In this document: one piece after another, positions 1 through 55,135 of the stretch
Layout of the letters: every line of letters begins with the position of its first letter
How positions within the stretch are numbered: the first letter of the stretch is position 1
Virus genome (UHGV): UHGV-0258472
Origin: a virus
Strand: one strand, 5' to 3'
DNA length: 55,135 nt
Notes under the pieces: model-generated
What the model was told of the DNA's origin: nothing
The model's database searches: none
What the model saw: only the letters and a program-made list of their open reading frames with translations
Program-made: the position numbers and the translations under genes

Positions 1-153
1 ATTATCAAGTAATAATTGCATTTGCTCGCGGCTCATTAGTGAATCTTTCCAGTATGGGTCATCAATAGTCATAATCATCACTTTGTCGCCTTTTAGCATG
101 TAGGCTATACCGAACAAAGCATGTGAATAAACACCATCTTCGATCTCGTTCAT
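1..153 (-). CDS. hypothetical protein, 3' end runs off window start; N-terminus (MNEIEDGVY) resembles the product of 150..332
   Basis: ATG at 153 overlaps the upstream stop (ATGA); open frame continues to position 1. Confidence 0.35.
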   Translation of the reverse strand, partial: MNEIEDGVYSHALFGIAYMLKGDKVMIMTIDDPYWKDSLMSREQMQLLLDN

Positions 154-332
154 AGGTCGCTAACCTTTACCAGTTCACCAGCATCAAGAAATATTTTAAT
201 TGTTTCTCGCGTCGTCTTAATGATTGGCGCTACCCACTCGCCACCGCCAACGCGGATACGAATATCATCGCCTTCCACGCGGTAAAACAGCCCGTCTACT
301 ACTGTTGCTGCGTACACACCATCTTCAATCAT
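150..332 (-). CDS. hypothetical small protein (60 aa)
   Basis: ORF track; ATG at 332 with SD agagga upstream; start follows upstream stop. Confidence 0.45.
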   Translation of the reverse strand: MIEDGVYAATVVDGLFYRVEGDDIRIRVGGGEWVAPIIKTTRETIKIFLDAGELVKVSDL

Positions 333-557
333 TTAACTATCCTCTTTGAATAGCTTAGATTTAGTATCGCTAATCTTGCGCCAATATCCGTGATTAAACA
401 TCGTGATGATCTCGGCAGATGTCATAGGTAAAAACGGTTCATGCCACGGCTCAAACTGGCTTAATCGCATCATTACGTGTTCACCTTCAAGGCGATAATA
501 AGCGCTTGACGCCAATGACTGATAAACACCGTCATATTTATGGTCGCTATTTCCCAT
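333..557 (-). CDS. hypothetical small protein (74 aa)
   Basis: ORF track; ATG at 557 with SD aaggag. Confidence 0.45.
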   Translation of the reverse strand: MGNSDHKYDGVYQSLASSAYYRLEGEHVMMRLSQFEPWHEPFLPMTSAEIITMFNHGYWRKISDTKSKLFKEDS

Positions 558-792
558 TTTTACGCTCCTTAATGGCTCTCCTGATTTGCTCTGCCGTAGC
601 GTCGAAGAAAGCGATAAAAACAGTCACAGGCCAAAAAGGAATCTCAAGTCCACCAGGTTCGGCACCGCTAAACTTAATAAAACATGACATCAGGATCGCG
701 CCAGCGATATAAAGCAAAACAATCACAGCTATAAGGCATTCAATCATCTTCACCCCCAAGATCGTGATAAATATCGTTAGGGTCTTCTCCAT
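547..792 (-). CDS. small hydrophobic membrane protein
   Basis: ORF-track start 813 is TTG; internal ATG at 792; two hydrophobic segments in translation. Confidence 0.4.
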   Translation of the reverse strand: MEKTLTIFITILGVKMIECLIAVIVLLYIAGAILMSCFIKFSGAEPGGLEIPFWPVTVFIAFFDATAEQIRRAIKERKNGK

Positions 793-871
793 GTTCCTCG
801 CAAAAACGCTCAAATAGCGCCCAATTTTCAGAAAGAAACATGATTAATAAATTTTTATACCACTCTTCCAT

Positions 872-1120
872 TTAATCATCCTCATCGTCTTCATGTTCAG
901 CCAGGAACTCATCAACCACGCTGCAAGTCACTGGCGGGATGTATTCGAAATCATCAGAATCAAGAACAAGCGTCCGGCTGTCGCCATCGTCATCAATCGT
1001 ATTCATCCCTAATTCACCGAAAGGGCCATACCCAATGTGGCCCATGTATTCGTGTCCAGTCGTAAATCCAGGGTATTCGCCTTTACAACGGATTTTGTAA
1101 GGTTTATTTGATACGCTCAA
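872..1120 (-). CDS. small highly acidic protein (C-terminal EHEDDEDD)
   Basis: ORF track; apparent TTG start at 1120 with SD acggag 9 nt upstream; D/E-rich translation. Confidence 0.35.
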   Translation of the reverse strand: MSVSNKPYKIRCKGEYPGFTTGHEYMGHIGYGPFGELGMNTIDDDGDSRTLVLDSDDFEYIPPVTCSVVDEFLAEHEDDEDD

Positions 1121-1427
1121 TTTTTGTGTCTCCGTCTTCTGTCGGGGTTATTTTGTATTCTGCCGCCAGTTCTGCACCAACCAATTCAACCTCGATTTCA
1201 GGAAAAGGATTAAGCATCAGTACGGCAAAAACAAAATGTTTAACGTGATTTGCATCTTCAAGGTGTTTCGCGTCAAAAGGCGGTTCTGATACGTGGAAGC
1301 ATTTAACGTGCGCGTCGTCTTCAGTGGCTACACGGAAACATGCGCCAGGTTGCCCGGCGAATTGTCCATTTTTCTTATCTTCTGGAATAGTTCCACGGAA
1401 AACTTTAACGCTGATAAATTTAGTCAT
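1104..1427 (-). CDS. hypothetical protein (107 aa)
   Basis: ATG at 1427 with SD aaggag. Confidence 0.45.
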   Translation of the reverse strand: MTKFISVKVFRGTIPEDKKNGQFAGQPGACFRVATEDDAHVKCFHVSEPPFDAKHLEDANHVKHFVFAVLMLNPFPEIEVELVGAELAAEYKITPTEDGDTKIERIK

Positions 1428-1430
1428 TGT

Positions 1431-1685
1431 TTATTCTCCTTCATAAAGTACAGTAACCAGTTCAGCATCAATTAGCGTGTTATGATCTGTATAAAACCCG
1501 TGGCGAAGAATTGAGGCAAGGCCAGCAAATTTGCGCCACATAGGGGTCGATTCATTCAGATATTCTTTCTCCCTTTTTTCGCTGTATGCCAATTCATAAA
1601 ACCGACCACGATTAACATCTTCAATCACGCGGCTGTACTCACCATCAAGTCGGCTATTGCCGCGCCATAGTCTGATCACAACCAT
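1431..1685 (-). CDS. hypothetical protein (84 aa)
   Basis: ATG at 1685 with SD ggag. Confidence 0.45.
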   Translation of the reverse strand: MVVIRLWRGNSRLDGEYSRVIEDVNRGRFYELAYSEKREKEYLNESTPMWRKFAGLASILRHGFYTDHNTLIDAELVTVLYEGE

Positions 1686-1687
1686 AA

Positions 1688-1987
1688 TTAAAACTCCGCA
1701 CCAGGTAAGCTACGCGCTTTATTTACCGCATCGTGCTTTAACGATAAACCAGCGTAATAATTCATAATCCCCATATTGCCTGCTGGTATTTCATTATTTT
1801 CTGCCTTTATTCTTAACAACTGGTTTTTAGTGAAAATCCTGTCTCCATCAGTGATATATAACCAGTCGCAGCGCTTACCAACAACAACATGAGATCGGCC
1901 TAAACTGTCTTTAAATTCATAATTAAAGAAAACATCATCTTTAGGCACTTCAACAAAACAGCAAGCAATAAACTTAGCGCTTTTCAT
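1688..1987 (-). CDS. hypothetical protein, possible member of the small paralog family
   Basis: ORF track frame; internal ATG at 1987 preferred because ATG at 2017 lies in a GC hairpin with no SD. Confidence 0.35.
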   Translation of the reverse strand: MKSAKFIACCFVEVPKDDVFFNYEFKDSLGRSHVVVGKRCDWLYITDGDRIFTKNQLLRIKAENNEIPAGNMGIMNYYAGLSLKHDAVNKARSLPGAEF

Positions 1988-2098
1988 AATTACACCATTC
2001 TGATTTGATGGGGCCATCCGGCCCCTTGTTTACTGCATCAAGGATCTTCCACCACACAACCATCTATAACCGCAACATATCGTAGTACATGGCTACCT

Positions 2099-2305
2099 CT
2101 AAATGTCTTCACCGTTGAATACCGCAACCGTTACCAGAGAATAACCATGATTGTAATTGTCGCCGAATATCGTGCGGCCAATAAACATGTCGTTCTCTAT
2201 ATCTCTGCTAGTCACTTTCAACATCTCACCATAGCGAACAACTGTATCGCCAGGCTTGATTGCATTGATGTGTCGTCTTTCGATCCTGTAGTCGTTGCGT
2301 TTCAT
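2099..2305 (-). CDS. hypothetical protein (68 aa)
   Basis: Internal ATG at 2305 with SD ggggag; ORF-track N-terminal extension would cover an intergenic motif. Confidence 0.4.
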   Translation of the reverse strand: MKRNDYRIERRHINAIKPGDTVVRYGEMLKVTSRDIENDMFIGRTIFGDNYNHGYSLVTVAVFNGEDI

Positions 2306-2405
2306 TTTCTTGTCTCCCCTTCCGTCTTCCCTTGACTTATATATAACAAAACGGCACTGCCGAAACAATGCCATTTTGTATACTTTGCGGAGTAGATCAC
2401 GCTTT

Positions 2406-2621
2406 TTATTCATCCTGTCTGAAGGCAACTACAACCTCGCGATCGTCATTCTGAATCAGCCACCAGCCGCGCGCTTTGCTGGGCGCTGCATACCATAAGT
2501 GACCGTAAGTATCCGTAACGACGATAAACGGATTTTTTGGTAATCCGCCTGGTTTTTCCGCTTCGTACTGGCAACCGTCTTCGAAACAATCAAGATCAGA
2601 TCCGTGACACGTTAAAATCAT
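2406..2621 (-). CDS. small protein, paralog family member
   Basis: ATG at 2621 with SD agggg; shares hydrophobic-DD/TD-x-G-x-W motif with neighbours. Confidence 0.45.
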   Translation of the reverse strand: MILTCHGSDLDCFEDGCQYEAEKPGGLPKNPFIVVTDTYGHLWYAAPSKARGWWLIQNDDREVVVAFRQDE

Positions 2622-2624
2622 TTT

Positions 2625-2864
2625 CTACGCCCCTACATACGAAAATGCAGCAAAAGCACCACCACCAGCACGCGCATAAACAAGCGCCGTGCCACACCCC
2701 ATTTTATAAAAGCGCCATAGCTGGCCCTGGTCGTCAGTAATGGCGTGAATATATTCCTGATTCTTTGCGTCAACCAATGCCGCGCCGACTTCGTAGATCT
2801 TGCCATTCTTAAAAAACGCGCTGCATCGTGAATACGTGCATTGATATCTATGATTCCGACTCAT
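2625..2864 (-). CDS. small protein, paralog family member
   Basis: ATG at 2864 with SD aggtgg; G-K-I-Y ... DDxGxLW motif. Confidence 0.45.
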   Translation of the reverse strand: MSRNHRYQCTYSRCSAFFKNGKIYEVGAALVDAKNQEYIHAITDDQGQLWRFYKMGCGTALVYARAGGGAFAAFSYVGA

Positions 2865-2873
2865 AACAACCAC

Positions 2874-3131
2874 CTATTCAGGTTTGCTACCTTCACGCGC
2901 ATGAAGAACAGCGATCTCACGGAAATCATGCACGATGCGATAAATATACAAGCCAGCGGCGTTATTGATATGGATTGCATAAGCGAAATAAACTTTATCG
3001 TCATCGCCAGTTATCGCCATTGCCACATCACCGCACGGTGCGCCGTGGAGTTGAACGCCGCAATAAATCTTCCCTTCTTCGAATCTATTGCGATCGCGCG
3101 TCTGCACTATCTCAAAATATAAATGCTTCAT
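2874..3131 (-). CDS. small protein, paralog family member
   Basis: Internal ATG at 3131 with SD aggggg; G-K-I-Y ... GDDDKVYF motif. Confidence 0.45.
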   Translation of the reverse strand: MKHLYFEIVQTRDRNRFEEGKIYCGVQLHGAPCGDVAMAITGDDDKVYFAYAIHINNAAGLYIYRIVHDFREIAVLHAREGSKPE

Positions 3132-3141
3132 GCTTGCCCCC

Positions 3142-3354
3142 TTAATAACGCACAAAACTAGCGGAAAAATCAGTGCCTGATATTTCGCCACCCCGATAAG
3201 TTGGCATAAATCCCCACACATCCCCACAATCATCAATCAATACAAGCGCCACGCCAACATCACTAATACCATTGCCATAAACGATGTGAACATCATAGAT
3301 TCGCCCAATAGTGAAAACGCTGTCATTGCTTGAATATGAGCATTTAACTTGCAT
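3142..3354 (-). CDS. small protein, paralog family member
   Basis: ATG at 3354 with SD aaggtgg; G-R-I-Y ... DDCGDVWGF motif. Confidence 0.45.
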   Translation of the reverse strand: MQVKCSYSSNDSVFTIGRIYDVHIVYGNGISDVGVALVLIDDCGDVWGFMPTYRGGEISGTDFSASFVRY

Positions 3355-3628
3355 TGTCAGCCACCTTTAAATAATTTTTCGTGTCAATATCTGCCGGATA
3401 CCTGGAAAATTGCGCCAGCCATTGTCCGGTAATGTTTTTCACCAGTGCATAATCAAGATCGCCGCAGTAGAATACCTGGTACATTGTCCCTTCGTTATCA
3501 TCCATAACAAAGACCATCGGATCAGTAGTCGCATTGCGCAGCCTGTGAATCGTGTAAGCCTGGCCAGTAGTGAATTTGTACTCGTTACACGTTGTGCGGC
3601 AAAACATCCGGTCAAAATAGCTTTCCAT
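3344..3628 (-). CDS. hypothetical protein
   Basis: ATG at 3628 overlaps upstream stop (ATGA). Confidence 0.4.
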   Translation of the reverse strand: MESYFDRMFCRTTCNEYKFTTGQAYTIHRLRNATTDPMVFVMDDNEGTMYQVFYCGDLDYALVKNITGQWLAQFSRYPADIDTKNYLKVADNAS

Positions 3629-3879
3629 CAAAAAATCCCCTTATAATCGACCGTGTATTTTGCTATCAGCTTCCATTCACAATAGCTTTCCATGTCGCGC
3701 GGTTGCCAGCCTTTCATGCCTACAGCACCACGCACGCCGTGGCGACGATAATTATCGTTATAGTCAGCTACGCACCACGGCTGAAGCACAAACATGTAAT
3801 TGGCCTCGTTAACCAGGATCGCCACCTGTTTTCCTGTTGCCTTATCTTTCGCCCGGAAATAACTTACCCTGATTTTCAT
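3628..3879 (-). CDS. hypothetical protein (83 aa)
   Basis: ATG at 3879 with SD gaggt. Confidence 0.4.
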   Translation of the reverse strand: MKIRVSYFRAKDKATGKQVAILVNEANYMFVLQPWCVADYNDNYRRHGVRGAVGMKGWQPRDMESYCEWKLIAKYTVDYKGIF

Positions 3880-4090
3880 TTTTAATTACCTCGATCAACA
3901 TTTCTTCTTCCAGGTTAGCCGGACGTTTACGGAATATCCCGGCAAAAACCAGATCATCGAGTAGGTCTTTACGCTTAAATAACCATTCCTTCATTATTAC
4001 CCCGTCATCGCTGCGATATACGACGCCGTTTTTCAAAAAATAAAAAGTGTGGGTATTTGTCTGAAGGTATAGATCTTCGTAAACGTCCAT
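3842..4090 (-). CDS. hypothetical protein (82 aa)
   Basis: ATG at 4090 with SD gaggg. Confidence 0.4.
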   Translation of the reverse strand: MDVYEDLYLQTNTHTFYFLKNGVVYRSDDGVIMKEWLFKRKDLLDDLVFAGIFRKRPANLEEEMLIEVIKNENQGKLFPGER

Positions 4091-4094
4091 GATA

Positions 4095-4322
4095 TTAACC
4101 CTCGACTACTTGCAGCCCGCGCCCCTTATCGCCCACGAAGTCGCCAAGACTGAACGTATACGACCACGCCGGATTGATGTAATGTTCATCAGCACCAGCG
4201 GCAATGAGATCAGCACCGTTAATCATGCAAGTAACATCATCGCTATGAACGACATTAACGACCTTACCAACAACCTGTTTCAATGACGGGTAGCCGTGAT
4301 CGTGCAAGAATTTAACTTTCAT
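4095..4322 (-). CDS. hypothetical protein
   Basis: ORF-track start is TTG; internal ATG at 4322 with purine-rich SD. Confidence 0.35.
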   Translation of the reverse strand: MKVKFLHDHGYPSLKQVVGKVVNVVHSDDVTCMINGADLIAAGADEHYINPAWSYTFSLGDFVGDKGRGLQVVEG

Positions 4323-4590
4323 ATTTCTTTCCCTTGTAAGTGACAGCATCAGTGACCAACAATACCGCCAGCATTTCACCGTCATGTAATGGGTCTGGAA
4401 TAGCAAAAAATATGTCGCTGTTTTTGTCCGGCACTACAACGCGCATATTTCCTTGTTTGTCTTCATGAACAAACCACGGCTTTTCGTGTGGCTCAAACAT
4501 ACCAAAAAGCAATTTAAGATCTATTTCTTCGCCCTTCGTAAATAACGATACATCCGTTGTGGCAATAACTAACGCTTTCTTGTCTGCCAT
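4312..4590 (-). CDS. hypothetical protein
   Basis: In-frame ATGs at 4620 and 4590; 4590 has the better upstream purine run. Confidence 0.4.
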   Translation of the reverse strand: MADKKALVIATTDVSLFTKGEEIDLKLLFGMFEPHEKPWFVHEDKQGNMRVVVPDKNSDIFFAIPDPLHDGEMLAVLLVTDAVTYKGKKYES

Positions 4591-4604
4591 TTTCTTCGCT
4601 CTCA

Positions 4605-4880
4605 TTACTCTGTATCCCATCGTTCAATGCTGATTAAAAAGTCCCGGATAGCGTGGCGCTCGTCGCGCGACGGTTTACGCTTCCGGTAAATTTTAAAATC
4701 AAACCATTCCTTTTCTTGTTCGAAGTCCAGATCGTAAGCAAGCGCCTCAATATATCCGCATTCGTGATACTGGTACGCAACGCCAGCACGAACAAAAAAG
4801 CGGGTTTTATCCCGCTTGTGCTCATAGATACGCATATCAACCCCGTTATGCAGTTGTGTAGCTGTCAACCAGCTTTTCAT
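4605..4880 (-). CDS. hypothetical protein (91 aa)
   Basis: ORF track; ATG at 4880. Confidence 0.4.
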   Translation of the reverse strand: MKSWLTATQLHNGVDMRIYEHKRDKTRFFVRAGVAYQYHECGYIEALAYDLDFEQEKEWFDFKIYRKRKPSRDERHAIRDFLISIERWDTE

Positions 4881-5076
4881 CTTTCATTCTGGCAAGCTGT
4901 GCGATGTTCATCGTGTAGCCGCCATCATCGAAAAGCAATTCCGCCGCCGCGCGACGAAAGGCAATATCATCATGGTTACGTGTCCATGTAGCGATCACAA
5001 CGCGTTTCCCGTTAGTGGCGAACATAGACAATTCATTATCAACAACGTCGATAGCCTGCCAGATTTTTAATTCCAT
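4846..5076 (-). CDS. hypothetical protein (76 aa)
   Basis: ATG at 5076 with SD ggggat. Confidence 0.4.
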   Translation of the reverse strand: MELKIWQAIDVVDNELSMFATNGKRVVIATWTRNHDDIAFRRAAAELLFDDGGYTMNIAQLARMKDEKLVDSYTTA

Positions 5077-5432
5077 GATTTATCCCCGTAGATCTTGAAT
5101 AGTTCGCGCTCTTCCTGGTCTTCAAATATCCCTATGTGCAGATCACGCAGGCGGCGCATTGTGCGGAATCGTGGCCTGAACTCCTGGCTGCGTTTAATGT
5201 ACTTACCGCCAATTGAGTAAATATGCCCGTATGAGTACCATCTATTCCCTACCCATATTTCATATTCTTTGCCTTCGTAATTGAATTTTATCGTTAGCTC
5301 GCCGACTTCAACTATTAACCCTTTGTCAATGATGTCATTAAGCATTTCATCCCATTCTTTGAGGAATGGTTGTTGATAAAAACCAAAAAGCGTATTTGCA
5401 GCATGGCAGAGATAATCAATGATTATTTGCAT
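5067..5432 (-). CDS. hypothetical protein (121 aa)
   Basis: ATG at 5432 with SD ggtga. Confidence 0.45.
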   Translation of the reverse strand: MQIIIDYLCHAANTLFGFYQQPFLKEWDEMLNDIIDKGLIVEVGELTIKFNYEGKEYEIWVGNRWYSYGHIYSIGGKYIKRSQEFRPRFRTMRRLRDLHIGIFEDQEERELFKIYGDKSWN

Positions 5433-5436
5433 ATTA

Positions 5437-5649
5437 TCACCACATCATGTAATAAACGTTCTCATCAGCTAACATGTCAGCTACATCCTGCGTCATGTGC
5501 CTGGCCTCAAGGAAAAAATCCTCATCATGCCATTCACTAACAAGCATACGCGCCCATTTACGGCGCTGGCGCTTATTGCGTCGCAGATCATCAAAAGCCT
5601 TTAATGCTTTGTCGTATGCCCTTACAAGGCGCTTACGGTTACTTTTCAT
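5437..5649 (-). CDS. hypothetical basic protein (70 aa)
   Basis: ATG at 5649 with SD agaggtg. Confidence 0.4.
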   Translation of the reverse strand: MKSNRKRLVRAYDKALKAFDDLRRNKRQRRKWARMLVSEWHDEDFFLEARHMTQDVADMLADENVYYMMW

Positions 5650-5951
5650 TTTTCACCTCTTAGCATCCAATTCACATCACATTTAATTGCGAATACCTTA
5701 ACAGGATCAGGGCCGAACAACGGATGTATGATAGTTTTAACTTCATAGCCCAAATAAGGCAGGTTTATAATCCGGTGTGCTTCGTGGCTGGCTGGATACC
5801 CCAGCTTAATGATCAGGCGTTCATATTCCCGACCCTCCAGACGTTTACGCCAATAGTCATTATAAAGCCGGTATTCCTCAACCTTCTTCCCCGCCCGGAT
5901 AGCGTGGAAGTATTCACCTTTTAAATTCAAATGTAAGTGTTTATTTGCCAT
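5646..5951 (-). CDS. hypothetical protein
   Basis: ATG at 5951 (ORF-track first codon is GTG) with SD agga. Confidence 0.4.
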   Translation of the reverse strand: MANKHLHLNLKGEYFHAIRAGKKVEEYRLYNDYWRKRLEGREYERLIIKLGYPASHEAHRIINLPYLGYEVKTIIHPLFGPDPVKVFAIKCDVNWMLRGEK

Positions 5952-6213
5952 CACTATGATCCTGTAAACAGTCGTTATAACCTTCGATGTATCCGGTTAA
6001 TCCGGTATTACTCACTGACCATTCAGCCGAACGGCGCTTGATGGCCTCGTCCATCGTGATTTCACCTTTGCGATGACATCCGGCATCAATATAGCGGTTA
6101 ACAACCGAAGATAGCCGCCCGCGTAGCTGTTGTGTTCCGGCGTAATATCGGGCCGTATCCGCAAGTTCGTTAATCAACTGGCGGTAAATATGTTCTTTTA
6201 ATTTAGGCTTCAT
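5941..6213 (-). CDS. hypothetical protein
   Basis: Internal ATG at 6213 with SD ggtga; upstream ATG at 6276 has no SD. Confidence 0.4.
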   Translation of the reverse strand: MKPKLKEHIYRQLINELADTARYYAGTQQLRGRLSSVVNRYIDAGCHRKGEITMDEAIKRRSAEWSVSNTGLTGYIEGYNDCLQDHSDGK

Positions 6214-6403
6214 TATCGTCACCACGCTTGTAAATTTTGACAGGCTTAATAGGGATGGCTGGCAATTCGCCTTCATTTAACGCGCTTGCCATACCCAATA
6301 TTAAACGCGCTTCCGCACCAGTGACTTTCTTACACCATGCGCCGCCTGTTTTATCTTCGAACAAGATAACAGCAAACTGATCGTTTATTTCCAGCTTATC
6401 CAT
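6203..6403 (-). CDS. hypothetical protein (66 aa)
   Basis: ATG at 6403 overlaps stop of upstream gene (TAATG); SD ggggtga. Confidence 0.4.
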   Translation of the reverse strand: MDKLEINDQFAVILFEDKTGGAWCKKVTGAEARLILGMASALNEGELPAIPIKPVKIYKRGDDNEA

Positions 6404-7125
6404 TATTCACCCCGTGTCACTCGTTTGATCTCGCTTTCCGCGCGGGCCTCTTCTTTGAATAGCTCCGCTATGGCGTCTTCATAAAAAACCCGGTATTTTT
6501 TCCACCATGTTGATCGGCTCACCGGAAAAACAAGCTGATTAACCGCCTGCCGGACGAGATCTACCGGGAAACGCGAGTACCCGCGCCCGCCGCAATGCTG
6601 GCACGTTTTAAACACTGGCATTTCCGCCGCTTCGCTGGCTGTTTTATCCGGTACTTCGCCGCGCCCCTTGCATTGTTTACAATGATTGCGAACTTTCCCA
6701 TGCCCCTTGCATTTTTTGCAAAGGTGTTTTTCTCCGTAGTCGTCAAACGTAAATTTATATCCGCCGCACTCCATACAAGTTTTTTCCGTCGCGGCGCTTT
6801 GGCAATAATCCCGAAACGCGAAAACGGCAACAAGAATAATGAGATCATTGCGTTTGGCCTCGTCCAGTTCCATAACGTATTCATAATCTTTTGCCATAGC
6901 CCTTAAACGCTCTGTAAGCAAAACTACGGCCTTATGTTTTTCGGCTTGTGATAGTTCCATCTTCCCTAAAAAAGCGCTATAGCCAAGCTCTACGCGCGAT
7001 TGCGCCATTCCTGCGGCAGTTAGCGCATCAGTAGTATTAAGCGCATCCGGGGACGTTCCCCGGCTTTCATCTGACAAACGCGGTGATTTCGGGAAGTGGA
7101 ATTTAAGAATTGATTCCAGATTCAT
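6403..7125 (-). CDS. Q-like late antiterminator candidate with four CxxCxGxG (DnaJ-type) zinc-finger repeats
   Basis: ATG at 7125; translation shows CMECGGYK, CKKCKGHG, CKQCKGRG, CQHCGGRG; overall resemblance to lambdoid prophage Q proteins from memory; sits downstream of RusA/NinG as in lambdoid nin regions. Confidence 0.5.
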   Translation of the reverse strand: MNLESILKFHFPKSPRLSDESRGTSPDALNTTDALTAAGMAQSRVELGYSAFLGKMELSQAEKHKAVVLLTERLRAMAKDYEYVMELDEAKRNDLIILVAVFAFRDYCQSAATEKTCMECGGYKFTFDDYGEKHLCKKCKGHGKVRNHCKQCKGRGEVPDKTASEAAEMPVFKTCQHCGGRGYSRFPVDLVRQAVNQLVFPVSRSTWWKKYRVFYEDAIAELFKEEARAESEIKRVTRGE

Positions 7126-7307
7126 TATTTGCCCCCGTAACGAGCAATAAGGTGTTTACGATCAGAAATAGACTGAACTAACTTTCTCTCAAGCTCTTTC
7201 AATGCAAGCAATTCGCGCATATGAAAAGCCTGGATTTGTCGGACTGTAGCTAAATCATGCTCGTCACGCTGAATATCTATTTGCAGATCTTTAATTTCGT
7301 TTTTCAT
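7125..7307 (-). CDS. hypothetical protein (60 aa)
   Basis: ATG at 7307 with SD gggggtga. Confidence 0.4.
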   Translation of the reverse strand: MKNEIKDLQIDIQRDEHDLATVRQIQAFHMRELLALKELERKLVQSISDRKHLIARYGGK

Positions 7308-7310
7308 TGC

Positions 7311-7712
7311 TCACCCCCACATATTAGTCGCGTATTCGTCAATATCCGGTAACAGGTCTTCGCGCTCGCGTACCTTAATAAACAATCGCCCGCCTTTTGC
7401 CTTCCGGCAGCGAACAATTTTTATAGAATCGATCTGACCGTCGTCGGTCCAGAATCCGGCATAAGTAAGGCTGTCAAAAAGGCATTTGGGGATATTATCC
7501 AGATCTCTGATCCGGTTATCCGGCGGCGCGGCATAAATGGCGATTGCCAGTCGGCAAGATAGGTTAATGTTTAAATTTAATAGCTCGATGATGTCTCTTA
7601 CTTGATCCCGGTATTCCTTCCCCACTTTGCTGATATAGTGAAAACCGCGCGAATGTCGGTAATAGCGATTATTCGATGGCGGGTAAGGCAGGCTAAAAGA
7701 ATATTCATTCAT
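7311..7712 (-). CDS. rusA: RusA-family Holliday junction resolvase
   Basis: Translation MNEYSFSLPYPPSNNRYYRH...RDLDN...GFWTDD matches RusA signature; ATG at 7712 overlaps NinG stop (ATGA). Confidence 0.8.
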   Translation of the reverse strand: MNEYSFSLPYPPSNNRYYRHSRGFHYISKVGKEYRDQVRDIIELLNLNINLSCRLAIAIYAAPPDNRIRDLDNIPKCLFDSLTYAGFWTDDGQIDSIKIVRCRKAKGGRLFIKVREREDLLPDIDEYATNMWG

Positions 7713-8314
7713 GCTGCCTTTCTCCTTAAGGCGTCCAATTTAGCCTGATAGATGTTTATTAGCTCCTTACATTCTGCGATCGTCCATTTATGCGTATCAT
7801 TGTTGTTTTCCAGCGCCACCACCCTGGCGAGGCCAATTTTTCGAATCAGTGCCGGGCGATACCCTCCTATGTTCCCGTCTAATGTCTGGTTGCAGTGCCT
7901 ACATTGTTTATGGCAATTATCCTCGTTAAAGCGAAGATGTCCGGCGGCGGCTACCGTCCTGTAATGACCTGCATCCCACCCGCATTGCTCACCGTAGTAA
8001 GTCCCGCAAGATATACACGGCAAGCGCGCGTCACGTTCGCGAATATAGGCGTTAAATACATTTTGAACTTGTTTGATCCAATAACTACGCGGATTTAACT
8101 GTTTACGCTTCCGGTTGCGTTCTTCCCTCTGGCTATCACGGCGTTTCTTCCGCTCCATAGCCTTCATAGCCTTCTCACGGTCGCGGCATAGCTGGTCAAA
8201 CTTCAGTTCTTCCAGACATTCATCGCTGCACCACGTTTGATTATGATATTTAGGCTCAAAAAAAACGCCGCAGCACTTGCAACGGCGTCTTATGGGTTTT
8301 TTAGGGTTTTGCAT
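7709..8314 (-). CDS. ninG: NinG (Rap) recombination protein
   Basis: Translation ...CKCCGVFF...PRSYWIKQVQNVFNAYIRERD...PCISCGT...WDAGHYRT...LRFNE.N.HKQC..CN closely matches lambda NinG; start moved to ATG 8314 (SD ggggtgg) instead of ORF-track 8404. Confidence 0.85.
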   Translation of the reverse strand: MQNPKKPIRRRCKCCGVFFEPKYHNQTWCSDECLEELKFDQLCRDREKAMKAMERKKRRDSQREERNRKRKQLNPRSYWIKQVQNVFNAYIRERDARLPCISCGTYYGEQCGWDAGHYRTVAAAGHLRFNEDNCHKQCRHCNQTLDGNIGGYRPALIRKIGLARVVALENNNDTHKWTIAECKELINIYQAKLDALRRKAA

Positions 8315-8328
8315 AAAAACCACCCCGA

Positions 8329-8505
8329 TTATTTTTGATTCTCTGTTTCGTTCAGCCTTTCGGCGTGTCCGGCCCTTAGCCAATGTTCTAAGCATTCGTT
8401 GCACTCGTTACAGCCTCCTTTCTTCGTGCTGCATACATTGCACATTGCACGCATAACGCTTTCTCGTTCATAGTCGTCATGCCATTGGTAATTATCAAAA
8501 GGCAT
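8329..8505 (-). CDS. small Cys-rich protein (58 aa, CxxC ... CxxCxxC)
   Basis: ATG at 8505 with strong SD aaaggagag; not in ORF track (under 60 aa). Confidence 0.4.
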   Translation of the reverse strand: MPFDNYQWHDDYERESVMRAMCNVCSTKKGGCNECNECLEHWLRAGHAERLNETENQK

Positions 8506-8664
8506 AATGCTCTCTCCTTTTCAGGTGATTTCTACGCATTTCAGCGCTGCCGGATTTTTAAAGAGCATTTTGTTTGCTTGAAGTATACAAAATGGATACG
8601 TGCTAACAAGGTGTAAAGCGCCATTATGTGACATTCATCACACAATGACGCCATTTTGTAAACT

Positions 8665-9453
8665 TCAGTCCGGCAAAACGCGGTTGAGCGTAGTACGATT
8701 GATGGCCCGGTCGTTAGCCAGGAATACAGCACGGGCGAAGCCACGCGGCGTTAGTGAGCGGATCATCTTTGTTCGCTTTGATTTTCCGCCTAACTTCGCG
8801 TGCTGCTTACTGTCTTCCCATTCATCTGGCATCGGCACAGGACGGAATAGCGGCTGCTTAAATCCATTCCCGCACCAAATACAAGTTTTCTTCGTGTAGG
8901 CGTCGCGGTCGGCAATGTATTCCGGGAAAGCGGGATGTTTATCATCTTCCGGCAGGTAGCCACCGTAAGCGCAAGGATTGAAGATAAAATCCGGTTTACG
9001 CCATAACGTTGACAGCACGCCAACAGGATTTTCAACCATCCACGGCACGTTATACATGTTAGCCAGAGATTCAACCAACATTGCGTTTCTTGCCGCCTTA
9101 TTCTGAAAACAAGGATCTTTTCTGTATTTATCAACGAACCAACGAGCGCCGGACACAGCAAGATCATCACACGGAGGAAAGCCCAGGATAATGTCAGGAT
9201 CTGGATATACAGACAATTCAGGTGAGAACATTACCAGAAAATGGCTATCAATCCAGACGTTAACATATTCAATATTTGGATGAATTATTTTTACACCGTC
9301 ATAATCACCGTGATTAGCGCCGTCATAGTTGAAGCAATAACATTTATAACCAGCGTCCGCCCAATCTTTAACGGCGTACCCGCTGCCGTCGTACAGCGAC
9401 CATACCACCCAATTTCTAAGCCAATTATTTAACCAATGTTTAGCCCTGCTCAT
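8665..9453 (-). CDS. putative DNA (cytosine-5)-methyltransferase-like protein
   Basis: Motifs resembling C5-MTase motif I (LYDGSG), IV (GFPPCDD, PC-type) and VI (ENPVG); ATG at 9453. Confidence 0.5.
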   Translation of the reverse strand: MSRAKHWLNNWLRNWVVWSLYDGSGYAVKDWADAGYKCYCFNYDGANHGDYDGVKIIHPNIEYVNVWIDSHFLVMFSPELSVYPDPDIILGFPPCDDLAVSGARWFVDKYRKDPCFQNKAARNAMLVESLANMYNVPWMVENPVGVLSTLWRKPDFIFNPCAYGGYLPEDDKHPAFPEYIADRDAYTKKTCIWCGNGFKQPLFRPVPMPDEWEDSKQHAKLGGKSKRTKMIRSLTPRGFARAVFLANDRAINRTTLNRVLPD

Positions 9454-9953
9454 TTTCTGCCCTCAAACGTGAAATAGCGGCGCATGATGATAGTAATCAC
9501 CGTTACCGCTGCCATTTTTGAGATGAATTGCATAGCTGATATTTCCGGCATAAATGCCATAAACGATAGCGTCGGGAAAATTAACGCATCACCTATGGCG
9601 GACGCTATATTTGCAGGCCAACGTTTAGAATCAAAGTCACCAGGCAAAACCCGGTAAACGCCGCCAGAAATAAGCGCACCGGAAACAACCGCGACAAATG
9701 ACGCGATCGCCACCATTCCGGCGTCGTAATTTATCAGCACAGTGATTGCGCCAGCGGCGGCGCATGTTGTAGCCGACCATTTCAGGCCGCCGTCATATAA
9801 CAGGAAGTCACGGATCATCATATTGACACACACGGCGGCTACCGTGGTGATCGGAATTACCAACGGGCCGCAATGGTTAACAATAAGATTGATGATCACG
9901 AAAACGGCGACATAAACGCAGGCTAATAACCTGTCAATTGTCACCCTTTCCAT
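9450..9953 (-). CDS. integral membrane protein (multi-pass)
   Basis: ORF-track start 9995 is TTG; ATG at 9953; several long hydrophobic stretches. Confidence 0.45.
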   Translation of the reverse strand: MERVTIDRLLACVYVAVFVIINLIVNHCGPLVIPITTVAAVCVNMMIRDFLLYDGGLKWSATTCAAAGAITVLINYDAGMVAIASFVAVVSGALISGGVYRVLPGDFDSKRWPANIASAIGDALIFPTLSFMAFMPEISAMQFISKMAAVTVITIIMRRYFTFEGRK

Positions 9954-10425
9954 TTTTATGGTACCCCGCCGCGCGTAATAGTGATTCGTTGTCAAACTTC
10001 ACATCAAGCCTATTTGAAAGGCTACCATTTAGAGTTATCCCGCTGGCGTCGATCGTGCCGCCGGATATAGTGACATTCTTACAGCCGCAATTTAACGGCA
10101 TATCAAAAACAGCCTGTTTCTTTCTTTGTTCTTCCTCCCGATCCGTTAATATCTGTTCTGCCTTAAGCGCGTTATAAGCAATAAGGTCTATAAGAGTATC
10201 GAGCGGGTCGCTACCATTGCTTAAAATGGCCTCTAATCGCGCCTCCTTGAGACAAATTAGTAGATCCCATACATCAAGCGGGGTTAAATTTGTCCCCTTC
10301 TTAGCGTTGTAAATAGTGGCTATTTTTGGCGCTGATTTTTCTTCTTTTCGATCGTATCCGTTTTGTTCCCCTCTTGCCTCAATAGTTTCAGCCGCAAGTC
10401 TTAGCAATTCAGCCGCTTTACTCAT
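9934..10425 (-). CDS. hypothetical protein
   Basis: Internal ATG at 10425 just downstream of the Dam-like gene stop. Confidence 0.45.
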   Translation of the reverse strand: MSKAAELLRLAAETIEARGEQNGYDRKEEKSAPKIATIYNAKKGTNLTPLDVWDLLICLKEARLEAILSNGSDPLDTLIDLIAYNALKAEQILTDREEEQRKKQAVFDMPLNCGCKNVTISGGTIDASGITLNGSLSNRLDVKFDNESLLRAAGYHKNGKGDN

Positions 10426-10957
10426 TTTCTGCACCTCTTGCATATAGCTCTTTACGTGTTATCTGCGTGAAAATACATTCATGTCTGCACCGTGGATGCC
10501 AGATCAAAAACAAGCTACCCTTATTGTTTCCGCTTGCTGGTTTCCCTGTCGCAGCATTGATAAACGCCAGCCGCCCGCGCGTGATTAATCGGCATTCGTT
10601 TGCCGTCTCCACGCCGTTCATAAACCAGTTAACAGAGATGTCGGCTGGCAACAACATTACACAGCCAATATGATTTCGGTGATGTTCCATCGCTGCCTTA
10701 TCTACGAATGGCCCCGGATTCGAATATGGCGGATTAAGCCAGACATACTCACCAGGCATCGCCACCGCTCCCCACGGATAATGCAACGTGTCCATTTCTT
10801 CGGTTATATATCGCGGAACTAATGCGTTTGCCTTGTTTGCCGCCACATCCGCGACGAATTCGAATTCCCGATCCATTCCTCTAAAAACTGGTTTTGGCGT
10901 TTGCCATAAGTCCTTTATTTCTTTTGGCGTATGGCTTCCGCCGTAATCATTTTTCAT
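10418..10957 (-). CDS. phage Dam-type DNA N6-adenine methyltransferase
   Basis: Catalytic motif NPPY (WLNPPYSNPGPF); size typical of phage Dam family; ATG at 10957. Confidence 0.75.
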   Translation of the reverse strand: MKNDYGGSHTPKEIKDLWQTPKPVFRGMDREFEFVADVAANKANALVPRYITEEMDTLHYPWGAVAMPGEYVWLNPPYSNPGPFVDKAAMEHHRNHIGCVMLLPADISVNWFMNGVETANECRLITRGRLAFINAATGKPASGNNKGSLFLIWHPRCRHECIFTQITRKELYARGAENE

Positions 10958-10966
10958 TACGCCCCC

Positions 10967-11200
10967 TTAGAAATAATCCTGATCAGTACCCCAGCGGTTA
11001 TTCAGATACCCCACCAACCACACAAAACGCTCAATGCTAATTAGCGGGGCGACCTTGCGATAATGCTTGTCTAGTATCAGCCGCGTGGCTTTATCGCTGT
11101 ATCCGTTCTTTTCTACCTCCGCTTTGCAGGCAGAAAGCGCGGCGCGGGCGGCAGTTTTAACGGCGTTAAATTGCGGCTCTGACAGGTTAAATAAAGCCAT
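10967..11200 (-). CDS. hypothetical protein
   Basis: Internal ATG at 11200 with SD ggtga. Confidence 0.4.
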   Translation of the reverse strand: MALFNLSEPQFNAVKTAARAALSACKAEVEKNGYSDKATRLILDKHYRKVAPLISIERFVWLVGYLNNRWGTDQDYF

Positions 11201-11204
11201 ATAA

Positions 11205-11441
11205 TCACCACGGATCATCCCAATCAGGCGAGGCCACCCAACAAAAACCCACTAAAACACTAAAAGCGAATAGCACGCGTATACCAAAAAACAATTCAGC
11301 CCACGACCGAACATCAGGAAGCGACCATGTGATAAACATTGCTCCGACGATCAGGACGGCAATAACAACGGCGCACGCCAGGAAAATAAAAAGCGCGGCT
11401 AAAAGCCACGCCCCAAAAAAGTGAAAAACTTCTCTTAACAT
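11205..11441 (-). CDS. small membrane protein (78 aa, two hydrophobic segments)
   Basis: ATG at 11441 with SD gagga. Confidence 0.45.
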   Translation of the reverse strand: MLREVFHFFGAWLLAALFIFLACAVVIAVLIVGAMFITWSLPDVRSWAELFFGIRVLFAFSVLVGFCWVASPDWDDPW

Positions 11442-11645
11442 TTAAACGTCCTCAATTACCCCGCCTTTCACGCGCTCTTTAATATCCCATACGTGAGGCT
11501 TGCATATTTCCTGATAATAGTGATCCGGCCTGCTGCCGAAATACCATTTGCCATCCATATAAAAATAAACGCCAGAAAAATTACCAGGTGCGGCCTTTGT
11601 TGCTGATTCTGGAATTTTCCATTCTCTATAGTGTTTAAACTTCAT
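11442..11645 (-). CDS. hypothetical protein (67 aa)
   Basis: ORF track; ATG at 11645. Confidence 0.4.
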   Translation of the reverse strand: MKFKHYREWKIPESATKAAPGNFSGVYFYMDGKWYFGSRPDHYYQEICKPHVWDIKERVKGGVIEDV

Positions 11646-11826
11646 ACATTAACACCGCCTTTTTAAGTGCGCTTAATTCAAAGTGCATCAGACGAAAATG
11701 CTGCACACCACCAATAAGACTAACCTGATAAATATCACCGACACTGTTATAGTAATAACAGCCAAATTGACCGATCCCGGCTAATTTAGCGTTATCCGGT
11801 ATCATGTATTCGCCAACCTTTTTCAT
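11635..11826 (-). CDS. hypothetical protein (63 aa)
   Basis: ATG at 11826 with SD gaggtga. Confidence 0.4.
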   Translation of the reverse strand: MKKVGEYMIPDNAKLAGIGQFGCYYYNSVGDIYQVSLIGGVQHFRLMHFELSALKKAVLMYEV

Positions 11827-11924
11827 ATATCACCTCATATGGTATTCAATAAACCATCTAACAAATAAACATAAAGCAATAAACCCCCAACAAATGCACA
11901 TAAATAGCAATGTGTCGTCCATTG

Positions 11925-12143
11925 TTAAGCCTCCATTAATCCGTAGTCGAATTTACCTAAATATCTTTCAAGGCTAACGATCTCAATTCCATCAACGCAT
12001 CGCTTCCACACAGACACCTGGCTTTCATTTTCCCTGAAGTGCATATTAGAAAGCACTTCATCGGCTGGATAGCTTTTCCCGGCGACGTAGGCATCGTTAC
12101 CTACGCCACCTTCTACGCAATAAAGCATGAATTCGCGTTCCAT
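11925..12143 (-). CDS. hypothetical protein (72 aa)
   Basis: ATG at 12143 with SD ggagga; preceded by a motif-bearing intergenic region. Confidence 0.4.
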   Translation of the reverse strand: MEREFMLYCVEGGVGNDAYVAGKSYPADEVLSNMHFRENESQVSVWKRCVDGIEIVSLERYLGKFDYGLMEA

Positions 12144-12242
12144 TTTGGCTTCCTCCGCACCGTAAACCTTTCGATTTCGGTTTACATAACGGATATGCGA
12201 TCATAATACAAAATGTATATTTATGTGATCTGAATCACTCTG

Positions 12243-12863
12243 TTAATGAAGTACGCGTTTTTCCGGGTGAGGCATTGGCTGTGCGTTTTTCCGTGCATCA
12301 TTAAGCACAGCGATAGCCGCCTGTACACCGAAATCATTTGCGCGCATATCATTGCCAACCATTTCACCGTAAAACAGCGGCATAAACGCTTTTACTTCTT
12401 CTTCCTTGTGGCCTTCCTCAATGCATTTCTGCAACATCTTAACTTCAAAGATGTTTTTCATCAGGCCGCGCATAGAATGCAGTGAAACACTACCAAGCTG
12501 ATCCTTGTTCAACGGGAAAATAACAGCACTTCCGAACGCGAGCGGATCAACCTCTTCCGGCACTGGTACGCGTCCGAATTCTTCCTCCATGCGCTTCACA
12601 AAAGTAAGAGAGAATACATAACGCGCCACCGCTGTTTTTTCTTCCAGGCTTAAAGACACGTAATCGCGGATTGACGCCGCCATCACAATATCAACAACCT
12701 GTAGCGCCAGATTCAAATCAGCGTCATACGCGCCAGCTTCCATATCTTTCAATACTTCGTGATAATCTTTAATTTCCACTTCGTGAAAGTTTGCATCATC
12801 TGTATAGCGAGTGATCAACATGCCTTCATTACCGAGAGAGTAAGCTGTTTTGATGTCGTTCAT
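12243..12863 (-). CDS. hypothetical protein (206 aa)
   Basis: ATG at 12863 with SD aagga. Confidence 0.5.
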   Translation of the reverse strand: MNDIKTAYSLGNEGMLITRYTDDANFHEVEIKDYHEVLKDMEAGAYDADLNLALQVVDIVMAASIRDYVSLSLEEKTAVARYVFSLTFVKRMEEEFGRVPVPEEVDPLAFGSAVIFPLNKDQLGSVSLHSMRGLMKNIFEVKMLQKCIEEGHKEEEVKAFMPLFYGEMVGNDMRANDFGVQAAIAVLNDARKNAQPMPHPEKRVLH

Positions 12864-12876
12864 GATATTTATCCTT

Positions 12877-13209
12877 TTATAGTGGGTGATGCCATTTCAT
12901 TTCTGTTTCTGAATTAAACGGGTTTCCTTCGCTTGAAAGGAATAAATCACGCTCCCGTTTCAGTTCTTCCGGGCTTATTTCTATTTCATCAATCTGACCG
13001 AACGATCCCGGAATCATTCGTTTTAAATCAGATAGCGGGCGCATAAGGCCGCAGCCGCGTAACAGCATATCTACCGCGAATTGCCGCCTACCGCCAGCGT
13101 CATTGAAGCGACGCGCCCAGGGCACAACCACGATCCGGCGTTCGAATTCGATAAATAGTGATAGCTTGTTTGTTGCGCTATCATATGCTTTATGGAATTT
13201 AATTTTCAT
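12877..13209 (-). CDS. hypothetical protein (110 aa)
   Basis: ATG at 13209 with SD gaggtg. Confidence 0.45.
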   Translation of the reverse strand: MKIKFHKAYDSATNKLSLFIEFERRIVVVPWARRFNDAGGRRQFAVDMLLRGCGLMRPLSDLKRMIPGSFGQIDEIEISPEELKRERDLFLSSEGNPFNSETEMKWHHPL

Positions 13210-13390
13210 TTAACACCTCGACGTATTGCTCAAGATGCCATTGACCAACCTCGTCGTCTTCTTCATCAAATAATGTTACCTGCCCACCTGGACCAAAAGA
13301 AATGGCAGCTATAATAAATTTATAGCCATACCATGTGCGGATCTTTTCACCGCCTTTCAGGTGTTTAACCTTCACTAATTTTATAGCCAT
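13199..13390 (-). CDS. hypothetical protein (63 aa)
   Basis: ORF track; ATG at 13390. Confidence 0.4.
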   Translation of the reverse strand: MAIKLVKVKHLKGGEKIRTWYGYKFIIAAISFGPGGQVTLFDEEDDEVGQWHLEQYVEVLNEN

Positions 13391-13653
13391 ACGCCGAACA
13401 TCCCATTCAATCCGGCGAACAATTTCCGCCAGTGGTCTTCAACATAAGCCCGGAACGGCTTAACGCGAACATTGCGGGCCTTCAGTTCAATCTTGTCAAA
13501 GAAGATCGGCTCTATAATTGTTCCGTCCAGGTATTTAACAAGGATCGGGCGCTCAAGATCGTTATATGCTTTATTCAGCACGACCAGCCCAGGGTCACTA
13601 CGATATGCGGGCAAAACAACGAGATCACCAGCTTTTGCATTCCACGGAGTCAT
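13381..13653 (-). CDS. hypothetical protein (90 aa)
   Basis: ATG at 13653 with SD aaggggtga. Confidence 0.45.
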   Translation of the reverse strand: MTPWNAKAGDLVVLPAYRSDPGLVVLNKAYNDLERPILVKYLDGTIIEPIFFDKIELKARNVRVKPFRAYVEDHWRKLFAGLNGMFGVWL

Positions 13654-13772
13654 AACATCACCCCTTTACCAATAAGGGCAATCACCGCCGCCAGTGCGCC
13701 ACAAAAGACAACCGTAAACAGGAAGCAAATAACGCAAAACGCGACCGTTACAATATCCTTACTGACTTTCAT
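13650..13772 (-). CDS. small hydrophobic membrane peptide (40 aa)
   Basis: ATG at 13772 after SD gagg; stop overlaps next start (ATGA). Confidence 0.4.
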   Translation of the reverse strand: MKVSKDIVTVAFCVICFLFTVVFCGALAAVIALIGKGVML

Positions 13773-13780
13773 AATTAGCC

Positions 13781-13894
13781 TCACATATTAGTAATCAGTT
13801 TTATGATCGCCACCGTAATATAAAGCGATACGCTGAGATACAGCACCGCCACCGCTACCGCCGCAAGCAATGCGGCAATTTTTGCAAGATTCAT
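13781..13894 (-). CDS. small hydrophobic membrane peptide (37 aa)
   Basis: ATG at 13894 overlaps upstream stop (ATGA); SD ggaggg. Confidence 0.4.
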   Translation of the reverse strand: MNLAKIAALLAAVAVAVLYLSVSLYITVAIIKLITNM

Positions 13895-14115
13895 TTCCCG
13901 CCCTCCGCAATGAATTTATCAAGCCATTTGTTATTCGCCAGTCGTTCGGCATCTTCGCCAAATGATTTACGTTCGCTTAATTCCTTGCGCGTTGGAAAGT
14001 GCCAGTGATCATGCCAACCCGCAGACGTTTCGAATTCATACAAACCACCGCTAAAAGTAATAAGATCATCAGCACCGTCCGGCATTTCTTTATCGACTTC
14101 TTTATCTTCGACCAT
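13891..14115 (-). CDS. hypothetical protein (74 aa)
   Basis: ORF track; ATG at 14115. Confidence 0.4.
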   Translation of the reverse strand: MVEDKEVDKEMPDGADDLITFSGGLYEFETSAGWHDHWHFPTRKELSERKSFGEDAERLANNKWLDKFIAEGGK

Positions 14116-14129
14116 GATTTAATACCTCA

Positions 14130-14408
14130 TTAATCGTTAATAACCTGGCCCATACGACCGCGATATTTGCGCATACGTGGATCGACATATTCAGGCCAAT
14201 GCATATCCGGTTTTCTTTGCAGTGGGTAAAAACTTGCCTGCCAGTTGTCGAACCATATTTGCTTTGCGTACAGGTCACTAAATCTTTTCGCCATCCGATC
14301 CGCTGCCGTGCCGCATAAAAAAAGCCCATGATCGATTTGATCACGGGCTTCTTTTAATACTTGCTCTTTTGTTCGTGGTGGCGGTGGCGGTTTTAGATAA
14401 TCACTCAT
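14130..14408 (-). CDS. hypothetical protein with poly-proline stretch
   Basis: ATG at 14408 (ORF-track first codon is GTG). Confidence 0.4.
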   Translation of the reverse strand: MSDYLKPPPPPRTKEQVLKEARDQIDHGLFLCGTAADRMAKRFSDLYAKQIWFDNWQASFYPLQRKPDMHWPEYVDPRMRKYRGRMGQVIND

Positions 14409-14424
14409 CGCTAACACATTGATT

Positions 14425-14844
14425 CTAAAAAGGAATATCGTCGTCGAAGTCCATCGGCGGCGGATTATTCCCGTTATTATTCTGCTGCTGCGGCGGCGCT
14501 TTCTGCTGCTGGCCTTGCTGCTGGCCTTGTTGGTTGACGTTCATGAATTCGAACTCATTAACCGCCACTTCGACCGCCGTCCCCTTCGTGCCATCGTTCC
14601 GGTCAAACTGCCGAACATCCAGGCGACCGCTTACCACTATCTTTCCACCCTTGCGGATATGTGGCGCTAATTTTTCCGCACGCTCGCCAAATACCAGGCA
14701 AGTGATCCACATTACCCGCTTATTATCACCGTAGCCATTCGTTACAGCTAACGGAAAACTACCAATCGCTTTTCCGTTTTGCGTGTAGCGAACTTCCATA
14801 TCATTCCCGATATTCCCGCCCAGCGTAATTGAATTTAAACTCAT
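14425..14844 (-). CDS. ssb: single-stranded DNA-binding protein
   Basis: OB-fold SSB N-terminal region, Gln/Gly-rich linker and acidic C-terminal tail DFDDDIPF; ATG at 14844. Confidence 0.85.
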   Translation of the reverse strand: MSLNSITLGGNIGNDMEVRYTQNGKAIGSFPLAVTNGYGDNKRVMWITCLVFGERAEKLAPHIRKGGKIVVSGRLDVRQFDRNDGTKGTAVEVAVNEFEFMNVNQQGQQQGQQQKAPPQQQNNNGNNPPPMDFDDDIPF

Positions 14845-15485
14845 TAACCCATCTCCCCGTTAAGCTCTGATTTTCTGATCTGGTATACGTCGCTCGCTTT
14901 CTGTCGTTGCTCTGAGTTTTCAGGTAATAACTTCCAGCATTTAGCAAAAATATCTTTAAGCGCTTTTTCGTCCTGCGCTTTCGCTGCCGCATCACAAAAA
15001 CGCGCTAACACCTCGTCAGGATTTGGCGGCGCTTTCTGCTGCTGTGGCTGTTGTTTTGGTTGGTTTTTCTGCTGGCGTGGCTGCTGACCTGTCTGCTTAG
15101 CGTATGCGTCAGTATCAGGATCTCGCGCATCATCAATGCAGAATAAGCCGTTCAAAGCATATTTTCGCGCGTAACTTGATGTCGCTCCTGTTAGCTGGCT
15201 TGCATCCATACCCTTCTTGCTTTCTTCCTCCCTGGCGTAAGCAGTTACCGCTATTACGTCTTCACCGTCGCTTAATGTTGCCGTGGCTTTCACATAATAT
15301 CGATTGCCGATCAGGACAATTTCATCACTTACAGTCAGCGTGATATTTTGAAGCAGTGGTTTAACCGCCTCTAGAATATCCTCCGCCGACCTGTAATTAT
15401 ACCCACCAAAATTATTACGCTGATTTTTCGGCGCGTTCAGCGTTTGCTGAATCGTCCATAACTTTTTATGTAACTCTGTTTTCAC
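14844..15485 (-). CDS. erf: Erf-family single-strand annealing recombinase
   Basis: N-terminal region (...LNAPKNQ...YRSAEDILEAVKPLL...IVLIGNRYYVKATAT...AREEESKKGMDASQ..TGATSSYARKY..NGLF.IDDA) matches P22 Erf; GTG start at 15485 with SD aaggag. Confidence 0.85.
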   Translation of the reverse strand: MKTELHKKLWTIQQTLNAPKNQRNNFGGYNYRSAEDILEAVKPLLQNITLTVSDEIVLIGNRYYVKATATLSDGEDVIAVTAYAREEESKKGMDASQLTGATSSYARKYALNGLFCIDDARDPDTDAYAKQTGQQPRQQKNQPKQQPQQQKAPPNPDEVLARFCDAAAKAQDEKALKDIFAKCWKLLPENSEQRQKASDVYQIRKSELNGEMG

Positions 15486-15604
15486 TATTTAATCTCCTTC
15501 GCTGTTAACACTACGTATAAGGCTTTATTCGCGGCGCTCCACATTTCGGCATCGTGAAGCATTTCCGCTACAGCTAGTTTGAATTGAAGCGCACGAATAA
15601 CCAT
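15485..15604 (-). CDS. small ORF (39 aa) whose 3' end supplies the Erf SD
   Basis: ATG at 15604 with SD ggaggtga preceded by the acaaaatgtaaac motif. Confidence 0.35.
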   Translation of the reverse strand: MVIRALQFKLAVAEMLHDAEMWSAANKALYVVLTAKEIK

Positions 15605-15634
15605 AATGTCACCTCCAGCTGTTTACATTTTGTA

Positions 15635-15925
15635 TTAATGGTAGCGGACTTTATCCAGTGGTTTTTCCCCTAGCTGACGTGGTTGCGTTGCGTGGTAGTA
15701 GTTGCCGCTTTCATTTTCCGTATACCATTTTACTGATCCTTTGCGACGTTCTTTAATGCTATTTGATTTGCATCTTTCCTCGTTTGCAAAGCGAATAGCT
15801 TTATCCACATTGTCTGTTTTATTAATTGCAGGTGATGATTTTCTTTCGTTTTCTCTTTTTATTCTTCTGCGTTCCCTGGCATTCAGTTTACTGTCACATT
15901 TGCCATACATGATTGTAACTGTCAT
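15635..15925 (-). CDS. hypothetical basic protein (96 aa)
   Basis: ATG at 15925 with SD aaggag; first gene after the large non-coding region. Confidence 0.45.
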   Translation of the reverse strand: MTVTIMYGKCDSKLNARERRRIKRENERKSSPAINKTDNVDKAIRFANEERCKSNSIKERRKGSVKWYTENESGNYYHATQPRQLGEKPLDKVRYH

Positions 15926-16406
15926 GATCTGATCTCCTTATATCCTTGATGATACTTAATAAAAAATCATCTTCGTTAATTGCCGCACTTCCAGCGGCTG
16001 ACCAGATTGTTAAAGAATGGCTTAACATCTTTCAACTAATCCCGCAATCATCGCCGTTTCCGGTGTGACCCTGCTCACTCCAAGCAAGCTGACTCGTCGC
16101 CTTGCGTGCGGTTTCGTGGGGGATGTGACGCTTTAGACACCCCATGCGCCTTGTTATCAGTGCCGCTTTCGGTCCCCCATCGGGGAGTTACTCCACGGTT
16201 GACAAGGTGTTAAGCCTGATTTTTAAAGTGCCAGGAAGGCGCTTTTTGTTTCCTGCCTCCTTCCTTTGATTCGCAATATACGCCCTGTGATATACCGAGT
16301 CAATCCATTTTGTATACTTTTTTAAAATATTTTATATATCATTGATATTTAAATTATAAAAACAGTTTTTTGGTTTACGTTTTGGTTATTTTACGGGCAA
16401 AGAAAG

Positions 16407-16422
16407 GCCGCCATCCGGCGGC
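16407..16422 (-). terminator. GC hairpin downstream of the repressor gene
   Basis: gccgccggatggcggc stem-loop on minus strand followed by ctttctttg. Confidence 0.4.
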
Positions 16423-16428
16423 TAATGT

Positions 16429-17076
16429 TTATGGCAGGTTTACGATCTTCGCGTCAACTACCACACCTATGATTTTAGATTCTGGATTCATAGGGATTGG
16501 CGGATACAGCGGATTGAGCGAACGTAAAAGCCTTTGACCTCCATCAATAACAAGCTGTTTAAACGTAGGTGTTTGCCCTTCCTCCAGTTGGGCTATAACC
16601 AGTTTTCCGTCAATAGCTGGCGCGTGCGGATCGACAAGTATCATCGTCCCCGCTGGTATACTCAATCCTTGCGGCGCGTTCATTGATTCGCCTTTAGCTA
16701 CCAGCCAATAACTATCATCTGAACAAATAACGCTAGTCGTAACGTGTGGTAATGTTGCTCGCCTTGTATCTTCCATATTGTTTACTGCGTCCTTCCAGTC
16801 AACAACCGGGTAACTACCTAAATCACGCGGCGGCGCTCCCGGTAATGTATTAGAAATAGAATCATCTATGACCATTCCATCGTGTGTAACAGTGAATTGC
16901 CGACGCCCAAGCGCCCGCATGATACGCGCAATATCTTCAAGATTCGGCTCGCGGCGACCGTTCAGCCAGTGTGACAGGCCGCCTTTAGTTATCCCCATGA
17001 GATCCGCGAGTGAATCCTGGCTCATGCCTTGCGCCCGCATGAGTTGCTTTGCTAAGTCGTACCATTTTGTTTTCAT
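16429..17076 (-). CDS. CI-type prophage repressor (XRE HTH plus LexA-like S24 peptidase domain)
   Basis: N-terminal HTH (SQDSLADLMGITKGGLSHWLNGRR) and C-terminal Ser-Lys autopeptidase region (GESM ... KQLVIDG); ATG at 17076. Confidence 0.85.
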   Translation of the reverse strand: MKTKWYDLAKQLMRAQGMSQDSLADLMGITKGGLSHWLNGRREPNLEDIARIMRALGRRQFTVTHDGMVIDDSISNTLPGAPPRDLGSYPVVDWKDAVNNMEDTRRATLPHVTTSVICSDDSYWLVAKGESMNAPQGLSIPAGTMILVDPHAPAIDGKLVIAQLEEGQTPTFKQLVIDGGQRLLRSLNPLYPPIPMNPESKIIGVVVDAKIVNLP

Positions 17077-17100
17077 ATCGCTACCCTATAACCTCAAAAA

Positions 17101-17200
17101 GTTTGACGCAAGTCACAAAACGTATTTTTCAAGCCTTGATCTTAAAACTCCATTCTGTAAACTTGCAGACAAGGTAAGGCCATACTTGCAAGGATGCAAG
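17101..17200. promoter_or_regulatory. candidate operator/promoter region between divergent repressor and rightward genes
   Basis: Repeated (A)CTTGCA(A)G-like half-sites (tgacgcaagtca, acttgcagac, acttgcaaggatgcaag) in the divergent intergenic region. Confidence 0.4.
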
Positions 17201-17380
17201 AAAAAAGATAATGGAAAGCACAAAAAGGCACATACCTTAAAAGCTCTTTAAAAATCCGGTGTCGCTGCGAAGCGAAAAACAAATATCACGCAACGGCGGG
17301 ATCTGTTGAGCGGTCAGTCACTGCTATCTAATGCTAATGGGATACCCGCCAGCGCGTTCACTCTAATCATAGGAGAAAAT

Positions 17381-17626
17381 ATGTATTACGTGCGCAAGGC
17401 TTTTGATATTCGCCTGAATAACAATGATCCGGCGCAAAAACTCATCTTAATTGCACTGGCAACAAAGGCCGGATGCAACGGTAAAAGCGAAGTAACGCCG
17501 GAAGAGATCGCTGAAATGTGCGAAATTTCGTTACGAGATACTATCTCTGCACTTCATCAACTGAAAAGAAGCGGCCTAATCAGCCAGCTACCGGGTTTTT
17601 TCTGTGTTTATCAGTTAATGTTTTAG
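17381..17626 (+). CDS. small HTH protein, paralogous to the N-terminus of the replication initiator; first rightward gene (possible Cro-like role)
   Basis: ATG at 17381 with SD aggag; KLILIALATKA...EEIAEMCEIS...LHQLKRSGLI parallels the N-terminus of 17633..18634. Confidence 0.5.
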   Translation: MYYVRKAFDIRLNNNDPAQKLILIALATKAGCNGKSEVTPEEIAEMCEISLRDTISALHQLKRSGLISQLPGFFCVYQLMF

Positions 17627-17632
17627 TTCGTC

Positions 17633-18634
17633 ATGAGGTTAATGCTTATGAGTATGCGGCTAATGGTAGAGGTATTCCATACTGAGGTCGGTGATCCAAT
17701 GCACAAACTAGTGCTGTTGAAGTTAGCTGATAACGCTAATGATAACGGCGAGTGTTACCCTTCTTACCATCACATAGCAAAGGAGTGTGAGATCAGCAAA
17801 AGAACAGCTATGAGGGCTGTAGACTCACTTTGTGAAAAAGGGTTGTTGATTAAACAACCAAGATACTTAATCGGAGGAAAAGAGCAAACTAGTAATTTCT
17901 ATGTAATAGTCCTTCCGTCATTGCATGGTAGTGTCACTGTGACACCGGGGGTAGTGACACAGAGTCACCAGGGTAGTGACACAGAGTCACCGGGGGTAGT
18001 GACACAGAGTCACCCTAACCAGTCATATATAACCAGTAAAGAGAACATTAAAGATATACCCCCTTATATCCCCCCAAAAGAAAAACATGTCAATCAGGAT
18101 GGCATAAACGAAGCGGCGTTGCGTTGCCTGGCCTTCTACAACGACAAGGCAGGATGCAAGTGTCGTGATGCTAAGCCATTCATCGAACTACTGACAGAAA
18201 CAAAAACACGTAAGGCATATACTGAGGATGAGATCACGTTAGTAATTGAGTGGGCTTTAACGCAATGGCGTAGCCGTGGTGGAACACCTAAGCCTATCAA
18301 CATTTGCAGGGTAACTAAGTTTGATGGGTATTTGGCTGATGCTGAACAATGGCGCAAGCTATCAGCTACTGTAAACGCTGCCGACGTGGTGGAAGCATTT
18401 AACAGCACGTTTGACGGCCTGTTACCACCTGCCGAACTGGATCGTGATCTTGAGCGCAAGATCTATGCGTTCACTGACTACCTGAAAGACAAAAGCATTA
18501 ACGGCTTTGTCGCCTACTTCGAAACGTTCAAAAACACGGCTTCAGATTTTTACTTCGGCAATGGCTTTACTGCGACACTTGATTTCCTGCTTAAACCAAA
18601 AACGCTACGTGATACACGCGCTGGCGCTCTTTGA
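17633..18634 (+). CDS. replication initiator protein containing the origin iterons
   Basis: N-terminal winged-HTH-like region; iterons embedded in the coding sequence as in lambda O; true start may be ATG 17699 (SD gaggt). Confidence 0.65.
   Translation: MRLMLMSMRLMVEVFHTEVGDPMHKLVLLKLADNANDNGECYPSYHHIAKECEISKRTAMRAVDSLCEKGLLIKQPRYLIGGKEQTSNFYVIVLPSLHGSVTVTPGVVTQSHQGSDTESPGVVTQSHPNQSYITSKENIKDIPPYIPPKEKHVNQDGINEAALRCLAFYNDKAGCKCRDAKPFIELLTETKTRKAYTEDEITLVIEWALTQWRSRGGTPKPINICRVTKFDGYLADAEQWRKLSATVNAADVVEAFNSTFDGLLPPAELDRDLERKIYAFTDYLKDKSINGFVAYFETFKNTASDFYFGNGFTATLDFLLKPKTLRDTRAGAL
17928..18014. repeat. origin iterons: one degenerate plus three exact copies of GTAGTGACACAGAGTCACC
   Basis: Copies at 17928-17946 (degenerate), 17951-17969, 17974-17992, 17996-18014; each carries an internal GTGAC/GTCAC inverted repeat; AT-rich segment follows. 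Confidence 0.7.
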
Positions 18635-18766
18635 CCACCCACGATCCGCAAAAAACAAAAATTACCCACAAAACAACCTCACCAGCGAACTAAATCGCAT
18701 ATGGTGCTACACTTGCTTACCTTTTGCGATTAGCTCGTTATAGAGCATTACAGAGAGGATTTTAAA

Positions 18767-18868
18767 ATGGACGGTAAACACGTTTTCGCCCTGGCTTTTG
18801 CCATCGCTGCGGCAATCGCTGTTAACGTCGCTTTGTTCGGCGGTTTGTACCTTCTCGTTAATCCATAA
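18767..18868 (+). CDS. small hydrophobic peptide (33 aa)
   Basis: ATG at 18767 with SD agagagga; Ala/Leu-rich single TM-like translation. Confidence 0.4.
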   Translation: MDGKHVFALAFAIAAAIAVNVALFGGLYLLVNP

Positions 18869-19009
18869 CCTACCTACCAGTCTGTAAATCGAAAATTAGC
18901 CACCTGATAGCGCCTCTGACGCAATAAGACACTGCAACCTGTGCAAACTGGTGTCGCGGTGGGATTTTTGCGTTGTAGCGCGTCTGAGGCGTTTTAAGGA
19001 GTTGGAACG

Positions 19010-19933
19010 ATGCGCAAGTTAACACATGATGAACATGTTGCGGCTATCGCTAAGGTTAATCATGATGTCGAAGTGCTTGGGGAAATTGTTAATAACAGGA
19101 CAAAAGTATCCTGCCGCTGCAAGGTTTGCAGTCACGAATGGTCGGCTAGACCTTACAATCTTAAAAGCGGTCACGGCTGCCCGAAATGCGCCGGAAAGAT
19201 GAAATTATCACACGAAGAACAGGTTGCCGCTATCGAGAAGGTTAATTCTGATGTCGAAGTGATTGGCGAAATAATAAACGGCTATACAAAAGCATTATGC
19301 CGCTGCAAAGTTTGTAATCACGAATGGTCGGCTAAACCTAACAACCTAAAAAACGGGCGCGGCTGCCCGAAATGTAAAGGTTTAAAAATCGCACAAAGAC
19401 GAACATTATCACACGAAGAACATTTATCCGCTATCACTAAGGTAAATCATGATATTGAAGTATTGGCAGAAATAATAAACGATAGGACAAAAGTATTATG
19501 TCGATGCAAGGTTTGTGATCATAAGTGGTCGCCTAGACCTTATGCTATTAAAAGCGGGCAAGGCTGCCCGAAATGTGCGAAACACGGTTTTTTGTCACAC
19601 GATTTCGGCAAACTTTACATCATGGTTGATGATCCTGAAGTGCCTACACAAATGAAAATCGGCGTAAGCGTTAATGAGAACAAGCGAAGAAATCGGGTAT
19701 TAAAAAGCGCACATAAATCAGGCGTTAGAATCCCTGATTTATGTGTCGTGAAAACGTTAGAAGGTCCAACCGAAAATATCCATGAATTAGAAAGCACGAT
19801 GCATAAATATTTCAGCAATTATAAAATTAACTTTCCTGTAAAATTTGATGGCAGCAATGAGTTTTTCTATTACAGGCCTGAAGTATTCGACATGGTAGAA
19901 GAAGCATATAAAGAGGTTGTTTGCTGCCAATGA
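19010..19933 (+). CDS. protein with three tandem zinc-ribbon repeats and a C-terminal T5orf172/GIY-YIG-like domain
   Basis: Three ~60-aa repeats each with CRCKVC ... GCPKC; C-terminal KLYIMVDD ... KIGVS ... NEFFYY resembling the GIY-YIG/T5orf172 pattern; ATG 19010 with SD aaggag. Confidence 0.6.
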   Translation: MRKLTHDEHVAAIAKVNHDVEVLGEIVNNRTKVSCRCKVCSHEWSARPYNLKSGHGCPKCAGKMKLSHEEQVAAIEKVNSDVEVIGEIINGYTKALCRCKVCNHEWSAKPNNLKNGRGCPKCKGLKIAQRRTLSHEEHLSAITKVNHDIEVLAEIINDRTKVLCRCKVCDHKWSPRPYAIKSGQGCPKCAKHGFLSHDFGKLYIMVDDPEVPTQMKIGVSVNENKRRNRVLKSAHKSGVRIPDLCVVKTLEGPTENIHELESTMHKYFSNYKINFPVKFDGSNEFFYYRPEVFDMVEEAYKEVVCCQ

Positions 19934-19966
19934 GTATACAAAATGTAAACCTGAGGAAATAACGTT

Positions 19967-21085
19967 ATGTCACAAAGAAAGATCAGCGACGAACAACTGA
20001 TCGCTGAATACAACAATGGGAAAACTTACAAGCAAATAGCCGAAGAATATGGAATGGCAAAACGCAACGTAGAACGCCTGGGCGCACGGCTGGCGAAGCG
20101 CGGTTTAATATCCACGCGCCGCGCACCTGGCTTCGGTGTTAACGGTGAATCATTGCTCGTTGATAAGGATGGCGATGTGATTATGCGCTGGATTAAAACA
20201 GCCCGTGATCGCGACGAAATGGAAAGGCTAATGCAATCGGCTTGCGACGCTTTCACGGAAGAGATACCACGCGCGGAGGCCGTGCCAGTGCCTGAAATTG
20301 ATTTCCAAAAAAGCCTGGCCCTTTATCCGGTATTCGATCTTCATATCGGTGCGCTTGCTCATAAATCTGAATGCGGTGAGAGCTACGACACCGGGATCGC
20401 TGAACGCGTGCTAAATGATTTCTTTGACTACGCGGTAGGCGCTGCGCCAATGTCTGAAAAGGCTGTTTTGCTTCTCGGCGGGGATGTGCTTCACACGGAC
20501 GGGCTATTGCCAGTGACACCATCAAGCAATCACGTCCTGGATTGCGATTCACGCTACGCAAAACTTGTTTATGTGGCGATCCGGTCGGTCCGGCGGGCGG
20601 TCGGGAAAATGTTGTTAAACCACAAGGACGTCGAGATCCAAGTGTTATCCGGCAATCACGACCAGTCAGGAATGATCTGGCTACGTGCTGCGCTGGCTGC
20701 TTTTTACGAAGATGAACCGCGTGTGACGGTTGATGTGTCCCCTGCTATCGTCCACCACACACAGTACGGAAAAACATTCCTTGCCTATCATCACGGTCAT
20801 ACTATCAAAAAACCCGAAAATTTGTTGGCGGCGTGCGTCTCTGACTGGCGGGAGGATTTCGGCAAGTCGTCGGCGGTTTACGCTCATTGCGGGCACTGGC
20901 ATCATCAACGGCTGATTGAATCATCGTTAGGCGTTGTCGAGTATCACGGCACATTAGCTGGCAAAGACGCTTATTCAACGAATGGCGGCTGGCGGTCGCG
21001 GCGGCTGGCGGCGGTAATAATTTACAGTCCTGATCACGGGGAGATCGGGCGCTTTGTTTATTACCCTGAATATTCCATTTTGTAA
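19967..21085 (+). CDS. HTH-domain protein fused to a calcineurin-like metallophosphoesterase
   Basis: N-terminal HTH; phosphoesterase motifs DLHIG, GGDVLHTDG, GNHDQ, HHGH, GHWHH; ATG 19967. Confidence 0.6.
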   Translation: MSQRKISDEQLIAEYNNGKTYKQIAEEYGMAKRNVERLGARLAKRGLISTRRAPGFGVNGESLLVDKDGDVIMRWIKTARDRDEMERLMQSACDAFTEEIPRAEAVPVPEIDFQKSLALYPVFDLHIGALAHKSECGESYDTGIAERVLNDFFDYAVGAAPMSEKAVLLLGGDVLHTDGLLPVTPSSNHVLDCDSRYAKLVYVAIRSVRRAVGKMLLNHKDVEIQVLSGNHDQSGMIWLRAALAAFYEDEPRVTVDVSPAIVHHTQYGKTFLAYHHGHTIKKPENLLAACVSDWREDFGKSSAVYAHCGHWHHQRLIESSLGVVEYHGTLAGKDAYSTNGGWRSRRLAAVIIYSPDHGEIGRFVYYPEYSIL

Positions 21086-21103
21086 ACCTGAGGAAATGCC
21101 ATA

Positions 21104-22525
21104 ATGGTGACTGAGCAAGTAAACTCATTACGCCAGGAACGTGAGGCGGCTGTGATAGGTGGCCTCCTGTTAGGCGGGCTTACTCCTAACGCGCAAGATG
21201 TTCTTGCTACGCTCGATCCTGAAGTCTTCACCATTCCACTATATAAACGAGCGTTTGAGATCATCCGGGCGCAAGCAAGAAACAGAAACCTTATTGACGC
21301 GCTGATGGTCGGTGATGAAATCGGTAACGAAAATTTTGTCCCGCTAATGCAGACGGCGCGATCGTGTCCATCTGCCGCCAACCTTAAGGGGTACGCCGCG
21401 CTATTACAGGAGGAATATCAGCGGCGGCAGATGTTGGAACTGATGGACGATATACGCTACAACCTGGAAAACGGGACACTTGAAGCTGTCAGGGAGACGA
21501 TGAAATATTTTGATTCCCGGTATTCAAAATTAAAAGTAACGAAAGACAAGATTATTCCGGTGCTGTTGCGCGACGCGGTACAGGAGTACACGGAAGTTTT
21601 AAGCAAACGTATGGAATGTGGTGTCAATTCTGACAATATCAAAACAGGGATAGATCCACTCGACGAAATGTTAGGCGGCATTAACGCTACTGATCTGGTA
21701 CTTATCGCCGGACGCCCTGGATCTGGTAAATCGGCGTTGGCGTTGGCAATTGCCCGCGCGGCGGCTGAACGTCCATACCCTGGCGGCGAAGGTCAACGGG
21801 TCGGCGTTTTGCTGTTCACGCTTGAAATGTCGCTAGATCAGATGACTGAACGCGCTATAGCTGGCGCTGGGAATTTATCAACGGATTGCCTACGTAATCC
21901 GGTAAAACTTGATGACGAAGGGTGGGCGCACGTTGCCCAGGGGATGAGCGCACTTGCCGATCTCGACGTGTGGATTGTTGACGCATCGCAATTGACAGTA
22001 GAGGAAATCCGCGCCACCACGGAACGGATGAAACAGGACCATCCCAACCTGGGAATGGTAATGATTGACTACATCGGGTTAATGAAGCTGGCTAAGGCCG
22101 AACGTCATGATCTCGCCGTAGGGCAATTGTCGTGGTCATTGAAAATGATGGCGAAAGAGTTGCGCGTGCCAGTGGCGGCGCTGGCGCAATTATCCCGCCG
22201 CGTTGAAGAACGACCGAACAAGCGCCCGAACAATTCCGATCTGCGTGATTCCGGTAATCTTGAACAAGACGCAGACCGGATCATCATGGTCTACCGCGAC
22301 GGCTACTACAACGAACAATCAGTTGCCCGCGAATACATGGAGATCATCGTTTCAAAAAACCGTCACGGGAAAACGGGGACTGTTTACCAGCGGTTTGACG
22401 ATAACGGCAACATTTTACCATGCGACCAGGCACGCGCGGCGTCAGCCTGCATACAGTCAATGCAACAACGTCCGGCAGCAAGCCGATTTTCCCCACGAAA
22501 TAACCAGAATAACGCATCTTTTTAA
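21104..22525 (+). CDS. DnaB-family replicative DNA helicase
   Basis: Walker A GRPGSGKS, DnaB-like N-terminal domain and RecA-like core motifs; ATG 21104. Confidence 0.85.
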   Translation: MVTEQVNSLRQEREAAVIGGLLLGGLTPNAQDVLATLDPEVFTIPLYKRAFEIIRAQARNRNLIDALMVGDEIGNENFVPLMQTARSCPSAANLKGYAALLQEEYQRRQMLELMDDIRYNLENGTLEAVRETMKYFDSRYSKLKVTKDKIIPVLLRDAVQEYTEVLSKRMECGVNSDNIKTGIDPLDEMLGGINATDLVLIAGRPGSGKSALALAIARAAAERPYPGGEGQRVGVLLFTLEMSLDQMTERAIAGAGNLSTDCLRNPVKLDDEGWAHVAQGMSALADLDVWIVDASQLTVEEIRATTERMKQDHPNLGMVMIDYIGLMKLAKAERHDLAVGQLSWSLKMMAKELRVPVAALAQLSRRVEERPNKRPNNSDLRDSGNLEQDADRIIMVYRDGYYNEQSVAREYMEIIVSKNRHGKTGTVYQRFDDNGNILPCDQARAASACIQSMQQRPAASRFSPRNNQNNASF

Positions 22526-22602
22526 TTAACTTGAGCAAACGGCTTACCGGAAAGTTGACCTTTCCTGGTGGCTGTTTTCGCGCTTAAAACGAGGCGAAAA
22601 CA

Positions 22603-23160
22603 ATGAGCATTGAACTTGAAACAAAAGTTATCAATATCCTTGAACTGGACGGCATCGCAACAATGCACCAGCTACGCCAGAAAACCGGATTATCCGCGGA
22701 ATATGACGAAGCCGGATGTTTGCCTGAGACAATTAAACACTTGATTGATACTGGTATTGTCGAGCGTGTATATACATATTTCGGACCGCGCCGCCGCTTA
22801 TTGGGGTATCGAATTAAATATTTGTATGCACAACGGCGCGATCGTGTGGCTGCATTATTTAGTGACTACAGCGTTAAAAAGCGTATGCGTGACATTAGCG
22901 CGGAAACTGGTATTCCGTGGAATTATCTTTCGCGCACGCTGCGTTTAATGGTACTGGATGAAACACTTTGCATCGATACCAATAAACATGGCCTTAATTT
23001 TTACTCACTGTTTAAACCTGGGCGCTTCGGTCACGCAAATGATCTCGCGTTTGACTTTGACAGCCGCCTGAACGAATACCGGAAAAATAACGGACTGCTA
23101 CCGGATAAACCAGTATTTGAGATCGAAAAACTTAACGTGGAAACGGGGTTAGAATTATGA
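22603..23160 (+). CDS. hypothetical protein (185 aa)
   Basis: ATG 22603 with SD gaggcg. Confidence 0.45.
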   Translation: MSIELETKVINILELDGIATMHQLRQKTGLSAEYDEAGCLPETIKHLIDTGIVERVYTYFGPRRRLLGYRIKYLYAQRRDRVAALFSDYSVKKRMRDISAETGIPWNYLSRTLRLMVLDETLCIDTNKHGLNFYSLFKPGRFGHANDLAFDFDSRLNEYRKNNGLLPDKPVFEIEKLNVETGLEL

Positions 23161-23363
23161 GACGAGTAATCTTTTATTCAGTTGAAACGTTTGTTGATGA
23201 TACGCGTGTTTATTATCCGTGGGAAGTATGCGACGCAATGGTGTATACACCGCCACTAATGCGGAAATATAAACACGTAAAATTTAACCGGGTTTTCGTG
23301 CCAATGCGCGATGCATTACGGGCGCTGCGTGGTGAATTACGAAACACAATGCGGATTGTGTAA
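23157..23363 (+). CDS. hypothetical protein (68 aa)
   Basis: ATG 23157 overlaps upstream stop (ATGA). Confidence 0.4.
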   Translation: MRRVIFYSVETFVDDTRVYYPWEVCDAMVYTPPLMRKYKHVKFNRVFVPMRDALRALRGELRNTMRIV

Positions 23364-23372
23364 GGGGGAATC

Positions 23373-23570
23373 ATGAACAAGGGTTTGGAGTTAACCGTGG
23401 AGGATTTAAGCACTATTGCTGAATACATGCGCGGCGATGATCCTGATAAACCTGTCACGGTTGACATGAAATATTTAAAAGGCGCTTTCATGACAAGCTC
23501 GCGGCTAATTTCTTTGCAGGCGATTATGTACGCACGGGCACAATGGAAAAATAGCAATGGTGTATTATGA
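23373..23570 (+). CDS. hypothetical protein (65 aa)
   Basis: ATG 23373 with SD aaggggga. Confidence 0.4.
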   Translation: MNKGLELTVEDLSTIAEYMRGDDPDKPVTVDMKYLKGAFMTSSRLISLQAIMYARAQWKNSNGVL

Positions 23571-23998
23571 GGCAAATTAGATTTGAGATAGTAAACGACG
23601 CCGTGAAAGAAAATGCTATCAGGCAGATAAGAGAGATCCAGCCTGATAGCAAAAGCCCGCTGATAATTACCATCCAGGAGAAAACCCGCTCGCTAAGCCA
23701 AAATGCGTTGCTTTGGGCGCTGTTAACCGACATTAGCGATCAGGTTAATTGGTACGGTAAAAAGCTGTCGCCGGAAGACTGGAAAGCGGTATTCACTGCC
23801 GGACTTAAGAAATATGGCGTCGTCCCTAACCTGGATAAATCCGGCTTCGTTGTATTGGGAACGTCTACAAGTCGAATGAGTAAATCAGAATTCAGTGAAC
23901 TAATCGAATTGATTTACTCGTTCGGTGCTGAACATGATGTTCAATGGTCTGGTGATACGAAATTAAACGAGGAATTTATAAAACGCTGGGGGCAATAA
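23567..23998 (+). CDS. ninB: NinB (Orf) recombination mediator
   Basis: Translation ...ITIQEKTRSLSQNALLWALLTDIS.QV.W.G..L..E.WK.VFTA.L matches lambda NinB/Orf; ATG 23567. Confidence 0.75.
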   Translation: MRQIRFEIVNDAVKENAIRQIREIQPDSKSPLIITIQEKTRSLSQNALLWALLTDISDQVNWYGKKLSPEDWKAVFTAGLKKYGVVPNLDKSGFVVLGTSTSRMSKSEFSELIELIYSFGAEHDVQWSGDTKLNEEFIKRWGQ

Positions 23999-24174
23999 TG
24001 GTTAGTTATTACATGGCTAGATCAACGGGGATTTTGTACAAAATAGATCGCCATACGGTGTACTACTTCAATAATCAAGCCAATGAATGGCGGGAATGTT
24101 TTTCTAAGTTTAAATCTGAAATAGAAAACAACCATGAATATTATATCAAGGTTGACAATGTAACTGTGGCGTAA
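23998..24174 (+). CDS. hypothetical small protein (58 aa)
   Basis: ATG 23998 overlaps NinB stop (TAATG); below ORF-track size cutoff. Confidence 0.35.
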   Translation: MVSYYMARSTGILYKIDRHTVYYFNNQANEWRECFSKFKSEIENNHEYYIKVDNVTVA

Positions 24175-24188
24175 CTGAGGATAAGCAA

Positions 24189-24848
24189 ATGAATAAACTT
24201 AAAGCAATTGGCGTAATTAGCCACCGCACTAACCCTGAGTGTTACCCATCGTTTGAGGTAACAACATGCCGCACAGAATATAATTTTGGAACATACTTTC
24301 TATTGGGTGTTCGCGCTGACACTGGCGGCACTTATTCTGTTATGGCGGCAAGCTGGAAATTTGATAAATACGCTAATTTATCTAACAAGGATGATGACGG
24401 CATGAATAAAGAAAGCGAAATTATTGATGAATTGATCGAAGATGAGCGGCATGATTGCGATAAGCCGGAAGTTACGGAATGGAAACAGGGAGAAAAGCCG
24501 CCGCGCGGCGTGTGGCTTGATTGTATTGGATTGGCAAGTGATAGAGTGATTGATGTAGTTAAGTTTTTCTACATTGGCGATAAGTGGTCTATTGCTCACA
24601 GTAAGTTAGAAACTGATATTGAAACACCGATTGCATGGAAACAATACTCGTATCGAATTCATATTGATCCGAAAGAAAAAGCACTGGCGCAAATTGCGTT
24701 TGCGCTTGCTACAAAGGTTATTGGTGAGGATGCGGCAAAAGAGATTGACTTTAACCGCGACAACGAATTTTCGTGCGATTATCGCAATATGGCGCAAGCA
24801 ATTATTGATGGATGTATCGGACACGTTGAATACACGGGGAAAAGATAA
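24189..24848 (+). CDS. hypothetical protein (219 aa)
   Basis: ATG 24189 with SD gagg. Confidence 0.5.
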   Translation: MNKLKAIGVISHRTNPECYPSFEVTTCRTEYNFGTYFLLGVRADTGGTYSVMAASWKFDKYANLSNKDDDGMNKESEIIDELIEDERHDCDKPEVTEWKQGEKPPRGVWLDCIGLASDRVIDVVKFFYIGDKWSIAHSKLETDIETPIAWKQYSYRIHIDPKEKALAQIAFALATKVIGEDAAKEIDFNRDNEFSCDYRNMAQAIIDGCIGHVEYTGKR

Positions 24849-25066
24849 TGGATAAGATCGGGACAATCCTTATTAATCGTGAGCAAGTGCAAAAAATGTT
24901 AGGCGGACTTAGCAAGTCCGCATTTTTTAAGCTCGTTAAAAAATGGAAAGATGCGGGAACTCCTTTCCCTGAACCTGTTAAGGGGATGCCAGCATTAAAG
25001 CGCGGCGGATCTCTTTACCGCTATCAGGACGTTATTTCATTTTGTAAATCAATGGGCTTCATGTAG
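24848..25066 (+). CDS. putative excisionase / AlpA-like small DNA-binding protein
   Basis: Small basic protein convergent with integrase; size and position typical of Xis/AlpA-type regulators. Confidence 0.4.
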   Translation: MDKIGTILINREQVQKMLGGLSKSAFFKLVKKWKDAGTPFPEPVKGMPALKRGGSLYRYQDVISFCKSMGFM

Positions 25067-26223
25067 TAATCAGCCAGTTTATTCATCGCCTCTATTTGCT
25101 CCTTCACGTAATCATACTGATCATATATAGCCATCATTCCCGCCAGTTTATGACCTAAAACCTTTTCTGCTACGTGCGGCGCAATGCCAAGCGCTGAAAG
25201 GTTTGTCCTTACAGTGCGGCGCAAGTCGTGACACGACCACGGCTCGCCGCCCATCCTTAGCATCAAATCCCTTGCGGCTGTTTTCGGCACGCTCCTGTCT
25301 ACCGCTTCATCCCTTCCAGAAAGCACGGGAACGAAGATAAAATTAAAGCCGTGCAAATCCATAGCTTCACGCAATAAATCAACGCTAACGGCGGATAAAC
25401 CGCGTTTAAACTCGTTTCTGTTCTTACTCAATGCGCCCGGCACGGTCCACACACAGTTATCAAGATCGAAATGCTCGCGCCTTGCGTTTGTTAGTTCGCT
25501 TGTTCTGCATCCGGTGAATATAATCAGCTTCATCAATATCTGATTTAGCCGCGCCATTTTTGAACTGTCTATAATGCTGATTAGATGGTGAATCTCTTGT
25601 ATTGATAAGACGCGTTTCCTTTGTGCCGGGTTTTTGCCTACGTCTTTCACGCGTAGCAATGATATGTCGTCACGCTCCACGCGGCGGCGGCGCATGGCAT
25701 ATTTTATCACCGCCTTCATCCTGTTTAAGACTATCCCTGCCTGAACGGGCGCGCCACCATTAGCTACCTTTCTAAAAATACCCTCCCACATTATGGAGTC
25801 CATATCATCGACGATATAGCTACCGCATGGTCTGACAATGTGCTTACTTAGCATCGCCTCGACTTGCTTATAGTTGACCATGTTTCTTGCCTGCGGTGAT
25901 TCCATGTACTCCCTAACAATATCTTCAATCGTTGCCCGTGTCGTAACGCGGGAAAAGTTCATTCTTTTTACGATCGATGGATCTCGTCCTGAGTTTAAGA
26001 CTTCCTTATGCTCCGCCACCGCCGCGCGGGCTTCTTTGAGCGTTATTTCTCCGTAAGTGCCAATCTTCATCCGTCGCGGCTTGCCGTTGAATCGGTAGCG
26101 ATACTGGAAAGATATAACGCCGTGCGGGCTTATCCTGGCAGACAATCCGCCCGCGTCCGGGACTTCTTCCGGGCCGTCATATGGCTTGCCGTGGATGTTT
26201 CGTAATTTGGTATCTGTAAGCAT
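25024..26223 (-). CDS. int: tyrosine site-specific integrase
   Basis: C-terminal catalytic region with R ... HDLRRT ... Y; N-terminal arm-binding-like domain; start set at ATG 26223 (ORF-track 26292 is GTG). Confidence 0.8.
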   Translation of the reverse strand: MLTDTKLRNIHGKPYDGPEEVPDAGGLSARISPHGVISFQYRYRFNGKPRRMKIGTYGEITLKEARAAVAEHKEVLNSGRDPSIVKRMNFSRVTTRATIEDIVREYMESPQARNMVNYKQVEAMLSKHIVRPCGSYIVDDMDSIMWEGIFRKVANGGAPVQAGIVLNRMKAVIKYAMRRRRVERDDISLLRVKDVGKNPAQRKRVLSIQEIHHLISIIDSSKMARLNQILMKLIIFTGCRTSELTNARREHFDLDNCVWTVPGALSKNRNEFKRGLSAVSVDLLREAMDLHGFNFIFVPVLSGRDEAVDRSVPKTAARDLMLRMGGEPWSCHDLRRTVRTNLSALGIAPHVAEKVLGHKLAGMMAIYDQYDYVKEQIEAMNKLADYYMKPIDLQNEITS

Positions 26224-26227
26224 AAAT

Positions 26228-26479
26228 TTGGTCACTATTTGGTACACACATTTCACGCATGGATAGTAACACGATAGAAAACGATATGACACGATAGAAT
26301 AAATATTTCTTTTAAAATCAAGGTGAAACGGTGACGATGTGACACGATATGAAATGATAGAAATGGCGTTATCCGCTTATCTTTTGAATGGATAACTTAA
26401 TGAAAAATTCATTTGTATTCAATGTGTTATGTTTTGTTTTTGTTTTTTATTTATCATTTTGGTCACTATTTGGTACACA
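26228..26479. other. candidate attP region
   Basis: 21-bp direct repeat TTGGTCACTATTTGGTACACA at 26228-26248 and 26459-26479; ACACGATAGAA-like repeats between; inverted GTTATCC ... GGATAAC at 26368-26396; directly upstream of int. Confidence 0.4.
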
Positions 26480-26536
26480 AAAAGAAACGAGGCGTTAGCC
26501 TCGTTTCGCGCGGCGATGTTCTTCGCACATCACCTC

Positions 26537-29098
26537 TTATTCTTCGCTTCCGGTCAACTGCCTGACAAGCGCTTCAAGTTTAGTGATCCGCTCATCCATG
26601 AAGGCAATGTTAGCTCGTAAGCTGGCGTTTTCTTCCTCCAGTTCGGTGACGCGGTTATCTGTTTCGCGTGCAACCTGGACAAGTAAACCAGTCACAGCCG
26701 CGTAGTCAACATTGAGGTAACGCGTTTCTTCGCGTAGCTCGTTGCCGTCAGTGGTCGGGCCTTGTAACTCTTTACCGTAATGAGTAAACGATCCTACTGC
26801 TTCCGGTAGCGCCTCCATTACCTCCTGAGCGATAACGCCAGCGTAAGGCAGACCATTTTCCTTAAGCGTGTAGGTGTACCCGTTCATTTTACGGATAGCT
26901 TCAGTGGCATCACCTATAACCTGAATGTTGTCTTTCAAGTCGCGGTCAGATGATTGTATTACCGTTATGCAACTAACGGAACCTGGAATATTAAAATTAA
27001 CAGAATTGTCCGTGTTAAGCTGGCAATAAAAACCATATCCATTAGCAGCGCCGGTACTGGGGTCAGCAAATCCATACTCAAAAACCGATGGTCTTGAGTC
27101 CGATCCCCATAAATGTAAACGTGAGTTTACTTTTACGTTCTCTGATACACCAAGCGTCAATTTTCTTGTGAAATCATAAGAGTTAATGAACGATGAAACA
27201 AAATTCTGTGAGGCTGTCCATTTATTAGAATCGCTAAGCGTAGCCAGTTGGCGCCATCCTTTATCTACTCCGGCCTCAAAACTTCTGGCGAAGAATTTTG
27301 AATTTCGCCCGGCGAATTGGGTAGCGTAATTACCGCTAAATTGAGCATGGAATCCGCCAACAACCATTGTCCCATCGGGGCCGTTAATAGATCCAGCCAA
27401 CGGTTTAAACTTATTTACGTTATCTGAATGCTGACCATTCCAGTCGTTGCCAGTCTGTGTAAGTAGACCACCAGGAACGCTAAGAGTACCATCACCATTA
27501 AAATTAAAAAACATATGGTTTGATGCGGTCATGTCGCGAACAACAATTTGCGCGGCTTTTTCTGCTGCCCTGAACTCTGACTGATCAAGAGTCTGATTAG
27601 AAGCGGCATTGGTGCGCCTTGATATAAATGTCCTGTTGGTTACGTCCTCGCCATATGCAATAAATCCTTTAGTACAATTAATCGCACCTAAAACCGTGAA
27701 TGACGGCAGCGTAACGATAAACGGATCCGACGAATTCAATTTATTGGTGAGCGCAAAATTTGGTGAATATCCTTGTCTGAATATAGCGTTACTATAAAAA
27801 CCTGAACCGCCACCAGTAAAATCAAGAACGTTAAGAACGTTGTTTTCTGCGTTACCCTCTTCTGATGTGGATACGCCAAATTTGAATTTTACCCCGTTTG
27901 TTCCCAAAGAATAATCACCAGTCGGCACTACTACTTTTGCTTTATATCCCACCTGGATTTTAATTGGAAATGCTTTATTGCTTACATAAAAAGCTACATG
28001 TTGAGCGTAGTCTTTAGCTGATGCCTTAACGCAAAGTATAGCAACCTCGGTTGGCTCATATGCAGCATAGTACCCATACGCTATATTTTTGATGTCTGAC
28101 CAGCCACCGCATCTTACATATCCTGAAAACGTGTTGCTGTTCATTTCTGAAGCGGCACTACCGCCAACAGTTACAATTTCAACCGGACACGGAAAACTCC
28201 CTGCCCCGTTTGTTTCACCAGTGAACACGATTATAGGATAGTATTTCCCATCTTCCATGCCAGATGGTGCGCTTATGGTTATCGTTTTTGATAAACCACC
28301 TTCAGGGATCTGAAGATTTGTTTTTGCATCATCAAGCGACGTTGCACCAGTGCCGCCAGTAAGAATTGGAAGCGGTAGCCATTTACTAGCCTCTGAGTCG
28401 TAATAACCCCACGATCCTGAATCATAGACGGTAAGGAATTTATTTGCGTTTTGAGCGCATACGCGAGTTTCTCCTGTTCTTTGAACAAGCCTGTCTACTT
28501 CATTTTTTCTTGCGTGACGTGTCCAGTTAGCGCCTGATGTAGAAACCCATGTATACGTATAAAGTGATCGCGTAGCCCAACCAACAAATACGCCTGTATA
28601 TGAAGGCGTGCCGTCTCGTTGACAGATGAATCCACTTAAAAAGGATTCTCCAGCCGCTACAGCAGGAAAACCAGTGGCTGTTTCCTTTATGCGCAAAAAG
28701 CCAACGTAAGAAGACGGATCGCCTGATATATCAATGCAATCTCGCGGCGCTGGGCCTAAACCAATATTACTACCGTCTATTGCACTGGATATTTCGTCCT
28801 CTTTTTCCTGATAAAAACGAAGTGTTTCAGCTACGTCCTGAGCAAGACCATCAACTGAGATCGAGTCAGAAAGCAGAATACTGAATTTTGTCCCGGCAGC
28901 GATGGCAGGATTAGCCGCTGGCGTCACTGATAATTCAGTACCGCTCTTAATTTCTGTGATGGTAAAGATCTGGATAGGATTGCTAATGGCAATTAGCGTG
29001 CACCCTACACGGATGAGAGAAAGCGGTGCGGAAAAGTTTGTTCCCGTACCTGTAACAGTATTGCCGCTAATGGCAATTGTTCCCGTTGTATAAATCAT
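26537..29098 (-). CDS. side tail fiber / tailspike with C-terminal S74-type intramolecular chaperone domain
   Basis: 853 aa; C-terminal SDRDLKDNI ... NGYTYTLKENG ... GVIAQEV motif typical of self-cleaving chaperone domains; ATG 29098 with SD. Confidence 0.65.
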   Translation of the reverse strand: MIYTTGTIAISGNTVTGTGTNFSAPLSLIRVGCTLIAISNPIQIFTITEIKSGTELSVTPAANPAIAAGTKFSILLSDSISVDGLAQDVAETLRFYQEKEDEISSAIDGSNIGLGPAPRDCIDISGDPSSYVGFLRIKETATGFPAVAAGESFLSGFICQRDGTPSYTGVFVGWATRSLYTYTWVSTSGANWTRHARKNEVDRLVQRTGETRVCAQNANKFLTVYDSGSWGYYDSEASKWLPLPILTGGTGATSLDDAKTNLQIPEGGLSKTITISAPSGMEDGKYYPIIVFTGETNGAGSFPCPVEIVTVGGSAASEMNSNTFSGYVRCGGWSDIKNIAYGYYAAYEPTEVAILCVKASAKDYAQHVAFYVSNKAFPIKIQVGYKAKVVVPTGDYSLGTNGVKFKFGVSTSEEGNAENNVLNVLDFTGGGSGFYSNAIFRQGYSPNFALTNKLNSSDPFIVTLPSFTVLGAINCTKGFIAYGEDVTNRTFISRRTNAASNQTLDQSEFRAAEKAAQIVVRDMTASNHMFFNFNGDGTLSVPGGLLTQTGNDWNGQHSDNVNKFKPLAGSINGPDGTMVVGGFHAQFSGNYATQFAGRNSKFFARSFEAGVDKGWRQLATLSDSNKWTASQNFVSSFINSYDFTRKLTLGVSENVKVNSRLHLWGSDSRPSVFEYGFADPSTGAANGYGFYCQLNTDNSVNFNIPGSVSCITVIQSSDRDLKDNIQVIGDATEAIRKMNGYTYTLKENGLPYAGVIAQEVMEALPEAVGSFTHYGKELQGPTTDGNELREETRYLNVDYAAVTGLLVQVARETDNRVTELEEENASLRANIAFMDERITKLEALVRQLTGSEE

Positions 29099-29275
29099 CG
29101 CAATGACTCCATTATGTTAATTAACGGAATAATTCTACCATTTTGTGATCTATGTTACATTTTTGACTTATACAAAATGTATTTATTGATTTATATCAAT
29201 ATACGAAATGTGGTTTTGTCGGATATTTAAGCCACCGGATGAACCGGATGAGCTAACAAGAACGAGGATTAAAAA

Positions 29276-29524
29276 ATGAAAAACATGTTCAAAGTGGTTT
29301 TATTCGCTGCGGCTGTTGCTCTTACTGGTTGCGCTGTTGACAAAGAAGCTGCATTGCATAACCTGCCAAATAGCGGAGTGATTCCACAAGAAATCGTCTA
29401 TGATGCTAATGGTCATCTTGTATATGACACTGAAAAACTGCCATATACTGGTCAATGGTGTCATGAACTCGATCACAACATGCGCCGCATCGGTAGCCCG
29501 TCGAATTGTGTAGCTAACTACTAA
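29276..29524 (+). CDS. lipoprotein moron (signal peptide plus lipobox LTGC); candidate superinfection-exclusion lipoprotein
   Basis: MKNMFKVVLFAAAVALTGC signal/lipobox; antisense to flanking tail genes; own terminator; ATG 29276 with SD gagga. Confidence 0.6.
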   Translation: MKNMFKVVLFAAAVALTGCAVDKEAALHNLPNSGVIPQEIVYDANGHLVYDTEKLPYTGQWCHELDHNMRRIGSPSNCVANY

Positions 29525-29531
29525 AAGAAAA

Positions 29532-29548
29532 CCCCGCGCGAAGCGGGG
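29532..29548 (+). terminator. rho-independent terminator after lipoprotein gene
   Basis: ccccgcgcgaagcgggg hairpin followed by ttgttttttat. Confidence 0.55.
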
Positions 29549-29555
29549 TTGTTTT

Positions 29556-32500
29556 TTATCCTGAGAATGAACCAGAACCGCGCGACACAATGACGGTCGG
29601 TGAATTTATATATGCCCCCCTACTATTTTGAGCGGATACCCTAATTTTAACTGTAACGCTCTTGCTTGTTACTGCTGATGAATGCATAACAAGGCGCTCG
29701 TCGCCAGCCATCGACAGGCTTTTCTCTGAACTGCCGATGATTATCGTACAGCCACCAAAACCTTTAACGTTTGCCATAACGCAAATGTGTCTGCTGTGCG
29801 CTGCATTGGATGTGTCATTGTATGTAATTGTTTTTTCCAGTACGCCATCGGCTAACCTGCTGACGTCAGCTCCCGTATACATGTTCGCAACGTCACCTAT
29901 AAAGGTTTTAGCCTCAAGCTCGCCAGAGAATTTGCCTTTGTTGGCATGGATTTCCCCCCTTACAACAACGTTGTTAAATTCAGATGCGCCGTCTTTTGTT
30001 ATCCTCCAACCATTCGAACCAGCGACATAGTTTGATGATTTTATTTCATTAACAATTTTAGCCATAGTAATGGCTGCATCCGCAATTTTAGCTGTCCCTA
30101 TTGATGCGTTTTTAATAAATGCTTCTTTCACATACATTGCACCATTAGACACATAGAAAGGCGTTGTATATGTGCCGTTTGCTGCGGTCATTAATACGAA
30201 GCGATCAACAAGGAAAATACACTGCGATTGAACGTTAGTGCCGCTGCCAGTCAACCCAAGCGACATACCTGTCGCGTATTTCATGCCGTTGTTGTCGGTG
30301 GCAATCTTGATTGACCATGACGCATCAACATTACCTTTGAAGTCGGTTAACGCTTTCGATGTTGTCTCGATCGCCGTTGTGTTCCCGTTAACGGTAACTG
30401 TCAACTGATCAATTTTGGTTGATAATGCCTCGTCCGCCGTTGTCATGGTCTGCGACCATTCTGTGATGCTTGAGTTTACCGCTTCGAAAGATGCTGAGAT
30501 CTGGCTGAATTTTTCCGCGCTTGATGCTTCATGCGTAGAAAGTGCTGTGGACACTTCAGATACTTTAGAATTAATCGTACTGGTAAGCGATGAGTTAAGG
30601 CTGCTTATAGCGTCAGTGCGGGCCTGCGTCTCATCTGCAATAGCTTTGTCGATACGGGTCACATTGCTTGTAACCTTGTTATCAAGAGTACTAATGCTGG
30701 CGTTCACTCCGCTAATCGCTTGAGCGCTGGCGTTCGCCTCGTCAGCAATTGCCTGATCAAGACGGTTAACGCTGGCTTCAGTGTCGTTTTCTAGCGTCTT
30801 TATGCTTGCATTAACACTACTTATAGCTTCAGATCTTGCTTGCGTTTCAGTTGCGATCACTTTATCTAACCGTGATATTTCTCCTTTAATGTTTGAGTCC
30901 ATCGTGTTCATTTCTGCCGTGATGGTTTCAAGCGCTTCCGCTGTTGCCTGTTTTTCGTCAGTAATGACATTATCAATACGGTCAATTTGTGCTTTAGTTT
31001 CACTTTGTCCGCGTTTGAACTCCGCTGTGAGAGTGCGCCTTGTCTTTGTCTGAGACAATGTATTATTGATGAGAGCAAGCGAAGCGTTTTGTAGGCTTGC
31101 CCTTGCCATAGCGAGATCACCATCAAGTTTTTCGCTTTTTGCTATTAACTGATCATCGGCTTCTGCTCTTGCGCTTGATTCGTCAGCTATTGCCTGATCA
31201 AGTCTAGAAACGTTGCTTGTAACCTTGTTATCAAGATTTGTCATGCTCGCATTGACATTGCTGATAGCCTGTGCGCGTGCGCTGGCCTCATCTGCGATAG
31301 CTTGATCAAGACGATTAACACTGGCATCTGTTTTACTATCAAGTGCGTCAATATTTGCGCTAACTTCACTGATGGCGTCAGCCCTTGCCTGGCTCTCATT
31401 GGCAATGGCAGTATCTACGCGCGCAATCTCACCTTTGATGTTTTTATCCATCGTGTCGATTTCGGCGGTAATTGTCTCCATTGCCTCCGCTCTTGCTTCT
31501 TTTTCACTGACAATCACGTTATCAATGCGATCTATTTGCGCCTTAGTTTCATAATCCACGTTTTTGATCTGAGCTGTCAGCGTTCTTCTGGTATTAGTTT
31601 GAGCAAGCGAATTATTAATAAGAGCAAGCGATGCGTTTTGTAGGCTTGCTTTTGTCTGTGCCAGTTCATTACCGACATTTTCGTTTGATACCTCTAACGA
31701 GTCGATTCTTACCTCATGTTTACCTATTTCATCGGAGTTTTCTTCGACTTTCTTGTAAAGGTCTTCAGTGTCTTTTTTAAGGGCGCTTGTATCAGCTTTA
31801 ATTGATTCTGTTTCTGTAATTAAATTATCAGTATCAGTTCTTAAGCCTTCAGTTATTCCGCTTAGGGTATCAGTAGCTGTTTTAAGGTCTTGAGTTGCGC
31901 TTTCGATAACGCCAGTGCGATCGCCAAGATCCTTAATATCACTTACCATTTCCTTAAATTGTTCTGAATTCATAACGTCTTTGGTGACGTAATCGCTAAT
32001 TTCATCAAAATTTTCTGTCGGCTTACCTGATGCTTCAACGAAGTCTGACACGCCAAAAGCATTACGTGTACGCACATAAACGTAATAAGTATGGCCCGTG
32101 TTCATTCCGCCGAACGTCCACTGATACCCGCGCCCGGTAAACTGTGCCGCCGTGGTTATTTTTGCCGGATCTGTGATCTGGTTTTCCCCTGCATAGTAGA
32201 ATTCATACGCTGTATCAGTGGTTAGCGTTGTCTTACTTATCGGGTACACGGTAGCCTGAAATACACCTGGCACCCAGTTAACACCTATTGGCGCGGCTGG
32301 TGCACCGATAACAAGATCGACTATGCTTTCAGCGCCTTTCATGCCAGTGTCATTTCTTCCGCGAACTCCTAACGAATATGAACCAGCATCAATACCATAA
32401 AAATCATAACTATATTTCGTAGTTTCATAGCTTTTAACCACCGCACCATCTGCATTATATATGCGGATCTCAAAGGTCATTCGATGCGTTGTTGTCTGTG

Positions 32501-34418
32501 TTTCCCATGTGGCGCGGCATTGAATTGTTTCAGATCCAATGTTTACCACCTTCAGATTTTCAATGTTCGGCACGCGGAAATGGTTAAGCGTGTCATTGTT
32601 GACTTCAAATATTGCGCCTTCATCGACTATCGCTTGTTTGTTAGGGTCGTGCTGTGCGGCCTCGATGGTGTATACGCTGTTATTTTCGGTTTCGGCTACG
32701 CTGGTGATCCTACACAAAACAGGTTTTGCCGCTTCAGTGGATACAGCGAAAACAGTCCCGTTACGTATCCATGCCGGGGCCGCCGCTAAGGTGATCTCAT
32801 TTCCATTTACCCAGGTGATCTGGTGTTTCTTAAATTTGCCATCACTATCAAGCAAACTAATGGTATCGCCTGCGGTGATGTATTCCGAATCAACCTTATC
32901 GACCGTTATCACCTTGCCATTGTTCGCCACGATACGACCGCCTAAACGAGCGCCTGCGCGGTTATTGTCGAGGATCTCGATAATATCCCCTGGCGTAAAG
33001 TGAATCGCGTCGCGTGCCATTTTGAACGTGAATTTTGACGGCTCGCGTTTTGCTGTTTCTATCAGCCATTTACCCGCGCGGTACGCTTGCCCGCGTGACG
33101 TGCACCCGAACGCCTCTAACGTGGTTTCGTTGTAACCATCACGGGCGATCAGTTCATCATCTGCTACATACTCTTTTGATTGCTCCCAGCCGTTTTCCGG
33201 GTCAGTCCATGATACGATCACGGCGTTGTAGCATTCTGCGCGGGCGATACTTGAACGAGTAAACGCGCCATCAACGACATTTGCATTTGTAATGGTGGCG
33301 ATCGGGTCTTGTGGTGCATCAATCATCACGGTAAGGCGTTGCCCGTCCCATAACGCGATACCCCTGAACATCCCGGCGATATTGTCCAGTAAGTCGCGTG
33401 CGCTCATTTGCTCTGTGATGTAAGCGTTAAGCGTCATGCGAGGCTCAAGGCCACCGTAGCCATCATCAACCAACTGGTCGCAGTATTGAGAAAGCGTATA
33501 CAGTGCGCCGTCATCAACGTCAATATAGCCAGCATGACGCGCAAGGCCGAAACGCTCGTTTTTAACCAGGTAACGGAAGATCCACGCAGGGTTATTAGTG
33601 TAAGCCTGTTTCAAGCCGCCAAGCCATAAACCGGAATAAGTGCGCGTTTCCGGGTCGTAGTTATCAGGCACGTCGACAATAAGACCACGCAGGTGATAAG
33701 TGCGTGTAGGCGTGTCGGTGTACTGGTCGTGGTCAATTACCGCGCCTGCTACAGCGGTGTGAGGATAAGATAAATTATCGTCGATTATTTCGCTGTAGCT
33801 ACTCCATCGCGTATCATTTCGCAATAGATCGCTTGCGCTATCAGCAGTTACGCGGCGAACGCGAATATCAAACGGTTTTTCATCCGGCGCGTTGATAATA
33901 TGCGCTTCAAGATATTCTCCGCTGATCTTACCTGGGCCTATAGTGACGTCTTTAACAAGCGCCCACGTAGAAGAAGACGAAGGCTTCACGTCAATCATCA
34001 TCATAACAGATGTATTATGTTGATTGCTTTGCTCGTCAGATTGTACAAGTGAATCGACGCCGATATTCAGGCGCACGCGCGTAACGTTAGGATCTGATAC
34101 AGTCCTGATTATTGGGGTATCGTGTTTCACCTGAGCGTTAACAATAACGGTTGATTCGATGGCGCTAAAACCGTTAATAGGTGATTGATCTAGCGTACCA
34201 TTGCGCCACGCCACGCTAACGCCAGGGATACTGGTATTGCCGTTCGCGTCAGTTACAGGGGTGTCATTAAGCATAATGCTGTTTAATGGCGCTTTCGTAT
34301 TCACAGGTCCATAAATCGGACCTTCTGAAATAATATCCAGTACACGATAAAACTGTTTATGATACAGGTTATCATTTATCAATGTTGGTGTTTTTGCTTT
34401 GCCGCCGCCGCTACTCAT
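29556..34418 (-). CDS. host-specificity / central tail fiber protein (lambda J-like) with extended repetitive coiled-coil C-terminal region
   Basis: 1620 aa; N-terminal region J-like; follows I/K/L homologs; ATG 34418 with SD aggag. Confidence 0.8.
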   Translation of the reverse strand: MSSGGGKAKTPTLINDNLYHKQFYRVLDIISEGPIYGPVNTKAPLNSIMLNDTPVTDANGNTSIPGVSVAWRNGTLDQSPINGFSAIESTVIVNAQVKHDTPIIRTVSDPNVTRVRLNIGVDSLVQSDEQSNQHNTSVMMMIDVKPSSSSTWALVKDVTIGPGKISGEYLEAHIINAPDEKPFDIRVRRVTADSASDLLRNDTRWSSYSEIIDDNLSYPHTAVAGAVIDHDQYTDTPTRTYHLRGLIVDVPDNYDPETRTYSGLWLGGLKQAYTNNPAWIFRYLVKNERFGLARHAGYIDVDDGALYTLSQYCDQLVDDGYGGLEPRMTLNAYITEQMSARDLLDNIAGMFRGIALWDGQRLTVMIDAPQDPIATITNANVVDGAFTRSSIARAECYNAVIVSWTDPENGWEQSKEYVADDELIARDGYNETTLEAFGCTSRGQAYRAGKWLIETAKREPSKFTFKMARDAIHFTPGDIIEILDNNRAGARLGGRIVANNGKVITVDKVDSEYITAGDTISLLDSDGKFKKHQITWVNGNEITLAAAPAWIRNGTVFAVSTEAAKPVLCRITSVAETENNSVYTIEAAQHDPNKQAIVDEGAIFEVNNDTLNHFRVPNIENLKVVNIGSETIQCRATWETQTTTHRMTFEIRIYNADGAVVKSYETTKYSYDFYGIDAGSYSLGVRGRNDTGMKGAESIVDLVIGAPAAPIGVNWVPGVFQATVYPISKTTLTTDTAYEFYYAGENQITDPAKITTAAQFTGRGYQWTFGGMNTGHTYYVYVRTRNAFGVSDFVEASGKPTENFDEISDYVTKDVMNSEQFKEMVSDIKDLGDRTGVIESATQDLKTATDTLSGITEGLRTDTDNLITETESIKADTSALKKDTEDLYKKVEENSDEIGKHEVRIDSLEVSNENVGNELAQTKASLQNASLALINNSLAQTNTRRTLTAQIKNVDYETKAQIDRIDNVIVSEKEARAEAMETITAEIDTMDKNIKGEIARVDTAIANESQARADAISEVSANIDALDSKTDASVNRLDQAIADEASARAQAISNVNASMTNLDNKVTSNVSRLDQAIADESSARAEADDQLIAKSEKLDGDLAMARASLQNASLALINNTLSQTKTRRTLTAEFKRGQSETKAQIDRIDNVITDEKQATAEALETITAEMNTMDSNIKGEISRLDKVIATETQARSEAISSVNASIKTLENDTEASVNRLDQAIADEANASAQAISGVNASISTLDNKVTSNVTRIDKAIADETQARTDAISSLNSSLTSTINSKVSEVSTALSTHEASSAEKFSQISASFEAVNSSITEWSQTMTTADEALSTKIDQLTVTVNGNTTAIETTSKALTDFKGNVDASWSIKIATDNNGMKYATGMSLGLTGSGTNVQSQCIFLVDRFVLMTAANGTYTTPFYVSNGAMYVKEAFIKNASIGTAKIADAAITMAKIVNEIKSSNYVAGSNGWRITKDGASEFNNVVVRGEIHANKGKFSGELEAKTFIGDVANMYTGADVSRLADGVLEKTITYNDTSNAAHSRHICVMANVKGFGGCTIIIGSSEKSLSMAGDERLVMHSSAVTSKSVTVKIRVSAQNSRGAYINSPTVIVSRGSGSFSG

Positions 34419-34432
34419 GGCTTTTTCTCCTG

Positions 34433-34963
34433 TTAACTTACAACGTCTAAGGCGTCTTTATTGTTTGTTGTGTCTATGCCTAACGATCCGACGTTTGAAC
34501 CCACTTTCATTTCGCCCAATAAAATTGGCACTGGTCTACCCTGGCCCACCCTGTTTTCTATGCTGGTGTAACTGTTGTTTGTTATGGTGTTATCCTGTGC
34601 GCTTTCTGATGATGTTTTCACCTTCATGTTGCGAGACATGAAAATAGAAAATGCGACACTAACAACTGATATTCCGATCATAATCCAACCGATCACACCG
34701 ATCCCTGCAATACCACCTTCCACTATTGGCGCAATAATTACCGTAGTCCCATCTGGATATTTGCTATTAACCGCAGCGGGCGCGGTCTTTTCGTCGTAAT
34801 CTTTCCCGGCAATTCGTAAACGCAAAGGTGTATTTAAAAACGCCTTCTTGAATTCCTGATTCTGCGCGGTCAACAAGCGAAGTCCTTGTGCTGGCGTTTC
34901 AACGTTTAAATACACTTTGCTGTAATATCTTCGAAGATTGCCCGTAAATCTAAATTTGAGCAT
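34433..34963 (-). CDS. tail assembly protein (lambda I-like)
   Basis: Position between K-like and J-like genes; hydrophobic central segment and C-terminal region typical of gpI. Confidence 0.65.
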   Translation of the reverse strand: MLKFRFTGNLRRYYSKVYLNVETPAQGLRLLTAQNQEFKKAFLNTPLRLRIAGKDYDEKTAPAAVNSKYPDGTTVIIAPIVEGGIAGIGVIGWIMIGISVVSVAFSIFMSRNMKVKTSSESAQDNTITNNSYTSIENRVGQGRPVPILLGEMKVGSNVGSLGIDTTNNKDALDVVS

Positions 34964-35637
34964 TTATCAGATCTCCATATTGAATGCGTTTGTCGAACAT
35001 AAGCGGGCCGCATTTGCTCGCGGCGGCTTAGCAGTCCGGCATTGTCATGATGCAAAACAGTGTTATCTCCCAGGTAAATCATCGCGTGGCATGGGTCAGC
35101 ACCCTTGAACGGCTGCCGGATAATTACATCTCCAGGCTGGATGCTTTGCGCGTCAACCTGATAAAACCCGTTTAGCGGCAAGTTTTTTAAATACAGGTTT
35201 TCACCACGCAACCACCACCCATCAAGGCGCTCGAAGTCGGGCAGATCCACGCCGCAAAGGTGATAGGCGTCGCGGAAAAGCGCGTAGCAGTCTGTTTTCC
35301 CGTGTTCAAATTTTCTGCCTAACAGGTGCGCTACCGGACGGAATTTCCTGATCCTTCCGCCTGAATACAAAAGCCAGGGTAGCCCTGAAATAACTTGCTG
35401 TTGTCGATCCCGTGCCGACAATACCGGAATATCATCAACGTGAGAGTGAAAAACGGCGGTTATAACGCCCAATTCGTCAGCTTTGATGTAATCGTCCGGC
35501 GAAATTTTGAAGCTGTTGTATGGTGTTTCAGACACGTTAGCGCACGGGTAAAAATATTCGTTATCTATTACCAGTCCGCAAACTTCTTCAAACTGATGCG
35601 CGGCGGCATAACGCAACATTTTGTCTTCCATTACCAT
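34906..35637 (-). CDS. tail assembly protein (lambda K-like; MPN/JAB plus NlpC/P60-like)
   Basis: AVFHSHVDD (MPN-type HxH) motif and Cys/His peptidase region; start chosen at ATG 35637 just after L-like stop. Confidence 0.65.
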   Translation of the reverse strand: MVMEDKMLRYAAAHQFEEVCGLVIDNEYFYPCANVSETPYNSFKISPDDYIKADELGVITAVFHSHVDDIPVLSARDRQQQVISGLPWLLYSGGRIRKFRPVAHLLGRKFEHGKTDCYALFRDAYHLCGVDLPDFERLDGWWLRGENLYLKNLPLNGFYQVDAQSIQPGDVIIRQPFKGADPCHAMIYLGDNTVLHHDNAGLLSRREQMRPAYVRQTHSIWRSDKCSNLDLRAIFEDITAKCI

Positions 35638-35639
35638 GA

Positions 35640-36344
35640 TTAACCTACCTTGCTGGAACCAGGGAAACAGGAGATTGGTAGCGGATTTGGACGCGGGAAA
35701 CGCAAACGACAACCGCTTAGACGGTGGCTGCATCTGTCGGCTTTAGGATCGCTTGTCGGCTCGTCTTTATCGTTTGCCACTGGTCCGCCAGAGTACATAC
35801 ATCCGTCGCCTCTGTATTGCCACTGGCAAACGTCAGCAAGGATGGTGCGCCCAGGGATAACGGCCTTATCAGCATCAATTGGCGTTGACAGCTCATATTG
35901 CACCTGATCCGCTGTTTCCTCGCTCATGGCCTCCACGACATAAAAAGATACAGCCTCAATAGATGGATCTGCGTCTGGATTGCCGTTATGGAAGTTAACA
36001 GCGTCCAGGTATTTTACTTCCACCTGGCGGCGCGTTACCTTCATTCCTCTAAGGTCGTTGAAATCGTTATTCATCCCCGTAATAAGTCCGCCGATGTTGG
36101 CTACAACCATTTGGGGACGTGAGTAAACGCCTTCGTTTTTCATTTCGAAGCCAGTCGCTTCGATCGGGTAGCTGTTGTAAGCTACTCCCTTCCAGATAAC
36201 CGGGCCGTAATATCCATTCGCGCCGGAATGGAAGCGGATAACCTCGCCTCCCAGTGGCGTAAGGTCCAATTCAAACAAGTCAATTACCGCGCCGACTCCG
36301 GCATCTACGGAATCAATAATCATCTCTGTAGGTATATTGCGCAT
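35640..36344 (-). CDS. minor tail protein (lambda L-like)
   Basis: C-terminal Cys cluster and RFPRPNPLPISCFPG motif typical of gpL; ATG 36344 with SD aaaggtga. Confidence 0.7.
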   Translation of the reverse strand: MRNIPTEMIIDSVDAGVGAVIDLFELDLTPLGGEVIRFHSGANGYYGPVIWKGVAYNSYPIEATGFEMKNEGVYSRPQMVVANIGGLITGMNNDFNDLRGMKVTRRQVEVKYLDAVNFHNGNPDADPSIEAVSFYVVEAMSEETADQVQYELSTPIDADKAVIPGRTILADVCQWQYRGDGCMYSGGPVANDKDEPTSDPKADRCSHRLSGCRLRFPRPNPLPISCFPGSSKVG

Positions 36345-36473
36345 TTTCTCACCTTTCGCTTTTTTGTGATCTGCATCACGCTAAATCATACCGAAATGGT
36401 TGATCGCGCTTTTTACAATATGTATATTTTACTCAAACGAAGTGGTAGTTAACAAAATGGCGCGGGGTGATTT

Positions 36474-36638
36474 ATGGTTGCTAAATTGTGGAAGCTAACA
36501 CTATTCATGAACGATGGAAGCGAAAGACTGATTGCACTATATGACGACGAAGGCGAGGCGCTAATAGACGCGCTTGAGCTTTCTGAGGATAGCCGCGTTT
36601 TGGGATACAGAATTAAACCTGTAAAACGTGAGGTTTAA
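36474..36638 (+). CDS. hypothetical small protein (54 aa), moron cassette B
   Basis: ATG 36474 with SD ggggtga; antisense to tail genes. Confidence 0.4.
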   Translation: MVAKLWKLTLFMNDGSERLIALYDDEGEALIDALELSEDSRVLGYRIKPVKREV

Positions 36639-36642
36639 CAAA

Positions 36643-37044
36643 ATGCAAAAGTATCGTCTCGATGTATGGATGGCAGGAAGTAATGACTGGGAAGGTTACG
36701 GATTGCATGATAGTTACGAAATGGCGGTAGAGGAAGGGGAAAAACTTGTTCGCTTCTTCGGTCGCGCCAGGGAATTCAGAATAACTCCTGTACAAATAGC
36801 CGAGAAGGTGGAAGAGATGAACCCGAAAGATATTAACTTTAACGTCAATGTTGATTTTGCTGATTCTATGGATCAGTCTTGCCCTGGTGAAATACACGCA
36901 AAAGGTTTCCCGGCAGACGATCCAGAAGCAAAACGCGAATACGAAAAGCGGCAAAAGATTTCTGTATCGATAACCTGGGCGCGTTCGATAAATAAGGTGG
37001 CAGTATGGCGCGGCGTAATCACGGTGATTATGTGTACACGTTGA
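36643..37044 (+). CDS. hypothetical protein (133 aa), moron cassette B
   Basis: ATG 36643 with SD gtgaggt. Confidence 0.45.
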   Translation: MQKYRLDVWMAGSNDWEGYGLHDSYEMAVEEGEKLVRFFGRAREFRITPVQIAEKVEEMNPKDINFNVNVDFADSMDQSCPGEIHAKGFPADDPEAKREYEKRQKISVSITWARSINKVAVWRGVITVIMCTR

Positions 37045-37253
37045 AACAGGCCGCCCGCCTTATCGGTTATCATGAACACGAATTTATTGATTTGCTGATT
37101 GAGCGCGGGATACTGTACCAGGTCTGTTTAACACTGTACCCAAAAGCGAAATACCTACAGGAAAAGTTATTCATCATCATGACGGATGAAAACCAGGTTA
37201 ATCACTCATTCGTCACTGATAAGGGGTTAACATACTTAAGGGAAACATTATGA
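37005..37253 (+). CDS. small HTH DNA-binding protein, moron cassette B
   Basis: ATG 37005 with SD aaggtgg; LKQAARLIGYHEHEFIDLLIERGIL HTH-like segment. Confidence 0.45.
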   Translation: MARRNHGDYVYTLKQAARLIGYHEHEFIDLLIERGILYQVCLTLYPKAKYLQEKLFIIMTDENQVNHSFVTDKGLTYLRETL

Positions 37254-37332
37254 TATGTGTGATCACTACATATTAGAAGTGATTATTATAATAATAGGAT
37301 TATTGTTTATTCTGCTATCAACAATGTAAAAC

Positions 37333-37349
37333 CCCGCTTCGCGCGGGGT
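37333..37349. terminator. bidirectional-looking GC hairpin terminator
   Basis: ccccgcttcgcgcgggg flanked by T-rich sequence on both strands. Confidence 0.45.
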
Positions 37350-37354
37350 CGTGT

Positions 37355-37540
37355 TTATACGCCATCAAGTAAGAATAAAACTTCCTTGCCTTCTCTCGAT
37401 CTGCATCCAACATAACCGTCACCAACATCATGAAGATACCATGTATCACCATTATCAGCTTTTACAGTAAGATCGTTGATCTCGTAGTCGTCAAACAATG
37501 TAAAAGCGCCCGTGCGGTCAACTACACAAATACCATACAT
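37355..37540 (-). CDS. small protein of the early-region paralog family, located inside the tail cluster
   Basis: ATG 37540 with SD ggaggt; GDTWYLHD / hydrophobic-D-x-G motif shared with 2406..3354 genes. Confidence 0.4.
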   Translation of the reverse strand: MYGICVVDRTGAFTLFDDYEINDLTVKADNGDTWYLHDVGDGYVGCRSREGKEVLFLLDGV

Positions 37541-37551
37541 ATTAACCTCCA

Positions 37552-37905
37552 TCATCTGACGACTTGCTCAAATGTTGCGTTTAGCGTGCATACCGGGCCG
37601 TCTTTCGTCATGCTCCACTTTCTACATACAAAAAGCCTTTGCACCCCGTCAGTGGATGGAGTCCAGTAAAACGCCTCGACCGCGCAACGTGCTCTTAAAA
37701 ATGCGTCAACCTGTAGCGCTACGTTTCCGTCGTCACCGCATCCGGCGCTCGTACCCTTAAAGACCAGCGTATAGCTATCAAGTAAAGGGTTAATCCCTTT
37801 TGTCTGCCTCTGTTCATACCCATCACCCAGTTTAATGACAGACACGTTAGGCTCACTGTTTACGCTGTAGCTTCTTTGTGGTGTCCATCGGAACACTTCA
37901 GGCAT
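37552..37905 (-). CDS. minor tail protein (lambda M-like)
   Basis: 117 aa; N-terminal EVFRWTP motif typical of phage minor tail protein M; ATG 37905. Confidence 0.65.
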   Translation of the reverse strand: MPEVFRWTPQRSYSVNSEPNVSVIKLGDGYEQRQTKGINPLLDSYTLVFKGTSAGCGDDGNVALQVDAFLRARCAVEAFYWTPSTDGVQRLFVCRKWSMTKDGPVCTLNATFEQVVR

Positions 37906-38072
37906 AAAACCCCCTATAAGTTACATTTTGTATATACCTTTACGCGATTCTACGCGAAAAATGAGATCTTCATCACAATGATTATAGCCAGTTTTCAAAA
38001 TGGCTTCACTTTGGAAATCACATATTGTATACAGAAAGCAAATAAGAAAGACGTTGCACAAAGGGGGATGTT

Positions 38073-38327
38073 ATGAAACTGGTAGCGATTGACAAAAACC
38101 TGAAAGCACAGAAAAACGCACAGGACCGGATCATCAAGAAAGGCAAGGAACTTCTTAAAGCATTTTTGAAGAAAGAAGCCCACCCCAAAAAGTTACGCGA
38201 CGGATACGGTTTTAAATTTGACATCAACCCAGATTGGCGGCTGTTCAGTGAAGACCTCAAGGTATGGTTAATCATCGATCATCTTGAATACAACAGGCAC
38301 TGCGGAGTCAAAGGGGCGCATAAGTGA
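38073..38327 (+). CDS. hypothetical basic protein (84 aa), moron cassette A
   Basis: ATG 38073 with SD agggggat. Confidence 0.45.
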   Translation: MKLVAIDKNLKAQKNAQDRIIKKGKELLKAFLKKEAHPKKLRDGYGFKFDINPDWRLFSEDLKVWLIIDHLEYNRHCGVKGAHK

Positions 38328-38335
38328 GGCGTGAT

Positions 38336-38428
38336 ATGGAAGACGATAAATTCACCTGGCGTGAGATCTGGAACATCTGGCAAGTGATGTTTGCTCGCAG
38401 CTACATAGCAAGAAACGGAAGATTGTAA
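38336..38428 (+). CDS. micro-ORF (30 aa), moron cassette A
   Basis: ATG 38336 with SD gtgagg. Confidence 0.3.
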   Translation: MEDDKFTWREIWNIWQVMFARSYIARNGRL

Positions 38429-38481
38429 TTTGCGGAGGAAAATAAAATGAAAACCCGGCAAATAAAAGCAATGTAAAACGT

Positions 38482-38616
38482 ATGGCCTGGATCGTAAAAT
38501 GGATGGATAGTAAAGGAGATACATATACTGAACCATTTTTCAAACATACTGACGCAGTATTTGCAAGAAGTGTAAGAGGCGGGAAAATTGAAAGAGGATA
38601 TACAAGTTTTGAGTAA
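38482..38616 (+). CDS. micro-ORF (44 aa), moron cassette A
   Basis: ATG 38482; no clear SD. Confidence 0.25.
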   Translation: MAWIVKWMDSKGDTYTEPFFKHTDAVFARSVRGGKIERGYTSFE

Positions 38617-38654
38617 ATTTATTTATGTGATTAATAGCACAGTGGAGATTGATA

Positions 38655-38834
38655 ATGATTATTAACGAAACGGAAGAATGCAGACGTATTACTCTTAGCA
38701 TTGAGTATGACGAAAGATTATGGCTTGAGTGCGACTGCGAATTGATCGTAATAGATAAAAAGCAAGCCGCAGAACTAATAAAGGCATTACAGCTTTATGT
38801 AAACGGCGAATTTAAAAATGATGAAATTGAATAA
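38655..38834 (+). CDS. hypothetical small acidic protein (59 aa), moron cassette A
   Basis: ATG 38655 with SD agtggaga (ORF-track first codon is TTG). Confidence 0.4.
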   Translation: MIINETEECRRITLSIEYDERLWLECDCELIVIDKKQAAELIKALQLYVNGEFKNDEIE

Positions 38835-38841
38835 AAGATAA

Positions 38842-38860
38842 CCCCGGCACAATGCCGGGG
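38842..38860. terminator. bidirectional rho-independent terminator between cassette A and tape measure gene
   Basis: ccccggcacaatgccgggg hairpin with T-runs on both strands. Confidence 0.55.
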
Positions 38861-38866
38861 TTATGT

Positions 38867-41206
38867 TTATTTGCGACGAGGTTGTAATATTCCGCCTGGT
38901 CTTTGTGATTCCCTTGTTATCATTTTCATTGCTACACGTTCCATTGTCTGCTCAAGTCTGCGGCTGTCATCGTCGCTAAATCCGTTTGTGGTCTGAATGT
39001 TGATATTGACAGGCATACTAATGCCGCCGCCACCGCCAATATCACGCCCAGGAATAATTCTGCCATTCTCGCCAGGGATCATATATTGATTTCCGTTAGA
39101 TGTCTGGAATAGCTCCGGCCTGTTGTGTTCCCCTACACGGTACATATTGCCACCAATGACGCTACCACCATTAAAGCGTCCTCCGCCAAAAATTGACGTC
39201 GCCAGCGACATGATCGCAGAAAGCGCCGCCGCACCAGCCGCCGCCCAGCTACCACCAGTTGACGCAGCCGTTGCCGCCGCTGCCGGGGCCGCCGCCGCAG
39301 CAATCTGGCCTTGTGCCGCTACCGCGCCAGCCGTGGTACTTGCCTGCGTTGCCTTGCTTTGTGTCTCCATCATGATTTGATCTGCTATCCAGTCAGCGGC
39401 TATATCTGAAAGTCTGCTACCAATATTGCCGAGGATATTGCTACCTAAGTTAGCAAAAACATCGCTCAATGATTGAGTACCGTTTAACAGACCAACAAGC
39501 GCATTGCTCATACCACCTTTAAGGCCATTAACGCAATCACCGATCAGGCCGTTAGTGTCGCTTTGCGCCTGCCATTGCTCCCACTTCAGATCGCGGATCT
39601 GCTGCTCATAGGCTAACAATTCCTGTTTCTGTTGCGCTTCGGTAGCCCCCAGGTCGATAAGCATTTGCTTACGAATTGCCCATTCATTCTGTACCTGCTG
39701 AATAGGGTCAACCTCGCCTTTTAGCTGGTCCATCGGGCTAACTATTTGCGACCATTTATCACGCAATTCATCTACAGGGATTTGCGCTAATTCTTCCTTC
39801 AGTTCCTTGCCTATCCCTTTTTGCGCGGCGCGGTACTCAAGGATGGTGATTTTACCCTGGGCGAATGCAGCATCAATGGCCTTGCCGTTCTCTAATGCTT
39901 TGCGCATGGCGGCGGCGTCTTTGTTGTACTGGTCAGAAACGCTTATGCCTTTGTCACCAAGCCGATCAGCTTCTGATTTCTTCTCTTTTTTCGGTTTTTT
40001 CGGCTTATCAACTGGCTGATCGAATCCGGTGATCTTGCCGTCGTTAGCCTCACCCTGTTTCTGCATGAACTCATCATAAGCGGCAGTCGCGTTTTTAATA
40101 TCGTTTGCAAACGTCATAACCTTGCCGACGGTAGGGCCGAATTTTTTCTCGTTGTTGCTGTTTAGCTCTTCCTTGCGTTTATCGACAATTTCCTTCATCC
40201 ATTTGTAGCCATCCATTAGCGCTTTTATTGGCGTTACCATTCTAATGATCTCTTCCGCCACCTCACCAGCCTTAACAGCCACGTCGTCAAACATGTCGAT
40301 GAATTCGCTACCAGCCGTTTTGAGTGTATCGAAGCATGTTTTAGCAAATTTAGCGCCCTCGCCAAGTCCTTTAACGCCCTTCGTGATTAAGTCGATAGCT
40401 GATACCACGCCGTCTGATACGCCGAAAAGATCGTCCAACTGCTCAACAAGGCCCATGATCTCTACTTTAAGCTCATTGATAGCCATACCGGATGTGCGCG
40501 GCAACTGAGCAAACTTATCGTTTGTTTCCTGCGTAGCCGCCTGGATCGCGTTGACCATCCTTTCAGCCGTGATCTTGCCGTCCAGCATTTCTGCGCGGAA
40601 CTGGCCCATTGATAATCCCATCTGGCGGGCCATTGTCTGTACGATGGTCGGGGTGTTCTCAAGAAGGCTGTTGAATTCTTCAGCACGGAGTACGCCGCCG
40701 TCGATAGCCTGGCGGAACTGGCGCATTGAGTTAGACATCTGTTCCGCTGATGCACCACCTAACGCTCCCATTTTCTGAATAGTGCCAACAAGGTTAAGTA
40801 ACTGGCCTTCAGTAGCGGATGTGTTCTTTAATGAGATGGCAAGTCCTTGCCATAATTCGCCAGTATCTTTCAGGCTCTGGCCTGTTTCTTTCGATATTGC
40901 TTTCAGGCCGTCGAAAACCCGTCCGGCGGACTCCGCATCGCCAGTAAGCATTTTGATTTTTACGCGTAGCATTTTTGCTTGTTCCGCCATATCCATAAAT
41001 TGGCGCACTGCTTCCGCAGCAAGTAGCAGATGGATGACCCTGGTCAGTGCTTTGATGGATGTTTTCAGGGTGTTTACCTGGCGGTCAGCCTGTTTTGCGC
41101 CGCGCTCTATACGGTCAAAGGCCTGGTCTGCCTGTCGTTGTGCAACGAGAAGTTGACCAGTTTTTGCATCAACCTCGTAATAAATTGTACCTACACTGGT
41201 AGCCAT
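38867..41206 (-). CDS. tail tape measure protein
   Basis: 779 aa, Ala/Gly/Gln-rich with long helical segments; position upstream of M/L/K/I/J; ATG 41206 with SD gaggt. Confidence 0.8.
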   Translation of the reverse strand: MATSVGTIYYEVDAKTGQLLVAQRQADQAFDRIERGAKQADRQVNTLKTSIKALTRVIHLLLAAEAVRQFMDMAEQAKMLRVKIKMLTGDAESAGRVFDGLKAISKETGQSLKDTGELWQGLAISLKNTSATEGQLLNLVGTIQKMGALGGASAEQMSNSMRQFRQAIDGGVLRAEEFNSLLENTPTIVQTMARQMGLSMGQFRAEMLDGKITAERMVNAIQAATQETNDKFAQLPRTSGMAINELKVEIMGLVEQLDDLFGVSDGVVSAIDLITKGVKGLGEGAKFAKTCFDTLKTAGSEFIDMFDDVAVKAGEVAEEIIRMVTPIKALMDGYKWMKEIVDKRKEELNSNNEKKFGPTVGKVMTFANDIKNATAAYDEFMQKQGEANDGKITGFDQPVDKPKKPKKEKKSEADRLGDKGISVSDQYNKDAAAMRKALENGKAIDAAFAQGKITILEYRAAQKGIGKELKEELAQIPVDELRDKWSQIVSPMDQLKGEVDPIQQVQNEWAIRKQMLIDLGATEAQQKQELLAYEQQIRDLKWEQWQAQSDTNGLIGDCVNGLKGGMSNALVGLLNGTQSLSDVFANLGSNILGNIGSRLSDIAADWIADQIMMETQSKATQASTTAGAVAAQGQIAAAAAPAAAATAASTGGSWAAAGAAALSAIMSLATSIFGGGRFNGGSVIGGNMYRVGEHNRPELFQTSNGNQYMIPGENGRIIPGRDIGGGGGISMPVNINIQTTNGFSDDDSRRLEQTMERVAMKMITRESQRPGGILQPRRK

Positions 41207-41455
41207 AATTTAACCTCATACAAAATGTGATCTATGTCTCTATTTTATACAAAATGGCTTCATTTCAACGAATACATTTTGTATAAAGAAGGTGAAGGAT
41301 GAGAGAGATAAAAGAAGGTCGAAGGATATAAAGGATTAAGACTTGAAGCACAGCTAACCGATGGAACGAGGGAGGCGAAAACCCCTAAAACTAAGGAAAC
41401 AGCAAAGGGATTTAAAAGGCCGGATTAACCGGAGGAAGCAAAAGAGGATAAGAAA

Positions 41456-41545
41456 ATGAAAAACGTAAACTACCGCCCCAACGAACATGAACGCTATGCG
41501 GACTTCATCGAAGAAATGTTAAAAGCACTTAAAAACAAAAATTAA
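41456..41545 (+). CDS. micro-ORF (29 aa), moron cassette C
   Basis: ATG 41456 with SD agaggata. Confidence 0.35.
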   Translation: MKNVNYRPNEHERYADFIEEMLKALKNKN

Positions 41546-41556
41546 GCGAGGCGCAC

Positions 41557-41664
41557 ATGGATACCATCAAAAGCATCATAGAAGTGTATATATCAGCATG
41601 GGTGGCTTTTAATGTAATGGCTGTATTCGTGCTGGCATTAACAATAAAAGGCGAATGTAAATAA
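41557..41664 (+). CDS. small hydrophobic peptide (35 aa), moron cassette C
   Basis: ATG 41557 with SD gaggcg; single TM-like segment. Confidence 0.35.
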   Translation: MDTIKSIIEVYISAWVAFNVMAVFVLALTIKGECK

Positions 41665-41675
41665 GGCGGTGCATC

Positions 41676-41978
41676 ATGGAACTAGTAATTCTCTTTATTG
41701 GATTTGTGGTAACTATGGTTGTAGCCGAGAAAAAACATCTTAATATGTTCCTTGCATTTATTGGCGCTCTGATTTGTTGGCCTGCTGTATTGATTTACGC
41801 CCTATGCGTCAACAAGAAGATGTTTAAACACTACATAGATGCTTTAACTTTCGTCAACATGGAGTTTTCTGACGCAACTGACGTACAGAAAGCACAGATC
41901 GCGACTTATCTTTACGATAACGTGTACACAGTCCATGATTTAGAAGAGGCAAGATGGCGCTTTGCAGCATACAAATAA
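41676..41978 (+). CDS. small membrane protein (100 aa, two TM segments), moron cassette C
   Basis: ATG 41676 with SD aaggcggtg; hydrophobic N-terminal half. Confidence 0.5.
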   Translation: MELVILFIGFVVTMVVAEKKHLNMFLAFIGALICWPAVLIYALCVNKKMFKHYIDALTFVNMEFSDATDVQKAQIATYLYDNVYTVHDLEEARWRFAAYK

Positions 41979-41986
41979 AAATAAAG

Positions 41987-42004
41987 GCCCGGTTAATTCC
42001 GGGC
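41987..42004 (+). terminator. rho-independent terminator after cassette C
   Basis: gcccggttaattccgggc hairpin followed by tttttcttg. Confidence 0.55.
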
Positions 42005-42685
42005 TTTTTCTTGCTTGCGATTTTTCATTCTTTCCAGTGCCTTTTTAGCGGCCTCCATTTGCTCATCATAAGCACGTTTATTTATGTGAACATTTGGCTT
42101 GCTTCTCTCGTTTCTTTCGTCTGGCGGCGTTTTAGCGCGCACAGCGGCCCTGTATCCGGTCATTGTCATATTCCACGCTTCTGATTCAGATAATCCCAGG
42201 TGAGCTACGGCAGAATAAACGAATTCAAGGACGTCAAATGTCGGCTTATATTCACCTTCCCGGATCTCCCCAGCGTATTCTTCCGGTCCATCACCGATTA
42301 AACCGTGGTACATGCAATGCTGCGCAAGCGTGATGACGTCATCAGTAGGCATCAATCCGGGTTTTAGTCGTAACTTGCCAGAAGGAGTAAACCAGCATTC
42401 GCCAAGCAATGGCCCTGTTTCCTCTTCTGAGCAACATTTCAGGATGCGCATAGATGTTTGCACTATCTCACCATAACACCGCGCCAGAATGCGATTGCGT
42501 AGGTCTGGATCTGCTGGCAATCGTGATGGATATTTGCCACCGTGGATGGTTGCGAAGTATTCTACCAGTTCTCTGTCACTGCCGATCTTAGCCATTGCAG
42601 CGAAGCAGGGATTAAACACATACCGCCTGCCATCGACTACAGCCGCAAATTGTCCAGTTCGAACATGAATCATAGCTTTCACCAT
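41993..42685 (-). CDS. putative tail assembly chaperone (by position between major tail and tape measure genes)
   Basis: Position only; start may be ATG 42673. Confidence 0.35.
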   Translation of the reverse strand: MVKAMIHVRTGQFAAVVDGRRYVFNPCFAAMAKIGSDRELVEYFATIHGGKYPSRLPADPDLRNRILARCYGEIVQTSMRILKCCSEEETGPLLGECWFTPSGKLRLKPGLMPTDDVITLAQHCMYHGLIGDGPEEYAGEIREGEYKPTFDVLEFVYSAVAHLGLSESEAWNMTMTGYRAAVRAKTPPDERNERSKPNVHINKRAYDEQMEAAKKALERMKNRKQEKARN

Positions 42686-42693
42686 AAAAGAAA

Positions 42694-42708
42694 GGGGCCA
42701 ACGGCCCC
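42694..42708 (-). terminator. hairpin terminator after major tail protein gene
   Basis: ggggccgttggcccc followed by tttctttt on minus strand. Confidence 0.45.
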
Positions 42709-42726
42709 GATTATTAATATTGATTA

Positions 42727-43203
42727 TTATGCTGCTGGGATGTCGCCAACCGTCACCTTACCAGCGCTTGAGCACTCAATAGACCAGGTGGAGACATCAT
42801 CGTTCGGATCTTCCTCTTTGAAGGAGGTGCAAAGGAATGGACCTTCAGTTACATCAACCGGGGAAACAAGTTTAAGCCACACATAAGGCTGAGATCCGGT
42901 TGTTTCACCAGGGTTAATAACGTGACGCTTCAGTTCTTTCTGATTATGGATTGCTTCAGTACGGGATACACCGTCACCTGAGAAAGAAATAGATTTGTAA
43001 GTGACAAGTGATTCTTTGGTGTAGTCTGCTGATTTATCAGCGGTGGCGTCTGCGGTTTCCCATTCGACGGAAAGCGTTTTGCCGCGCATCATGCCTAACG
43101 CTTTATAGGTTTCATCTGACGGTTTCGCGTTAGGACAAGCGATAGCGTAGAATACAGCCACGTCGCGGCCCAAAAACGCGCCCTTTTCGCAAGTCTGAGA
43201 CAT
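42727..43203 (-). CDS. major tail (tube) protein
   Basis: 158 aa; strong SD aagaggt; followed by terminator; position upstream of chaperone/TMP. Confidence 0.55.
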   Translation of the reverse strand: MSQTCEKGAFLGRDVAVFYAIACPNAKPSDETYKALGMMRGKTLSVEWETADATADKSADYTKESLVTYKSISFSGDGVSRTEAIHNQKELKRHVINPGETTGSQPYVWLKLVSPVDVTEGPFLCTSFKEEDPNDDVSTWSIECSSAGKVTVGDIPAA

Positions 43204-43215
43204 GTTTATTACCTC

Positions 43216-43602
43216 TTATCTAGATATGATGGTTTGAAAAGCTACGGTGAAAATAAAGCGCCCTTCTCTTGTCTGCATCGCAGGAATAGCGCCTACTGGC
43301 TTCATGTGTGTAATTTTATCAGTTTTATATTCTGTTAACATACTTTGACGGATGGCGTCGGCAAGGTCTTCCACTTCACTGATATTTGCGTCATTCCGCG
43401 CCGAAATAACCAGGATGCGGAAACAATCACGGGTTATTGCTTCCTCACCAGCCGCGCCGCCGTTTTGCTGGATAACAATGTATCGGTCGTTATTCGAATT
43501 GGATTTTTCATTCCAGAAGCGGGCCTGCAAAATATAGCCTTTATCGTACCCGTGGGATTTAATCCAATCCCTTATTTCGTCGTATACTTCGCTGCGTTTC
43601 AT
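43216..43602 (-). CDS. putative tail terminator / tail completion protein
   Basis: Position and size; ATG 43602 with SD. Confidence 0.4.
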   Translation of the reverse strand: MKRSEVYDEIRDWIKSHGYDKGYILQARFWNEKSNSNNDRYIVIQQNGGAAGEEAITRDCFRILVISARNDANISEVEDLADAIRQSMLTEYKTDKITHMKPVGAIPAMQTREGRFIFTVAFQTIISR

Positions 43603-44039
43603 GTTTTGTAACCTTCTACAATCTCTTTATAAATATCGTCAGCGTTGTTTGGATCTTCGAATGCCTTGCGCAAAAATTCCGGCTCCGCGTTTGGGTCCCA
43701 ATATTTACCTTTTCCAGTACCGCCGCCGAATTCAACCCCTTCGCTAGTCTTGCCGAAATGTTCGCGCGGCTGTCCTTTTAATTTACCTGGCATATTGTGC
43801 ACCCATTCAGCATACCTGGCCGTATATCCCAGCCGTAACTGCATACCCTCCGCCGTGCTACCTATATACTGAAATTGGCTGTTAATTAAAAAACCCGTAT
43901 CAACGGGGGTCATGTTCGCCGCGAAGCCACCAGCCAGCATCCCTACTCGCCATAACACCTCATGAGTTTTCTTATCTGTGATTTCCTTTAGCTCCTGCTT
44001 TAATCGCTCCCTGACACGTTTAACACCCTTGATAGGCAT
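43599..44039 (-). CDS. HK97 gp10-like head-tail joining protein
   Basis: Size, position and a VDTGxL-type motif; ATG 44039 with SD aggggg. Confidence 0.5.
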   Translation of the reverse strand: MPIKGVKRVRERLKQELKEITDKKTHEVLWRVGMLAGGFAANMTPVDTGFLINSQFQYIGSTAEGMQLRLGYTARYAEWVHNMPGKLKGQPREHFGKTSEGVEFGGGTGKGKYWDPNAEPEFLRKAFEDPNNADDIYKEIVEGYKT

Positions 44040-44041
44040 AA

Positions 44042-44416
44042 TTAACCCCCTGTCACGATCTTATAATCCGGCGTGTCATTAAACATGCTCATGTCCCATT
44101 CAACGATCCCGGTTATAAAGTTGGCCCCAGCCGCCAGCGGGTCAGCAATAGCAGTTGTGTCTCCAGTGGCAAGCATCCACCCTTTTCCCGGGCGCTGCAC
44201 TGGCTGCATCTTGTGAAGCAGTTCGGTAAATACGGTTATTGTATTGCTAACCTCATTGCCGTTTGTGTCTGTTGCCGTGCCGTCGGTGCGCTCCCATGAG
44301 CAATCAATCAGGTATGGTGCACCGTATACATCGGAGTTTGTCCAGTCGTCACGCGTTACGGGGTAAATGGTGGCTAATGCCTTGTAGCTGAATCGCGCGA
44401 TCTTACTCATAGCCAT
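44042..44416 (-). CDS. putative head closure / head-tail adaptor protein
   Basis: Position; ORF-track start is TTG, ATG at 44416 or 44410. Confidence 0.4.
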   Translation of the reverse strand: MAMSKIARFSYKALATIYPVTRDDWTNSDVYGAPYLIDCSWERTDGTATDTNGNEVSNTITVFTELLHKMQPVQRPGKGWMLATGDTTAIADPLAAGANFITGIVEWDMSMFNDTPDYKIVTGG

Positions 44417-44588
44417 AGCTCCATTTAACAATTTTCGGATGGGTTTTCGCCACGCGCGGGCAAAGAATTACCCATTCGCCAGCATCATTGAGATAGGCGG
44501 CGACCTGTCGCCCTGTGTCAGTCTTCACCCATACGCGGGTAAACGGCTTCGGCATTAGTGGTTTTGGTAGCGTTAGATCATTCCACAT
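44403..44588 (-). CDS. hypothetical small protein (61 aa)
   Basis: ATG 44588 with SD gggagg. Confidence 0.4.
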   Translation of the reverse strand: MWNDLTLPKPLMPKPFTRVWVKTDTGRQVAAYLNDAGEWVILCPRVAKTHPKIVKWSYGYE

Positions 44589-44590
44589 GG

Positions 44591-44977
44591 TTACATCCTC
44601 CCACTCTTACCAATCCATAGTCCGGCGTGCGCGGTGGCTTCTGGATCTGCTGGAATCAGTTCTGCTGTGCAATTATGCTTGTCAATCGAGCGTAGCAACG
44701 AGCAAGCCGCCCTCCATTTTTTATTAAAATCAACATAGCGGTAGGACTGGCTTGCACCGTTCGGACCTGTGTGTGAGGAAACGTATTTATTCGCCTGTGT
44801 GAGTCCTAACAGCCCGATCAGATAAAGCTGAATTAATGTTGCAGTGGATGCCGGATAGTTAGCATCAAGGCATTCATTAACGCTATTTGCCTGCTCCACC
44901 AGCAAAGATAAGATAACGTCTGGCAGGTCAATACCCTGGCTTTCAAGATATTCCCGCGCCTGTTCTGTAGTGACCAT
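44591..44977 (-). CDS. putative head-tail connector protein
   Basis: Start set at ATG 44977 (SD ggag) downstream of capsid-gene terminator. Confidence 0.45.
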   Translation of the reverse strand: MVTTEQAREYLESQGIDLPDVILSLLVEQANSVNECLDANYPASTATLIQLYLIGLLGLTQANKYVSSHTGPNGASQSYRYVDFNKKWRAACSLLRSIDKHNCTAELIPADPEATAHAGLWIGKSGRM

Positions 44978-45003
44978 TTTGTTTACTCCACATACAAAAA
45001 AAA

Positions 45004-45024
45004 TCCCCGGCATTGCGCCGGGGA
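45004..45024 (-). terminator. rho-independent terminator downstream of major capsid gene
   Basis: tccccggcgcaatgccgggga hairpin followed by an 8-9 T run on minus strand. Confidence 0.6.
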
Positions 45025-45043
45025 GTTACAGGAAACAAGGAAA

Positions 45044-46096
45044 TTATTTGTGACCGTAAACGACACCGGAACGGCCCAGCATGTCGCAGGTGATTTGTAA
45101 ACCTTCGGCAGACATGATTTTGAAGTTGTAGTTATCAGTCGGCATAAAGCGCGGCAGAGGCACTACGCCAGTAGTCATACCAACCAGCGGGGTGATGACG
45201 TTGCGGCGGCGTTGGTAAGCAATGAACTCGTTACCTTTCAGCGCAAAGGTCTGACGGATTTCTTTAACCGGAATGAACGGTTTAACGATATTCAGTACAG
45301 TACCAACAACAGTACCGTTAGCAATGTGCGGCGCTGCCAGGTTAGCCATAATTTCAGGGGACACCCACATGAGATCATACTGGTCAACGCGGTTGTTACG
45401 GGCCATGACACCGAATGCACCAGTGGTGAAGAATTTGATGATGTCATCGAATCCGTCAGTGGTGAGGTCTTCGGAGGTCATGACTAGTTGCTGGGTATTG
45501 CGGTGATTTTTAATACCCTGACCAGGTTTACCGTTGACATTGATTTTTGCGTTACCGTTAAGGTAATAATCAACGCGTGCCTTGTTGAATTTTTGCAGTT
45601 TCAGGCGCTGGCTATCCAGTGCAAGGTCAATACCAACAGTTTTCAGACCTTCGGAATGACGCCAGTTGACACCGTAACCCGCTGCGAACATCGGGATCGG
45701 GTCGCCATCGCTGCCATATTCAGTGTGATCAAAGCCATGCGGGGCTTGACCATCAATACTAACGACGACTTCATCGTTAATATCACCGGATACGCTGTAC
45801 ATTTTCTCCGTTTTACCGATTGGTAATACTGTTTGCACAGCCATCAGGTCGTTTACAATTTCAATACCAGTCTCTTCGGTGCTCATTTCGATAATCTGAT
45901 TATCGATAGCTTTCCAAAATTCCTGATCGAAGCCGCCAACGGCATTACATGCCAGGATGTCAGCGGTCATGTTTGCCATATTTGCGGCAATAAGAGCGCC
46001 GTCACGATCATTGAACATGTTGCGCTGCGCCCACAGGTGATCCCACTGAGCACGAATGCGGCTGTTGGTAGCAAGGTTGTGTTTATTAAACAACAT
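45044..46096 (-). CDS. major capsid protein
   Basis: 350 aa; strongest SD of the head cluster (agaggtg); followed by strong terminator; position after scaffold/decoration genes. Confidence 0.65.
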   Translation of the reverse strand: MLFNKHNLATNSRIRAQWDHLWAQRNMFNDRDGALIAANMANMTADILACNAVGGFDQEFWKAIDNQIIEMSTEETGIEIVNDLMAVQTVLPIGKTEKMYSVSGDINDEVVVSIDGQAPHGFDHTEYGSDGDPIPMFAAGYGVNWRHSEGLKTVGIDLALDSQRLKLQKFNKARVDYYLNGNAKINVNGKPGQGIKNHRNTQQLVMTSEDLTTDGFDDIIKFFTTGAFGVMARNNRVDQYDLMWVSPEIMANLAAPHIANGTVVGTVLNIVKPFIPVKEIRQTFALKGNEFIAYQRRRNVITPLVGMTTGVVPLPRFMPTDNYNFKIMSAEGLQITCDMLGRSGVVYGHK

Positions 46097-46115
46097 AGTT
46101 TTTCACCTCTTATTA

Positions 46116-46517
46116 TTATGCAACGCGGACACGTACAAAATCAGCCGCTTCAAGGGTTACAGCTTCCTGGCAGAAAGCGAAAACTGTTTCATCAGATGCT
46201 ACCAATTTAAATCCACCTTCACCGATGGTGATGGCAGCGTCTTTGGTGTAAGCACCCTCAGGAAGCAGGATTGCGAATTCGCGGGCTTCTTCTGCGTAGT
46301 CAGCGACCACGGAATGACCAGCCGGAATTGCATCCTCAATACCCAAGCCTTCATGGTATGCCGGATTAACAACATAAATACGGCCTTCGGTATCGGTGGC
46401 GGCAACGAATTTACCAGCCGTCATTTTAACCGGGGTGCCTGGTTTAAGCTCTGCGGCAGATACTGCGGTTTCGGTAATAGATTTACCGTCAATATTCACA
46501 CGACGAAAACGGGCCAT
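46116..46517 (-). CDS. head decoration / capsid-associated protein
   Basis: 133 aa immediately upstream of major capsid; strong SD agaggtg. Confidence 0.45.
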   Translation of the reverse strand: MARFRRVNIDGKSITETAVSAAELKPGTPVKMTAGKFVAATDTEGRIYVVNPAYHEGLGIEDAIPAGHSVVADYAEEAREFAILLPEGAYTKDAAITIGEGGFKLVASDETVFAFCQEAVTLEAADFVRVRVA

Positions 46518-46527
46518 AATTCACCTC

Positions 46528-47823
46528 TTATGCGAAATAGTTGTTAATGTCAGGGGTAGCAGGTTTATTTCCACCAGCGGCGGAGTTTGCCGCCATTGGT
46601 GCTGCTTTACCCAGGGATTTAAACATTGCTTCTAATGCTTCACCGCTTAAAGCGTTAGCAACAATTTCGCCGTGAACTTTTGCTACTGCGGCGCGTTTTT
46701 CTGCTTCTTCTTTATTTGCGTTTGCTGCGATCTCTTCTTTGATCGCTTTCTGATTGGTCTGTAATTCTTCAACGCTTGCCCGCACTGGTTTTAATGCCTC
46801 TGCTACTGCATTAGCGATATTAGCGGCTAAGCCTTCGTTAATTTCTTTTACCAGTTCGGCGCGTTCTTCTTTGGTCAAAGGCATGGGATCGTCCTCCGAT
46901 TTATTGGCCTTAATTTTTTCATTCAGGGAGAAAAGATTAGAAAGGTGTTCAGCGAACTGCGTAAACCAGGATTTACTTTCCTCGTTGGTTGCAAGCTCGC
47001 CATTATTGAGAATAATTTTATCAGCCTGTTTTTCATATGCGCAAACTTGAGCACTTTCAGTATTAGTGGCGATCGTCACTTCTTTATCAGTGAAGTCCAC
47101 CACATACACATAATCGGCATCAGGGAATAATTCCCGCGCGGCGTCGGTTAATTGTTTCTCAAGTGTGCGGTAGCTGTTTTCTTTCATTGCCACCGTCATT
47201 AACGGTTTCGCCTGGTCAGTATTAACCATCAGGCCAACGCCTTGCTCTGGTGAAGCGGCTGGCGGCTCATGCAGCAAAATAGCGTCATGGTCGATAGACA
47301 TGATTTTCACCACATGGTCGGCACCCTGGGCTTTCATCTCTTCAGTAGCTGGCATACGTTGACGATATACAGCGACGGATGACCAGATCGGATCTTTGCT
47401 TTCTCCTTTCTCCAGTGCTTCAAGTCTGCTTAATAATTCGCGGCCTTGCTCTGAATGGCTGGCGGTTTCAACATCCACCCATTTTTCCACATAAACACGA
47501 TTGCCGCGTAATTCAACGTTTCTGTTCCACGCTCCACAAAAACCCGTGTTTAATCCTTCCGGGCTAAATGCGGAAACAAATTTACCGTCCACGGTAGGAT
47601 GACCCAGCGGGGCAAGCGTACCCTCCAGTGACTGGTAATTAGCGATAATTTCAGCTTCCGGGTAATATTCCCGATTCATTACGATGTTAAATGGTAGTGT
47701 ATATGACGGGACAACGATATGCTCGCGACCGTTGTATGTTTCACGGCGTATGGTATTAGCGGTTAATTTAGTATTAACCTGAATCAATTCTTTACTCACG
47801 GTTTTACTCCCAATCTTCGCCAT
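46528..47823 (-). CDS. putative scaffold / prohead maturation protein
   Basis: ~430 aa with long C-terminal helical charged region; between Mu F-like and capsid genes; start set at ATG 47823 (ORF-track TTG 47838). Confidence 0.45.
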   Translation of the reverse strand: MAKIGSKTVSKELIQVNTKLTANTIRRETYNGREHIVVPSYTLPFNIVMNREYYPEAEIIANYQSLEGTLAPLGHPTVDGKFVSAFSPEGLNTGFCGAWNRNVELRGNRVYVEKWVDVETASHSEQGRELLSRLEALEKGESKDPIWSSVAVYRQRMPATEEMKAQGADHVVKIMSIDHDAILLHEPPAASPEQGVGLMVNTDQAKPLMTVAMKENSYRTLEKQLTDAARELFPDADYVYVVDFTDKEVTIATNTESAQVCAYEKQADKIILNNGELATNEESKSWFTQFAEHLSNLFSLNEKIKANKSEDDPMPLTKEERAELVKEINEGLAANIANAVAEALKPVRASVEELQTNQKAIKEEIAANANKEEAEKRAAVAKVHGEIVANALSGEALEAMFKSLGKAAPMAANSAAGGNKPATPDINNYFA

Positions 47824-48748
47824 ATTTAGCGTGCGCAACCTTATAGTTTTCTTGCGCCCGATCTAATATTCGTTTGTTTAATATGTTACCGTCTTCGTCA
47901 ACCAATACGGTAATCGTGCTACATTTGCAGTTAATTGAATTTGGGGATCTGCTCCACCATTCGCGCTGCTCATCTATGGTGTATGTTTTCCCGTGCCGCT
48001 GCGCGTGCGATAGCCTGGTAGTCGGTGACAATGCCGAAATGTGCATTTGCATAGTGCGCAGATTAAGCTCTTCTGTCGCCGCTTCTGCCTCATCCATACG
48101 TGCTGTGCGTAACGCTGTGCATATTTCAGTTCTGGCAATACGTTTGCACCTGTATAGCGGCAATTGCGTTTCCTGCTGCAATGTGCGCGCTATTTCCAGT
48201 GGATTTAAACCACGGGCCATACCTTCGGTTAATCGCCGGGCCATATCCTTCTTGATCTGTGCTGTTAGCCCGCGCATTTCCTCAAATACACGGGTACGAA
48301 CAAGGGCAAGACGCGTGCGGTAAGTCGTACTTGATAGCACGGCGGATACATCAGGATAAGCGCTTGAGTAAGTAACAGACTGGTTGGCGAGGTTGGCATA
48401 TTCCTGTGAAGTGCCGCGCTGATATGCCACCTTCACGTATTCCTGCCAAAACCAAAAACTTTCCGGGTCGGTTAGCTCGAATATTTCATCAATCATGTCG
48501 CTGGCGTCTTCCAGCAAATCATGCAATTCGTCAATGTAGATCTGGAAAGTGTATTTCTTATTAACAGCCAGGCTATATTGTATTCTGTCCAGTATGGCGA
48601 TATATGGATCGGCTATTTTCTTCAGGCAGGATTTGAAACGCTTAATAGCTCCCGACCGTAACTTACCTGTCATGGTCGGGTCTTCGGTGTTAGATGGCAT
48701 TATCGCGGCGGGAGGTATTCGCCTGATTATTTTCTTCACCTTCATCAT
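47804..48748 (-). CDS. Mu F-like minor head (head morphogenesis) protein
   Basis: Size and position immediately after portal gene; resemblance to Mu F / SPP1 gp7 family from memory. Confidence 0.65.
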   Translation of the reverse strand: MMKVKKIIRRIPPAAIMPSNTEDPTMTGKLRSGAIKRFKSCLKKIADPYIAILDRIQYSLAVNKKYTFQIYIDELHDLLEDASDMIDEIFELTDPESFWFWQEYVKVAYQRGTSQEYANLANQSVTYSSAYPDVSAVLSSTTYRTRLALVRTRVFEEMRGLTAQIKKDMARRLTEGMARGLNPLEIARTLQQETQLPLYRCKRIARTEICTALRTARMDEAEAATEELNLRTMQMHISALSPTTRLSHAQRHGKTYTIDEQREWWSRSPNSINCKCSTITVLVDEDGNILNKRILDRAQENYKVAHAKYGEDWE

Positions 48749-50063
48749 CGTTTTCCTCGTCTTCCAGTTCTATTTCACTAGCTGGGCCATCGTATCCGGC
48801 AGCTTCGCGGATCTCGTCACCGCTAAATATTTCCTCACCAGTAGCAAGACAAGCCTGATTGATTTGCGCCATTTTGTGTGCCGCTTCCAGTAGCTCGGCT
48901 TTTGTCATGGCGTTAAGGTCATCCCATAAAACTGATACATCGACTGGCATACTGATAAGGCGGAGATCTGCCATCTTGCGGAATAGTTCCTCAAGCTCGC
49001 CTCCTATTTCCTCGCGGCGGGTCATACAGCGATTATTGAAGTAGCGGAGGTCTTCAGTTGATGCGCGTTCACCCTGCTGATTCCCAACCAGGATACGCGT
49101 CGGGATGTCGATACCAGCGGCGGCAGTTTGCAGGTTTACGTCATAGGTTGCAGATGGATCGGCTACGGCAGTTACCAGCGGGCTAACACTTGCCCCTTGT
49201 AATGCCATCATCACATCATTACCCCTGTTCATTTCTGCTGCTGCCTCGTTGAATTTCTCGCGTAGCTCTGTAACGTCGCAATCGTATGTTGCAGCCAGGG
49301 AACGGAAATCAATCTCTTTATCGAACGAGATAGCCAGTTGACGAGCGGCATTTTTCAGGAATGACTCACCGCTACCGCCTTCCACTTTCTCCAGCGAAAC
49401 GAAAGCGTTATAGGACGGCTCAAGGAAAGCGATAGCATCATCAGAATAATCACCGAAGATGAATATACGGTCTGGATGAATCTTTCTTGCTATGGTCTTA
49501 CTGTTGATGCGCTCCTTGTATTCCCACCATGTAGGCAGGCCATAGTTTTCTTTATCCGGGTTTTCTTCGAAGTCCTTCGGCGTAAGAGCACCAGCCCACG
49601 CAGGGGTAAATTTGGCAATGCCTACGCCTTTTGTCACTGGCTGATCCCACGGCTGGTTATCTCTGACATGAATTAACAGACCAGCATAACGACCAATGAG
49701 GCGGCGGCGATCGCATTCAGCTATGACGCGCCAGAAACGATTATCAAATTGCTTTTTAATTTCTCTTTCCCACGGCGTTTCCGTTTCTGCTTTCTCGTCT
49801 TCCGTACCTTCGATCAGCGTTGGCCTGGTGCGCCAGCACGTTGTAATGATCTTCTCAATAGCACCGTGAGCAATACCACCGCGACGATACAGCTTGTATA
49901 AATCGTCATAGGTGATTTCTTCTTTGAATCCGTATTCACTCCACGCAGCATCACGTTTTGCATCAATACCCATTGAGAATGGGTTAACGGCTGCATAGCG
50001 GGCGAAGGCCGCCTGGCGTTGTGACAAGGCAGCATTAACCGCCAATTCTAAATTGGATGGCAT
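48690..50063 (-). CDS. portal protein
   Basis: ~457 aa, acidic C-terminus, immediately downstream of terminase large subunit; start set at ATG 50063 (SD aggag). Confidence 0.65.
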   Translation of the reverse strand: MPSNLELAVNAALSQRQAAFARYAAVNPFSMGIDAKRDAAWSEYGFKEEITYDDLYKLYRRGGIAHGAIEKIITTCWRTRPTLIEGTEDEKAETETPWEREIKKQFDNRFWRVIAECDRRRLIGRYAGLLIHVRDNQPWDQPVTKGVGIAKFTPAWAGALTPKDFEENPDKENYGLPTWWEYKERINSKTIARKIHPDRIFIFGDYSDDAIAFLEPSYNAFVSLEKVEGGSGESFLKNAARQLAISFDKEIDFRSLAATYDCDVTELREKFNEAAAEMNRGNDVMMALQGASVSPLVTAVADPSATYDVNLQTAAAGIDIPTRILVGNQQGERASTEDLRYFNNRCMTRREEIGGELEELFRKMADLRLISMPVDVSVLWDDLNAMTKAELLEAAHKMAQINQACLATGEEIFSGDEIREAAGYDGPASEIELEDEENDDEGEENNQANTSRRDNAI

Positions 50064-50141
50064 AATGTTTACTCCTGAATACATGTTTACGCGTTGCTAC
50101 GCGAAAAATAGAAAAATTCGTGAGGGATTGTGAGGCAGATT

Positions 50142-51620
50142 TTAAAATCCGCGCAGGCGCTTAGGTAACATGAGGCCCATTGCCTGTGGCTGGCTTAATT
50201 CAGTGATACCCCATACCATTGCGTCGAGGCGGTCAGGGGATTTTTTAGCGGTAGCTGGCACGTATTCCATCATTTGATTTTCCAGCGTGTACAGGCTGCC
50301 TGTGTGGGCCACCCTTCCTTGTGCATACAGTGCCGATATTGGCTCGGCGCGGGCGAATTTACCTTTGCTTGCGTGCACCTTAACAATGCGGCCTTTGAAT
50401 CCGGCATTACGTAGCGTGGCCTCCGCCATTTCGCCGCCCTGGTTGGTTTCTATAACTATCGCGTCAGCTTCATGGATGTTGTAAGCGTTCATTGATGCTT
50501 GCGCCCAGTCGTTAGGAGACATGCGGCCTGAGTAGTCACCGTCTACAGAATACTGTGCGTACTTGCCGCCACCATAAGCGGAACATGCCACGATCCCGGT
50601 TTCGTCCGACTCATCAGATGATGTTGTTGCCGGGTCGATGGCTATCACCGTGCGGATCCTGTCCTGCGTTATCTGCATCCGGTGCGCGGCGGTTATCATC
50701 GCTTCATTCCACAACGCGCCCTCTTCGTCGAATCTGCGCGGGCGCTGCATGTACTGGGCCTCAAATGACCTTCTGTGTGCCTTCAGTCCGGCTTCATGGC
50801 TGTCATTGTGCTTTTTAGGCCATAGCCAGCCGTCTGGCAGGTTGTGAGCAATAGGAATAGCGAATTCGTTTTCCGGGTACAGATCCCAATAGTCGATGCT
50901 GTTGTCGATCTTCACTGGCAGGTTAAGGTGATACCACTTCTCACCGCTGCCGCCGCGTAACAGGTAGCCGGACAAATCATCGTAGTGGATGCGCTGCATA
51001 ATGACGATAACAGGCGTCTCCTGTACGGCAAGACGTGAAGCGAGCGTGTCGTTGTAGTTGTTCTTTACCTTATCCCGCATCACATCAGAGTAAGCGTCAG
51101 CGGGCTTTAATGGGTCGTCGATAATTAACGCGCCGTTGAAGCCTGGCTCCATGTAACCAGCACGAAAACCCGTGATCTGACCGTGTGACGATGCGGCATA
51201 TATCCCGCCGCCCTGTTCCGTCCACCACATTGATTTGGAGTTGGCATCATTGCGGATCTTCATAGGCCACATTGCTTGATACTCTGGCGAGCAAATCATA
51301 TTTCTGACTGTCGACGAATTGAGTAATGCGAGGTTGTCGGAATAGGAGACGTGAAGAAAACGCGTGCGGGGATTTATTGCGAGGGACCGCGCCATCATAT
51401 TGATAGTTGCGATCATGGTCTTGCCGTACCCTGGGGGAATGTTAATGATGAGGCGGGTAATCTCACCATTGATAACGCGTTGCAGTGCATCGCGGATAGC
51501 TATGTGATGGCCTGAGACAAACATCTTCGTACCGTTTGCTTGCTTGTAGAAATAGCGGTTGAAGAACAGGCCATCGTTTTCACATTTGGATTGTATAATC
51601 CTTTCTTTAAGCGACAACAT
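50142..51620 (-). CDS. terminase large subunit
   Basis: Walker A PPGYGKT, ATPase and C-terminal nuclease-like region; ATG 51620 with SD gaggtg (ORF-track first codon is GTG). Confidence 0.85.
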   Translation of the reverse strand: MLSLKERIIQSKCENDGLFFNRYFYKQANGTKMFVSGHHIAIRDALQRVINGEITRLIINIPPGYGKTMIATINMMARSLAINPRTRFLHVSYSDNLALLNSSTVRNMICSPEYQAMWPMKIRNDANSKSMWWTEQGGGIYAASSHGQITGFRAGYMEPGFNGALIIDDPLKPADAYSDVMRDKVKNNYNDTLASRLAVQETPVIVIMQRIHYDDLSGYLLRGGSGEKWYHLNLPVKIDNSIDYWDLYPENEFAIPIAHNLPDGWLWPKKHNDSHEAGLKAHRRSFEAQYMQRPRRFDEEGALWNEAMITAAHRMQITQDRIRTVIAIDPATTSSDESDETGIVACSAYGGGKYAQYSVDGDYSGRMSPNDWAQASMNAYNIHEADAIVIETNQGGEMAEATLRNAGFKGRIVKVHASKGKFARAEPISALYAQGRVAHTGSLYTLENQMMEYVPATAKKSPDRLDAMVWGITELSQPQAMGLMLPKRLRGF

Positions 51621-51622
51621 AA

Positions 51623-52108
51623 TCACACCTCGTCTTCTACTTCCTGGACGATGCGGGCGATCTCTTCTTTCGTGACTTCAACCTGGACGGGCGCTTCTTC
51701 CTTGTTGCCGACGATCTCCTGTGTGACGCGTTCGCCGTATTTGCGCGGCTGAAGTTTTGCCAGTAGCCACTTGCGCGTTTCAATCATTAGTTGGTGGCGT
51801 CGCAACTGATCTTTATCTTCGTTCTCTGCTGCATCAGCCAGATCGATGATTTCATCAGCCAATACCTCGAAGCCGATCTCCTTCGCGCGCGCGTACATGA
51901 TCGAGAATTCCGGTACATCCCTAAACCATTTCAGGATTGTGGAACGGGTAGGCATACCAGGCATTTTCGAAATTTTATTAATACTCTGACCATCCGCCAC
52001 CAGTTCACAGATTTCTAATGCTTTTTCTTCGGTATAACCATGCGGACGGCCCACCTTTTTAGCGGCTGGCTTTTTATCGTCAGCCTTTGCCTTTTTAGTG
52101 CGGGCCAT
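51623..52108 (-). CDS. terminase small subunit
   Basis: 161 aa basic N-terminal HTH-like region, immediately upstream of terminase large subunit; ATG 52108 with SD gagaggtg. Confidence 0.7.
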   Translation of the reverse strand: MARTKKAKADDKKPAAKKVGRPHGYTEEKALEICELVADGQSINKISKMPGMPTRSTILKWFRDVPEFSIMYARAKEIGFEVLADEIIDLADAAENEDKDQLRRHQLMIETRKWLLAKLQPRKYGERVTQEIVGNKEEAPVQVEVTKEEIARIVQEVEDEV

Positions 52109-52118
52109 ATTTCACCTC

Positions 52119-52202
52119 TCAATATTTATTGATGATATATACGCAAGCAACAAAACTTGCACAGTATGTTAATACTTCCAACCAGTCGAATAATTCTTTC
52201 AT
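52119..52202 (-). CDS. micro-gene 10 of array: MKELFDWLEVLTYCASFVACVYIINKY
   Basis: ATG 52202 with SD aaggtga; in-frame upstream ATGs could extend it. Confidence 0.35.
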   Translation of the reverse strand: MKELFDWLEVLTYCASFVACVYIINKY

Positions 52203-52270
52203 TGTTGCCATCACCTTTACTTTACTTGCTGAATTTAGGAAGCGCATAAATTGCGCGTCCAAGCTATAAC

Positions 52271-52339
52271 CTATTGAGTTAGCGCGGTCATGGTAAGAAC
52301 AATAGCAACAATCAGGAAAAAGAAATCAAGCCATTTCAT
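52271..52339 (-). CDS. micro-gene 9 of array: MKWLDFFFLIVAIVLTMTALTQ
   Basis: ATG 52339 with SD aggag. Confidence 0.4.
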   Translation of the reverse strand: MKWLDFFFLIVAIVLTMTALTQ

Positions 52340-52355
52340 TTTTAACTCCTGCGAT

Positions 52356-52427
52356 TCAGTTAACGCTTAAAAGCACCGCAACGATGACGATCACTATAAT
52401 CATGCAAAAGAAGTCTGCTTCCCTCAT
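52356..52427 (-). CDS. micro-gene 8 of array: MREADFFCMIIVIVIVAVLLSVN
   Basis: ATG 52427 overlaps upstream stop (ATGA). Confidence 0.4.
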   Translation of the reverse strand: MREADFFCMIIVIVIVAVLLSVN

Positions 52428-52504
52428 CTTTTTAACCCTCGATAAAAATCAACGGCAATTACTGTAATAACAGCCACCAGCAATAGCATTTCGTATGCGT
52501 TCAT
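52424..52504 (-). CDS. micro-gene 7 of array: MNAYEMLLLVAVITVIAVDFYRGLKR
   Basis: ATG 52504 overlaps upstream stop (ATGA). Confidence 0.4.
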   Translation of the reverse strand: MNAYEMLLLVAVITVIAVDFYRGLKR

Positions 52505-52599
52505 TTGATGCTACCCATAACAAGACCAATGATGATGATTATGGCGACAATGCCTAACATCATTCCGCACATAATCGCCAGTAATTCGAATATATCCAT
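52501..52599 (-). CDS. micro-gene 6 of array: MDIFELLAIMCGMMLGIVAIIIIIGLVMGSIK
   Basis: ATG 52599 with SD aggtga; the ORF-track 67-aa version is a non-ATG upstream extension. Confidence 0.4.
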   Translation of the reverse strand: MDIFELLAIMCGMMLGIVAIIIIIGLVMGSIK

Positions 52600-52607
52600 G
52601 CCGTCAC

Positions 52608-52682
52608 CTATACAACATTCTTCCACCAGAAATAGATAATGACGGCGACCAACGACCACCAGATGAGATCGTAAATATTCAT
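52608..52682 (-). CDS. micro-gene 5 of array: MNIYDLIWWSLVAVIIYFWWKNVV
   Basis: ATG 52682 with SD-like aaggta. Confidence 0.4.
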   Translation of the reverse strand: MNIYDLIWWSLVAVIIYFWWKNVV

Positions 52683-52693
52683 GGTGAATACCT

Positions 52694-52768
52694 TCAGCTT
52701 TCAATGAATATCATGATCGCCAGCCATACAGCGACGCAGGCAGAAAGGATAATGAGCGGGTCAATCAT
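52694..52768 (-). CDS. micro-gene 4 of array: MIDPLIILSACVAVWLAIMIFIES
   Basis: ATG 52768 with SD ggtga, 4 nt after upstream stop. Confidence 0.4.
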   Translation of the reverse strand: MIDPLIILSACVAVWLAIMIFIES

Positions 52769-52772
52769 ATTT

Positions 52773-52847
52773 TCACCATAGCCTGTAAATGTTCACGCCA
52801 ATACCTATGATGAGCACAAATAACCAAATGAGATCGTAGGCATTCAT
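52773..52847 (-). CDS. micro-gene 3 of array: MNAYDLIWLFVLIIGIGVNIYRLW
   Basis: ATG 52847 overlaps upstream stop (ATGA). Confidence 0.4.
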   Translation of the reverse strand: MNAYDLIWLFVLIIGIGVNIYRLW

Positions 52848-52939
52848 GATTTGCTTTTTACAGTTATCAGTACAGCTATAATAAAACACACCAGGAATAC
52901 AGAAATGCCGATCAATCCGGCAATGATATAATCATCCAT
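52844..52939 (-). CDS. micro-gene 2 of array: MDDYIIAGLIGISVFLVCFIIAVLITVKSKS
   Basis: ATG 52939, 2 nt after upstream stop. Confidence 0.4.
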   Translation of the reverse strand: MDDYIIAGLIGISVFLVCFIIAVLITVKSKS

Positions 52940-52941
52940 AA

Positions 52942-53031
52942 TCAATCCTGCATAGACATAGCCACCAGAAACATGCAAAGAATGAATCCAGCCGCCATAC
53001 CGCCTATAAACGTTAATATTGATGCAATCAT
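52942..53031 (-). CDS. micro-gene 1 of array: MIASILTFIGGMAAGFILCMFLVAMSMQD
   Basis: ATG 53031 with SD ggggtga, 2 nt after stop of 53034..53576. Confidence 0.4.
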   Translation of the reverse strand: MIASILTFIGGMAAGFILCMFLVAMSMQD

Positions 53032-53033
53032 AA

Positions 53034-53576
53034 TCACCCCCGTTTAAAGCTCATAACACGAGGTACAAGCGCTTCTTTTGCTTTCGGCTTACGTTTGCCT
53101 TTCTTAGCTGGTTTTTTCTCTTCTTTCGGCTGTTCTGCCTGTTCTAATGCCTGCTCAACGACTTCAGCCGCCTGCATTGCTGCAACCTGTGCTTCGTTTG
53201 ATTCTGCCAGGATAGGGAAAAATGCATCAAAGATGCGGCCTACCATGTAAGCGTAAGTCTCATTCGCCGGATGAGATGGATCAGTGGTAGCCACGACGCC
53301 TACATCACTTAAAACATGGAATGTGGTGTGAGCGCATTCATGTACCAGCGTTCCTAACTCATTGTCGAATACTGCGATCACGTAGAAGTTACCGCCTTTC
53401 TCACCAGTGCAAGTAAGCGTCAATCCTCCTGCCAGTTCGAAATCAGGCTCAATTGGAATTCCTGCCTTTTCGCAAAATTCATAAAACATCTCGCGGGTCG
53501 GGCAAAAGAAAACGGTTGTATGCTCAAAGAGCGGTACTTTGAATTGAGGCAATTTAATGCCTTTAGCCTTAGCCAT
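53034..53576 (-). CDS. hypothetical protein with HExxH motif (HECAHTTFH) and Lys-rich C-terminal tail
   Basis: ATG 53576 with SD aggag; possible zincin-like metal site; function unknown. Confidence 0.5.
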   Translation of the reverse strand: MAKAKGIKLPQFKVPLFEHTTVFFCPTREMFYEFCEKAGIPIEPDFELAGGLTLTCTGEKGGNFYVIAVFDNELGTLVHECAHTTFHVLSDVGVVATTDPSHPANETYAYMVGRIFDAFFPILAESNEAQVAAMQAAEVVEQALEQAEQPKEEKKPAKKGKRKPKAKEALVPRVMSFKRG

Positions 53577-53854
53577 CAGAATAATCTCCTATTCTGAAAA
53601 ATATAACCCCCGCAAAACTCGACACCGCAGGGAGTGAAAACAGCTATAAAACACTGAAAACGGCGCTTAATCAGTACCGTTTCCAGAATTTTATAAAATT
53701 GGTGAATGGCGCTTTCTTCTACCCAGGTAGCGCCGACCTGTTAATGGGACTGTTGATCCGGTATTACGTGTTTTTGACTTTTCCGCCGTCGCTCGCGGGA
53801 AGGATTGGCCCGGTTATGGCTGGCTGGCGGAAACGGCGACACGTCCACGCGCTG

Positions 53855-54325
53855 TTATTCTTTGCGTATGCACTGCGTCTTGATGTAGTCCTGCAATCCG
53901 GTGATCTTCGCGTCTTTCTCTTTTAGTTGTTCTCTGAGGGATAGATAAGCCGATTCAGCGTCGGGAGTGAGTCTACAGGCGGCTCCATCAATGCTGCTGG
54001 CGGTTCCGGTGGCGTCTGACACTCGCACGGGTATTGCGTTGACGTGCAACCGGATAGCACCGCTATCAATACCAGCACGCAGATCAGCAATGTCAGATCT
54101 GATAGCTTTAATTTCATCGTGATACCTCTTATCAAGTTTTGACAGTTCGGCGTTTCGCTCCTTCATCTGCTGAATAGTGTTACTTGCTGTTTTTAGTGCG
54201 CCCTGCGTAGTAGTTAGCTCGCTTTGCATTGTGTTTATCACTGACTGGCAGTGACTAAGCGCGGCAACAAGCCCAACAACGACACAAACGATAGCGGCGA
54301 TGATTAACGTCTTCACCTTGTCCAT
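53855..54325 (-). CDS. Rz-like i-spanin
   Basis: N-terminal TM anchor, coiled-coil periplasmic domain; ATG 54325 with SD ggggtga; follows endolysin. Confidence 0.7.
53923..54117 (-). CDS. Rz1-like o-spanin lipoprotein embedded in Rz in the +1 frame
   Basis: ATG 54117 with SD aagaggt; lipobox LSGC, Pro-rich mature region; fully nested within Rz. Confidence 0.65.
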   Translation of the reverse strand: MKLKLSDLTLLICVLVLIAVLSGCTSTQYPCECQTPPEPPAALMEPPVDSLPTLNRLIYPSENN

Positions 54326-54804
54326 GTTTCACCCCATTCGCAAACGGCATATTCAACATCACGGCGGTTAACCAGGCCTTGCCACTTCTTACCGCCAGCG
54401 TATACCCAGCGTTTAAGCTGTGCGCACGCCTCTGATTTCTTGCCGTCATTGAGTAGCTTCAATAAGGTTGATGTTTTGAAGTTGGTAGCGCCTACGTTAT
54501 AGGCGAATGAATAAAGCGCCGCGCGGGTAAAATCTGATATTTCGACTTTAATATATGGGTCAATCGCTTTTGCGGTTTTGTGGAGATCCTTGTTTAACAA
54601 AGCATCGCATTCTGATTGCGTGTAAGTCTTACCAAGCATGATGTCTTTTCCGGTGTGACCATAGCAAACTGTCCATACGCCGATAACATCACGATAGGGA
54701 TCGTACTCCACGCCCTCTAATGGTTTAACCATCACCGCCGCAATAGCGATCGCCCCACCAGCCGCCGCAGCAATAATCTTATTCTTCAGCGATTGGCTAA
54801 TCAT
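54313..54804 (-). CDS. SAR-endolysin (lysozyme with N-terminal signal-anchor-release domain)
   Basis: N-terminal Ala/Gly-rich weakly hydrophobic segment followed by E-x8-D-x5-T-type lysozyme catalytic region ([22 protein letters not shown]); start set at ATG 54804 just after holin stop. Confidence 0.8.
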
Positions 54805-54805
54805 G

Positions 54806-55006
54806 TTACTTATTCCCCATTCGCGCGTCGTGTTCCTCTTGCGCTCGCTTGTTCTCCTGTGATTTGAAGTAATAATTAACGGCAAATGTGCCTATGGTTG
54901 ATAAGATACCAACAAAGACGGCAATATCATTGATGGTTATCGCGCCGAAAAAAGCAGTTACGGCCCCAGTCACATACGCGCACGCCTCCCGTATTCTGTC
55001 GAACAT
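54806..55006 (-). CDS. class II holin (pinholin-like, two TM segments)
   Basis: 66 aa, two hydrophobic segments, charged C-terminus; ATG 55006 with SD ggaggt; pairs with a SAR endolysin. Confidence 0.65.
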
Positions 55007-55026
55007 AGATTTACCTCCAACAAAGC

Positions 55027-55049
55027 AAAAACCCGGCGCGGTGCCGGGT
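55027..55049 (-). terminator. rho-independent terminator immediately upstream of holin (tR'-like)
   Basis: cccggcaccgcgccggg hairpin followed by tttttgctttg on minus strand, ~20 nt before holin SD. Confidence 0.5.
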
Positions 55050-55135
55050 AATTACAATTTCGCATTGTTAGGAAATATTTTAATCTATTTGTTTTTTATG
55101 CGCGATTATGTCTACAGTTTCCTGATTAACAGACC

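Follow-up and report, generated by a model that had tools for sequence, protein, structure and literature searches.

Micro-genes for predicted single-pass membrane peptides in the early operons of mEp021-group coliphages

Three short genes and their neighborhoods

The window analyzed in this study, the whole stretch of 55,135 nucleotides of the virus genome UHGV-0258472, contains ORFs that are shorter than the usual length cut-offs, and raises the question of whether such ORFs are real genes and, if so, what their products might do. The three ORFs of 40, 37, and 33 amino acids listed in an earlier note on this sequence were all found: orfA (13650–13772, 40 aa, MKVSKDIVTVAFCVICFLFTVVFCGALAAVIALIGKGVML), orfB (13781–13894, 37 aa, MNLAKIAALLAAVAVAVLYLSVSLYITVAIIKLITNM), and pepC (18767–18868, 33 aa, MDGKHVFALAFAIAAAIAVNVALFGGLYLLVNP), which is located after a replication gene. 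The minus strand carries orfA and orfB, a correction to that note, and the plus strand carries pepC.

orfB is located downstream of a 74-aa gene (13891–14115, minus strand, a match to PHROG 28542) and orfA upstream of a 90-aa gene (13381–13653, minus strand, a match to PHROG 28396), both PHROGs being of unknown function. An ATGA overlap joins the stop codon of the 74-aa gene to the ATG of orfB, and another joins the stop codon of orfA to the ATG of the 90-aa gene, with an 8-nt spacer between orfB and orfA in the window. The two micro-genes had been described as having overlapping starts, which was not borne out, as the overlaps are with the 74-aa and the 90-aa genes. The SD sequences, which had been called good, are present for all three ORFs: GGAGGG for orfB (13901–13906, minus strand, at −12 to −7), GAGG for orfA (13779–13782, minus strand, at −10 to −7), where it covers the orfB stop codon (TGAGG), and GAGAGGA for pepC (at −14 to −8), of which GAGGA is found at 18755–18759 on the plus strand within AGAGAGGA. 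The orfB SD is contained in the last codons (A-E-G) of the 74-aa gene and the SD of the 90-aa gene (GGGG/GGTG) is within the final orfA codons. The relatives have conserved SDs and conserved junctions (ATGA or TGATG), and all of them retain the GGAGG of orfB. Since the downstream SDs are located inside the last codons of the upstream genes, some of the conserved residues reflect a dual constraint. The segments concerned are the orfA C-terminus (GKG, FRG or GG; 13653–13665, minus strand), where the GGGG SD for the 90-aa gene is found, and the 74-aa C-terminus (13895–13910, minus strand), which carries the GGAGG for orfB.

Overall, the translational coupling that had been proposed for these genes holds for orfB and orfA, which are part of an ATGA stop/start chain, and not for pepC. 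The latter starts 132 nt past the stop codon of the 333-aa replication gene and the next ATG is 141 nt further on, distances to the neighbors which indicate that pepC is not translationally coupled. An alternative GTG start for orfA at 13784 was rejected because the variable length of the spacer places the extension out of frame in the relatives. Relatives of the 90-aa gene are named “toxin-antitoxin system toxin subunit” by PGAP and in the mEp021 record; no Pfam, NCBIfam or PADLOC model matched the 90-aa gene, and its only match was to the PHROG of unknown function.

The window is a relative of the mEp021/mEpimmI group of temperate E. coli phages. The region is 85–88% identical to the mEp021-group (mEpimmI) coliphages and MagusPhagus, and its identity to an E. 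coli UMNK88 prophage is 98.7%. The gene order in the relatives is cI, N-like antiterminator, 40-aa ORF, Erf, SSB, Abc2, 74-aa gene, orfB, orfA, and 90-aa gene (the names N-like, Erf, SSB, and Abc2 are annotations of the relatives), which places orfB and orfA between gp22 and gp23 of mEp021. The N-like protein Gp17 acts at two antitermination sites, of which nutR1 precedes gp17 and nutR2 follows gp32 (PMC11893012). Based on the position between gp22 and gp23, and because nutR1 and nutR2 bracket the region, we infer that orfB and orfA belong to the Gp17-antiterminated early operon. pepC, with its own SD, is located in the opposite early operon.

None of the ORFs is new in the strict sense, as public records already carry them as unnamed hypothetical proteins. 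All three are hypothetical proteins in PHANOTATE-based records (mEp044, mEp010, mEp013, mEp515, mEp554, and MagusPhagus; in mEp044 they are named mEp044_27 for orfB, mEp044_28 for orfA, and mEp044_13 for pepC). Within the prophage records examined, PGAP calls orfA alone of the three, and in UMNK88 alone (RefSeq WP_000868625.1). The mEp021 reference annotation and most PGAP prophage annotations omit these ORFs, and small transmembrane peptides are not mentioned in the paper on the mEpimmI group (PMC11893012).

Conservation, selection, and distribution

The conservation of the reading frames in relatives, the check that the earlier note had suggested, was examined in 61 homologous regions, which are, besides the window itself, 7 phages, 8 E. 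coli prophages, and 45 IMG/VR contigs. orfA is open in 61 out of 61 regions, with a length of 38–40 aa, and orfB in 60 out of 61, at 35, 37 or 39 aa. The sole exception is a metagenomic contig (L029) in which a 1-nt deletion in an A-run disrupts orfB, which may be an assembly error or real decay. A single-nucleotide indel is also found in contig L108, where the 74-aa gene is frameshifted and orfA is shortened to 37 aa, with the same two explanations. Indels inside orfA and orfB are 3 or 6 nt long, and indels of 1 nt or other non-multiples of three are found in the spacer. The spacer is 7, 8, 9 or 2–3 nt long, with differences of single nucleotides, while both frames stay open. The pepC ORF contains no gap columns, compared with 8 and 17 in its flanks, and its identity (0.90) is higher than that of the flanks (0.87 and 0.77).

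In E. coli STEC306–308, a KilA-N gene of 714 nt has inserted precisely between the two micro-genes orfB and orfA, with both ORFs intact. The retention of both ORFs despite this insertion indicates that orfB and orfA are separate gene modules. In STEC308 (NZ_CP091020.1, positions 668–1381 of the extracted region L016) the insert takes over the position of the orfA SD and ATG and is followed by an intact orfA.

Selection was measured as the pooled Nei–Gojobori (NG86) dN/dS over unique DNA sequences, together with the number of variable columns at the first, second, and third codon positions. The ratio is 0.20 for orfB (24/19/35 variable columns, 31 unique sequences), 0.33 for orfA (21/22/35, 35 sequences), and 0.13 for pepC (8/6/25, 25 sequences), with 0.16 for the 74-aa gene (32/21/63, 34 sequences) and 0.19 for the 90-aa gene (29/24/72, 41 sequences). 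The ratios of the micro-genes resemble those of these flanking genes, with orfA under looser constraint than its neighbors. The two shifted sense frames display ratios of 0.8–1.6 and stop codons in every sequence. The antisense frame that shares third positions has a low ratio but contains stops in 30/31 sequences over orfB and 5/35 over orfA, and an antisense ORF of 119 aa (13432–13791, plus strand) was treated as a shadow ORF. As pooled pairs are not independent, five divergent lineages were also compared pairwise, which resulted in a significant synonymous excess in 10 out of 10 pairs for orfB and 8 out of 10 for orfA. The relatives all lie close to one another, with nucleotide identities of at least about 76%, so that the evolutionary depth of these comparisons is shallow. 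The conserved frames, the in-frame indels, and the synonymous excess show that the three ORFs behave as real genes, and the sequence comparison makes it very probable that orfB, orfA, and pepC are translated.

A profile search with orfA identified 71 homologous clusters, all of 37–48 aa and all from E. coli or from Caudoviricetes contigs of about 54 kb. When orfB was compared exhaustively by phmmer with 1.84 billion representative proteins, the search returned no more than two representative clusters, and the 74-aa neighbor is equally confined to the group. Remote-homology matches for the orfA, orfB, and 74-aa queries are limited to close relatives in E. coli or Caudoviricetes, and scans of the GTDB species-representative genomes with the orfA and 90-aa profiles identified no genome. 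A tblastn search with pepC gave one match with E = 8, probably as a result of low-complexity masking. Neither orfB, orfA nor pepC matched a model in Pfam, PHROGs, NCBIfam or PADLOC (best E-values of 0.05–0.5, failing the cut-offs), no homologues outside the mEpimmI phage group were found in the protein-cluster and GTDB searches, and no paralogy with other micro-peptides in the window was found for any of the three. Judged by this distribution, the genes appear to be specific to, and near-universal in, the mEp021/mEpimmI group.

These are well-supported phage genes below the usual length cut-offs that annotation of the reference phage and of most prophages has missed, and essentially all sampled members of their phage group, a common one in the human gut, carry them. 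For annotation, the lesson is that a gap of 100–250 nt within a phage operon deserves a check for coupled micro-ORFs.

Peptide properties and candidate roles

The ORFs had been said to encode single-helix hydrophobic peptides, and the predicted properties agree with this description. The highest mean Kyte–Doolittle hydropathy over a 19-residue window (KD19) is 2.5–2.8 for the three peptides, and their uncharged cores consist of 26 (orfB), 29 (orfA), and 28–29 (pepC) residues with tails of 0–9 residues. AlphaFold2 run on single sequences predicts one continuous helix for orfB (residues 3–35, pLDDT 95) and for orfA (residues 4–39, pLDDT 86.7), and the hydrophobic helix character is kept in all orfA and orfB variants. 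With 37, 40, and 33 aa (33–40 aa in the relatives) the peptides are within a length of about 50 aa or less, and each contains one hydrophobic helix long enough to span a membrane according to KD19 and the uncharged cores, and for orfA and orfB also according to AlphaFold2. Each peptide seems to be little more than one membrane-spanning helix, and single-pass membrane peptides are a likely assignment for all three.

Residues that are invariant among the relatives are A7, A11 (A7xxxA11), Y19, S23, and Y25 in orfB, F12, C13, F17, F19, G25, A28, and A29 (including G25xxxA29) in orfA, and the mid-helix N20, G25, and G26 in pepC. By type, these are residues that often take part in helix packing. A Fourier test on column entropy did not identify a significant helical 100-degree periodicity of conservation (p = 0.13, 0.37, and 0.81), and this pattern of conservation does not demonstrate a single conserved binding face. 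The terminal charges are mostly +1/+1, which makes the topology ambiguous by the positive-inside rule. Minority variants that lose the C-terminal charge retain N-terminal Lys or Arg residues, and the sequences lean weakly toward an N-in topology.

The best overall explanation, which is put forward tentatively and falls a little short of an even chance, is that the peptides are early-operon small membrane proteins that contact other membrane proteins. The early operon of orfB and orfA would start with the N-like antiterminator gene, and both ORFs would be translated by termination-reinitiation in a four-gene chain (74 aa, orfB, orfA, and 90 aa). Such a chain implies that orfB and orfA are made in step with their neighbors soon after infection or induction. 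The peptides would then insert into the host inner membrane and act on a membrane protein of the host or of the phage by helix–helix contact, a mode of action that is described in a review of small membrane proteins (PMC12648545). Early expression, membrane insertion, and target binding are the three steps that we infer from the available data, and the specific view of the peptides as partner-binding modulators rather than membrane-damaging toxins is somewhat more doubtful than the overall explanation. Such a role would be played early, in host takeover or as an accessory function, and not in lysis or virion assembly. Early operons, where the three genes are located, are the usual place of host-takeover functions, and characterization of the genes could reveal new host membrane targets. 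As a more speculative extension, which is improbable at present, the unusually large and conserved set of single-helix micro-proteins in the mEpimmI phages might represent a coordinated program that rewires host inner-membrane proteins, and within this set orfB and orfA might form a membrane complex of fixed stoichiometry with the co-translated 74-aa and 90-aa proteins, resulting in a new host-takeover, exclusion or anti-defense module.

Among the alternatives, the one that survives best is that the peptides are membrane-damaging effectors, similar to type I toxins or holins, which oligomerize and depolarize the inner membrane for host shutdown, for the exclusion of superinfecting phages or for abortive infection. 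This is unlikely but deserves to be taken seriously, since the peptides fit the architecture described for type I toxins, with fewer than 60 aa, a single transmembrane helix, and very short tails, and prophage-borne membrane toxins are known (PMC12648545). Furthermore, the hydroxyl-rich stretch of orfB (Y19, S21, S23, Y25, and T27) and the invariant mid-helix Asn of pepC are features that are able to drive self-association. However, orfA and orfB are embedded in an operon via stop/start overlaps and no promoter of their own was identified for them, the cores contain no charged residues, and the lysis cassette is far away at about 53.8–55.1 kb. An antisense RNA is likewise unsupported, as weak consensus scans identified 2 promoter-like sites on the opposite (plus) strand near orfA and orfB compared with 2.6 expected, and the hairpin within orfB does not exceed synonymous-codon shuffles in stability (mean z −0.03).

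Very unlikely is the possibility that the act of translation alone matters, with ribosomes being kept on the 245 nt that separate the 74-aa gene from the 90-aa gene so that Rho-dependent polarity is prevented and coupling is relayed, while the peptides themselves are irrelevant. The tight stop/start chain, in which each downstream SD is located inside the upstream coding sequence, is what such a function would look like, but it does not account for the purifying selection on the amino acids of both ORFs, the invariant residues, and the retained helix character. The KilA-N insertion breaks the chain in STEC308, yet both ORFs are retained, and the explanation is inapplicable to the uncoupled pepC.

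That 13650–13894 is non-coding regulatory DNA, a terminator or an antisense transcript is barely credible: the mEp021 record places TERM_2 on a hairpin (GCCGCATTGCTTGCGGC) inside orfB with no genes called there, and a terminator-like site is found on the plus strand at 13860–13876, but the hairpin derives from Ala GCN codons and has the stability of synonymous-codon shuffles in the 31 sequences, MagusPhagus-type sequences lack it, the window has no U-run on the sense strand, an Rfam scan gave no match, and the coding signature over the region is strong. A reading of the hairpin as a terminator or antisense RNA is disfavored by the same shuffles. The hairpin corresponds to orfB codons 7–12 (13860–13876 in the window and 2556–2572 in the homologous region L003), and in mEp021 a U-rich tract comes after TERM_2 on the sense strand, a tract that is missing in the window. 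Promoter-like and terminator-like sites occur in the region at chance frequency. Consensus scans, which are weak evidence, identified no promoter-like site on the orfB/orfA strand and none at 18500–19100 around pepC, and a tRNA scan of the region found nothing. Downstream of pepC, a conserved non-coding block (18869–18985, plus strand, AGCCACCTGAT...GCGGTGGGATTTTTGCGTTGTAGCGCG) is folded by RNAalifold into a long hairpin with a T-run, with one compensatory pair only and a single-sequence z-score of −0.97; its role might be that of a terminator or regulatory site.

Micro-ORF richness and comparison with known systems

The window was scanned for micro-ORFs, defined by an ATG, an SD, a length of 20–70 aa, and a KD19 of at least 1.9. 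A total of 15 micro-ORFs were identified, 11 of which are located in gaps free of long ORFs. The same scan of 100 dinucleotide-preserving shuffles gave 0.94 ± 1.0 micro-ORFs (maximum 5), which shows that the number in the window is higher than expected by chance, and lambda and HK97 contain 3 each (0.6–0.8 per 10 kb compared with 2.7 per 10 kb in the window). The suggestion in the earlier note that this phage invests heavily in tiny membrane peptides is supported, at the level of such micro-ORFs, by these counts. At least 14 candidates fall into three settings: four in the early operons, about ten in an array between the lysis and terminase genes, and a few lone ORFs. The fourth early-operon micro-ORF (11830–11922, minus strand, 30 aa, MDDTLLFMCICWGFIALCLFVRWFIEYHMR, with a GGAGG SD) was missing from the earlier list. 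It is located further down in the same early operon as orfB and orfA, is conserved in mEp044, mEp021, MagusPhagus, and IMG/VR contigs, and is annotated in mEp044 and MagusPhagus.

The array (52120–53031, minus strand) consists of about ten tandem micro-ORFs of 22–32 aa, nearly all of them encoding one hydrophobic helix and many being chained via ATGA overlaps. It is flanked by the Rz/Rz1 lysis genes and a 180-aa gene on one side and by the terminase small subunit gene (annotated in the relatives) on the other, and 5–8 hypothetical proteins are annotated within it in the relatives. Three members (MNAYDLIW..., MNIYDLIW..., and MNAYEMLL...) look paralogous and are the only ones within the array that seem related to each other. 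A segment of about 100 nt within the array recurs, with roughly 80% matches, in over 80 further E. coli phages, which are rV5-like myoviruses. Lone hydrophobic micro-ORFs with SDs are found in gaps of the structural region at 37255–37329 (plus strand, 24 aa) and 41557–41664 (plus strand, 35 aa). Lambda (J02459) carries an unannotated hydrophobic ORF of 26 aa with an SD at 40567–40647 (plus strand, MTIYITELITGLLVIAGLFIWGRGKS), which bridges a CDS ending at 40570 and a CDS starting at 40644 with a 4-nt overlap with each.

The closest known counterparts of orfB, orfA, and pepC are the hypothetical proteins of the mEpimmI phages (mEp044, mEp010, mEp013, mEp515, mEp554, MagusPhagus, and WP_000868625.1), which are orthologues at the same positions with the same lengths (35–40 aa and 33 aa) and 55–97% amino acid identity, none of them with a described function. 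Fremin et al. reportedly catalogued phage small-gene families in Cell Rep in 2022 and found conserved, mostly hydrophobic smORFs. Compared with small-gene catalogues, orfB, orfA, and pepC are specific members that are confined to one phage group. Lambda Kil and cIII are short host modulators that are encoded in the early operon next to recombination genes and are not transmembrane peptides, and Caulobacter SidA and SPO1 gp56 are small membrane proteins that inhibit division. The likeness of the three peptides to these four proteins is one of analogy only, as short products of early or stress operons that act on host machinery.

Type I toxins (Hok, TisB, IbsC, LdrD, and ShoB, and the prophage-encoded BsrG and YonT) are likewise small hydrophobic single helices with short tails (PMC12648545). 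They differ from orfA and orfB, which form part of an operon and for which neither a promoter of their own nor an antisense RNA is supported, and from pepC, for which an antisense unit is unsupported; a stand-alone mRNA with its own promoter was not identified for the three ORFs in the weak consensus scans. Holins and antiholins are located in the lysis cassette and carry a charged hydrophilic C-terminal domain, whereas the three ORFs are located 35–40 kb away in early operons and their tails are 0–8 residues long with a net charge of −1 to +1. The lysis cassette is marked by an Rz/Rz1-like pair (53855–54325, minus strand), in which a 64-aa ORF with a lipoprotein-type signal (…LSGC) at 53923–54117 (minus strand) is located out of frame inside a 156-aa ORF, the arrangement of an Rz/Rz1 spanin. 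The superinfection-exclusion lipoproteins (Lpp of mEpimmI, Cor, and Llp) differ in carrying a lipobox, [LVI][ASTVI][GAS]C (motif from PMC11893012). Direct reading of the three peptides identified no such motif, as the orfA cysteines are preceded by VAF, CVI, and VVF and orfB and pepC have no Cys.

The chromosomal proteins AcrZ, MgtS, MgtR, KdpF, and CydX, which modulate larger membrane proteins of bacteria, resemble the peptides in being single-pass proteins of 29–49 aa that consist almost entirely of the transmembrane helix and act by helix–helix contact (PMC12648545). No sequence relationship between these proteins and the peptides was detected, and AcrZ-type proteins are chromosomal and stress-regulated whereas orfB, orfA, and pepC are phage early-operon genes. 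Intergenic smORFs of the Enterobacteriaceae are similarly conserved, under purifying selection, mostly hydrophobic, and potentially transmembrane (PMC11188072). The finding is sound but ordinary and involves no new principle: the three ORFs exemplify small phage genes of the sort often overlooked in annotation, not a new kind of system, and they belong to the well-known class of small hydrophobic phage proteins (PMC11188072).

Follow-up and report, generated by a model that had tools for sequence, protein, structure and literature searches.

A separable structured RNA domain in the predicted early leader of the gp17 antiterminator operon of mEp021-like phages

Layout of the probable gp17 early control region

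The window analyzed here is the whole of a 55,135-nucleotide virus genome (UHGV-0258472), within which we examined the locus at positions 15926 to 16428. The window is closely related to coliphage mEp021, a member of the mEpimmI group, with 94.9% identity over the region, and the same region is shared by 35 E. coli prophages. Read along the minus strand from 16428 to 15926, the locus consists of a terminator, an AT-rich spacer, a 15-nucleotide motif with a promoter, and an untranslated leader of about 340 nucleotides, after which gp17 begins. An earlier note on this DNA, made from the sequence alone, had described the locus as the largest non-coding stretch of the genome. This holds when ORFs of at least 60 amino acids are counted, as no stretch of the window without them on either strand is longer than 15933-16428 (496 bp), but not at a 50-amino-acid cut-off, where the locus ranks second (437 bp versus 445 bp at 41231-41675). 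ORFs of 26 to 44 amino acids are present within the ORF-poor stretch. The GC-rich and AT-rich segments described in the same note are both apparent in the base composition, with a GC content of 0.60-0.61 at 16050-16199 versus 0.20 at 16300-16399.

The intrinsic terminator of the repressor gene lies on the minus strand at 16407-16422, where a terminator scan found the hairpin GCCGCC-GGAU-GGCGGC followed by CTTTCTTTG (CUUUCUUUG in our feature annotation). Among relatives the stem is invariant and the loop alone differs (GGAT, TGGT or GAAT). The element, already listed in the earlier note, is annotated as TERM_1/T1 in the mEp021 and mEp515 records, and PMC11893012 lists t1 as experimentally demonstrated. 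Between the terminator and the early promoter is the AT-rich spacer (16320-16399, GC 0.20), located 5' of the promoter and showing the highest variability in the region (pi = 0.106).

The predicted early promoter of the gp17 operon spans 16275-16303 on the minus strand, with TTGACT (16303-16298) separated by 17 nucleotides from TATATT (16280-16275). At 10 of 12 positions it is the region's top match to the sigma-70 consensus, and both hexamers are the same in 80 of 97 related loci, despite 18 versions of the spacer between them, in good agreement with the leftward early promoter that had been suggested for this region. Transcription would start near 16268, judging from the position of the hexamers. 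The first part of the resulting leader (16232-16268, minus strand) is variable and purine-rich, with pi = 0.061, indels at 16247-16248 and hairpins that are not conserved; one candidate, pairing CAGGAA with UUCCUG at the 5' end, was rejected because it is disrupted in most relatives. The last part of the leader (15926-15981, minus strand) carries the Shine-Dalgarno sequence AAGGAG (15939-15934), annotated as a ribosome-binding site in mEp021.

Directly upstream of the promoter is a recurrent motif, CCATTTTGTATACTT, at 16305-16319 (given on the plus strand). The shorter motif recorded previously at this site is indeed present, and its full length is 15 nucleotides. Allowing up to three mismatches, the window holds 16 copies versus 2.3 expected, a number reached in none of 100 shuffled sequences, and the copy at this locus is nearly invariant among relatives (pi = 0.005). 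Read on the minus strand, it ends 1 nucleotide upstream of the -35 hexamer of the early promoter; the repressor gene is preceded by a motif with the same spacing to a -35 element, and further copies overlap the -10 elements of promoter-like sites on the gp14 side and the nutR2 side. The motif is a candidate regulator or operator site, and both it and TCACAGGGCGTAT are candidate sites for Rep021 or the gp14 product. A second operator type, TYACRNNNCGTAT, which overlaps the -10 elements of the gp17 and repressor promoters, was set aside with 2 sites versus 0.46 expected; it is a lead only, as its pattern was defined after the fact and at least two sites also turn up in 8 of 100 shuffles. With these promoter and motif predictions, the early promoters and operators of this phage group, which are still unmapped, gain their first candidates.

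A nut site upstream of an N-like antiterminator gene

The gene served by this leader, a gp17-like ORF at 15635-15925 on the minus strand, encodes an N-like antiterminator with the arginine-rich motif NARERRRIKRENERK; its product matches phrog_271, 'anti-termination protein N-like', with E = 3.1e-10. The Gp17 family is narrow, comprising 52 clusters that are all at least 62% identical, and a scan of GTDB genomes gave no match to Gp17. According to PMC11893012, which cites Valencia-Toxqui 2023, Gp17 of mEp021 acts on nutR1 (upstream of gp17), nutR2 and nutL, and the phage group depends on host Nus factors.

We found a boxA, here termed boxA2 (AUUCUUUAACAAUC, 16005-16018, minus strand), followed after 6 nucleotides by a boxB hairpin (GCCGC-UGGAAGU-GCGGC, 15982-15998, minus strand), the two together forming a nut site upstream of gp17. 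By our reading, boxA2 and boxB (16018-15982) correspond to the published nutR1. The boxB hairpin has a predicted folding energy of -10.1 kcal/mol and low diversity (pi = 0.0065), and its stem covaries among relatives (GCUAC/GUAGC, UGCAC/GUGCA, UCGC/GCGA), enclosing a loop of UGAAAU, UGCGAA or UGGAAGU. Similar arrangements are found elsewhere in the genome, where the boxA sequences at 8553-8566 and 17243-17256 are each followed 5 to 6 nucleotides downstream by an equivalent short hairpin; a third nut site lies 7.7 kb downstream in the phage. With a boxA and boxB like those at the two other sites, and an N-like gene downstream, the nut-like sites that had been proposed for the leader are well accounted for. 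The promoter and nut parts of the locus are ordinary, and partly published.

A further boxA, boxA1 (GCACUUUAAAAAUC, 16218-16231, minus strand), lies nearer the promoter. The window holds three exact GCNCTTTAAAAATC sites, versus 0.00 expected, and boxA1, which is one of these, is not followed by a boxB-type hairpin. Compared with the gamma-proteobacterial boxA consensus GYTCTTTAANA (PMC5725501), boxA1 (GCACTTTAAAA) and boxA2 (ATTCTTTAACA) each match at 10 of 11 positions in the window, boxA1 departing at position 3, whereas perfect matches occur at 8556-8566, at 17243-17253 and in the boxA of relatives with a short leader. Given that each of the two copies is one position off the consensus, Nus binding at boxA1 is not assured. 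In most relatives boxA2 reads GCUCAUUAACAAUC. The boxA1 sequence is invariant across the cassette-bearing IMG/VR set described below; among other relatives, the sequence is GACACTTT in one E. coli prophage and has a single additional A in both mEp021 and L002.

A discrete cassette with a conserved RNA fold

Comparison of related loci revealed that the GC-rich part of the leader is a discrete, separable cassette, consisting of boxA1, a single nucleotide, and a 198-nucleotide structured RNA domain (16019-16216, minus strand) whose closing stem ends exactly where boxA2 begins. The presence/absence polymorphism is clean: in 10 of 43 IMG/VR loci, and in phages mEp554, mEp044 and mEp013, exactly the stretch between the two boxA copies is gone, boxA1 is missing, and one perfect boxA (GCUCUUUAACAAUC) is left. 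About 80% of relatives keep the cassette (31 of 35 E. coli prophages, and about 35 of 45 IMG/VR contigs when two viral-contig scans are pooled). Both gp17/boxB types occur with the cassette and both also occur without it, and the short leader is the form seen in the most distant Gp17 members. A search for a partner gene found no segment of 150 bp, up to 2.5 kb to either side, whose variation tracks the presence of the cassette. Since the cassette-less phages are viable isolates that PMC11893012 places in the same immunity group, the cassette is dispensable. It appears to be undescribed: published nut-site work on the mEp021 group appears silent on the 198-nucleotide domain, and genome records show only an automatically called small ORF at its position.

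The domain is closed by a 9-bp stem in which GGCUUAACA (16216-16208) pairs with UGUUAAGCC (16027-16019), predicted to be perfect over its length and to be extended by 3 and then 5 bp across internal loops, with two multi-branched subdomains inside. A consensus fold of 58 pairs leaves 99.8% of cells in the alignment paired, and two stem-loops named in the earlier note correspond to its helices 6 and 4. Five G.U pairs are invariant; these would be C.A on the other strand, and we accordingly read the domain as a sense RNA. Compensatory changes are confined to helix 9 (CUUGCUU-GGAGU-GAGCAGG, 16070-16088, minus strand), which in the lineage with type-2 gp17 becomes AUCACUU-GGAUU-GAGUGGU, with three pairs doubly compensated and U.G pairs retained. 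Single pair changes are UA/UG, CG/UG and GU/GC. The covariation is restricted to this one lineage and one helix, and the remaining pairs, being invariant, are uninformative on the fold. Predicted stability exceeds that of shuffled sequences only moderately (z = -2.5 to -2.7) and similarly on both strands, so thermodynamics alone is insufficient and the comparative data carry the case. On those data, the suggestion that the region might hold a structured leader or a small RNA, to be checked by folding and covariation among relatives, has led to a conserved structured RNA on the leader strand.

Diversity within the domain (pi = 0.0068-0.010) is far below that of the adjacent non-coding DNA (0.061-0.106). 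Four-fold degenerate sites of gp17 and the repressor gene show pi of 0.12-0.14, relative to which the domain evolves about 18 times more slowly. Unpaired and paired columns are almost equally conserved, with 12 of 86 and 11 of 116 variable, respectively. From this pattern of diversity we conclude that the domain is under strong sequence constraint, although part of its very low diversity could stem from recent spread by recombination between the boxA repeats.

Homology searches placed the domain in no known class. Rfam 15 gave no match at the gathering score over the whole window, and at E-values up to 10, for 2 kb around the locus and for 306 nucleotides alone, only chance-level hits (P14, ceN108, a viral pseudoknot), so that the covariance-model search proposed earlier returned no known family; ARAGORN predicted no tRNA or tmRNA. 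With blastn, the domain matched only mEpimmI phages (four of them) among 50,697 phage records, no plasmid, and a single place in each of 31 E. coli genomes. Scans with 20- to 23-mers of the domain and for the boxA-gap-boxA arrangement hit mEpimmI-type loci and no others in IMG/VR and metagenomes, and gave no hit in GTDB species genomes. Being single-copy in each genome, the domain is not an active repeat element. A MITE or IS remnant was considered on account of the inverted ends and rejected, as the sequence is single-copy, always at the same locus and without plasmid copies.

Comparison with known systems

The overall arrangement resembles the PL-nutL-N region of lambda: an early promoter lies just past the 3' end of the repressor unit and points in the same direction, the leader carries a boxA and then a boxB hairpin, the first gene encodes a small, arginine-rich N-like protein, and host Nus factors are required. 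The likeness extends to additional RNA structure in the leader; the lambda N leader reportedly contains an RNase III-sensitive structure that modulates N translation, in work attributed to Kameyama et al. 1991 and Wilson et al. 2002. Unlike lambda, the leader studied here has two boxA copies, its 198-nucleotide multi-branched structure precedes boxA2-boxB instead of separating boxB from the ribosome-binding site and is a cassette missing from close relatives, and the phage has a third nut site 7.7 kb downstream. The blastn search of phage records with the domain found no similarity to lambdoid phages or to the N leader.

Structured RNAs just past an early phage promoter are also known from HK022, where the put RNAs, of about 70 nucleotides with two stem-loops and present in two copies (putL and putR), act as factor-independent antiterminators and replace N. 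The domain differs in being 198 nucleotides long, multi-branched, single-copy and absent from the gp14-side leader, and in coexisting with an N-like protein and ordinary nut sites. The c4 RNA of P1 and P7 and the CI RNA of P4, which form the Rfam family C4, are regulatory RNAs processed from the leader of the operon that they control. Similar to these, the domain is a compact folded RNA within the leader of an early operon; unlike them, it has no match to the C4 model (E up to 10), has no complementary phage targets that we could find, and is about 2.5 times larger.

A further organizational parallel is the ribosomal RNA operon, for which boxA together with the rRNA processing stem serves as a model of long-range folding (PMC4807359). 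As in rrn, a boxA immediately precedes the 5' arm of a long-range helix, here with 1 nucleotide between them (16218 is the last position of boxA1 and 16216 the first of the arm), and the helix encloses a structured, untranslated RNA behind a strong promoter; the enclosed RNA is 180 nucleotides rather than 1.5 kb, it lies within an mRNA leader, and a second boxA follows the 3' arm. A boxA before a long untranslated RNA prevents Rho termination at CRISPR arrays (PMC7665894), and both there and in the suhB 5' UTR (PMC7665894, PMC5725501) it sits, as boxA1 does, near the start of an unusually long untranslated transcript, on which the Nus complex counteracts Rho in those systems. The predicted boxA1 differs from these in being off the consensus at position 3 and in sharing its locus with N-type antitermination.

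A possible role for the domain and competing explanations

Taken together, we favor the view that the region is probably the control region and 5' leader of the gp17 immediate-early operon, carrying a Nus-loaded structured domain that acts in cis and is possibly excised. Under this model the domain would be the first RNA transcribed from the early promoter. boxA1 would recruit the host NusB/NusE (Nus factor) complex ahead of the long untranslated stretch, and Nus loading could shield the polymerase from Rho, as boxA does at CRISPR arrays. With the 5' arm tethered to the polymerase, closure of the long-range stem might be aided, an effect already suggested for boxA at the 16S rRNA stem, and the closed stem would place boxA1 beside boxA2-boxB, such that Gp17-dependent antitermination could assemble as in the cassette-less relatives. 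The folded domain may then act in cis on the gp17 leader, through mRNA stability, translation or antitermination efficiency, and RNase III may also excise it by cutting the closing stem. A more speculative reading, which we hold only tentatively, is that the cassette represents a new class of phage structured RNA, organized as a miniature rRNA gene and with a function of its own in early infection. Here boxA would load the Nus complex, which would chaperone closure of the processing stem around the RNA of about 180 nucleotides; the RNA might bind a ligand, a host factor or a defense protein, or tune the N-type antitermination complex, and helix 9 would be its fast-evolving specificity arm.

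Alternatively, the domain could be the gene for a stable small RNA that rides in the leader, is freed when RNase III or some other nuclease cleaves the closing stem, and acts in trans early in infection on a target in the host or the phage, for example by decoying a host factor or defense system, or as an immunity RNA like P1 c4 or P4 CI. A self-contained, stem-closed unit with loops conserved as strongly as stems, an independent cassette seen with two gp17/boxB types, and the first product of a strong early promoter, in a position like that of rRNA behind boxA, would all suit such a gene. We nevertheless regard it as rather unlikely: searches of E. coli genomes, phages, plasmids, IMG/VR, metagenomes and GTDB genomes found no copy anywhere but at this position in the leader, the domain lacks a terminator of its own, and neither C4 nor any other Rfam family matches it. 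Complementarity within the phage is not above chance, as the 14 complementary eleven-mers (4.4 expected) overlap and are partly palindromic; candidate trans targets of 10 to 12 nucleotides were likewise dropped, as they do not convincingly exceed shuffled controls and the best are repeats or palindromes. Conservation of a peptide rather than an RNA is improbable. The domain does contain a 37-amino-acid ATG ORF (16145-16032, minus strand; gp16 of the mEp021 record), which might encode a small protein or serve as a regulatory upstream ORF. The earlier note had seen no ATG-initiated ORF with a ribosome-binding site here; the Shine-Dalgarno sequence of this ORF is weak (AAGG, 3 nucleotides from the ATG). 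The ORF stays open in 17 of 17 distinct variants, its 7 synonymous and 10 non-synonymous changes are less skewed than random change would give, and gp16 is annotated in the mEp021, mEp515 and mEp010 records. Set against this, its ATG also sits within a predicted helix, and in one lineage LAWSEQG becomes ITWIEWC, five radical replacements in seven residues that fall exactly on the compensated RNA pairs. Moreover, the 71 nucleotides of the domain beyond the ORF are equally conserved, no PHROG family matches gp16, PGAP annotates nothing at the position in 35 E. coli genomes, and PHANOTATE also predicts a 37-amino-acid ORF in the short form, where the leader is unrelated. The ORF is probably not a gene.

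It is distinctly improbable that the segment is a functionless by-product of nut-region recombination that looks conserved through recent spread, whether it arose as foreign DNA trapped along with a duplicated boxA or as a mobile element, now dead, whose ends are 9-bp inverted repeats. The flanking boxA repeats could mediate gain and loss, presence and absence are scattered over gp17 types, terminal inverted repeats are present, and the cassette is dispensable, all as such an origin would have it. On the other hand, diversity falls about 10-fold exactly at the cassette borders, from pi = 0.06 within 40 nucleotides on the 5' side, and the substitutions of the type-2 lineage cluster in one hairpin with pairing kept; retention by most relatives and the single copy per genome also count against it. 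Least credible, and in our estimation extremely improbable, is an antisense small RNA from the plus strand, running from about 16058 (TTAACA-18-AATCAT) to a terminator-like hairpin at 16225-16245 and repressing the gp17 leader. Promoter-like and terminator-like matches do exist on that strand, and it folds about equally well (z = -2.68). However, at 9 of 12 positions the promoter is a weak match of a kind equally frequent in shuffled sequence, the hairpin region varies among relatives, and on the plus strand C.A mismatches would stand in place of the U.G pairs of helix 9 and of the five G.U pairs that never vary; the promoter-like sites and the hairpin were discarded as not conserved.

Implications

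N-type antitermination is textbook material, and nut sites have already been published for the mEp021 group. If functional, the domain would place a large structured RNA inside a nut region, a rare arrangement, and would offer a test bed for the idea, mainly derived from rRNA, that boxA-bound Nus factors chaperone long-range folding and shield untranslated RNA from Rho. One laboratory collection has both forms, mEp021, mEp010 and mEp515 with the cassette and mEp013, mEp044 and mEp554 without it, and the existence of these natural isolates makes the question of the cassette directly testable. The mEp021-like phage group is common in the human gut.

A predicted early promoter and three nut sites

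The 503 bases at 15926-16428, read on the - strand, lie between a gene for a CI/LexA-type repressor (16429-17076, - strand; phrog_4, E = 6e-42) and a gp17-like gene for a 96-amino acid protein with an arginine-rich motif (15635-15925, - strand; PHROG "anti-termination protein N-like", E = 3e-10). Identity is 94.9% with coliphage mEp021 (MH706966) and 87-93% with six further phages, "mEp" and related ones. One copy of the region is also present in each of 35 complete E. coli genomes, left without any annotation by the NCBI pipeline. Phages of the mEpimmI group, whose archetype is mEp021, are temperate, Nus-dependent and non-lambdoid, and come from human faeces (PMC11893012). The mEp021 Gp17, homologous to the 96-amino acid protein, is reported to drive early antitermination with three nut sites: nutR1 upstream of gp17, nutR2 kilobases downstream, and nutL across the repressor gene.

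Every element listed in the earlier note is present. GC content is 0.60 at 16050-16199 and 0.20 at 16300-16399, and a terminator scan recovered the repressor terminator hairpin (16407-16422), whose stem is invariant among relatives, the loop alone varying. The region had also been called ORF-free: 15933-16428 is indeed the longest stretch in the window lacking ORFs of 60 amino acids or more, but small ORFs are present, including a 37-amino acid ATG ORF named gp16 in the mEp021 record. The proposed early promoter with a structured, nut-bearing leader is supported, as promoter, boxA/boxB and a conserved folded domain are all present.

Among sigma-70 matches in the region, TTGACT-17 nt-TATATT (16303..16275, - strand) ranks first. 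Of 97 related loci, 80 share both hexamers and their 17-nt distance, while the sequence in between occurs in 18 versions, as would be expected for a genuine promoter. One nucleotide upstream of the -35 hexamer is a copy of the recurrent motif, in full the 15-nt CCATTTTGTATACTT (16305-16319), with 16 copies at up to three mismatches versus 2.3 expected. Since we found no published mapping of promoters or operators of the mEpimmI group in the accessible literature, a transcription start near 16268 is inferred from the promoter sequence.

The window contains three exact copies of the 14-mer GCNCTTTAAAAATC (0.00 expected), at 8553-8566 (- strand), 16218-16231 (- strand; boxA1) and 17243-17256 (+ strand), each time oriented along local early transcription. 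The first and last fit the gamma-proteobacterial boxA consensus GYTCTTTAANA (PMC5725501) perfectly and are followed after 5-6 nt by the hairpins GCGC-UGAAAU-GCGU and UCGC-UGCGAA-GCGA; these two sites agree in position with nutR2 and nutL, respectively, as published. A further boxA-like sequence inside the region, boxA2 (AUUCUUUAACAAUC; 16018-16005, - strand), precedes by 6 nt the boxB hairpin GCCGC-UGGAAGU-GCGGC (15998-15982, - strand; -10.1 kcal/mol). We take boxA2 and boxB to be nutR1, because in the mEp021 record 7,946 bp separate them from the nutR2 boxA downstream, a distance reportedly given as "more than 7.9 kbp" in the abstract of a 2023 paper on Gp17. They are also the more variable of the nut sites (pi of boxA2 = 0.044), as the 2025 paper describes nutR1 (PMC11893012).

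In relatives boxB is instead GCUAC-UGAAAU-GUAGC, UGCAC-UGAAAU-GUGCA or UCGC-UGAAAU-GCGA, and these hairpins accompany Gp17 of only about 62-74% identity. The stem thus covaries, the loop is purine-rich throughout, and hairpin type follows Gp17 type. Gp17 falls into at least two types, ~74% identical to each other (related loci L044-L047, L054, L075, L083 and L084), whose nutR1 boxB stems differ by compensated changes, with nutL unchanged, which makes these loci a small natural experiment in joint change of an N-like protein and its boxB. One locus, L091 (metagenome contig OQVL01004386.1), switches abruptly mid-boxB to unrelated sequence, perhaps through rearrangement or truncation of a prophage or through chimeric assembly. 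About 15 nt before the nutR2 boxA, an exact recurrent-motif copy (8581-8595) encloses the -10 of a promoter-like TTGTTA-16-TATACT (8582-8609, - strand); another copy lies at 8651-8665. Because of this promoter-like site, nutR2 may have its own start beside read-through from 7.7 kb upstream.

A constrained RNA cassette bracketed by boxA sequences

Alignment of the leaders of 43 IMG/VR relatives gave two forms. The short form (ten IMG/VR loci and phages mEp554, mEp044 and mEp013) consists of promoter, about 38 nt, a single perfect boxA (GCUCUUUAACAAUC), boxB and gp17. The long form (about 33 IMG/VR loci, 31 of 35 E. coli prophages, mEp021, mEp010, mEp515 and MagusPhagus) carries, between the 5' leader and the boxA that corresponds to this one, a cassette made of the extra boxA1 (16231-16218) and a 198-nt segment (16216-16019). 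The segment is bordered by an inverted repeat, GGCUUAACA (16216-16208) with UGUUAAGCC (16027-16019), which begins 1 nt past boxA1 and whose last base directly precedes boxA2. The cassette is found with both gp17/boxB types, each of which also occurs without it, and the leader is of the short form where Gp17 is most distantly related; within 2.5 kb, the presence of the cassette is tracked by no other segment. Searches of IMG/VR, metagenomes and GTDB genomes found the 198-nt domain only in mEpimmI-type phages, at this locus. With one place per genome and none on plasmids, the cassette was rejected as a repeat; 14 nt from hairpin 10 of the domain (GGTCACACCGGAAA, - strand) recur in a - strand ORF near the window end (54647-54660), probably by chance.

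Among cassette-bearing phages, diversity (pi) is 0.010 in the domain on distinct sequences (0.0068 on all 32 loci), 0.061 in the 5' leader immediately upstream of the cassette, 0.081 in the promoter, 0.106 in the AT-rich spacer, and 0.122 and 0.136 at 4-fold degenerate sites of gp17 and the repressor gene. boxA1 shows zero variation in the IMG/VR cassette-bearing set; outside it there is one substitution (locus L046, GACACTTT) and a one-base insertion shared by mEp021 and locus L002.

RNAalifold on 17 distinct variants predicts 58 pairs: a stem of 9 bp closes the structure, 5 bp extend it, and two subdomains form four-way junctions. Nearly all of these pairs are invariant and so uninformative on the fold, and unpaired columns are conserved nearly as well as paired ones. 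Covariation appears in helix 9 of this fold (16088-16070): in the type-2 gp17 lineage (five loci), CUUGCUU-GGAGU-GAGCAGG becomes AUCACUU-GGAUU-GAGUGGU, three pairs being altered on both sides yet still paired and both U.G pairs kept, with one or two differences in the other ~180 nt. The remaining single pair changes are UA/UG, CG/UG and GU/GC. Read on the + strand, five invariant G.U pairs and the helix 9 U.G pairs turn into C.A mismatches, which argues that the leader-sense strand is the relevant RNA. Folding energies, modestly better than those of shuffled sequences (z = -2.56 sense, -2.68 antisense), lend weak support to structure.

Two alternative pairings involving boxA are possible. The boxA core CUUUAAA has its complement in the 10-nt loop of helix 6 (16127-16136, - strand), which in most relatives contains UUUAAAG. 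The closing-stem 3' arm (16019-16027, - strand; UGUUAA) might, instead of joining the 5' arm, pair with UUAACA in boxA2, which lies 8 nt downstream.

Conservation of the domain might instead reflect a peptide encoded by the 37-amino acid ORF (16145-16032), which is open in every variant. We consider this unlikely, as the distinct substitutions within it comprise 7 synonymous and 10 non-synonymous ones, and the type-2 change from LAWSEQG to ITWIEWC coincides exactly with the compensated RNA pairs. The ORF has a weak SD and no PHROG family match, and the 71 nt of the domain beyond it are equally conserved; its annotation carries no weight, since PHANOTATE-based records also put very small ORFs in the short leader, which is unrelated. 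As for RNA of a known kind, covariance-model search placed the domain in no Rfam family, even with 306 nt searched alone at E up to 10, where matches were at chance level. ARAGORN detected no tRNA or tmRNA, and a put-like RNA was rejected for a domain that is single-copy, 198 nt long and alongside an N-like protein. The terminator scan found no terminator belonging to the domain itself.

The promoter and nut parts are ordinary for an N-type phage, and partly published, but the boxA-bracketed, strongly constrained RNA cassette appears undescribed so far. With the cassette, the untranslated leader grows from roughly 125 to roughly 340 nt. Where a long untranslated RNA begins with a boxA, this element loads the Nus factor complex and counters Rho, as shown for CRISPR arrays (PMC7665894), and in a model for rRNA a boxA-bound Nus/SuhB complex, tethered to polymerase, aids formation of a long-range helix that RNase III then cleaves (PMC4807359). 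The same layout is seen here in miniature (boxA1, 1 nt, 5' arm, 180 nt of structured RNA, 3' arm), which leads us to propose that boxA1 would shield and chaperone the RNA domain. Closure of the stem would then put boxA1 beside boxA2-boxB, allowing the Gp17 complex to assemble as in the short form, and the folded domain might modulate the gp17 leader in cis or be released as a stable RNA. Existing phage isolates with and without the cassette would allow a direct test.

Candidate operators and other leader features

The recurrent motif has the same geometry upstream of the gp17 promoter (AAGTATACAAAATGG-A-TTGACT-17 nt-TATATT; 16275-16319, - strand) and of a weak repressor-gene promoter (AAGTTTACAGAATGG-AG-TTTTAA-17 nt-TACGTT; 17115-17164, - strand). 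At 17150-17164 the motif copy additionally shares bases with the -10 (TAAACT) of a divergent, gp14-side promoter-like TTGATC-16-TAAACT. This arrangement resembles lambda OR2, at which one promoter is repressed and the other activated, and it suggests that the motif could serve the repressor, or some other regulator of the phage, as an operator. Copies with up to two mismatches at 2371, 19932, 21075 and 44974 (early-left, replication and structural regions) lie in or beside short intergenic gaps on both strands. Their orientation is unrelated to the direction of the genes, more in keeping with a site bound by a protein than with part of a promoter. A second kind of operator may be TCAC-N4-CGTAT, which overlaps the -10 in both the gp17 (16278-16290, - strand) and repressor (17113-17125, + strand) promoters, with two sites versus 0.46 expected for a pattern derived post hoc; in most relatives the gp17 copy is TACGGGGCGTA, an inverted repeat.

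Within the gp17 leader, AUCUGGUC (15999-16006, - strand; boxA2 end and spacer) is the 8-bp complement of GAUCAGAU (15926-15933, - strand), between the gp17 Shine-Dalgarno and AUG. This pairing is in the leader's minimum-energy fold and is kept in type-1 relatives but shortened to 5 bp in type 2, with no covariation. On the gp14 side, past nutL (17296-17352, + strand), lies another early leader with putative structure, where a long hairpin with a GC clamp, GGCGGG ... CCCGCC around some 45 nt, directly precedes the gp14 ribosome-binding site.

Follow-up and report, generated by a model that had tools for sequence, protein, structure and literature searches.

A predicted replication origin inside the initiator gene of an mEp021-group coliphage, and a variable small winged-helix gene in front of it

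In Salmonella phage P22, gene 18 encodes an initiator with the origin inside it, gene 12 encodes a DnaB-type helicase, and cro and c1 lie upstream of gene 18. In iteron plasmids (R6K pi variants; CopG-RepB of pMV158), a small DNA-binding protein or truncated initiator beside rep modulates initiation; the targets of these R6K pi and pMV158 regulators are the resident iterons or the rep promoter, and regulator and target evolve together. In lambda and Stx phages, the origin sits midway along the O gene, where four (lambda) or six (Stx) dyad-symmetric iterons of ∼19 bp are followed by an AT-rich tract, and two iterons plus the tract form the minimal origin (PMC7466680). Cloned ori-lambda fragments exclude rep-lambda phages by silencing replication initiation in trans, an effect specific to the origin type (Hayes et al. 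2012, PMC3349717).

The window analyzed here (the whole 55,135-nucleotide stretch of UHGV virus genome UHGV-0258472) shared about 90% identity with mEp021 and mEp010, two non-lambdoid coliphages, and comes from a temperate phage of E. coli that belongs to the mEp021 group. For this group, Rep021 immunity was demonstrated by experiment, all mEpimmI phages compared formed one immunity group, nutL was located upstream of the repressor gene, and mEpimmI phages in human faecal samples were as prevalent as lambdoid phages (PMC11893012); that description mentions neither origin, iterons, gp13 nor gp14. The mEp021 genes gp13 (annotated as ‘putative replication protein’) and gp14 (‘HTH, MarR-like’) were direct homologues of the initiator and small genes described below (about 89% nucleotide identity). 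The mEp010 initiator homologue also carries a replication-protein annotation, and the repressor homologues of both phages are annotated as repressor. Features of the locus are listed in Table 1. Based on sequence comparison, we hold with moderate confidence the joint reading that 17927-18075 is a theta-type origin in the initiator linker and that the small gene is a cassette untied to repressor, operators or iterons.

Table 1. Coordinates of the features at the locus
Feature	Position	Strand	Remarks
CI-like repressor gene	16429-17076	-	mEp021 gp15/Rep021 homologue; Peptidase_S24 2.4e-19, HTH_3 3.3e-13
Divergent control region	17077-17380		palindromes, -10-like element, boxA-like element, hairpin
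CAAG/CTTG palindromes	17129-17139, 17162-17173, 17185-17200		
-10-like element	17207-17212		GATAAT
boxA-like element	17243-17254		GCTCTTTAAAAA
Hairpin, candidate nutL	17262-17275		TCGCTGCGAAGCGA
Small stand-alone winged-helix gene	17381-17626	+	81 aa; mEp021 gp14 homologue; initiator N-domain paralogue; variable cassette
Replication initiator	17648-18634	+	328 aa from ATG 17648; mEp021 gp13 homologue; HTH_36, PHROGs
Initiator N-terminal winged-helix domain, presumed iteron binder	17648-17923	+	recognition helix CEISKRTAMRAVDSL; helix co-varies with iterons
Iteron 1	17927-17946	+	GGTAGTGTCACTGTGACACC; variant, dyad GTGTCAC/GTGACAC
Iteron 2	17950-17969	+	GGTAGTGACACAGAGTCACC; dyad GTGAC/GTCAC
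Iteron 3	17972-17991	+	same DNA as iteron 2, other reading frame
Iteron 4	17995-18014	+	same DNA as iterons 2 and 3
AT-rich low-stability tract, candidate DNA-unwinding element	18015-18075	+	contains least stable 40-mer; conserved
Initiator C-terminal domain, presumed helicase recruiter	18104-18631	+	common to Lin1244-type initiators
Phage DnaB-family replicative helicase	21104-22525	+	TIGR00665 7.4e-97; TIGR03600 phage_DnaB 3.3e-84

Initiator gene and candidate origin

The initiator matched Pfam HTH_36 (PF13730; 55.1 bits, 6.5e-15, above the gathering threshold of 25 bits) and PHROGs 428, 8540, 391 and 345, ‘replication initiation (O-like)’, the PHROG 345 match covering its O-like C-terminal part. 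No match to Phage_rep_O (PF04492; gathering threshold 28.7 bits) was obtained at E ≤ 0.1. The protein would work like O, yet lies outside the Phage_rep_O family. Two in-frame ATGs occur upstream of 17648 (17633 and 17642), and an earlier note on this DNA had placed the start at 17633; the start was corrected to 17648 as the most likely one, as this ATG follows GAGG at a spacing of 9 nt, an arrangement kept in relatives. Similarity to type C loci restarted at 18104, marking a module boundary, and the C-terminal domain beyond it showed 94% amino-acid identity with the C-terminal end of the Lin1244-type protein from UMNK88; we infer that this domain recruits the helicase. The initiator and helicase genes are separated by endonuclease-like and exonuclease-like genes. 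A PDB sequence search with the initiator and the small protein returned nothing for either, an Rfam scan of 15900-19100 gave no match, and the spacer at 18640-19010 folded no more stably than its shuffles (z = -0.8).

Tandem Repeats Finder (TRF) reported a 23-nt unit in 3.9 copies at 17927-18014 (score 134), resolved as four 20-bp dyad-symmetric units with spacing 23/22/23. The sequence GTAGTGACACAGAGTCACC occurred exactly at 17951, 17973 and 17996, against a chance expectation of 0.01 matches, and three or more occurrences were seen in 0 of 100 shuffles. The first copy (17928-17946) was the variant GTAGTGTCACTGTGACACC, a better palindrome than the other copies (GTGTCAC-T-GTGACAC). The array was the largest short-period tandem array of the 55-kb window, and no second iteron cluster was found in the window. 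Elsewhere, repeats at 26262-26365, within an att-like region (26222-26500), resembled att arm sites. All four iterons lie in frame within the initiator ORF, between the HTH_36 domain and the common C-terminal domain, and the array encodes amino acids 94-123 of 328. Identical neighboring iterons are translated in different frames (VVTQSH vs. GSDTES), so iteron identity is held at the DNA rather than the protein level.

The 40-mer at 18018-18057, directly adjoining the array, was the least stable duplex of 17000-19000 and ranked among the least stable 0.65% of the window; it was modestly AT-rich (27.5% GC vs. a window mean of 45.9%). The tract was kept in all HTH_36-type relatives as CTAAyCAGTCATATATAACCAGTAAAGAG, and no flanking palindrome of the lambda kind was seen. 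The locus holds three marks of a lambda-type origin: at least three direct repeats of ∼18-20 bp with an internal dyad, their in-frame place between the initiator domains and, beside them, an easily melted AT-rich tract. The four repeats, one of them degenerate, with a GTGAC/GTCAC inverted repeat and an AT-rich stretch on their 3′ side, had been reported in the earlier note, and the TRF call, exact matches, shuffles and duplex stability confirmed both.

Among relatives, three iteron types were found, GTGAC..GTCAC, GTGTC..GACAC and GTGGC..GCAAC, paired with the recognition-helix variants KR, (S/G)KS and NKS respectively. Helix variant and iteron type were concordant in all 17 loci, and the types differed symmetrically, in both half-sites of every copy (17 relatives). 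Spacing was 23/22/23 in every relative; copy number was 2, 4 or 6, varying in 45-bp (15-codon) steps, so that the reading frame is kept. Lin1244-type relatives carried different iterons at the same linker position (GGTCATGA four times at an 11-bp period, or CCATGGCACAA), and these tracked the initiator N-domain variant, not the small-gene allele; a swapped N-domain came with its own iterons. The helix/iteron concordance and the joint swap give indirect support to specific iteron binding by the N-domain, a predicted activity, and part of the co-variation is owed to linkage, as no more than 150-250 bp separate the sites in related genomes. Three iteron types with three helix variants provide a natural specificity series for a winged-helix/DNA recognition code. 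One prophage carried a frameshift just downstream of the repeats.

The repeats could instead be a slippage-prone tandem repeat coding for a flexible linker between the domains, with the origin elsewhere, and their translation, the 15-codon steps in copy number and the frameshift next to them in that prophage would fit. We consider this very improbable: the same DNA units give different peptides in two frames, dyads survive through symmetric changes that co-vary with the recognition helix, Lin1244-type genes carry a non-homologous array at the same place, the least stable DNA adjoins the array, and short repeats cluster nowhere else in the window but in the att-like region.

The likeness to lambda O/ori drawn in the earlier note is therefore supported by the dyads, the linker position, the least stable DNA, the helix co-variation and the joint N-domain swap, and the co-varying iterons and joint swap likewise support an origin of the lambda O or P22 gene 18 kind working with a phage DnaB helicase. 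Origin anatomy and iteron/helix co-variation can be read in the sequences themselves; the mechanistic steps are modeled on lambda O/ori-lambda and P22 genes 18/12. On that model, dimers of the N-terminal winged helix would bind the four iterons, the resulting nucleoprotein complex would open the adjacent AT-rich tract, and the C-terminal domain would bring in the DnaB-type helicase. Early transcription from the control region, made terminator-resistant through the nut site, would express the operon and traverse the origin.

Small winged-helix gene in the cro slot

The control region was nearly invariant across 56 loci. As a consensus scan of it called no + strand promoter, the early promoter is a predicted one. 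TTGCAA/TAATGG, read by eye as -35/-10, was weak; GATAAT is a better -10 than TAATGG, but has a 15-bp spacer. The layout is lambda-like: downstream of the repressor gene, on the other strand, come N-like, Kil-like, Erf and SSB genes. No Cro/CII-type ORF was found between the repressor and initiator genes, which bears out the absence of a separate Cro-like gene claimed earlier, and homologous initiators at 78 loci of other species were preceded by Cro, CII, Ant or Rha genes; the small gene therefore occupies the cro slot. It is the only ORF between control region and initiator, the first of an operon divergent from the repressor, and is preceded by the RBS AGGAG at 17371-17375.

The small protein aligned to the initiator at 37% identity over 59 aa (BLASTP, E 3e-10) and matched PHROG 4617 ‘replication initiation protein’ (2.3e-10). 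Its kinship to the initiator rests on these two results, as its HTH_36 score (20.4 bits) was under the threshold of 25 bits; Phage_rep_O scored 13.8 bits (threshold 28.7). The AF2 model was a winged helix (pLDDT 90.3), with a wing shortened in the alignment. The earlier view of a truncated paralog of the initiator N-terminus thus holds for the paralogy and not for the truncation, the protein being a complete stand-alone winged helix. N-terminal helices were conserved between small proteins and initiators. The recognition helix holds 0-1 basic residues, against 3 (K, R, R) in the initiator, and DNA binding is therefore uncertain.

Foldseek against PDB returned generic winged-helix matches only (E ≥ 7e-3), which did not discriminate between roles. 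A word-index search gave 7 clusters, all within the phage's own group, and phmmer, run exhaustively against 1.84 billion representative proteins, gave 4 matches, among them a spurious low-complexity protein, a type C allele and a Firmicute double-HTH initiator (37% identity). Among those 1.84 billion, no full-length initiator exceeded 40% identity to the small protein, which weakens the idea that it mimics the initiator of a rival. Three short metagenomic HTH_36 proteins (P0030, P0031, P0037) came from error-fragmented assemblies and were set aside, as they are probably split initiators and uninformative on stand-alone paralogues.

Against mEp010, the small gene showed 11 synonymous and 0 non-synonymous differences, and its dN/dS of 0-0.1 indicated strong purifying selection. 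Allele classes were old (dS saturated) and also under purifying selection (dN/dS 0.13-0.35, leaving out pairs with 85-aa alleles, which are out of register). Nucleotide diversity was 0.18-0.27 in the HTH/wing codons vs. about 0.05 in the flanks, and the recognition helices of the classes were unrelated (SLRDTISALHQL, PLHTTVDALNSL, PVHTVHDAFAAL, PVNTVMVAIDGL). A small winged-helix gene was present at the locus in all seven isolated phages. It was missing from 6 of 58 loci, some of them full-length contigs of 53-54.5 kb, and in type B loci a 259-bp cassette (17376-17634) was precisely absent. In other species, pairing of such a gene with the initiator was clear at none and weak at one of 78 loci. 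The small gene is a functional, highly variable, independently assorting cassette descended from an initiator origin-binding domain.

Two roles had been offered for the protein in the earlier note, a Cro-like regulator or a competitor for initiator binding sites; as the gene sorts independently of iterons, repressor and operators, neither is supported, and the protein is unlikely to be either a classical Cro or a competitor for the resident origin. As Cro, it would be an early second repressor that acts at the control region to switch off early transcription and the repressor gene. This keeps some plausibility, because the gene sits in the cro slot with no other Cro/CII candidate nearby, whereas Cro or CII precedes homologous initiators elsewhere; its leading place in the operon, strong RBS, the lambda-like layout and its presence in seven of seven isolated phages also agree. 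We nevertheless judge it unlikely. Repressors 92-99% identical and near-identical operator DNA, within one immunity group, are adjoined by alleles that share only about 37% identity and whose recognition helices are unrelated. No intergenic column tracked allele class (maximum 0.8 of 2.24 bits outside a few columns adjoining the small-gene start codon, which reached up to 1.22 bits), and no allele-class-specific 11-mer was found within 2.5 kb on either side for classes A, C1 and C2. The gene is dispensed with at the six loci noted above, and the protein, a winged helix in fold, had no Pfam match to lambda Cro, P22_Cro/YdaS or HTH_3.

As a competitor, the protein would set replication frequency, in the manner of truncated plasmid Rep forms, by binding the iterons or by poisoning the initiator through inactive N-domain heterodimers. 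It is paralogous to the origin-binding domain without having the C-terminal one, is co-transcribed and likely in excess (its RBS is stronger than the initiator's), and shares the conserved N-terminal helices. Such a role is nonetheless highly unlikely, since one and the same small protein stands beside three types of iteron and recognition helix, Lin1244-type initiators with another N-domain and unrelated iterons also come with related small alleles, those iterons tracking the Lin domain, and the initiator's K, R and R are lost from its recognition helix.

The specific role we favor, tentatively, is that of a trans-acting specificity factor in lytic growth, for example interfering with the replication of rival phages; action on some other target or partner is at least as likely as such interference. 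In a sharper and rather doubtful form, the protein would be a diversifying trans-acting weapon, an orphaned origin-binding domain that blocks relatives, co-resident or co-infecting, at their origins or initiators. The mEpimmI group, with one immunity type, five or more origin specificities, five or more allele classes of the small protein and small-gene variation centered on recognition helix and wing, fits this form. In this group the layout is lambda-like and antitermination is of the N type, yet no Cro or CII is recognizable, and the cro slot holds only a hypervariable derivative of an initiator domain that does not follow the immunity region. Either a classical Cro is not needed for lysis-lysogeny switching in the group, or the small cassette does something new.

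Comparison with known systems

For the recently described mEpimmI coliphages, this analysis supplies a concrete origin prediction. The present phage and mEp021 have repressor, nut site and overall layout in common, and differ in that mEp021 has its own iteron type (GTGGCA..GCAACC) and recognition helix (CEINKSTAM). As in lambda O/ori, the candidate origin lies mid-gene with dyad iterons and an AT-rich tract, the initiator has predicted N-terminal DNA-binding and C-terminal recruiting domains, and the operon would run from an early promoter diverging from the repressor gene. Unlike in lambda, the initiator matches HTH_36 and not Phage_rep_O, the iteron sequence is unrelated, a phage-encoded DnaB helicase stands in place of a P-type loader, and a winged-helix paralogue fills the cro slot in a phage without cro or cII.

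By gene arrangement the locus resembles P22: in both, an initiator gene with an internal origin (a candidate one here) goes with a phage DnaB-family helicase, where lambda has a P-type loader. It differs in the endonuclease-like and exonuclease-like genes between initiator and helicase, and in the small winged-helix gene that precedes the initiator where cro and c1 precede gene 18 in P22. A small protein encoded in front of the initiator recalls the iteron plasmids, but here the gene is decoupled from resident iterons and control region. The interference proposed for the small protein is of the same kind as that of Hayes et al.; ori-lambda exclusion, however, needs iteron DNA and oop RNA and no protein decoy, whereas interference by the small protein is putative.

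Phage group and gene layout

The region 16400-18900 was matched at 89-94% nucleotide identity by seven coliphages (mEp021, mEp010, mEp013, mEp044, mEp554, mEp515 and MagusPhagus), and among 5426 complete E. coli genomes, 35 contained prophages matching it. The mEp021-type phages constitute the 'mEpimmI' group, which is non-lambdoid, Nus-dependent and of one shared immunity group; experiments in this group showed Rep021 repressor function and N-like antitermination by Gp17 with three nut sites, and its description leaves iterons, gp13 and gp14 unmentioned (PMC11893012). In lambda terms, the layout of the window translates as N <- PL, cI <- PRM / PR -> 'cro slot' -> initiator. Within the control region, promoter and nut were assigned by eye and from the statement in PMC11893012. 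At the promoter-like site beyond the repressor, palindromes of the CTTGCAAG type were not seen.

Features of the window, with positions and strand
Feature	Position	Strand	Remarks
39-aa ORF	15485-15604	minus	Pfam Lambda_Kil match, E 4.7e-5, under family cut-off
96-aa ORF	15635-15925		Neighbour of 39-aa ORF; weak match to N antitermination peptide family
N-like gene, Kil-like gene, Erf, SSB			Far side of repressor
boxA-like element	16218-16228	minus	CTTTAAAAATC; after promoter-like site
Promoter-like site	16303-16275	minus	TTGACT-17-TATATT; beyond repressor terminator
Repressor terminator	16406-16423
CI-like repressor	16429-17076	minus
Control region	17077-17380		304 bp, between repressor and 81-aa gene
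boxA-like element	17246-17256	plus	Same motif, CTTTAAAAATC
81-aa gene (small gene)	17381-17626	plus	gp14 homologue
Initiator	17648-18634	plus	gp13 homologue
Repeat array (iterons)	17927-18014		Inside initiator gene
AT-rich 40-mer	18018-18057		Directly 3' of last repeat unit
33-aa hydrophobic ORF	18768-18866		MDGKHVFALAFAIAAAIAVNVALFGGLYLLVNP; with RBS, in 375-bp spacer after initiator
Long imperfect hairpin	about 18911-18985		After 33-aa ORF
Endonuclease-like gene, exonuclease-like gene			After initiator
ORF resembling homing endonucleases	19010-19933		Three tandem repeats of about 190 nt, one zinc-ribbon (DUF4379/CapR) unit each, then T5orf172 (GIY-YIG-like) domain
DnaB-family helicase	21104-22525
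ORF, probably integrase	25024-26292	minus
Intergenic segment	26222-26500		Between the flanking ORFs; repeats of about 10 bp (ACGATAGAA/ACGATATGA); 22-bp direct repeat TTTGGTCACTATTTGGTACACA at 26228 and 26459
ORF	26537-29098	minus

Relatives have Rha, Ant or other genes in place of the ORF resembling homing endonucleases, between initiator and exonuclease-like gene, and the annotation of mEp010 includes a 33-aa ORF at the position corresponding to that of the hydrophobic ORF in the window. The intergenic segment beside the probable integrase resembles an attP carrying arm-type sites more than it does a second origin.

Repeat array and its co-variation with the initiator

TRF reported 3.9 copies of a 23-nt unit. 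The 19-mer GTAGTGACACAGAGTCACC occurred exactly three times, against 0.01 expected by chance, and the fourth, upstream copy was GTAGTGTCACTGTGACACC; as 20-mers (GGTAGTG-N10-ACC) the units start at 17927, 17950, 17972 and 17995, spaced 23, 22 and 23 nt apart. Neither 22 nor 23 is divisible by three, so the reading frame shifts between identical units, giving VVTQSH or GSDTES, and a pair of units adds 45 bp, or 15 codons; selection therefore acts at the level of the DNA and not of a repeated peptide. No other duplex in 17000-19000 is as unstable as the 40-mer that follows the array (GC 27.5% vs. 45.9% for the window, 0.65th percentile). The earlier note had described repeats inside the initiator gene, one of them degenerate, followed by an AT-rich stretch, and this was borne out. 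Just past the tract, at the equivalent of 18070-18075, one C is missing from a C6 run in the E. coli strain 190 locus (L004), which breaks the initiator up into a part of 157 aa and an ORF for the C-terminus; either the prophage is defective or the missing base is a sequencing error.

For comparison, 58 related loci were collected; they are related to one another and not independent, and all inferences are comparative. Where the initiator was of HTH_36 type (n = 17), the array always lay at the same place with spacing 23/22/23, in 2, 4 or 6 copies. Iteron type and recognition-helix variant were concordant in 17/17 of these loci: the dyad GTGAC-N5-GTCAC accompanied helix CEISKRTAMRAVDSL, GTGTC-N5-GACAC accompanied CEI(S/G)KSTAMRA(V/I)DAL, and GTGGC-N5-GCAAC accompanied CEINKSTAMRAIEAL. 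The A-to-T iteron difference was present in every copy and mirrored across both half-sites, as a dimer-binding site evolving together with its protein would be expected to look. Linkage also contributes to the concordance, since the helix codons are only about 150-250 bp from the iterons.

In 39 loci the initiator N-terminal domain was replaced by a Lin1244/DUF4373 domain (Pfam 5.5e-11), and the C-terminal roughly 185 residues were still homologous (72-94% identity). At the equivalent linker position, these Lin-type initiators carry GGTCATGAnnG x4 at an 11-bp period and then an A-rich tract; in the UMNK88 prophage (L003 4453-4535) the same in-gene array is followed by GAATTAGAAGAA repeats, and two loci with a Lin domain only 75% identical (L050/L054) have CCATGGCACAA repeats (x4-5) instead. 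The shared C-terminal domain starts right after the array in Lin-type initiators, and the corresponding module junction in the window lies at about 18104. As the iterons are swapped with the N-domain while the C-domain is kept, N-domain and iterons form one module and the C-domain another.

The small winged-helix gene

With 37% identity (E 3e-10), the 81-aa product aligned to initiator residues 21-79 as counted from ATG 17633, or 16-74 if counted from 17648, the preferred start, in agreement with the paralogy proposed earlier. Between the window and mEp010 the gene shows 11 synonymous and 0 non-synonymous differences, and dN/dS is 0-0.11 across all pairs of type A (81-aa gene with HTH_36 initiator; 11 loci, including the window, mEp021, mEp010 and mEp013); the gene is real and functional. 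The AlphaFold model, made with an alignment (pLDDT 90.3), is a complete winged helix (H2-9, H17-29, strand 35-37, H40-47, recognition helix 51-64, hairpin 67-69/76-79). Relative to the initiator N-domain, the wing loop is shorter and the recognition helix has lost most of its basic residues (SLRDTISALHQL vs. SKRTAMRAVDSL); structural neighbours are generic winged-helix DNA binders. The family is tiny: word search yielded 7 clusters and exhaustive search 4 hits.

Type B loci (HTH_36 initiator without the small gene, 5 loci) lack exactly 17376-17634, the RBS and small gene. In three of them (L009, L010, L017) a 77-aa gene downstream of the initiator encodes a different winged helix, MarR_2/HTH_36-like, which may be a functional substitute. 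Type C loci (38, including mEp515 and MagusPhagus) combine a Lin-type initiator with a winged-helix gene of 84-85 aa, whose product shares about 37% identity with that of type A and occurs as 16 distinct proteins; similarity to the window breaks off at the small-gene start codon. One further locus has a Lin-type initiator without a small gene. Nucleotide diversity was 0.18-0.27 in HTH and wing codons vs. about 0.05 in repressor, control region and Lin domain. Between allele classes dS was saturated and dN/dS 0.13-0.35, values on which the classes are old and under purifying selection.

Operators must be common to a Cro and its repressor. The earlier note had offered the small protein as a Cro-like regulator or an iteron competitor, with no separate Cro-like gene evident. 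The latter point stood, no other ORF in the control region having any family match, and the position in the cro slot fits a Cro; operator co-inheritance does not. The small gene changes class or vanishes while repressor (92-99% identical) and control region are nearly invariant, and the UMNK88 prophage, whose control region hardly differs from that of the window, encodes a small protein only 37% identical. No column of the control-region alignment tracks allele class (maximum 0.8 of 2.24 bits, away from the small-gene start codon); a few columns immediately adjoining that codon reach up to 1.22 bits. All these phages belong to one immunity group (PMC11893012). Competition for iterons fared worse: an identical small protein stands beside three iteron types, and type C iterons follow the Lin domain, not the small allele. 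No second iteron cluster was found within the window, and no DNA within 2.5 kb either side co-varied with the small gene. Given this decoupling of allele from both operator and iteron, the Cro-like and competitor roles are both disfavoured on comparative grounds.

The small gene is absent from about 10% of genomes. Such dispensability, together with origin-binding-domain ancestry without a recruiting domain, early and strong expression, and variation that clusters in recognition helix and wing, fits the expectation for an accessory specificity factor and not for a core part of the switch or of replication. The leading specific guess, a rather doubtful one, is that the protein hinders rival phages' replication in lytic growth. 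Origin-type-specific trans silencing of phage replication is known in lambda, albeit of a different kind (PMC3349717), but exhaustive search turned up no full-length initiator closely related to the small protein, few basic residues occur in its recognition helix, and the pairing of A with HTH_36 and C with Lin is explicable by lack of homology for crossovers.

A stand-alone winged-helix paralogue in tandem with the initiator is unusual. Among 78 loci that carry this initiator type in other species of gammaproteobacteria, a second winged-helix ORF within 3 kb was clear in none and weak in one (E 2e-3); the one or two upstream genes there were Cro (YdaS, P22_Cro, HTH_3), CII (YdaT, CP76, Phage_CII) or Ant/Rha.

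Comparison with known origins

An origin within the initiator gene is the textbook arrangement. The initiator matched HTH_36 (55 bits) and PHROG 'O-like' initiator families; it is not a member of Pfam Phage_rep_O, and NCBIfam and PDB sequence searches gave no matches. It therefore appears to work like O or P22 gp18 from outside the O family, the likeness to gp18 being drawn on account of the phage's own DnaB helicase, which the C-domain would by analogy recruit. The repeats are predicted initiator-binding sites, and the modularity of N-domain with iterons vs. C-domain is, as read from the compared loci, classical lambda O logic. The lambda O/ori arrangement first claimed for this locus was supported by iterons that co-vary with the recognition helix, move with the N-domain and adjoin the AT-rich tract. 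This would add a new origin member, with a natural specificity series, in the mEpimmI group, where no origin is described (PMC11893012). Lambdoid origins place iterons and an AT-rich tract mid-O, with four iterons in lambda, six in Stx phages and a minimal unit of two iterons plus the tract, and the array of the window matches that published description (PMC7466680).

Follow-up and report, generated by a model that had tools for sequence, protein, structure and literature searches.

A box-containing gene leader conserved across mEp021-like coliphages and repeated before the PDE-like and helicase genes

The identical 17-nt segments that precede the PDE-like gene and the replicative helicase gene of this phage are very probably the middle parts of orthologously conserved intercistronic leaders, found family-wide, and not the scar of an insertion. 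Both leaders open with a short quasi-palindromic box, an undescribed lineage-specific element of a known kind, which the sole genomic study of these phages does not mention (PMC11893012). The window (the whole stretch of 55,135 nt that was analysed) is the complete genome of an mEp021-like ("mEpimmI") temperate coliphage. This phage is non-lambdoid (PMC11893012), unlike those with which the original prediction compared it. Its relatives are all of one immunity type (PMC11893012), and mEp021-like phages reportedly occur in the human gut as often as lambdoid phages do. The phage encodes an ERF-family recombinase, its repressor is a cI/LexA-type S24 protein, and it has lambda-like N/nut antitermination.

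The two leaders and their orthologues

The leaders separate three plus-strand genes. The first (19010-19933) occupies a variable slot and encodes three Zn-ribbon (DUF4379/CapR) repeats and a T5orf172 (GIY-YIG-like) domain. The second, the PDE-like gene (19967-21085, 372 aa), matches phrog_704 'DNA repair exonuclease' (E 9e-138) and has no Pfam match; its N-terminus gives a weak HTH match, and in some prophages the PGAP label is 'metallophosphoesterase family protein'. The third (21104-22525, 473 aa) encodes a DnaB-type replicative helicase (DnaB_C 1.9e-75, DnaB N-terminal 9.7e-12). A search of the window finds TGTAAACCTGAGGAAAT exactly twice, at 19944-19960 and 21081-21097 on the plus strand, which confirms that the leaders are identical over 17 nt including the SD; a third copy is absent from the window at up to 3 mismatches. 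Each copy begins 23 nt 5′ of an ATG (19967 for the PDE-like gene, 21104 for the helicase gene), includes the SD GAGG and stops 6 nt short of the ATG, and the similarity between the two leaders runs over 26 nt at 85%.

The 17-mer covers only part of each leader. The full PDE leader (19934-19969, plus strand) consists of the GTATACAAAATGTAAAC box with its core TACAAAATGTA at 19937-19947, the SD, the start context ACGTTATG and the ATG; here the 17-mer comprises the 3′ half of the box, the linker and the SD (19953-19956). The full helicase leader (21073-21106, plus strand) consists of the TTCCATTTTGTAAAC box, the SD, the CCATAATG start context and the ATG, and its 17-mer comprises the 3′ half of the box, the PDE stop codon and the SD (21090-21093). 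The left half of this second box is constrained by the PDE codons Ser-Ile-Leu-stop. The upstream stop codons lie at the edge of the motif, as predicted: the TGA of the slot gene (19931-19933) ends 1 nt before GTATACA, and the TAA of the PDE-like gene (21083-21085) falls within the second 17-mer. The proposal that both copies sit in a CATTTTGTATA-type motif holds in that each overlaps a match, but the two matches are on opposite strands (19935-19945, minus; 21076-21086, plus, with 1 mismatch), because the core is quasi-palindromic (TACA-N3-TGTA). Exact direct repeats of at least 17 nt are expected 0.03 times in mononucleotide shuffles of the window, compared with ten observed. TGTAAACCTGAGGAAAT is the sole repeat of this length common to two gene leaders; the remaining ones are iterons, Zn-ribbon repeats, tail-fibre repeats and att arm-type repeats. 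The identity is thus non-random, but it is that of a conserved motif and not of a recent copy.

The comparison covered 50 related phages (7 from GenBank and 43 from IMG/VR) and 35 E. coli prophages. Both leaders are present in all 50 phages, and the PDE-like gene lies directly upstream of the helicase gene in 50/50 phages and in 35/35 prophages, in each of the latter in one unbroken piece at 100% coverage. Among these 85 relatives there is no helicase gene lacking the PDE-like gene and preceded by a single junction, and in no relative does it directly follow the Zn-ribbon gene or the initiator gene. Therefore no relative shows a "pre-insertion" state, and the claim that the PDE-like gene arrived as an insertion that duplicated the helicase initiation region is not supported. 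Moreover, leaders of this design also stand before a kil-like gene of the leftward early operon and, more loosely, before two tail genes, a distribution that one insertion cannot explain. The same gene order with unrelated junctions is not found, because all relatives keep related junctions.

Within single genomes, the two 17-mers differ at 0 positions (n = 1, the window), 1 (n = 2), 2 (n = 6), 3 (n = 16), 4 (n = 11) or 5 (n = 6), and at more in the remaining genomes, so that in most of them the leaders differ at 2-5 positions. Because only the window shows no difference and its nearest relative shows one, the exact identity is the tail of a distribution. In that relative (L021), whose helicase is 99.6% identical to that of the window, the leaders differ only by CCTGAGG vs. 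CCGGAGG. Each leader is nearer to its own orthologues than to its partner in the same genome.

The conserved design is a box, a linker of 1-4 nt, an SD (GAGG or GGAGG) and an [A/C]CAWWATG start context. The half-sites of the box are conserved and its 3-nt centre varies freely, among A/T triplets, at a given orthologous site (AAA, TTT, TTC, ATT, ATA, TAT); across relatives the box of the PDE leader has AAA, TTT, TTC or ATT. At the mEp010-type HNH junction, where the PDE coding constraint is gone, the helicase box is a full AATACATTTTGTAAAC. The centre of the box lies 24 nt before the ATG in 23/23 leader variants of the kil-like gene, 30/30 of the helicase gene and 23/29 of the PDE-like gene. 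The SD is less strictly placed, at 7-8 or 10-11 nt from the ATG depending on the leader, with that of the kil-like gene 3 nt closer. All leader-type boxes point in the sense direction, their TGTAAAC half adjoining the SD, and in every class the upstream stop codon lies within the box or 0-3 nt from it.

The box and its copies across the genome

The lineage-specific box is a quasi-palindrome, W-TACA-WWW-TGTA-W, with half-sites of 5-6 bp, a 3-bp spacer and, at leaders, the 3′ extension TGTAAAC. Among the 9-mers of this genome, CATTTTGTA shows the strongest over-representation. In the window, CATTTTGTATA has 18 matches at 1 mismatch (2 expected), and TACAWWWTGTA has 14 strand-hits (0.3 expected). 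There are 14 exact and about 25 relaxed copies of the box; of the exact ones, 12 of 14 are non-coding, in a window of which ORF interiors make up 85%. The core can occur on both strands inside one transcription unit, e.g., at 8584 (minus) and 8652 (plus). It is absent from more distant phages and from the leader of a distant PDE homologue, and outside the group a 16-mer search gave chance matches only. The copies of 'CCATTTTGTAWAC' and those of 'TACAWWWTGTA' possibly represent distinct elements.

The third copy of the leader (15602-15637, minus strand) reads ATACAAAATGTAAAC-AGCT-GGAGG-TGACATT-ATG and precedes the kil-like ORF (15485-15604, minus strand, 39 aa), which matches phrog_34942 and, weakly, the Kil family phrog_2055. 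This leader copy directly follows the stop codon of the N-like gp17 homologue (15635-15925). A looser version, TATACAAAATGTAAC-TTATA-GGGGG-TTTT-ATG (37906-37936, minus strand), stands before a 117-aa minor tail gene and is kept in relatives, with the centre of the box 20-22 nt before the ATG. At the tape-measure gene the box lies directly 5′ of the SD, as CACATTTTGTA-T-GAGG-TTAAATT-ATG (41207-41230, minus strand).

About a dozen other copies lie in promoter regions and intergenic gaps, all of them non-coding. The box CCATTTTGTATAC (16305-16317, plus strand) abuts the -35 element of the predicted PL (TTGACT-17-TATATT, 16303 to 16275, minus strand), the best promoter match of the region, and the 16-mer CCATTTTGTATACTTT at this box has an exact second copy at 2371. 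The box-like CCATTCTGTAAAC (17150-17162, plus strand), in the cI/early-right intergenic region, probably overlaps a weak candidate for PR, TTGATC-16-TAAACT, which falls below the promoter-scan threshold. An inverted pair of boxes, TATACAAAATGG and CCATTTTGTAAAC (8584-8663), surrounds a perfect CRP-consensus core, TGTGACATTCATCACA (8627-8642), just upstream on the minus strand of a boxA-like nut element (cf. PMC11893012), and the full-palindrome box AATACAAAATGTATAT (12205-12215, minus strand) adjoins a CRP-like site at 12224-12239. Late-region boxes occupy divergent gaps between late genes and morons. Two of them (29169-29210, minus strand) flank the FNR-consensus palindrome TTGATTTATATCAA (29186-29199), near a CRP-like site at 29144, in the gap between the start of a tail-fibre gene and a plus-strand lipoprotein moron. 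The palindromic box TTTACAATATGTATAT (36415-36423), with a CRP-like site at 36365, lies between a minor tail gene and plus-strand morons. The gap upstream of the tape-measure gene holds two boxes, CCATTTTGTATA on the minus and ACATTTTGTATA on the plus strand (41246-41285). Of the nine best CRP-like sites, five lie less than 50 nt from a box (about 0.3 expected). Altogether the box marks PL, probably PR, the nut-site region, every divergent gap between morons and late genes, and three early gene starts.

Operator-like and RNA-level readings of the box

The reading preferred here, held tentatively and at somewhat less than an even chance, is that the box is an operator-like cis-regulatory site, to which a dimeric helix-turn-helix protein would bind, and that it most likely acts on DNA. 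Conservation of both half-sites around a free centre is the signature of a dimer site, and the occurrence of the box in both orientations and in regulatory contexts (the PL -35 element, CRP-like sites, divergent gaps) is consistent with such a role. The candidate binders are the phage cI-type repressor (16429-17076) or another early regulator, favoured because the PL and PR regions both carry boxes. Proteins considered as possible binders also include an 81-aa HTH protein (17381-17626), a MarR-like protein (22603-23160), the HTH-PDE protein itself and host proteins. At promoters, a bound box would modulate initiation. At the three early junctions, protein bound upstream of the start could damp read-through of the kil-like, PDE-like and helicase genes, which are potentially harmful (a kil-like product, a nuclease-like PDE and a helicase), much as dispersed operators or stoperators do. 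The SD and the AUG-proximal parts would then be an ordinary, deliberately unstructured translation-initiation region. Against the operator-like site stand the strict sense orientation of the early-leader boxes and their asymmetric TGTAAAC extension. The fixed register of 24 nt between box and ATG suggests, more naturally, a constraint at the level of translation.

An extended form of the operator-like reading is rather unlikely: an undescribed genome-wide control layer of 13-bp palindromic boxes at PL, PR, the early-operon junctions (with a fixed start register) and the late-operon restarts after morons. The binder may in that case be a phage regulator, possibly the immunity repressor itself. 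Such a layer, if true, would be an E. coli counterpart mixing features of stoperators and of the SAS/ESAS elements discussed below. The stoperators of Cluster A mycobacteriophages, bound by repressors such as L5 gp71, likewise consist of one motif at ~15-25 dispersed sites in promoters and intra-operon gaps, and they are a model for a gene-junction box that silences downstream genes (PMC9283540). However, a stoperator is an asymmetric 13-mer oriented according to the direction of transcription, and the repressor that binds it is a two-domain monomer (PMC9283540), whereas the box, as a putative repressor site, is quasi-palindromic and occurs in either orientation. In the temperate coliphage P1 a single repressor, C1, acts on many operators scattered over the genome, as is proposed for the box. 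The P1 operator is a 17-bp asymmetric sequence without association with SDs or start codons, and the lineage is unrelated.

It is possible, though doubtful, that the box, the SD and the AUG context are instead read together in mRNA, for coordinated translation of the kil-like, PDE-like and helicase genes; this corresponds to the shared translational operator that the original prediction gave as an alternative. The reader could be a phage or host RNA-binding factor, or the 30S subunit with protein S1 at an A/U-rich standby or enhancer site. In a variant, weak pairing between box and AUG region would be opened by the ribosome that terminates at the adjacent upstream stop (translational coupling). 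The box-ATG distance of 24 nt, fixed despite the variable SD position, agrees with these proposals, as do the uniform sense orientation of leader boxes and the stop codon within or near the box in every class. Complementarity between box and AUG region reaches 6.2-7.3 of 9 pairs in register, compared with 2-5.5 when slid, and one pair has T:A, T:G and C:G states in both the PDE and the kil-like leaders. However, this covariation amounts to about two events (T:A to C:G) in related sequences, the remaining pairs being either mismatched or without variation. The predicted stems have little stability (-2 to -8 kcal/mol), 7/8 leaders giving z-scores of +0.07 to +1.5, and the box-AUG duplex, ranking 36-52 among 111 genes, has an unremarkable energy. 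In the window leaders (MFE of -2.2 to -6.7 kcal/mol) no stable stem that would sequester the SD or AUG is found, and Rfam 15 gives 0 matches in the whole window at the gathering threshold. That the leaders are less structured than shuffles, like efficient initiation regions, suits an RNA-level role. The placement of the core is a further difficulty: it occurs in both orientations and away from starts, at the PL -35 flank and in CRP-associated gaps, and its centre flips between AAA and TTT at one site. If the box were only a favoured initiation-region sequence, the finding would be ordinary.

A close architectural parallel to the leaders is ESAS plus SAS of the Cluster K mycobacteriophages (PMC3203893), which also favours an RNA-level role. 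SAS is likewise a short lineage-specific repeat that includes the SD and stands a few nt before the starts of some of the genes; ESAS is an imperfect inverted repeat immediately upstream, sometimes with the upstream stop inside, and both are conserved with the gene family (PMC3203893, PMC12699233). For both SAS/ESAS and the box, an mRNA hairpin is unsupported. The sequences are unrelated: the SAS consensus is the 13-bp GGGATAGGAGCCC (up to 2 deviations; PMC3203893), compared with TGTAAAC-n(1-4)-GGAGG here. Per genome SAS marks many more genes: its 93 sites across the genomes analysed keep to the non-structural half, with nearly uniform orientation (PMC3203893), whereas box leaders serve three early and two tail genes and the core also stands alone, in promoter regions and on either strand. 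The ESAS repeats have 17 bp and spacers of 4-13 bp, in contrast to the half-sites of 5-6 bp and 3-bp spacer of the box, and the host is Mycobacterium instead of E. coli. The question of SAS/ESAS function, unsettled for more than a decade, was still open in 2025 (PMC12699233). The mEp021-like phages are easily handled in E. coli K-12, and the function of a start-associated, dispersed motif is therefore testable with standard tools.

Cassette exchange, promoter and scar readings

Upstream of the PDE-like gene the leader borders a true cassette boundary. The slot between the initiator gene and the PDE-like gene measures 396 to 1898 bp and takes ~15 architectures, nearly all ending in the box, and at least 7-9 unrelated upstream 3′ ends stop 1-3 nt before TATACA. 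Boxes lie on both sides of the variable slot in ~8 of ~37 architectures; the Zn-ribbon gene of the window has none upstream. Two relatives (L009 and L031) carry an insert of ~135 nt exactly between two copies of the box, and the extra 236-aa gene of mEp044 has its own box and SD. Between the PDE-like and helicase genes, 6/50 relatives have an HNH gene; in the mEp021 type this gene includes a divergent duplicate of the 3′ end of the PDE-like gene.

The box could on this evidence be a recombination linker, a short homology for cassette exchange, insertion or deletion by the ERF-type recombinase or the host, its conservation reflecting a history of exchange and not a role in expression. The slot architectures and their unrelated ends abutting TATACA, the peak of homology breaks at 19935 (in 39 loci, with others at 21061, 38064 and 41306), the insertions with boxes and the ERF-family recombinase all point this way. 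Nevertheless, this explanation is improbable. Breakpoints are scattered through the PDE-like and helicase genes without clustering, and of the 23 distinct intervals only ~3 span the 18-nt junction. Genome-wide, 136 homology ends lie within 25 nt of boxes, compared with 194 ± 60 for gene ends drawn at random in equal number. Many boxes mark invariant junctions (those at the kil-like gene, at PL and in the nut region), the shared homology is very short at 11-16 nt, and the fixed ATG register is left unexplained. The original prediction likened the repeat to boundary sequences for module exchange. The conserved junctions and the cassette border upstream of the PDE-like gene are in keeping with this, but the breakpoints are not, boxes being no richer in homology breaks than gene ends. 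The boundary sequences proposed for lambdoid phages (cited in PMC3029335, refs 21-22) resemble the box as a short conserved edge of an exchangeable cassette, and the insert in relatives that is flanked by two box copies fits that description. They differ from a motif with no breakpoint clustering and many invariant junctions in a non-lambdoid phage.

The box is equally hard to accept as a promoter element, in which TTTTG-TATAYT would serve as a -10 region for CRP-assisted sigma-70 or sigma-S and the leader copies would be non-functional look-alikes; such a role is quite unlikely. Several copies do have TTTTG followed by TATACT, TATTAT, TATATT or TATAAA, and those at 8.59 kb (minus) and 36.42 kb (plus) can be likened to class I CRP promoters, with a -35-like hexamer 16-17 nt upstream and the centre of a CRP-like site about 60 nt upstream. 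However, a consensus scan gives no plus-strand promoter at either leader. Leader-type copies have TAAACC as the hexamer, and initiation at them would yield a transcript devoid of the SD. The copies at 2372, 8652, 16306 and 19945 would drive antisense transcription. Furthermore, the TG abuts the hexamer instead of having the canonical TGn spacing, and a promoter role does not account for why the left half-site is symmetrically conserved.

A recent scar, left by a PDE insertion that duplicated the helicase initiation region or by a gene conversion that homogenised the leaders, is highly unlikely and, as an insertion, largely refuted. The 17/17 identity is confined to the window genome. The helicase-leader variant CCTGAGGAAAT is found only there among 51 genomes and the same string occurs in PDE leaders, so that a short conversion patch from 1137 nt upstream is possible; junction-duplicating insertions are also known at this place in relatives (the mEp021-type HNH gene; the L009/L031 insert). 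Against this, no phage (0/50) or prophage (0/35) lacks the PDE-like gene upstream of the helicase gene, the leaders have diverged from each other in all other genomes, the kil-like gene and, more loosely, the tail genes have the same leader, and one G-to-T substitution from an existing helicase-leader variant would suffice to explain the identity. Whether mutation or conversion produced it is of little consequence. The exact repeat is no evidence of recent rearrangement and is thus unfit for inferring how the replication module was assembled.

Free-standing homing-endonuclease genes of the T4 seg/mob type sit in phage intergenic regions. The present case is similar in that both leader junctions border endonuclease-type genes present in some relatives and absent from others. 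Homing endonucleases explain the variable junctions, but not the conservation of the box or its 15+ other sites. The Zn-ribbon/T5orf172 gene of the window matches phage endonuclease and homing-endonuclease PHROGs, and in relatives it is replaced, shortened, lengthened or absent.

The repeated leader and its genomic setting

The sequence TGTAAACCTGAGGAAAT occurs exactly at 19944-19960 and at 21081-21097 on the plus strand, as the original prediction held, and the whole window contains just these two copies, a third being absent even with up to 3 mismatches. The ATG lies 23 nt from the start of each 17-mer, at 19967 for the phosphoesterase-like (PDE) gene and at 21104 for the DnaB-type helicase gene, and the wider likeness between the two leaders covers 26 nt at 85%. 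The upstream stop codons also lie where they had been placed: TGA (19931-19933) is 1 nt 5' of GTATACA, and TAA (21083-21085) falls within the second 17-mer. Shuffled windows yield 0.03 exact repeats of such length by chance, and the exact repeat is confirmed. The 372-aa PDE product hits phrog_704, 'DNA repair exonuclease' (E 9e-138), and its N-terminus shows a weak match to an HTH; Pfam gave no hit and a PDB sequence search no significant one. The helicase gene has a DnaB_C match (1.9e-75).

The window comprises the entire genome of a temperate phage, with 83-91% nucleotide identity to mEp021, mEp013, mEp044, mEp554, mEp010, mEp515 and MagusPhagus. These relatives form the 'mEpimmI' group, which is Nus-dependent and not lambdoid (PMC11893012). 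The early-left genes and the cI/LexA-type repressor gene (16429-17076) are on the minus strand, and the early-right operon runs on the plus strand in the order small HTH protein, initiator with iterons, variable slot, PDE-like gene, helicase and further genes. The integrase follows, and then the late genes on the minus strand, broken up by four plus-strand moron blocks. The 3-4 tandem iterons GGGTAGTGACACAGAGTCACC at 17924-18013, within the HTH_36 initiator gene, presumably mark the origin of replication, by analogy with lambda O. In lambda-type replication modules the helicase loader lies between initiator and helicase, and it is this interval that the PDE-like gene occupies. Direct repeats resembling arm-type sites (TTTGGTCACTATTTGGTACACA twice, ACGATATGACACGATA-type four times) at 26222-26480, beside the integrase gene, mark the probable attP region. 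Three boxA-like elements GCTCTTTAAAAATCCGG (17243-17259, plus; 16215-16231 and 8549-8565, minus) fit in position the three nut sites reported for the mEpimmI group; 5' of the 8.55-kb element there is a possible internal promoter, whose -10 is the TATACT of a box.

A lineage-specific box at gene starts and in regulatory gaps

Both leaders contain a quasi-palindromic box, W-TACA-WWW-TGTA-W. In the window, CATTTTGTATA occurs 18 times at 1 mismatch against 2 expected, the palindromic form TACAWWWTGTA gives 14 strand-hits against 0.3 expected, and the top over-represented 9-mer of the genome is CATTTTGTA. Exact copies lie outside ORF interiors in 12 of 14 cases, though ORF interiors make up 85% of the window. 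More distant phages that share an early-left gene (L140-150), the PDE gene (a T1-like Klebsiella phage) or a helicase (L051) carry no box, and an exact-pattern scan of IMG/VR for the 16-mer TATACAAAATGTAAAC returned, beyond the group, only chance hits without SD or ATG context. The box is a real, lineage-specific cis-element of a known general kind. It appears undescribed, since the group's paper covers nut sites, att motifs and lipoboxes and names no dispersed intergenic motif and no operators (PMC11893012). By-eye comparison with the consensus sequences of the host factors LexA, IHF, Fis, TyrR, PhoP, OmpR, CpxR and CsrA gave no convincing fit. Phylogenetic footprinting covered 23 motif sites, but at 85-97% identity the relatives are too close for footprints to resolve. 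A start-stop mini-ORF formed by ATG-TAA in the box was rejected because it has no SD and is not conserved, other classes having TTG, CTG or no stop.

In leader-type copies a linker of 1-4 nt joins the box to the SD, and the start context is [A/C]CAWWATG. This form is fixed across about 50 genomes at the PDE gene, the helicase gene and a 39/40-aa kil-like gene, whose leader in the window (15602-15637, minus) directly follows the N-like gp17 homologue; looser versions precede a 117-aa minor tail gene and the tape-measure gene. From box centre to ATG there are 24 nt in all 23 kil-like variants, all 30 helicase variants and 23 of 29 PDE variants, and this register is unchanged while the distance from SD to ATG varies, from 7-8 nt in the kil-like leader to 10-11 nt in the PDE and helicase leaders. 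The start context, often TAAACAWWATG, occurs at 9 of the 111 predicted starts, roughly nine times as often as by chance, which suggests a lineage-wide preference near the initiation codon, similar to one half of the box.

Copies in regulatory gaps mostly show a fuller palindrome, TATACA-WWW-TGTATA or CCATTTTGTATAC. One adjoins the -35 of PL (TTGACT-17-TATATT, 16303 to 16275, minus), the best promoter match of the region, a second lies in the gap between cI and the early-right genes (17150-17162), another at 12.2 kb, and an inverted pair surrounds a perfect CRP core (8584-8663) just upstream of a boxA-like nut element; boxes are also present wherever a late gene and a plus-strand moron block diverge (29.2, 36.4, 37.9-38.0 and 41.2-41.3 kb). 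Five of the nine best CRP-like sites in the genome are within 50 nt of a box, against about 0.3 expected. These palindromes (TGTGA-N6-TCACA with 0-1 core mismatches; 8627-8642, 12224-12239, 29144-29159, 36365-36380 and 37962-37977) lie about 20-24 or 42-46 nt from the box centre, a pattern that suggests catabolite-linked control of the morons and of the stretch preceding a nut site. Between two boxes, at 29186-29199, TTGATTTATATCAA matches perfectly the FNR consensus TTGAT-N4-ATCAA. It lies upstream of a plus-strand lipoprotein moron (29276-29524), a gene type reported to give superinfection exclusion in the mEpimmI group. A second long exact motif copy, the 16-nt CCATTTTGTATACTTT, is shared by the start of an early-left gene (2371-2386) and the -35 flank of the PL promoter (16305-16320). 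In the 12.2-kb gap, a hairpin GTAAACC-N10-GGTTTAC (12162-12185), whose stem holds the 17-mer word TGTAAACC, lies about 25 nt from a full-palindrome box.

In form, the nearest counterpart is the SAS/ESAS of Cluster K mycobacteriophages, an SD-containing repeat a few nucleotides before gene starts with an imperfect inverted repeat directly 5'; there the upstream stop is sometimes within the element, a hairpin is unsupported and the function is still unknown (PMC3203893; PMC12699233). The box differs in sequence, precedes far fewer genes and has much shorter arms, and its palindromic core also occurs alone in both orientations; it is not a member of the SAS/ESAS family. Its distribution over promoters and short intergenic spaces is like that of the stoperators of Cluster A phages; stoperators, however, are asymmetric, depend on orientation and bind a monomeric repressor (PMC9283540).

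DNA-level and RNA-level readings of the box

The explanation ranked first, and still tentatively, is that the box may be a protein-binding, operator-like DNA site. Four features of the sequence favour a reading at the DNA level. Conservation covers both half-sites and spares the 3-nt centre, which varies freely between A/T triplets at one orthologous position, as in a dimer-type site; both orientations are used; boxes also occur at promoter and regulatory DNA away from gene starts; and the helicase box returns to the full AATACATTTTGTAAAC where the mEp010-type HNH junction lifts the coding constraint of the PDE gene. A heteroimmune relative was sought for co-variation of box and repressor, and the candidate H38 carries the same LexA-family repressor; the group is one immunity type.

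A start-associated element acting in the RNA ranks second and is rather unlikely. The leader-type copies speak for a role in RNA or translation by their strict sense orientation, their asymmetric TGTAAAC extension and their fixed 24-nt register to the ATG. The whole window gave no match in an Rfam scan, and 7 of the 8 leaders folded gave no more stable structure than shuffled sequence (z +0.07 to +1.5), one PDE variant reaching -2.1. Pairing of the box with the AUG region was considered as a specific form of RNA hairpin. The in-register complementarity is real (6.2-7.3 of 9 pairs, against 2-5.5 when slid), and one pair appears as T:A, T:G and C:G in two separate leaders, which is thin covariation. 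A stable hairpin is not supported, since the duplex is unremarkable in energy (rank 36-52 of 111 gene starts), and this pairing is kept only as a minor variant of the RNA-level reading.

That the box is a promoter element is improbable. A sigma-70 scan of 15-27 kb found PL and no plus-strand promoter at the PDE or helicase leader.

Junctions, gene order and the variable slot

The leaders had also been likened to the boundary sequences proposed for module exchange, and this holds for one border only. The 'boundary sequences' cited in PMC3029335 fit the slot/PDE junction only. At this junction at least 7-9 unrelated upstream 3' ends halt 1-3 nt before TATACA, and homology breaks peak at 19935, as at a cassette border. 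In L009 and L031, two of the related loci, a non-coding insert of about 135 nt with a hairpin-like GC segment sits exactly between two boxes, between the Zn-ribbon and PDE genes (L031 4688-4863); it is absent from the window, whose two flanks are otherwise 97-98% identical in protein. Breakpoints do not cluster at the PDE/helicase junction: in 30 genome pairs with a sharp single change-point the intervals are scattered through both genes, and only about 3 of 23 distinct intervals span the 18-nt junction. Over the whole genome, 136 homology ends fall within 25 nt of a box, compared with 194 +/- 60 at an equal number of random gene ends. Recombination linkage as the primary function of the box is a poor prospect.

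Least probable of all is a recent scar or gene conversion as the source of the identity. The original prediction held that the PDE gene arrived as an insertion that duplicated the helicase start. Comparison with 7 annotated relatives and 43 IMG/VR loci anchored on the helicase, together with complete E. coli genomes, speaks against it: the PDE gene is directly upstream of the helicase in 50/50 phage relatives (with an HNH gene intervening in 6), the two form a single unbroken piece in 35/35 matching E. coli genomes, and no genome compared has the helicase straight after the Zn-ribbon gene or the initiator. The linkage is invariable in 85 relatives; a T1-like Klebsiella phage has a distant PDE homologue with neither an adjoining helicase nor such a leader, so the leader belongs to the lineage and not to the gene. 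Every relative has both leaders, and within a genome the two 17-mers mostly differ at 2-5 positions (no difference in one genome, the window; 1 in two, 2 in six, 3 in sixteen, 4 in eleven and 5 in six). In L021, the relative whose helicase is closest to that of the window (99.6% aa), the PDE leader reads CCTGAGG and the helicase leader CCGGAGG, so one G-to-T substitution, or a conversion patch of minimal size, is enough to give the 17/17 identity of the window. This identity amounts to ordinary conservation and one further base, and reading it as the scar of an insertion or as a linker for module exchange is for the most part mistaken.

An HNH homing-endonuclease gene lies between PDE and helicase in 6 of 50 relatives (mEp021, 6034-6582; L006, L007, L036, L040 and L041), and a homology break at 21061 is due to this insertion. 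In the mEp021 type the HNH gene overlaps the 3' end of PDE, and after it comes a diverged second copy of this 3' end. Insertion does therefore duplicate a junction in this region, with HNH genes and not with PDE; after the mEp010-type gene comes the full palindrome AATACATTTTGTAAAC.

The slot between the initiator and PDE genes is 396-1898 bp long and has about 15 architectures, empty sites included. Its contents are Zn-ribbon/T5orf172 endonuclease-like genes of 178, 240, 303, 375 and 495 aa, sizes consistent with gain or loss of repeats of about 62 aa, as well as unrelated 247-267-aa genes and, in mEp044, two genes. In the window the slot gene (19010-19933) has three tandem repeats of about 186 nt encoding Zn-ribbon (DUF4379/CapR) units, and a T5orf172 nuclease-like domain. 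The AUG of this gene is predicted to be tied up in strong pairing within its own leader (-13.2 kcal/mol, rank 2 of 111 gene starts); AUG sequestration has been reported for some homing-endonuclease genes.
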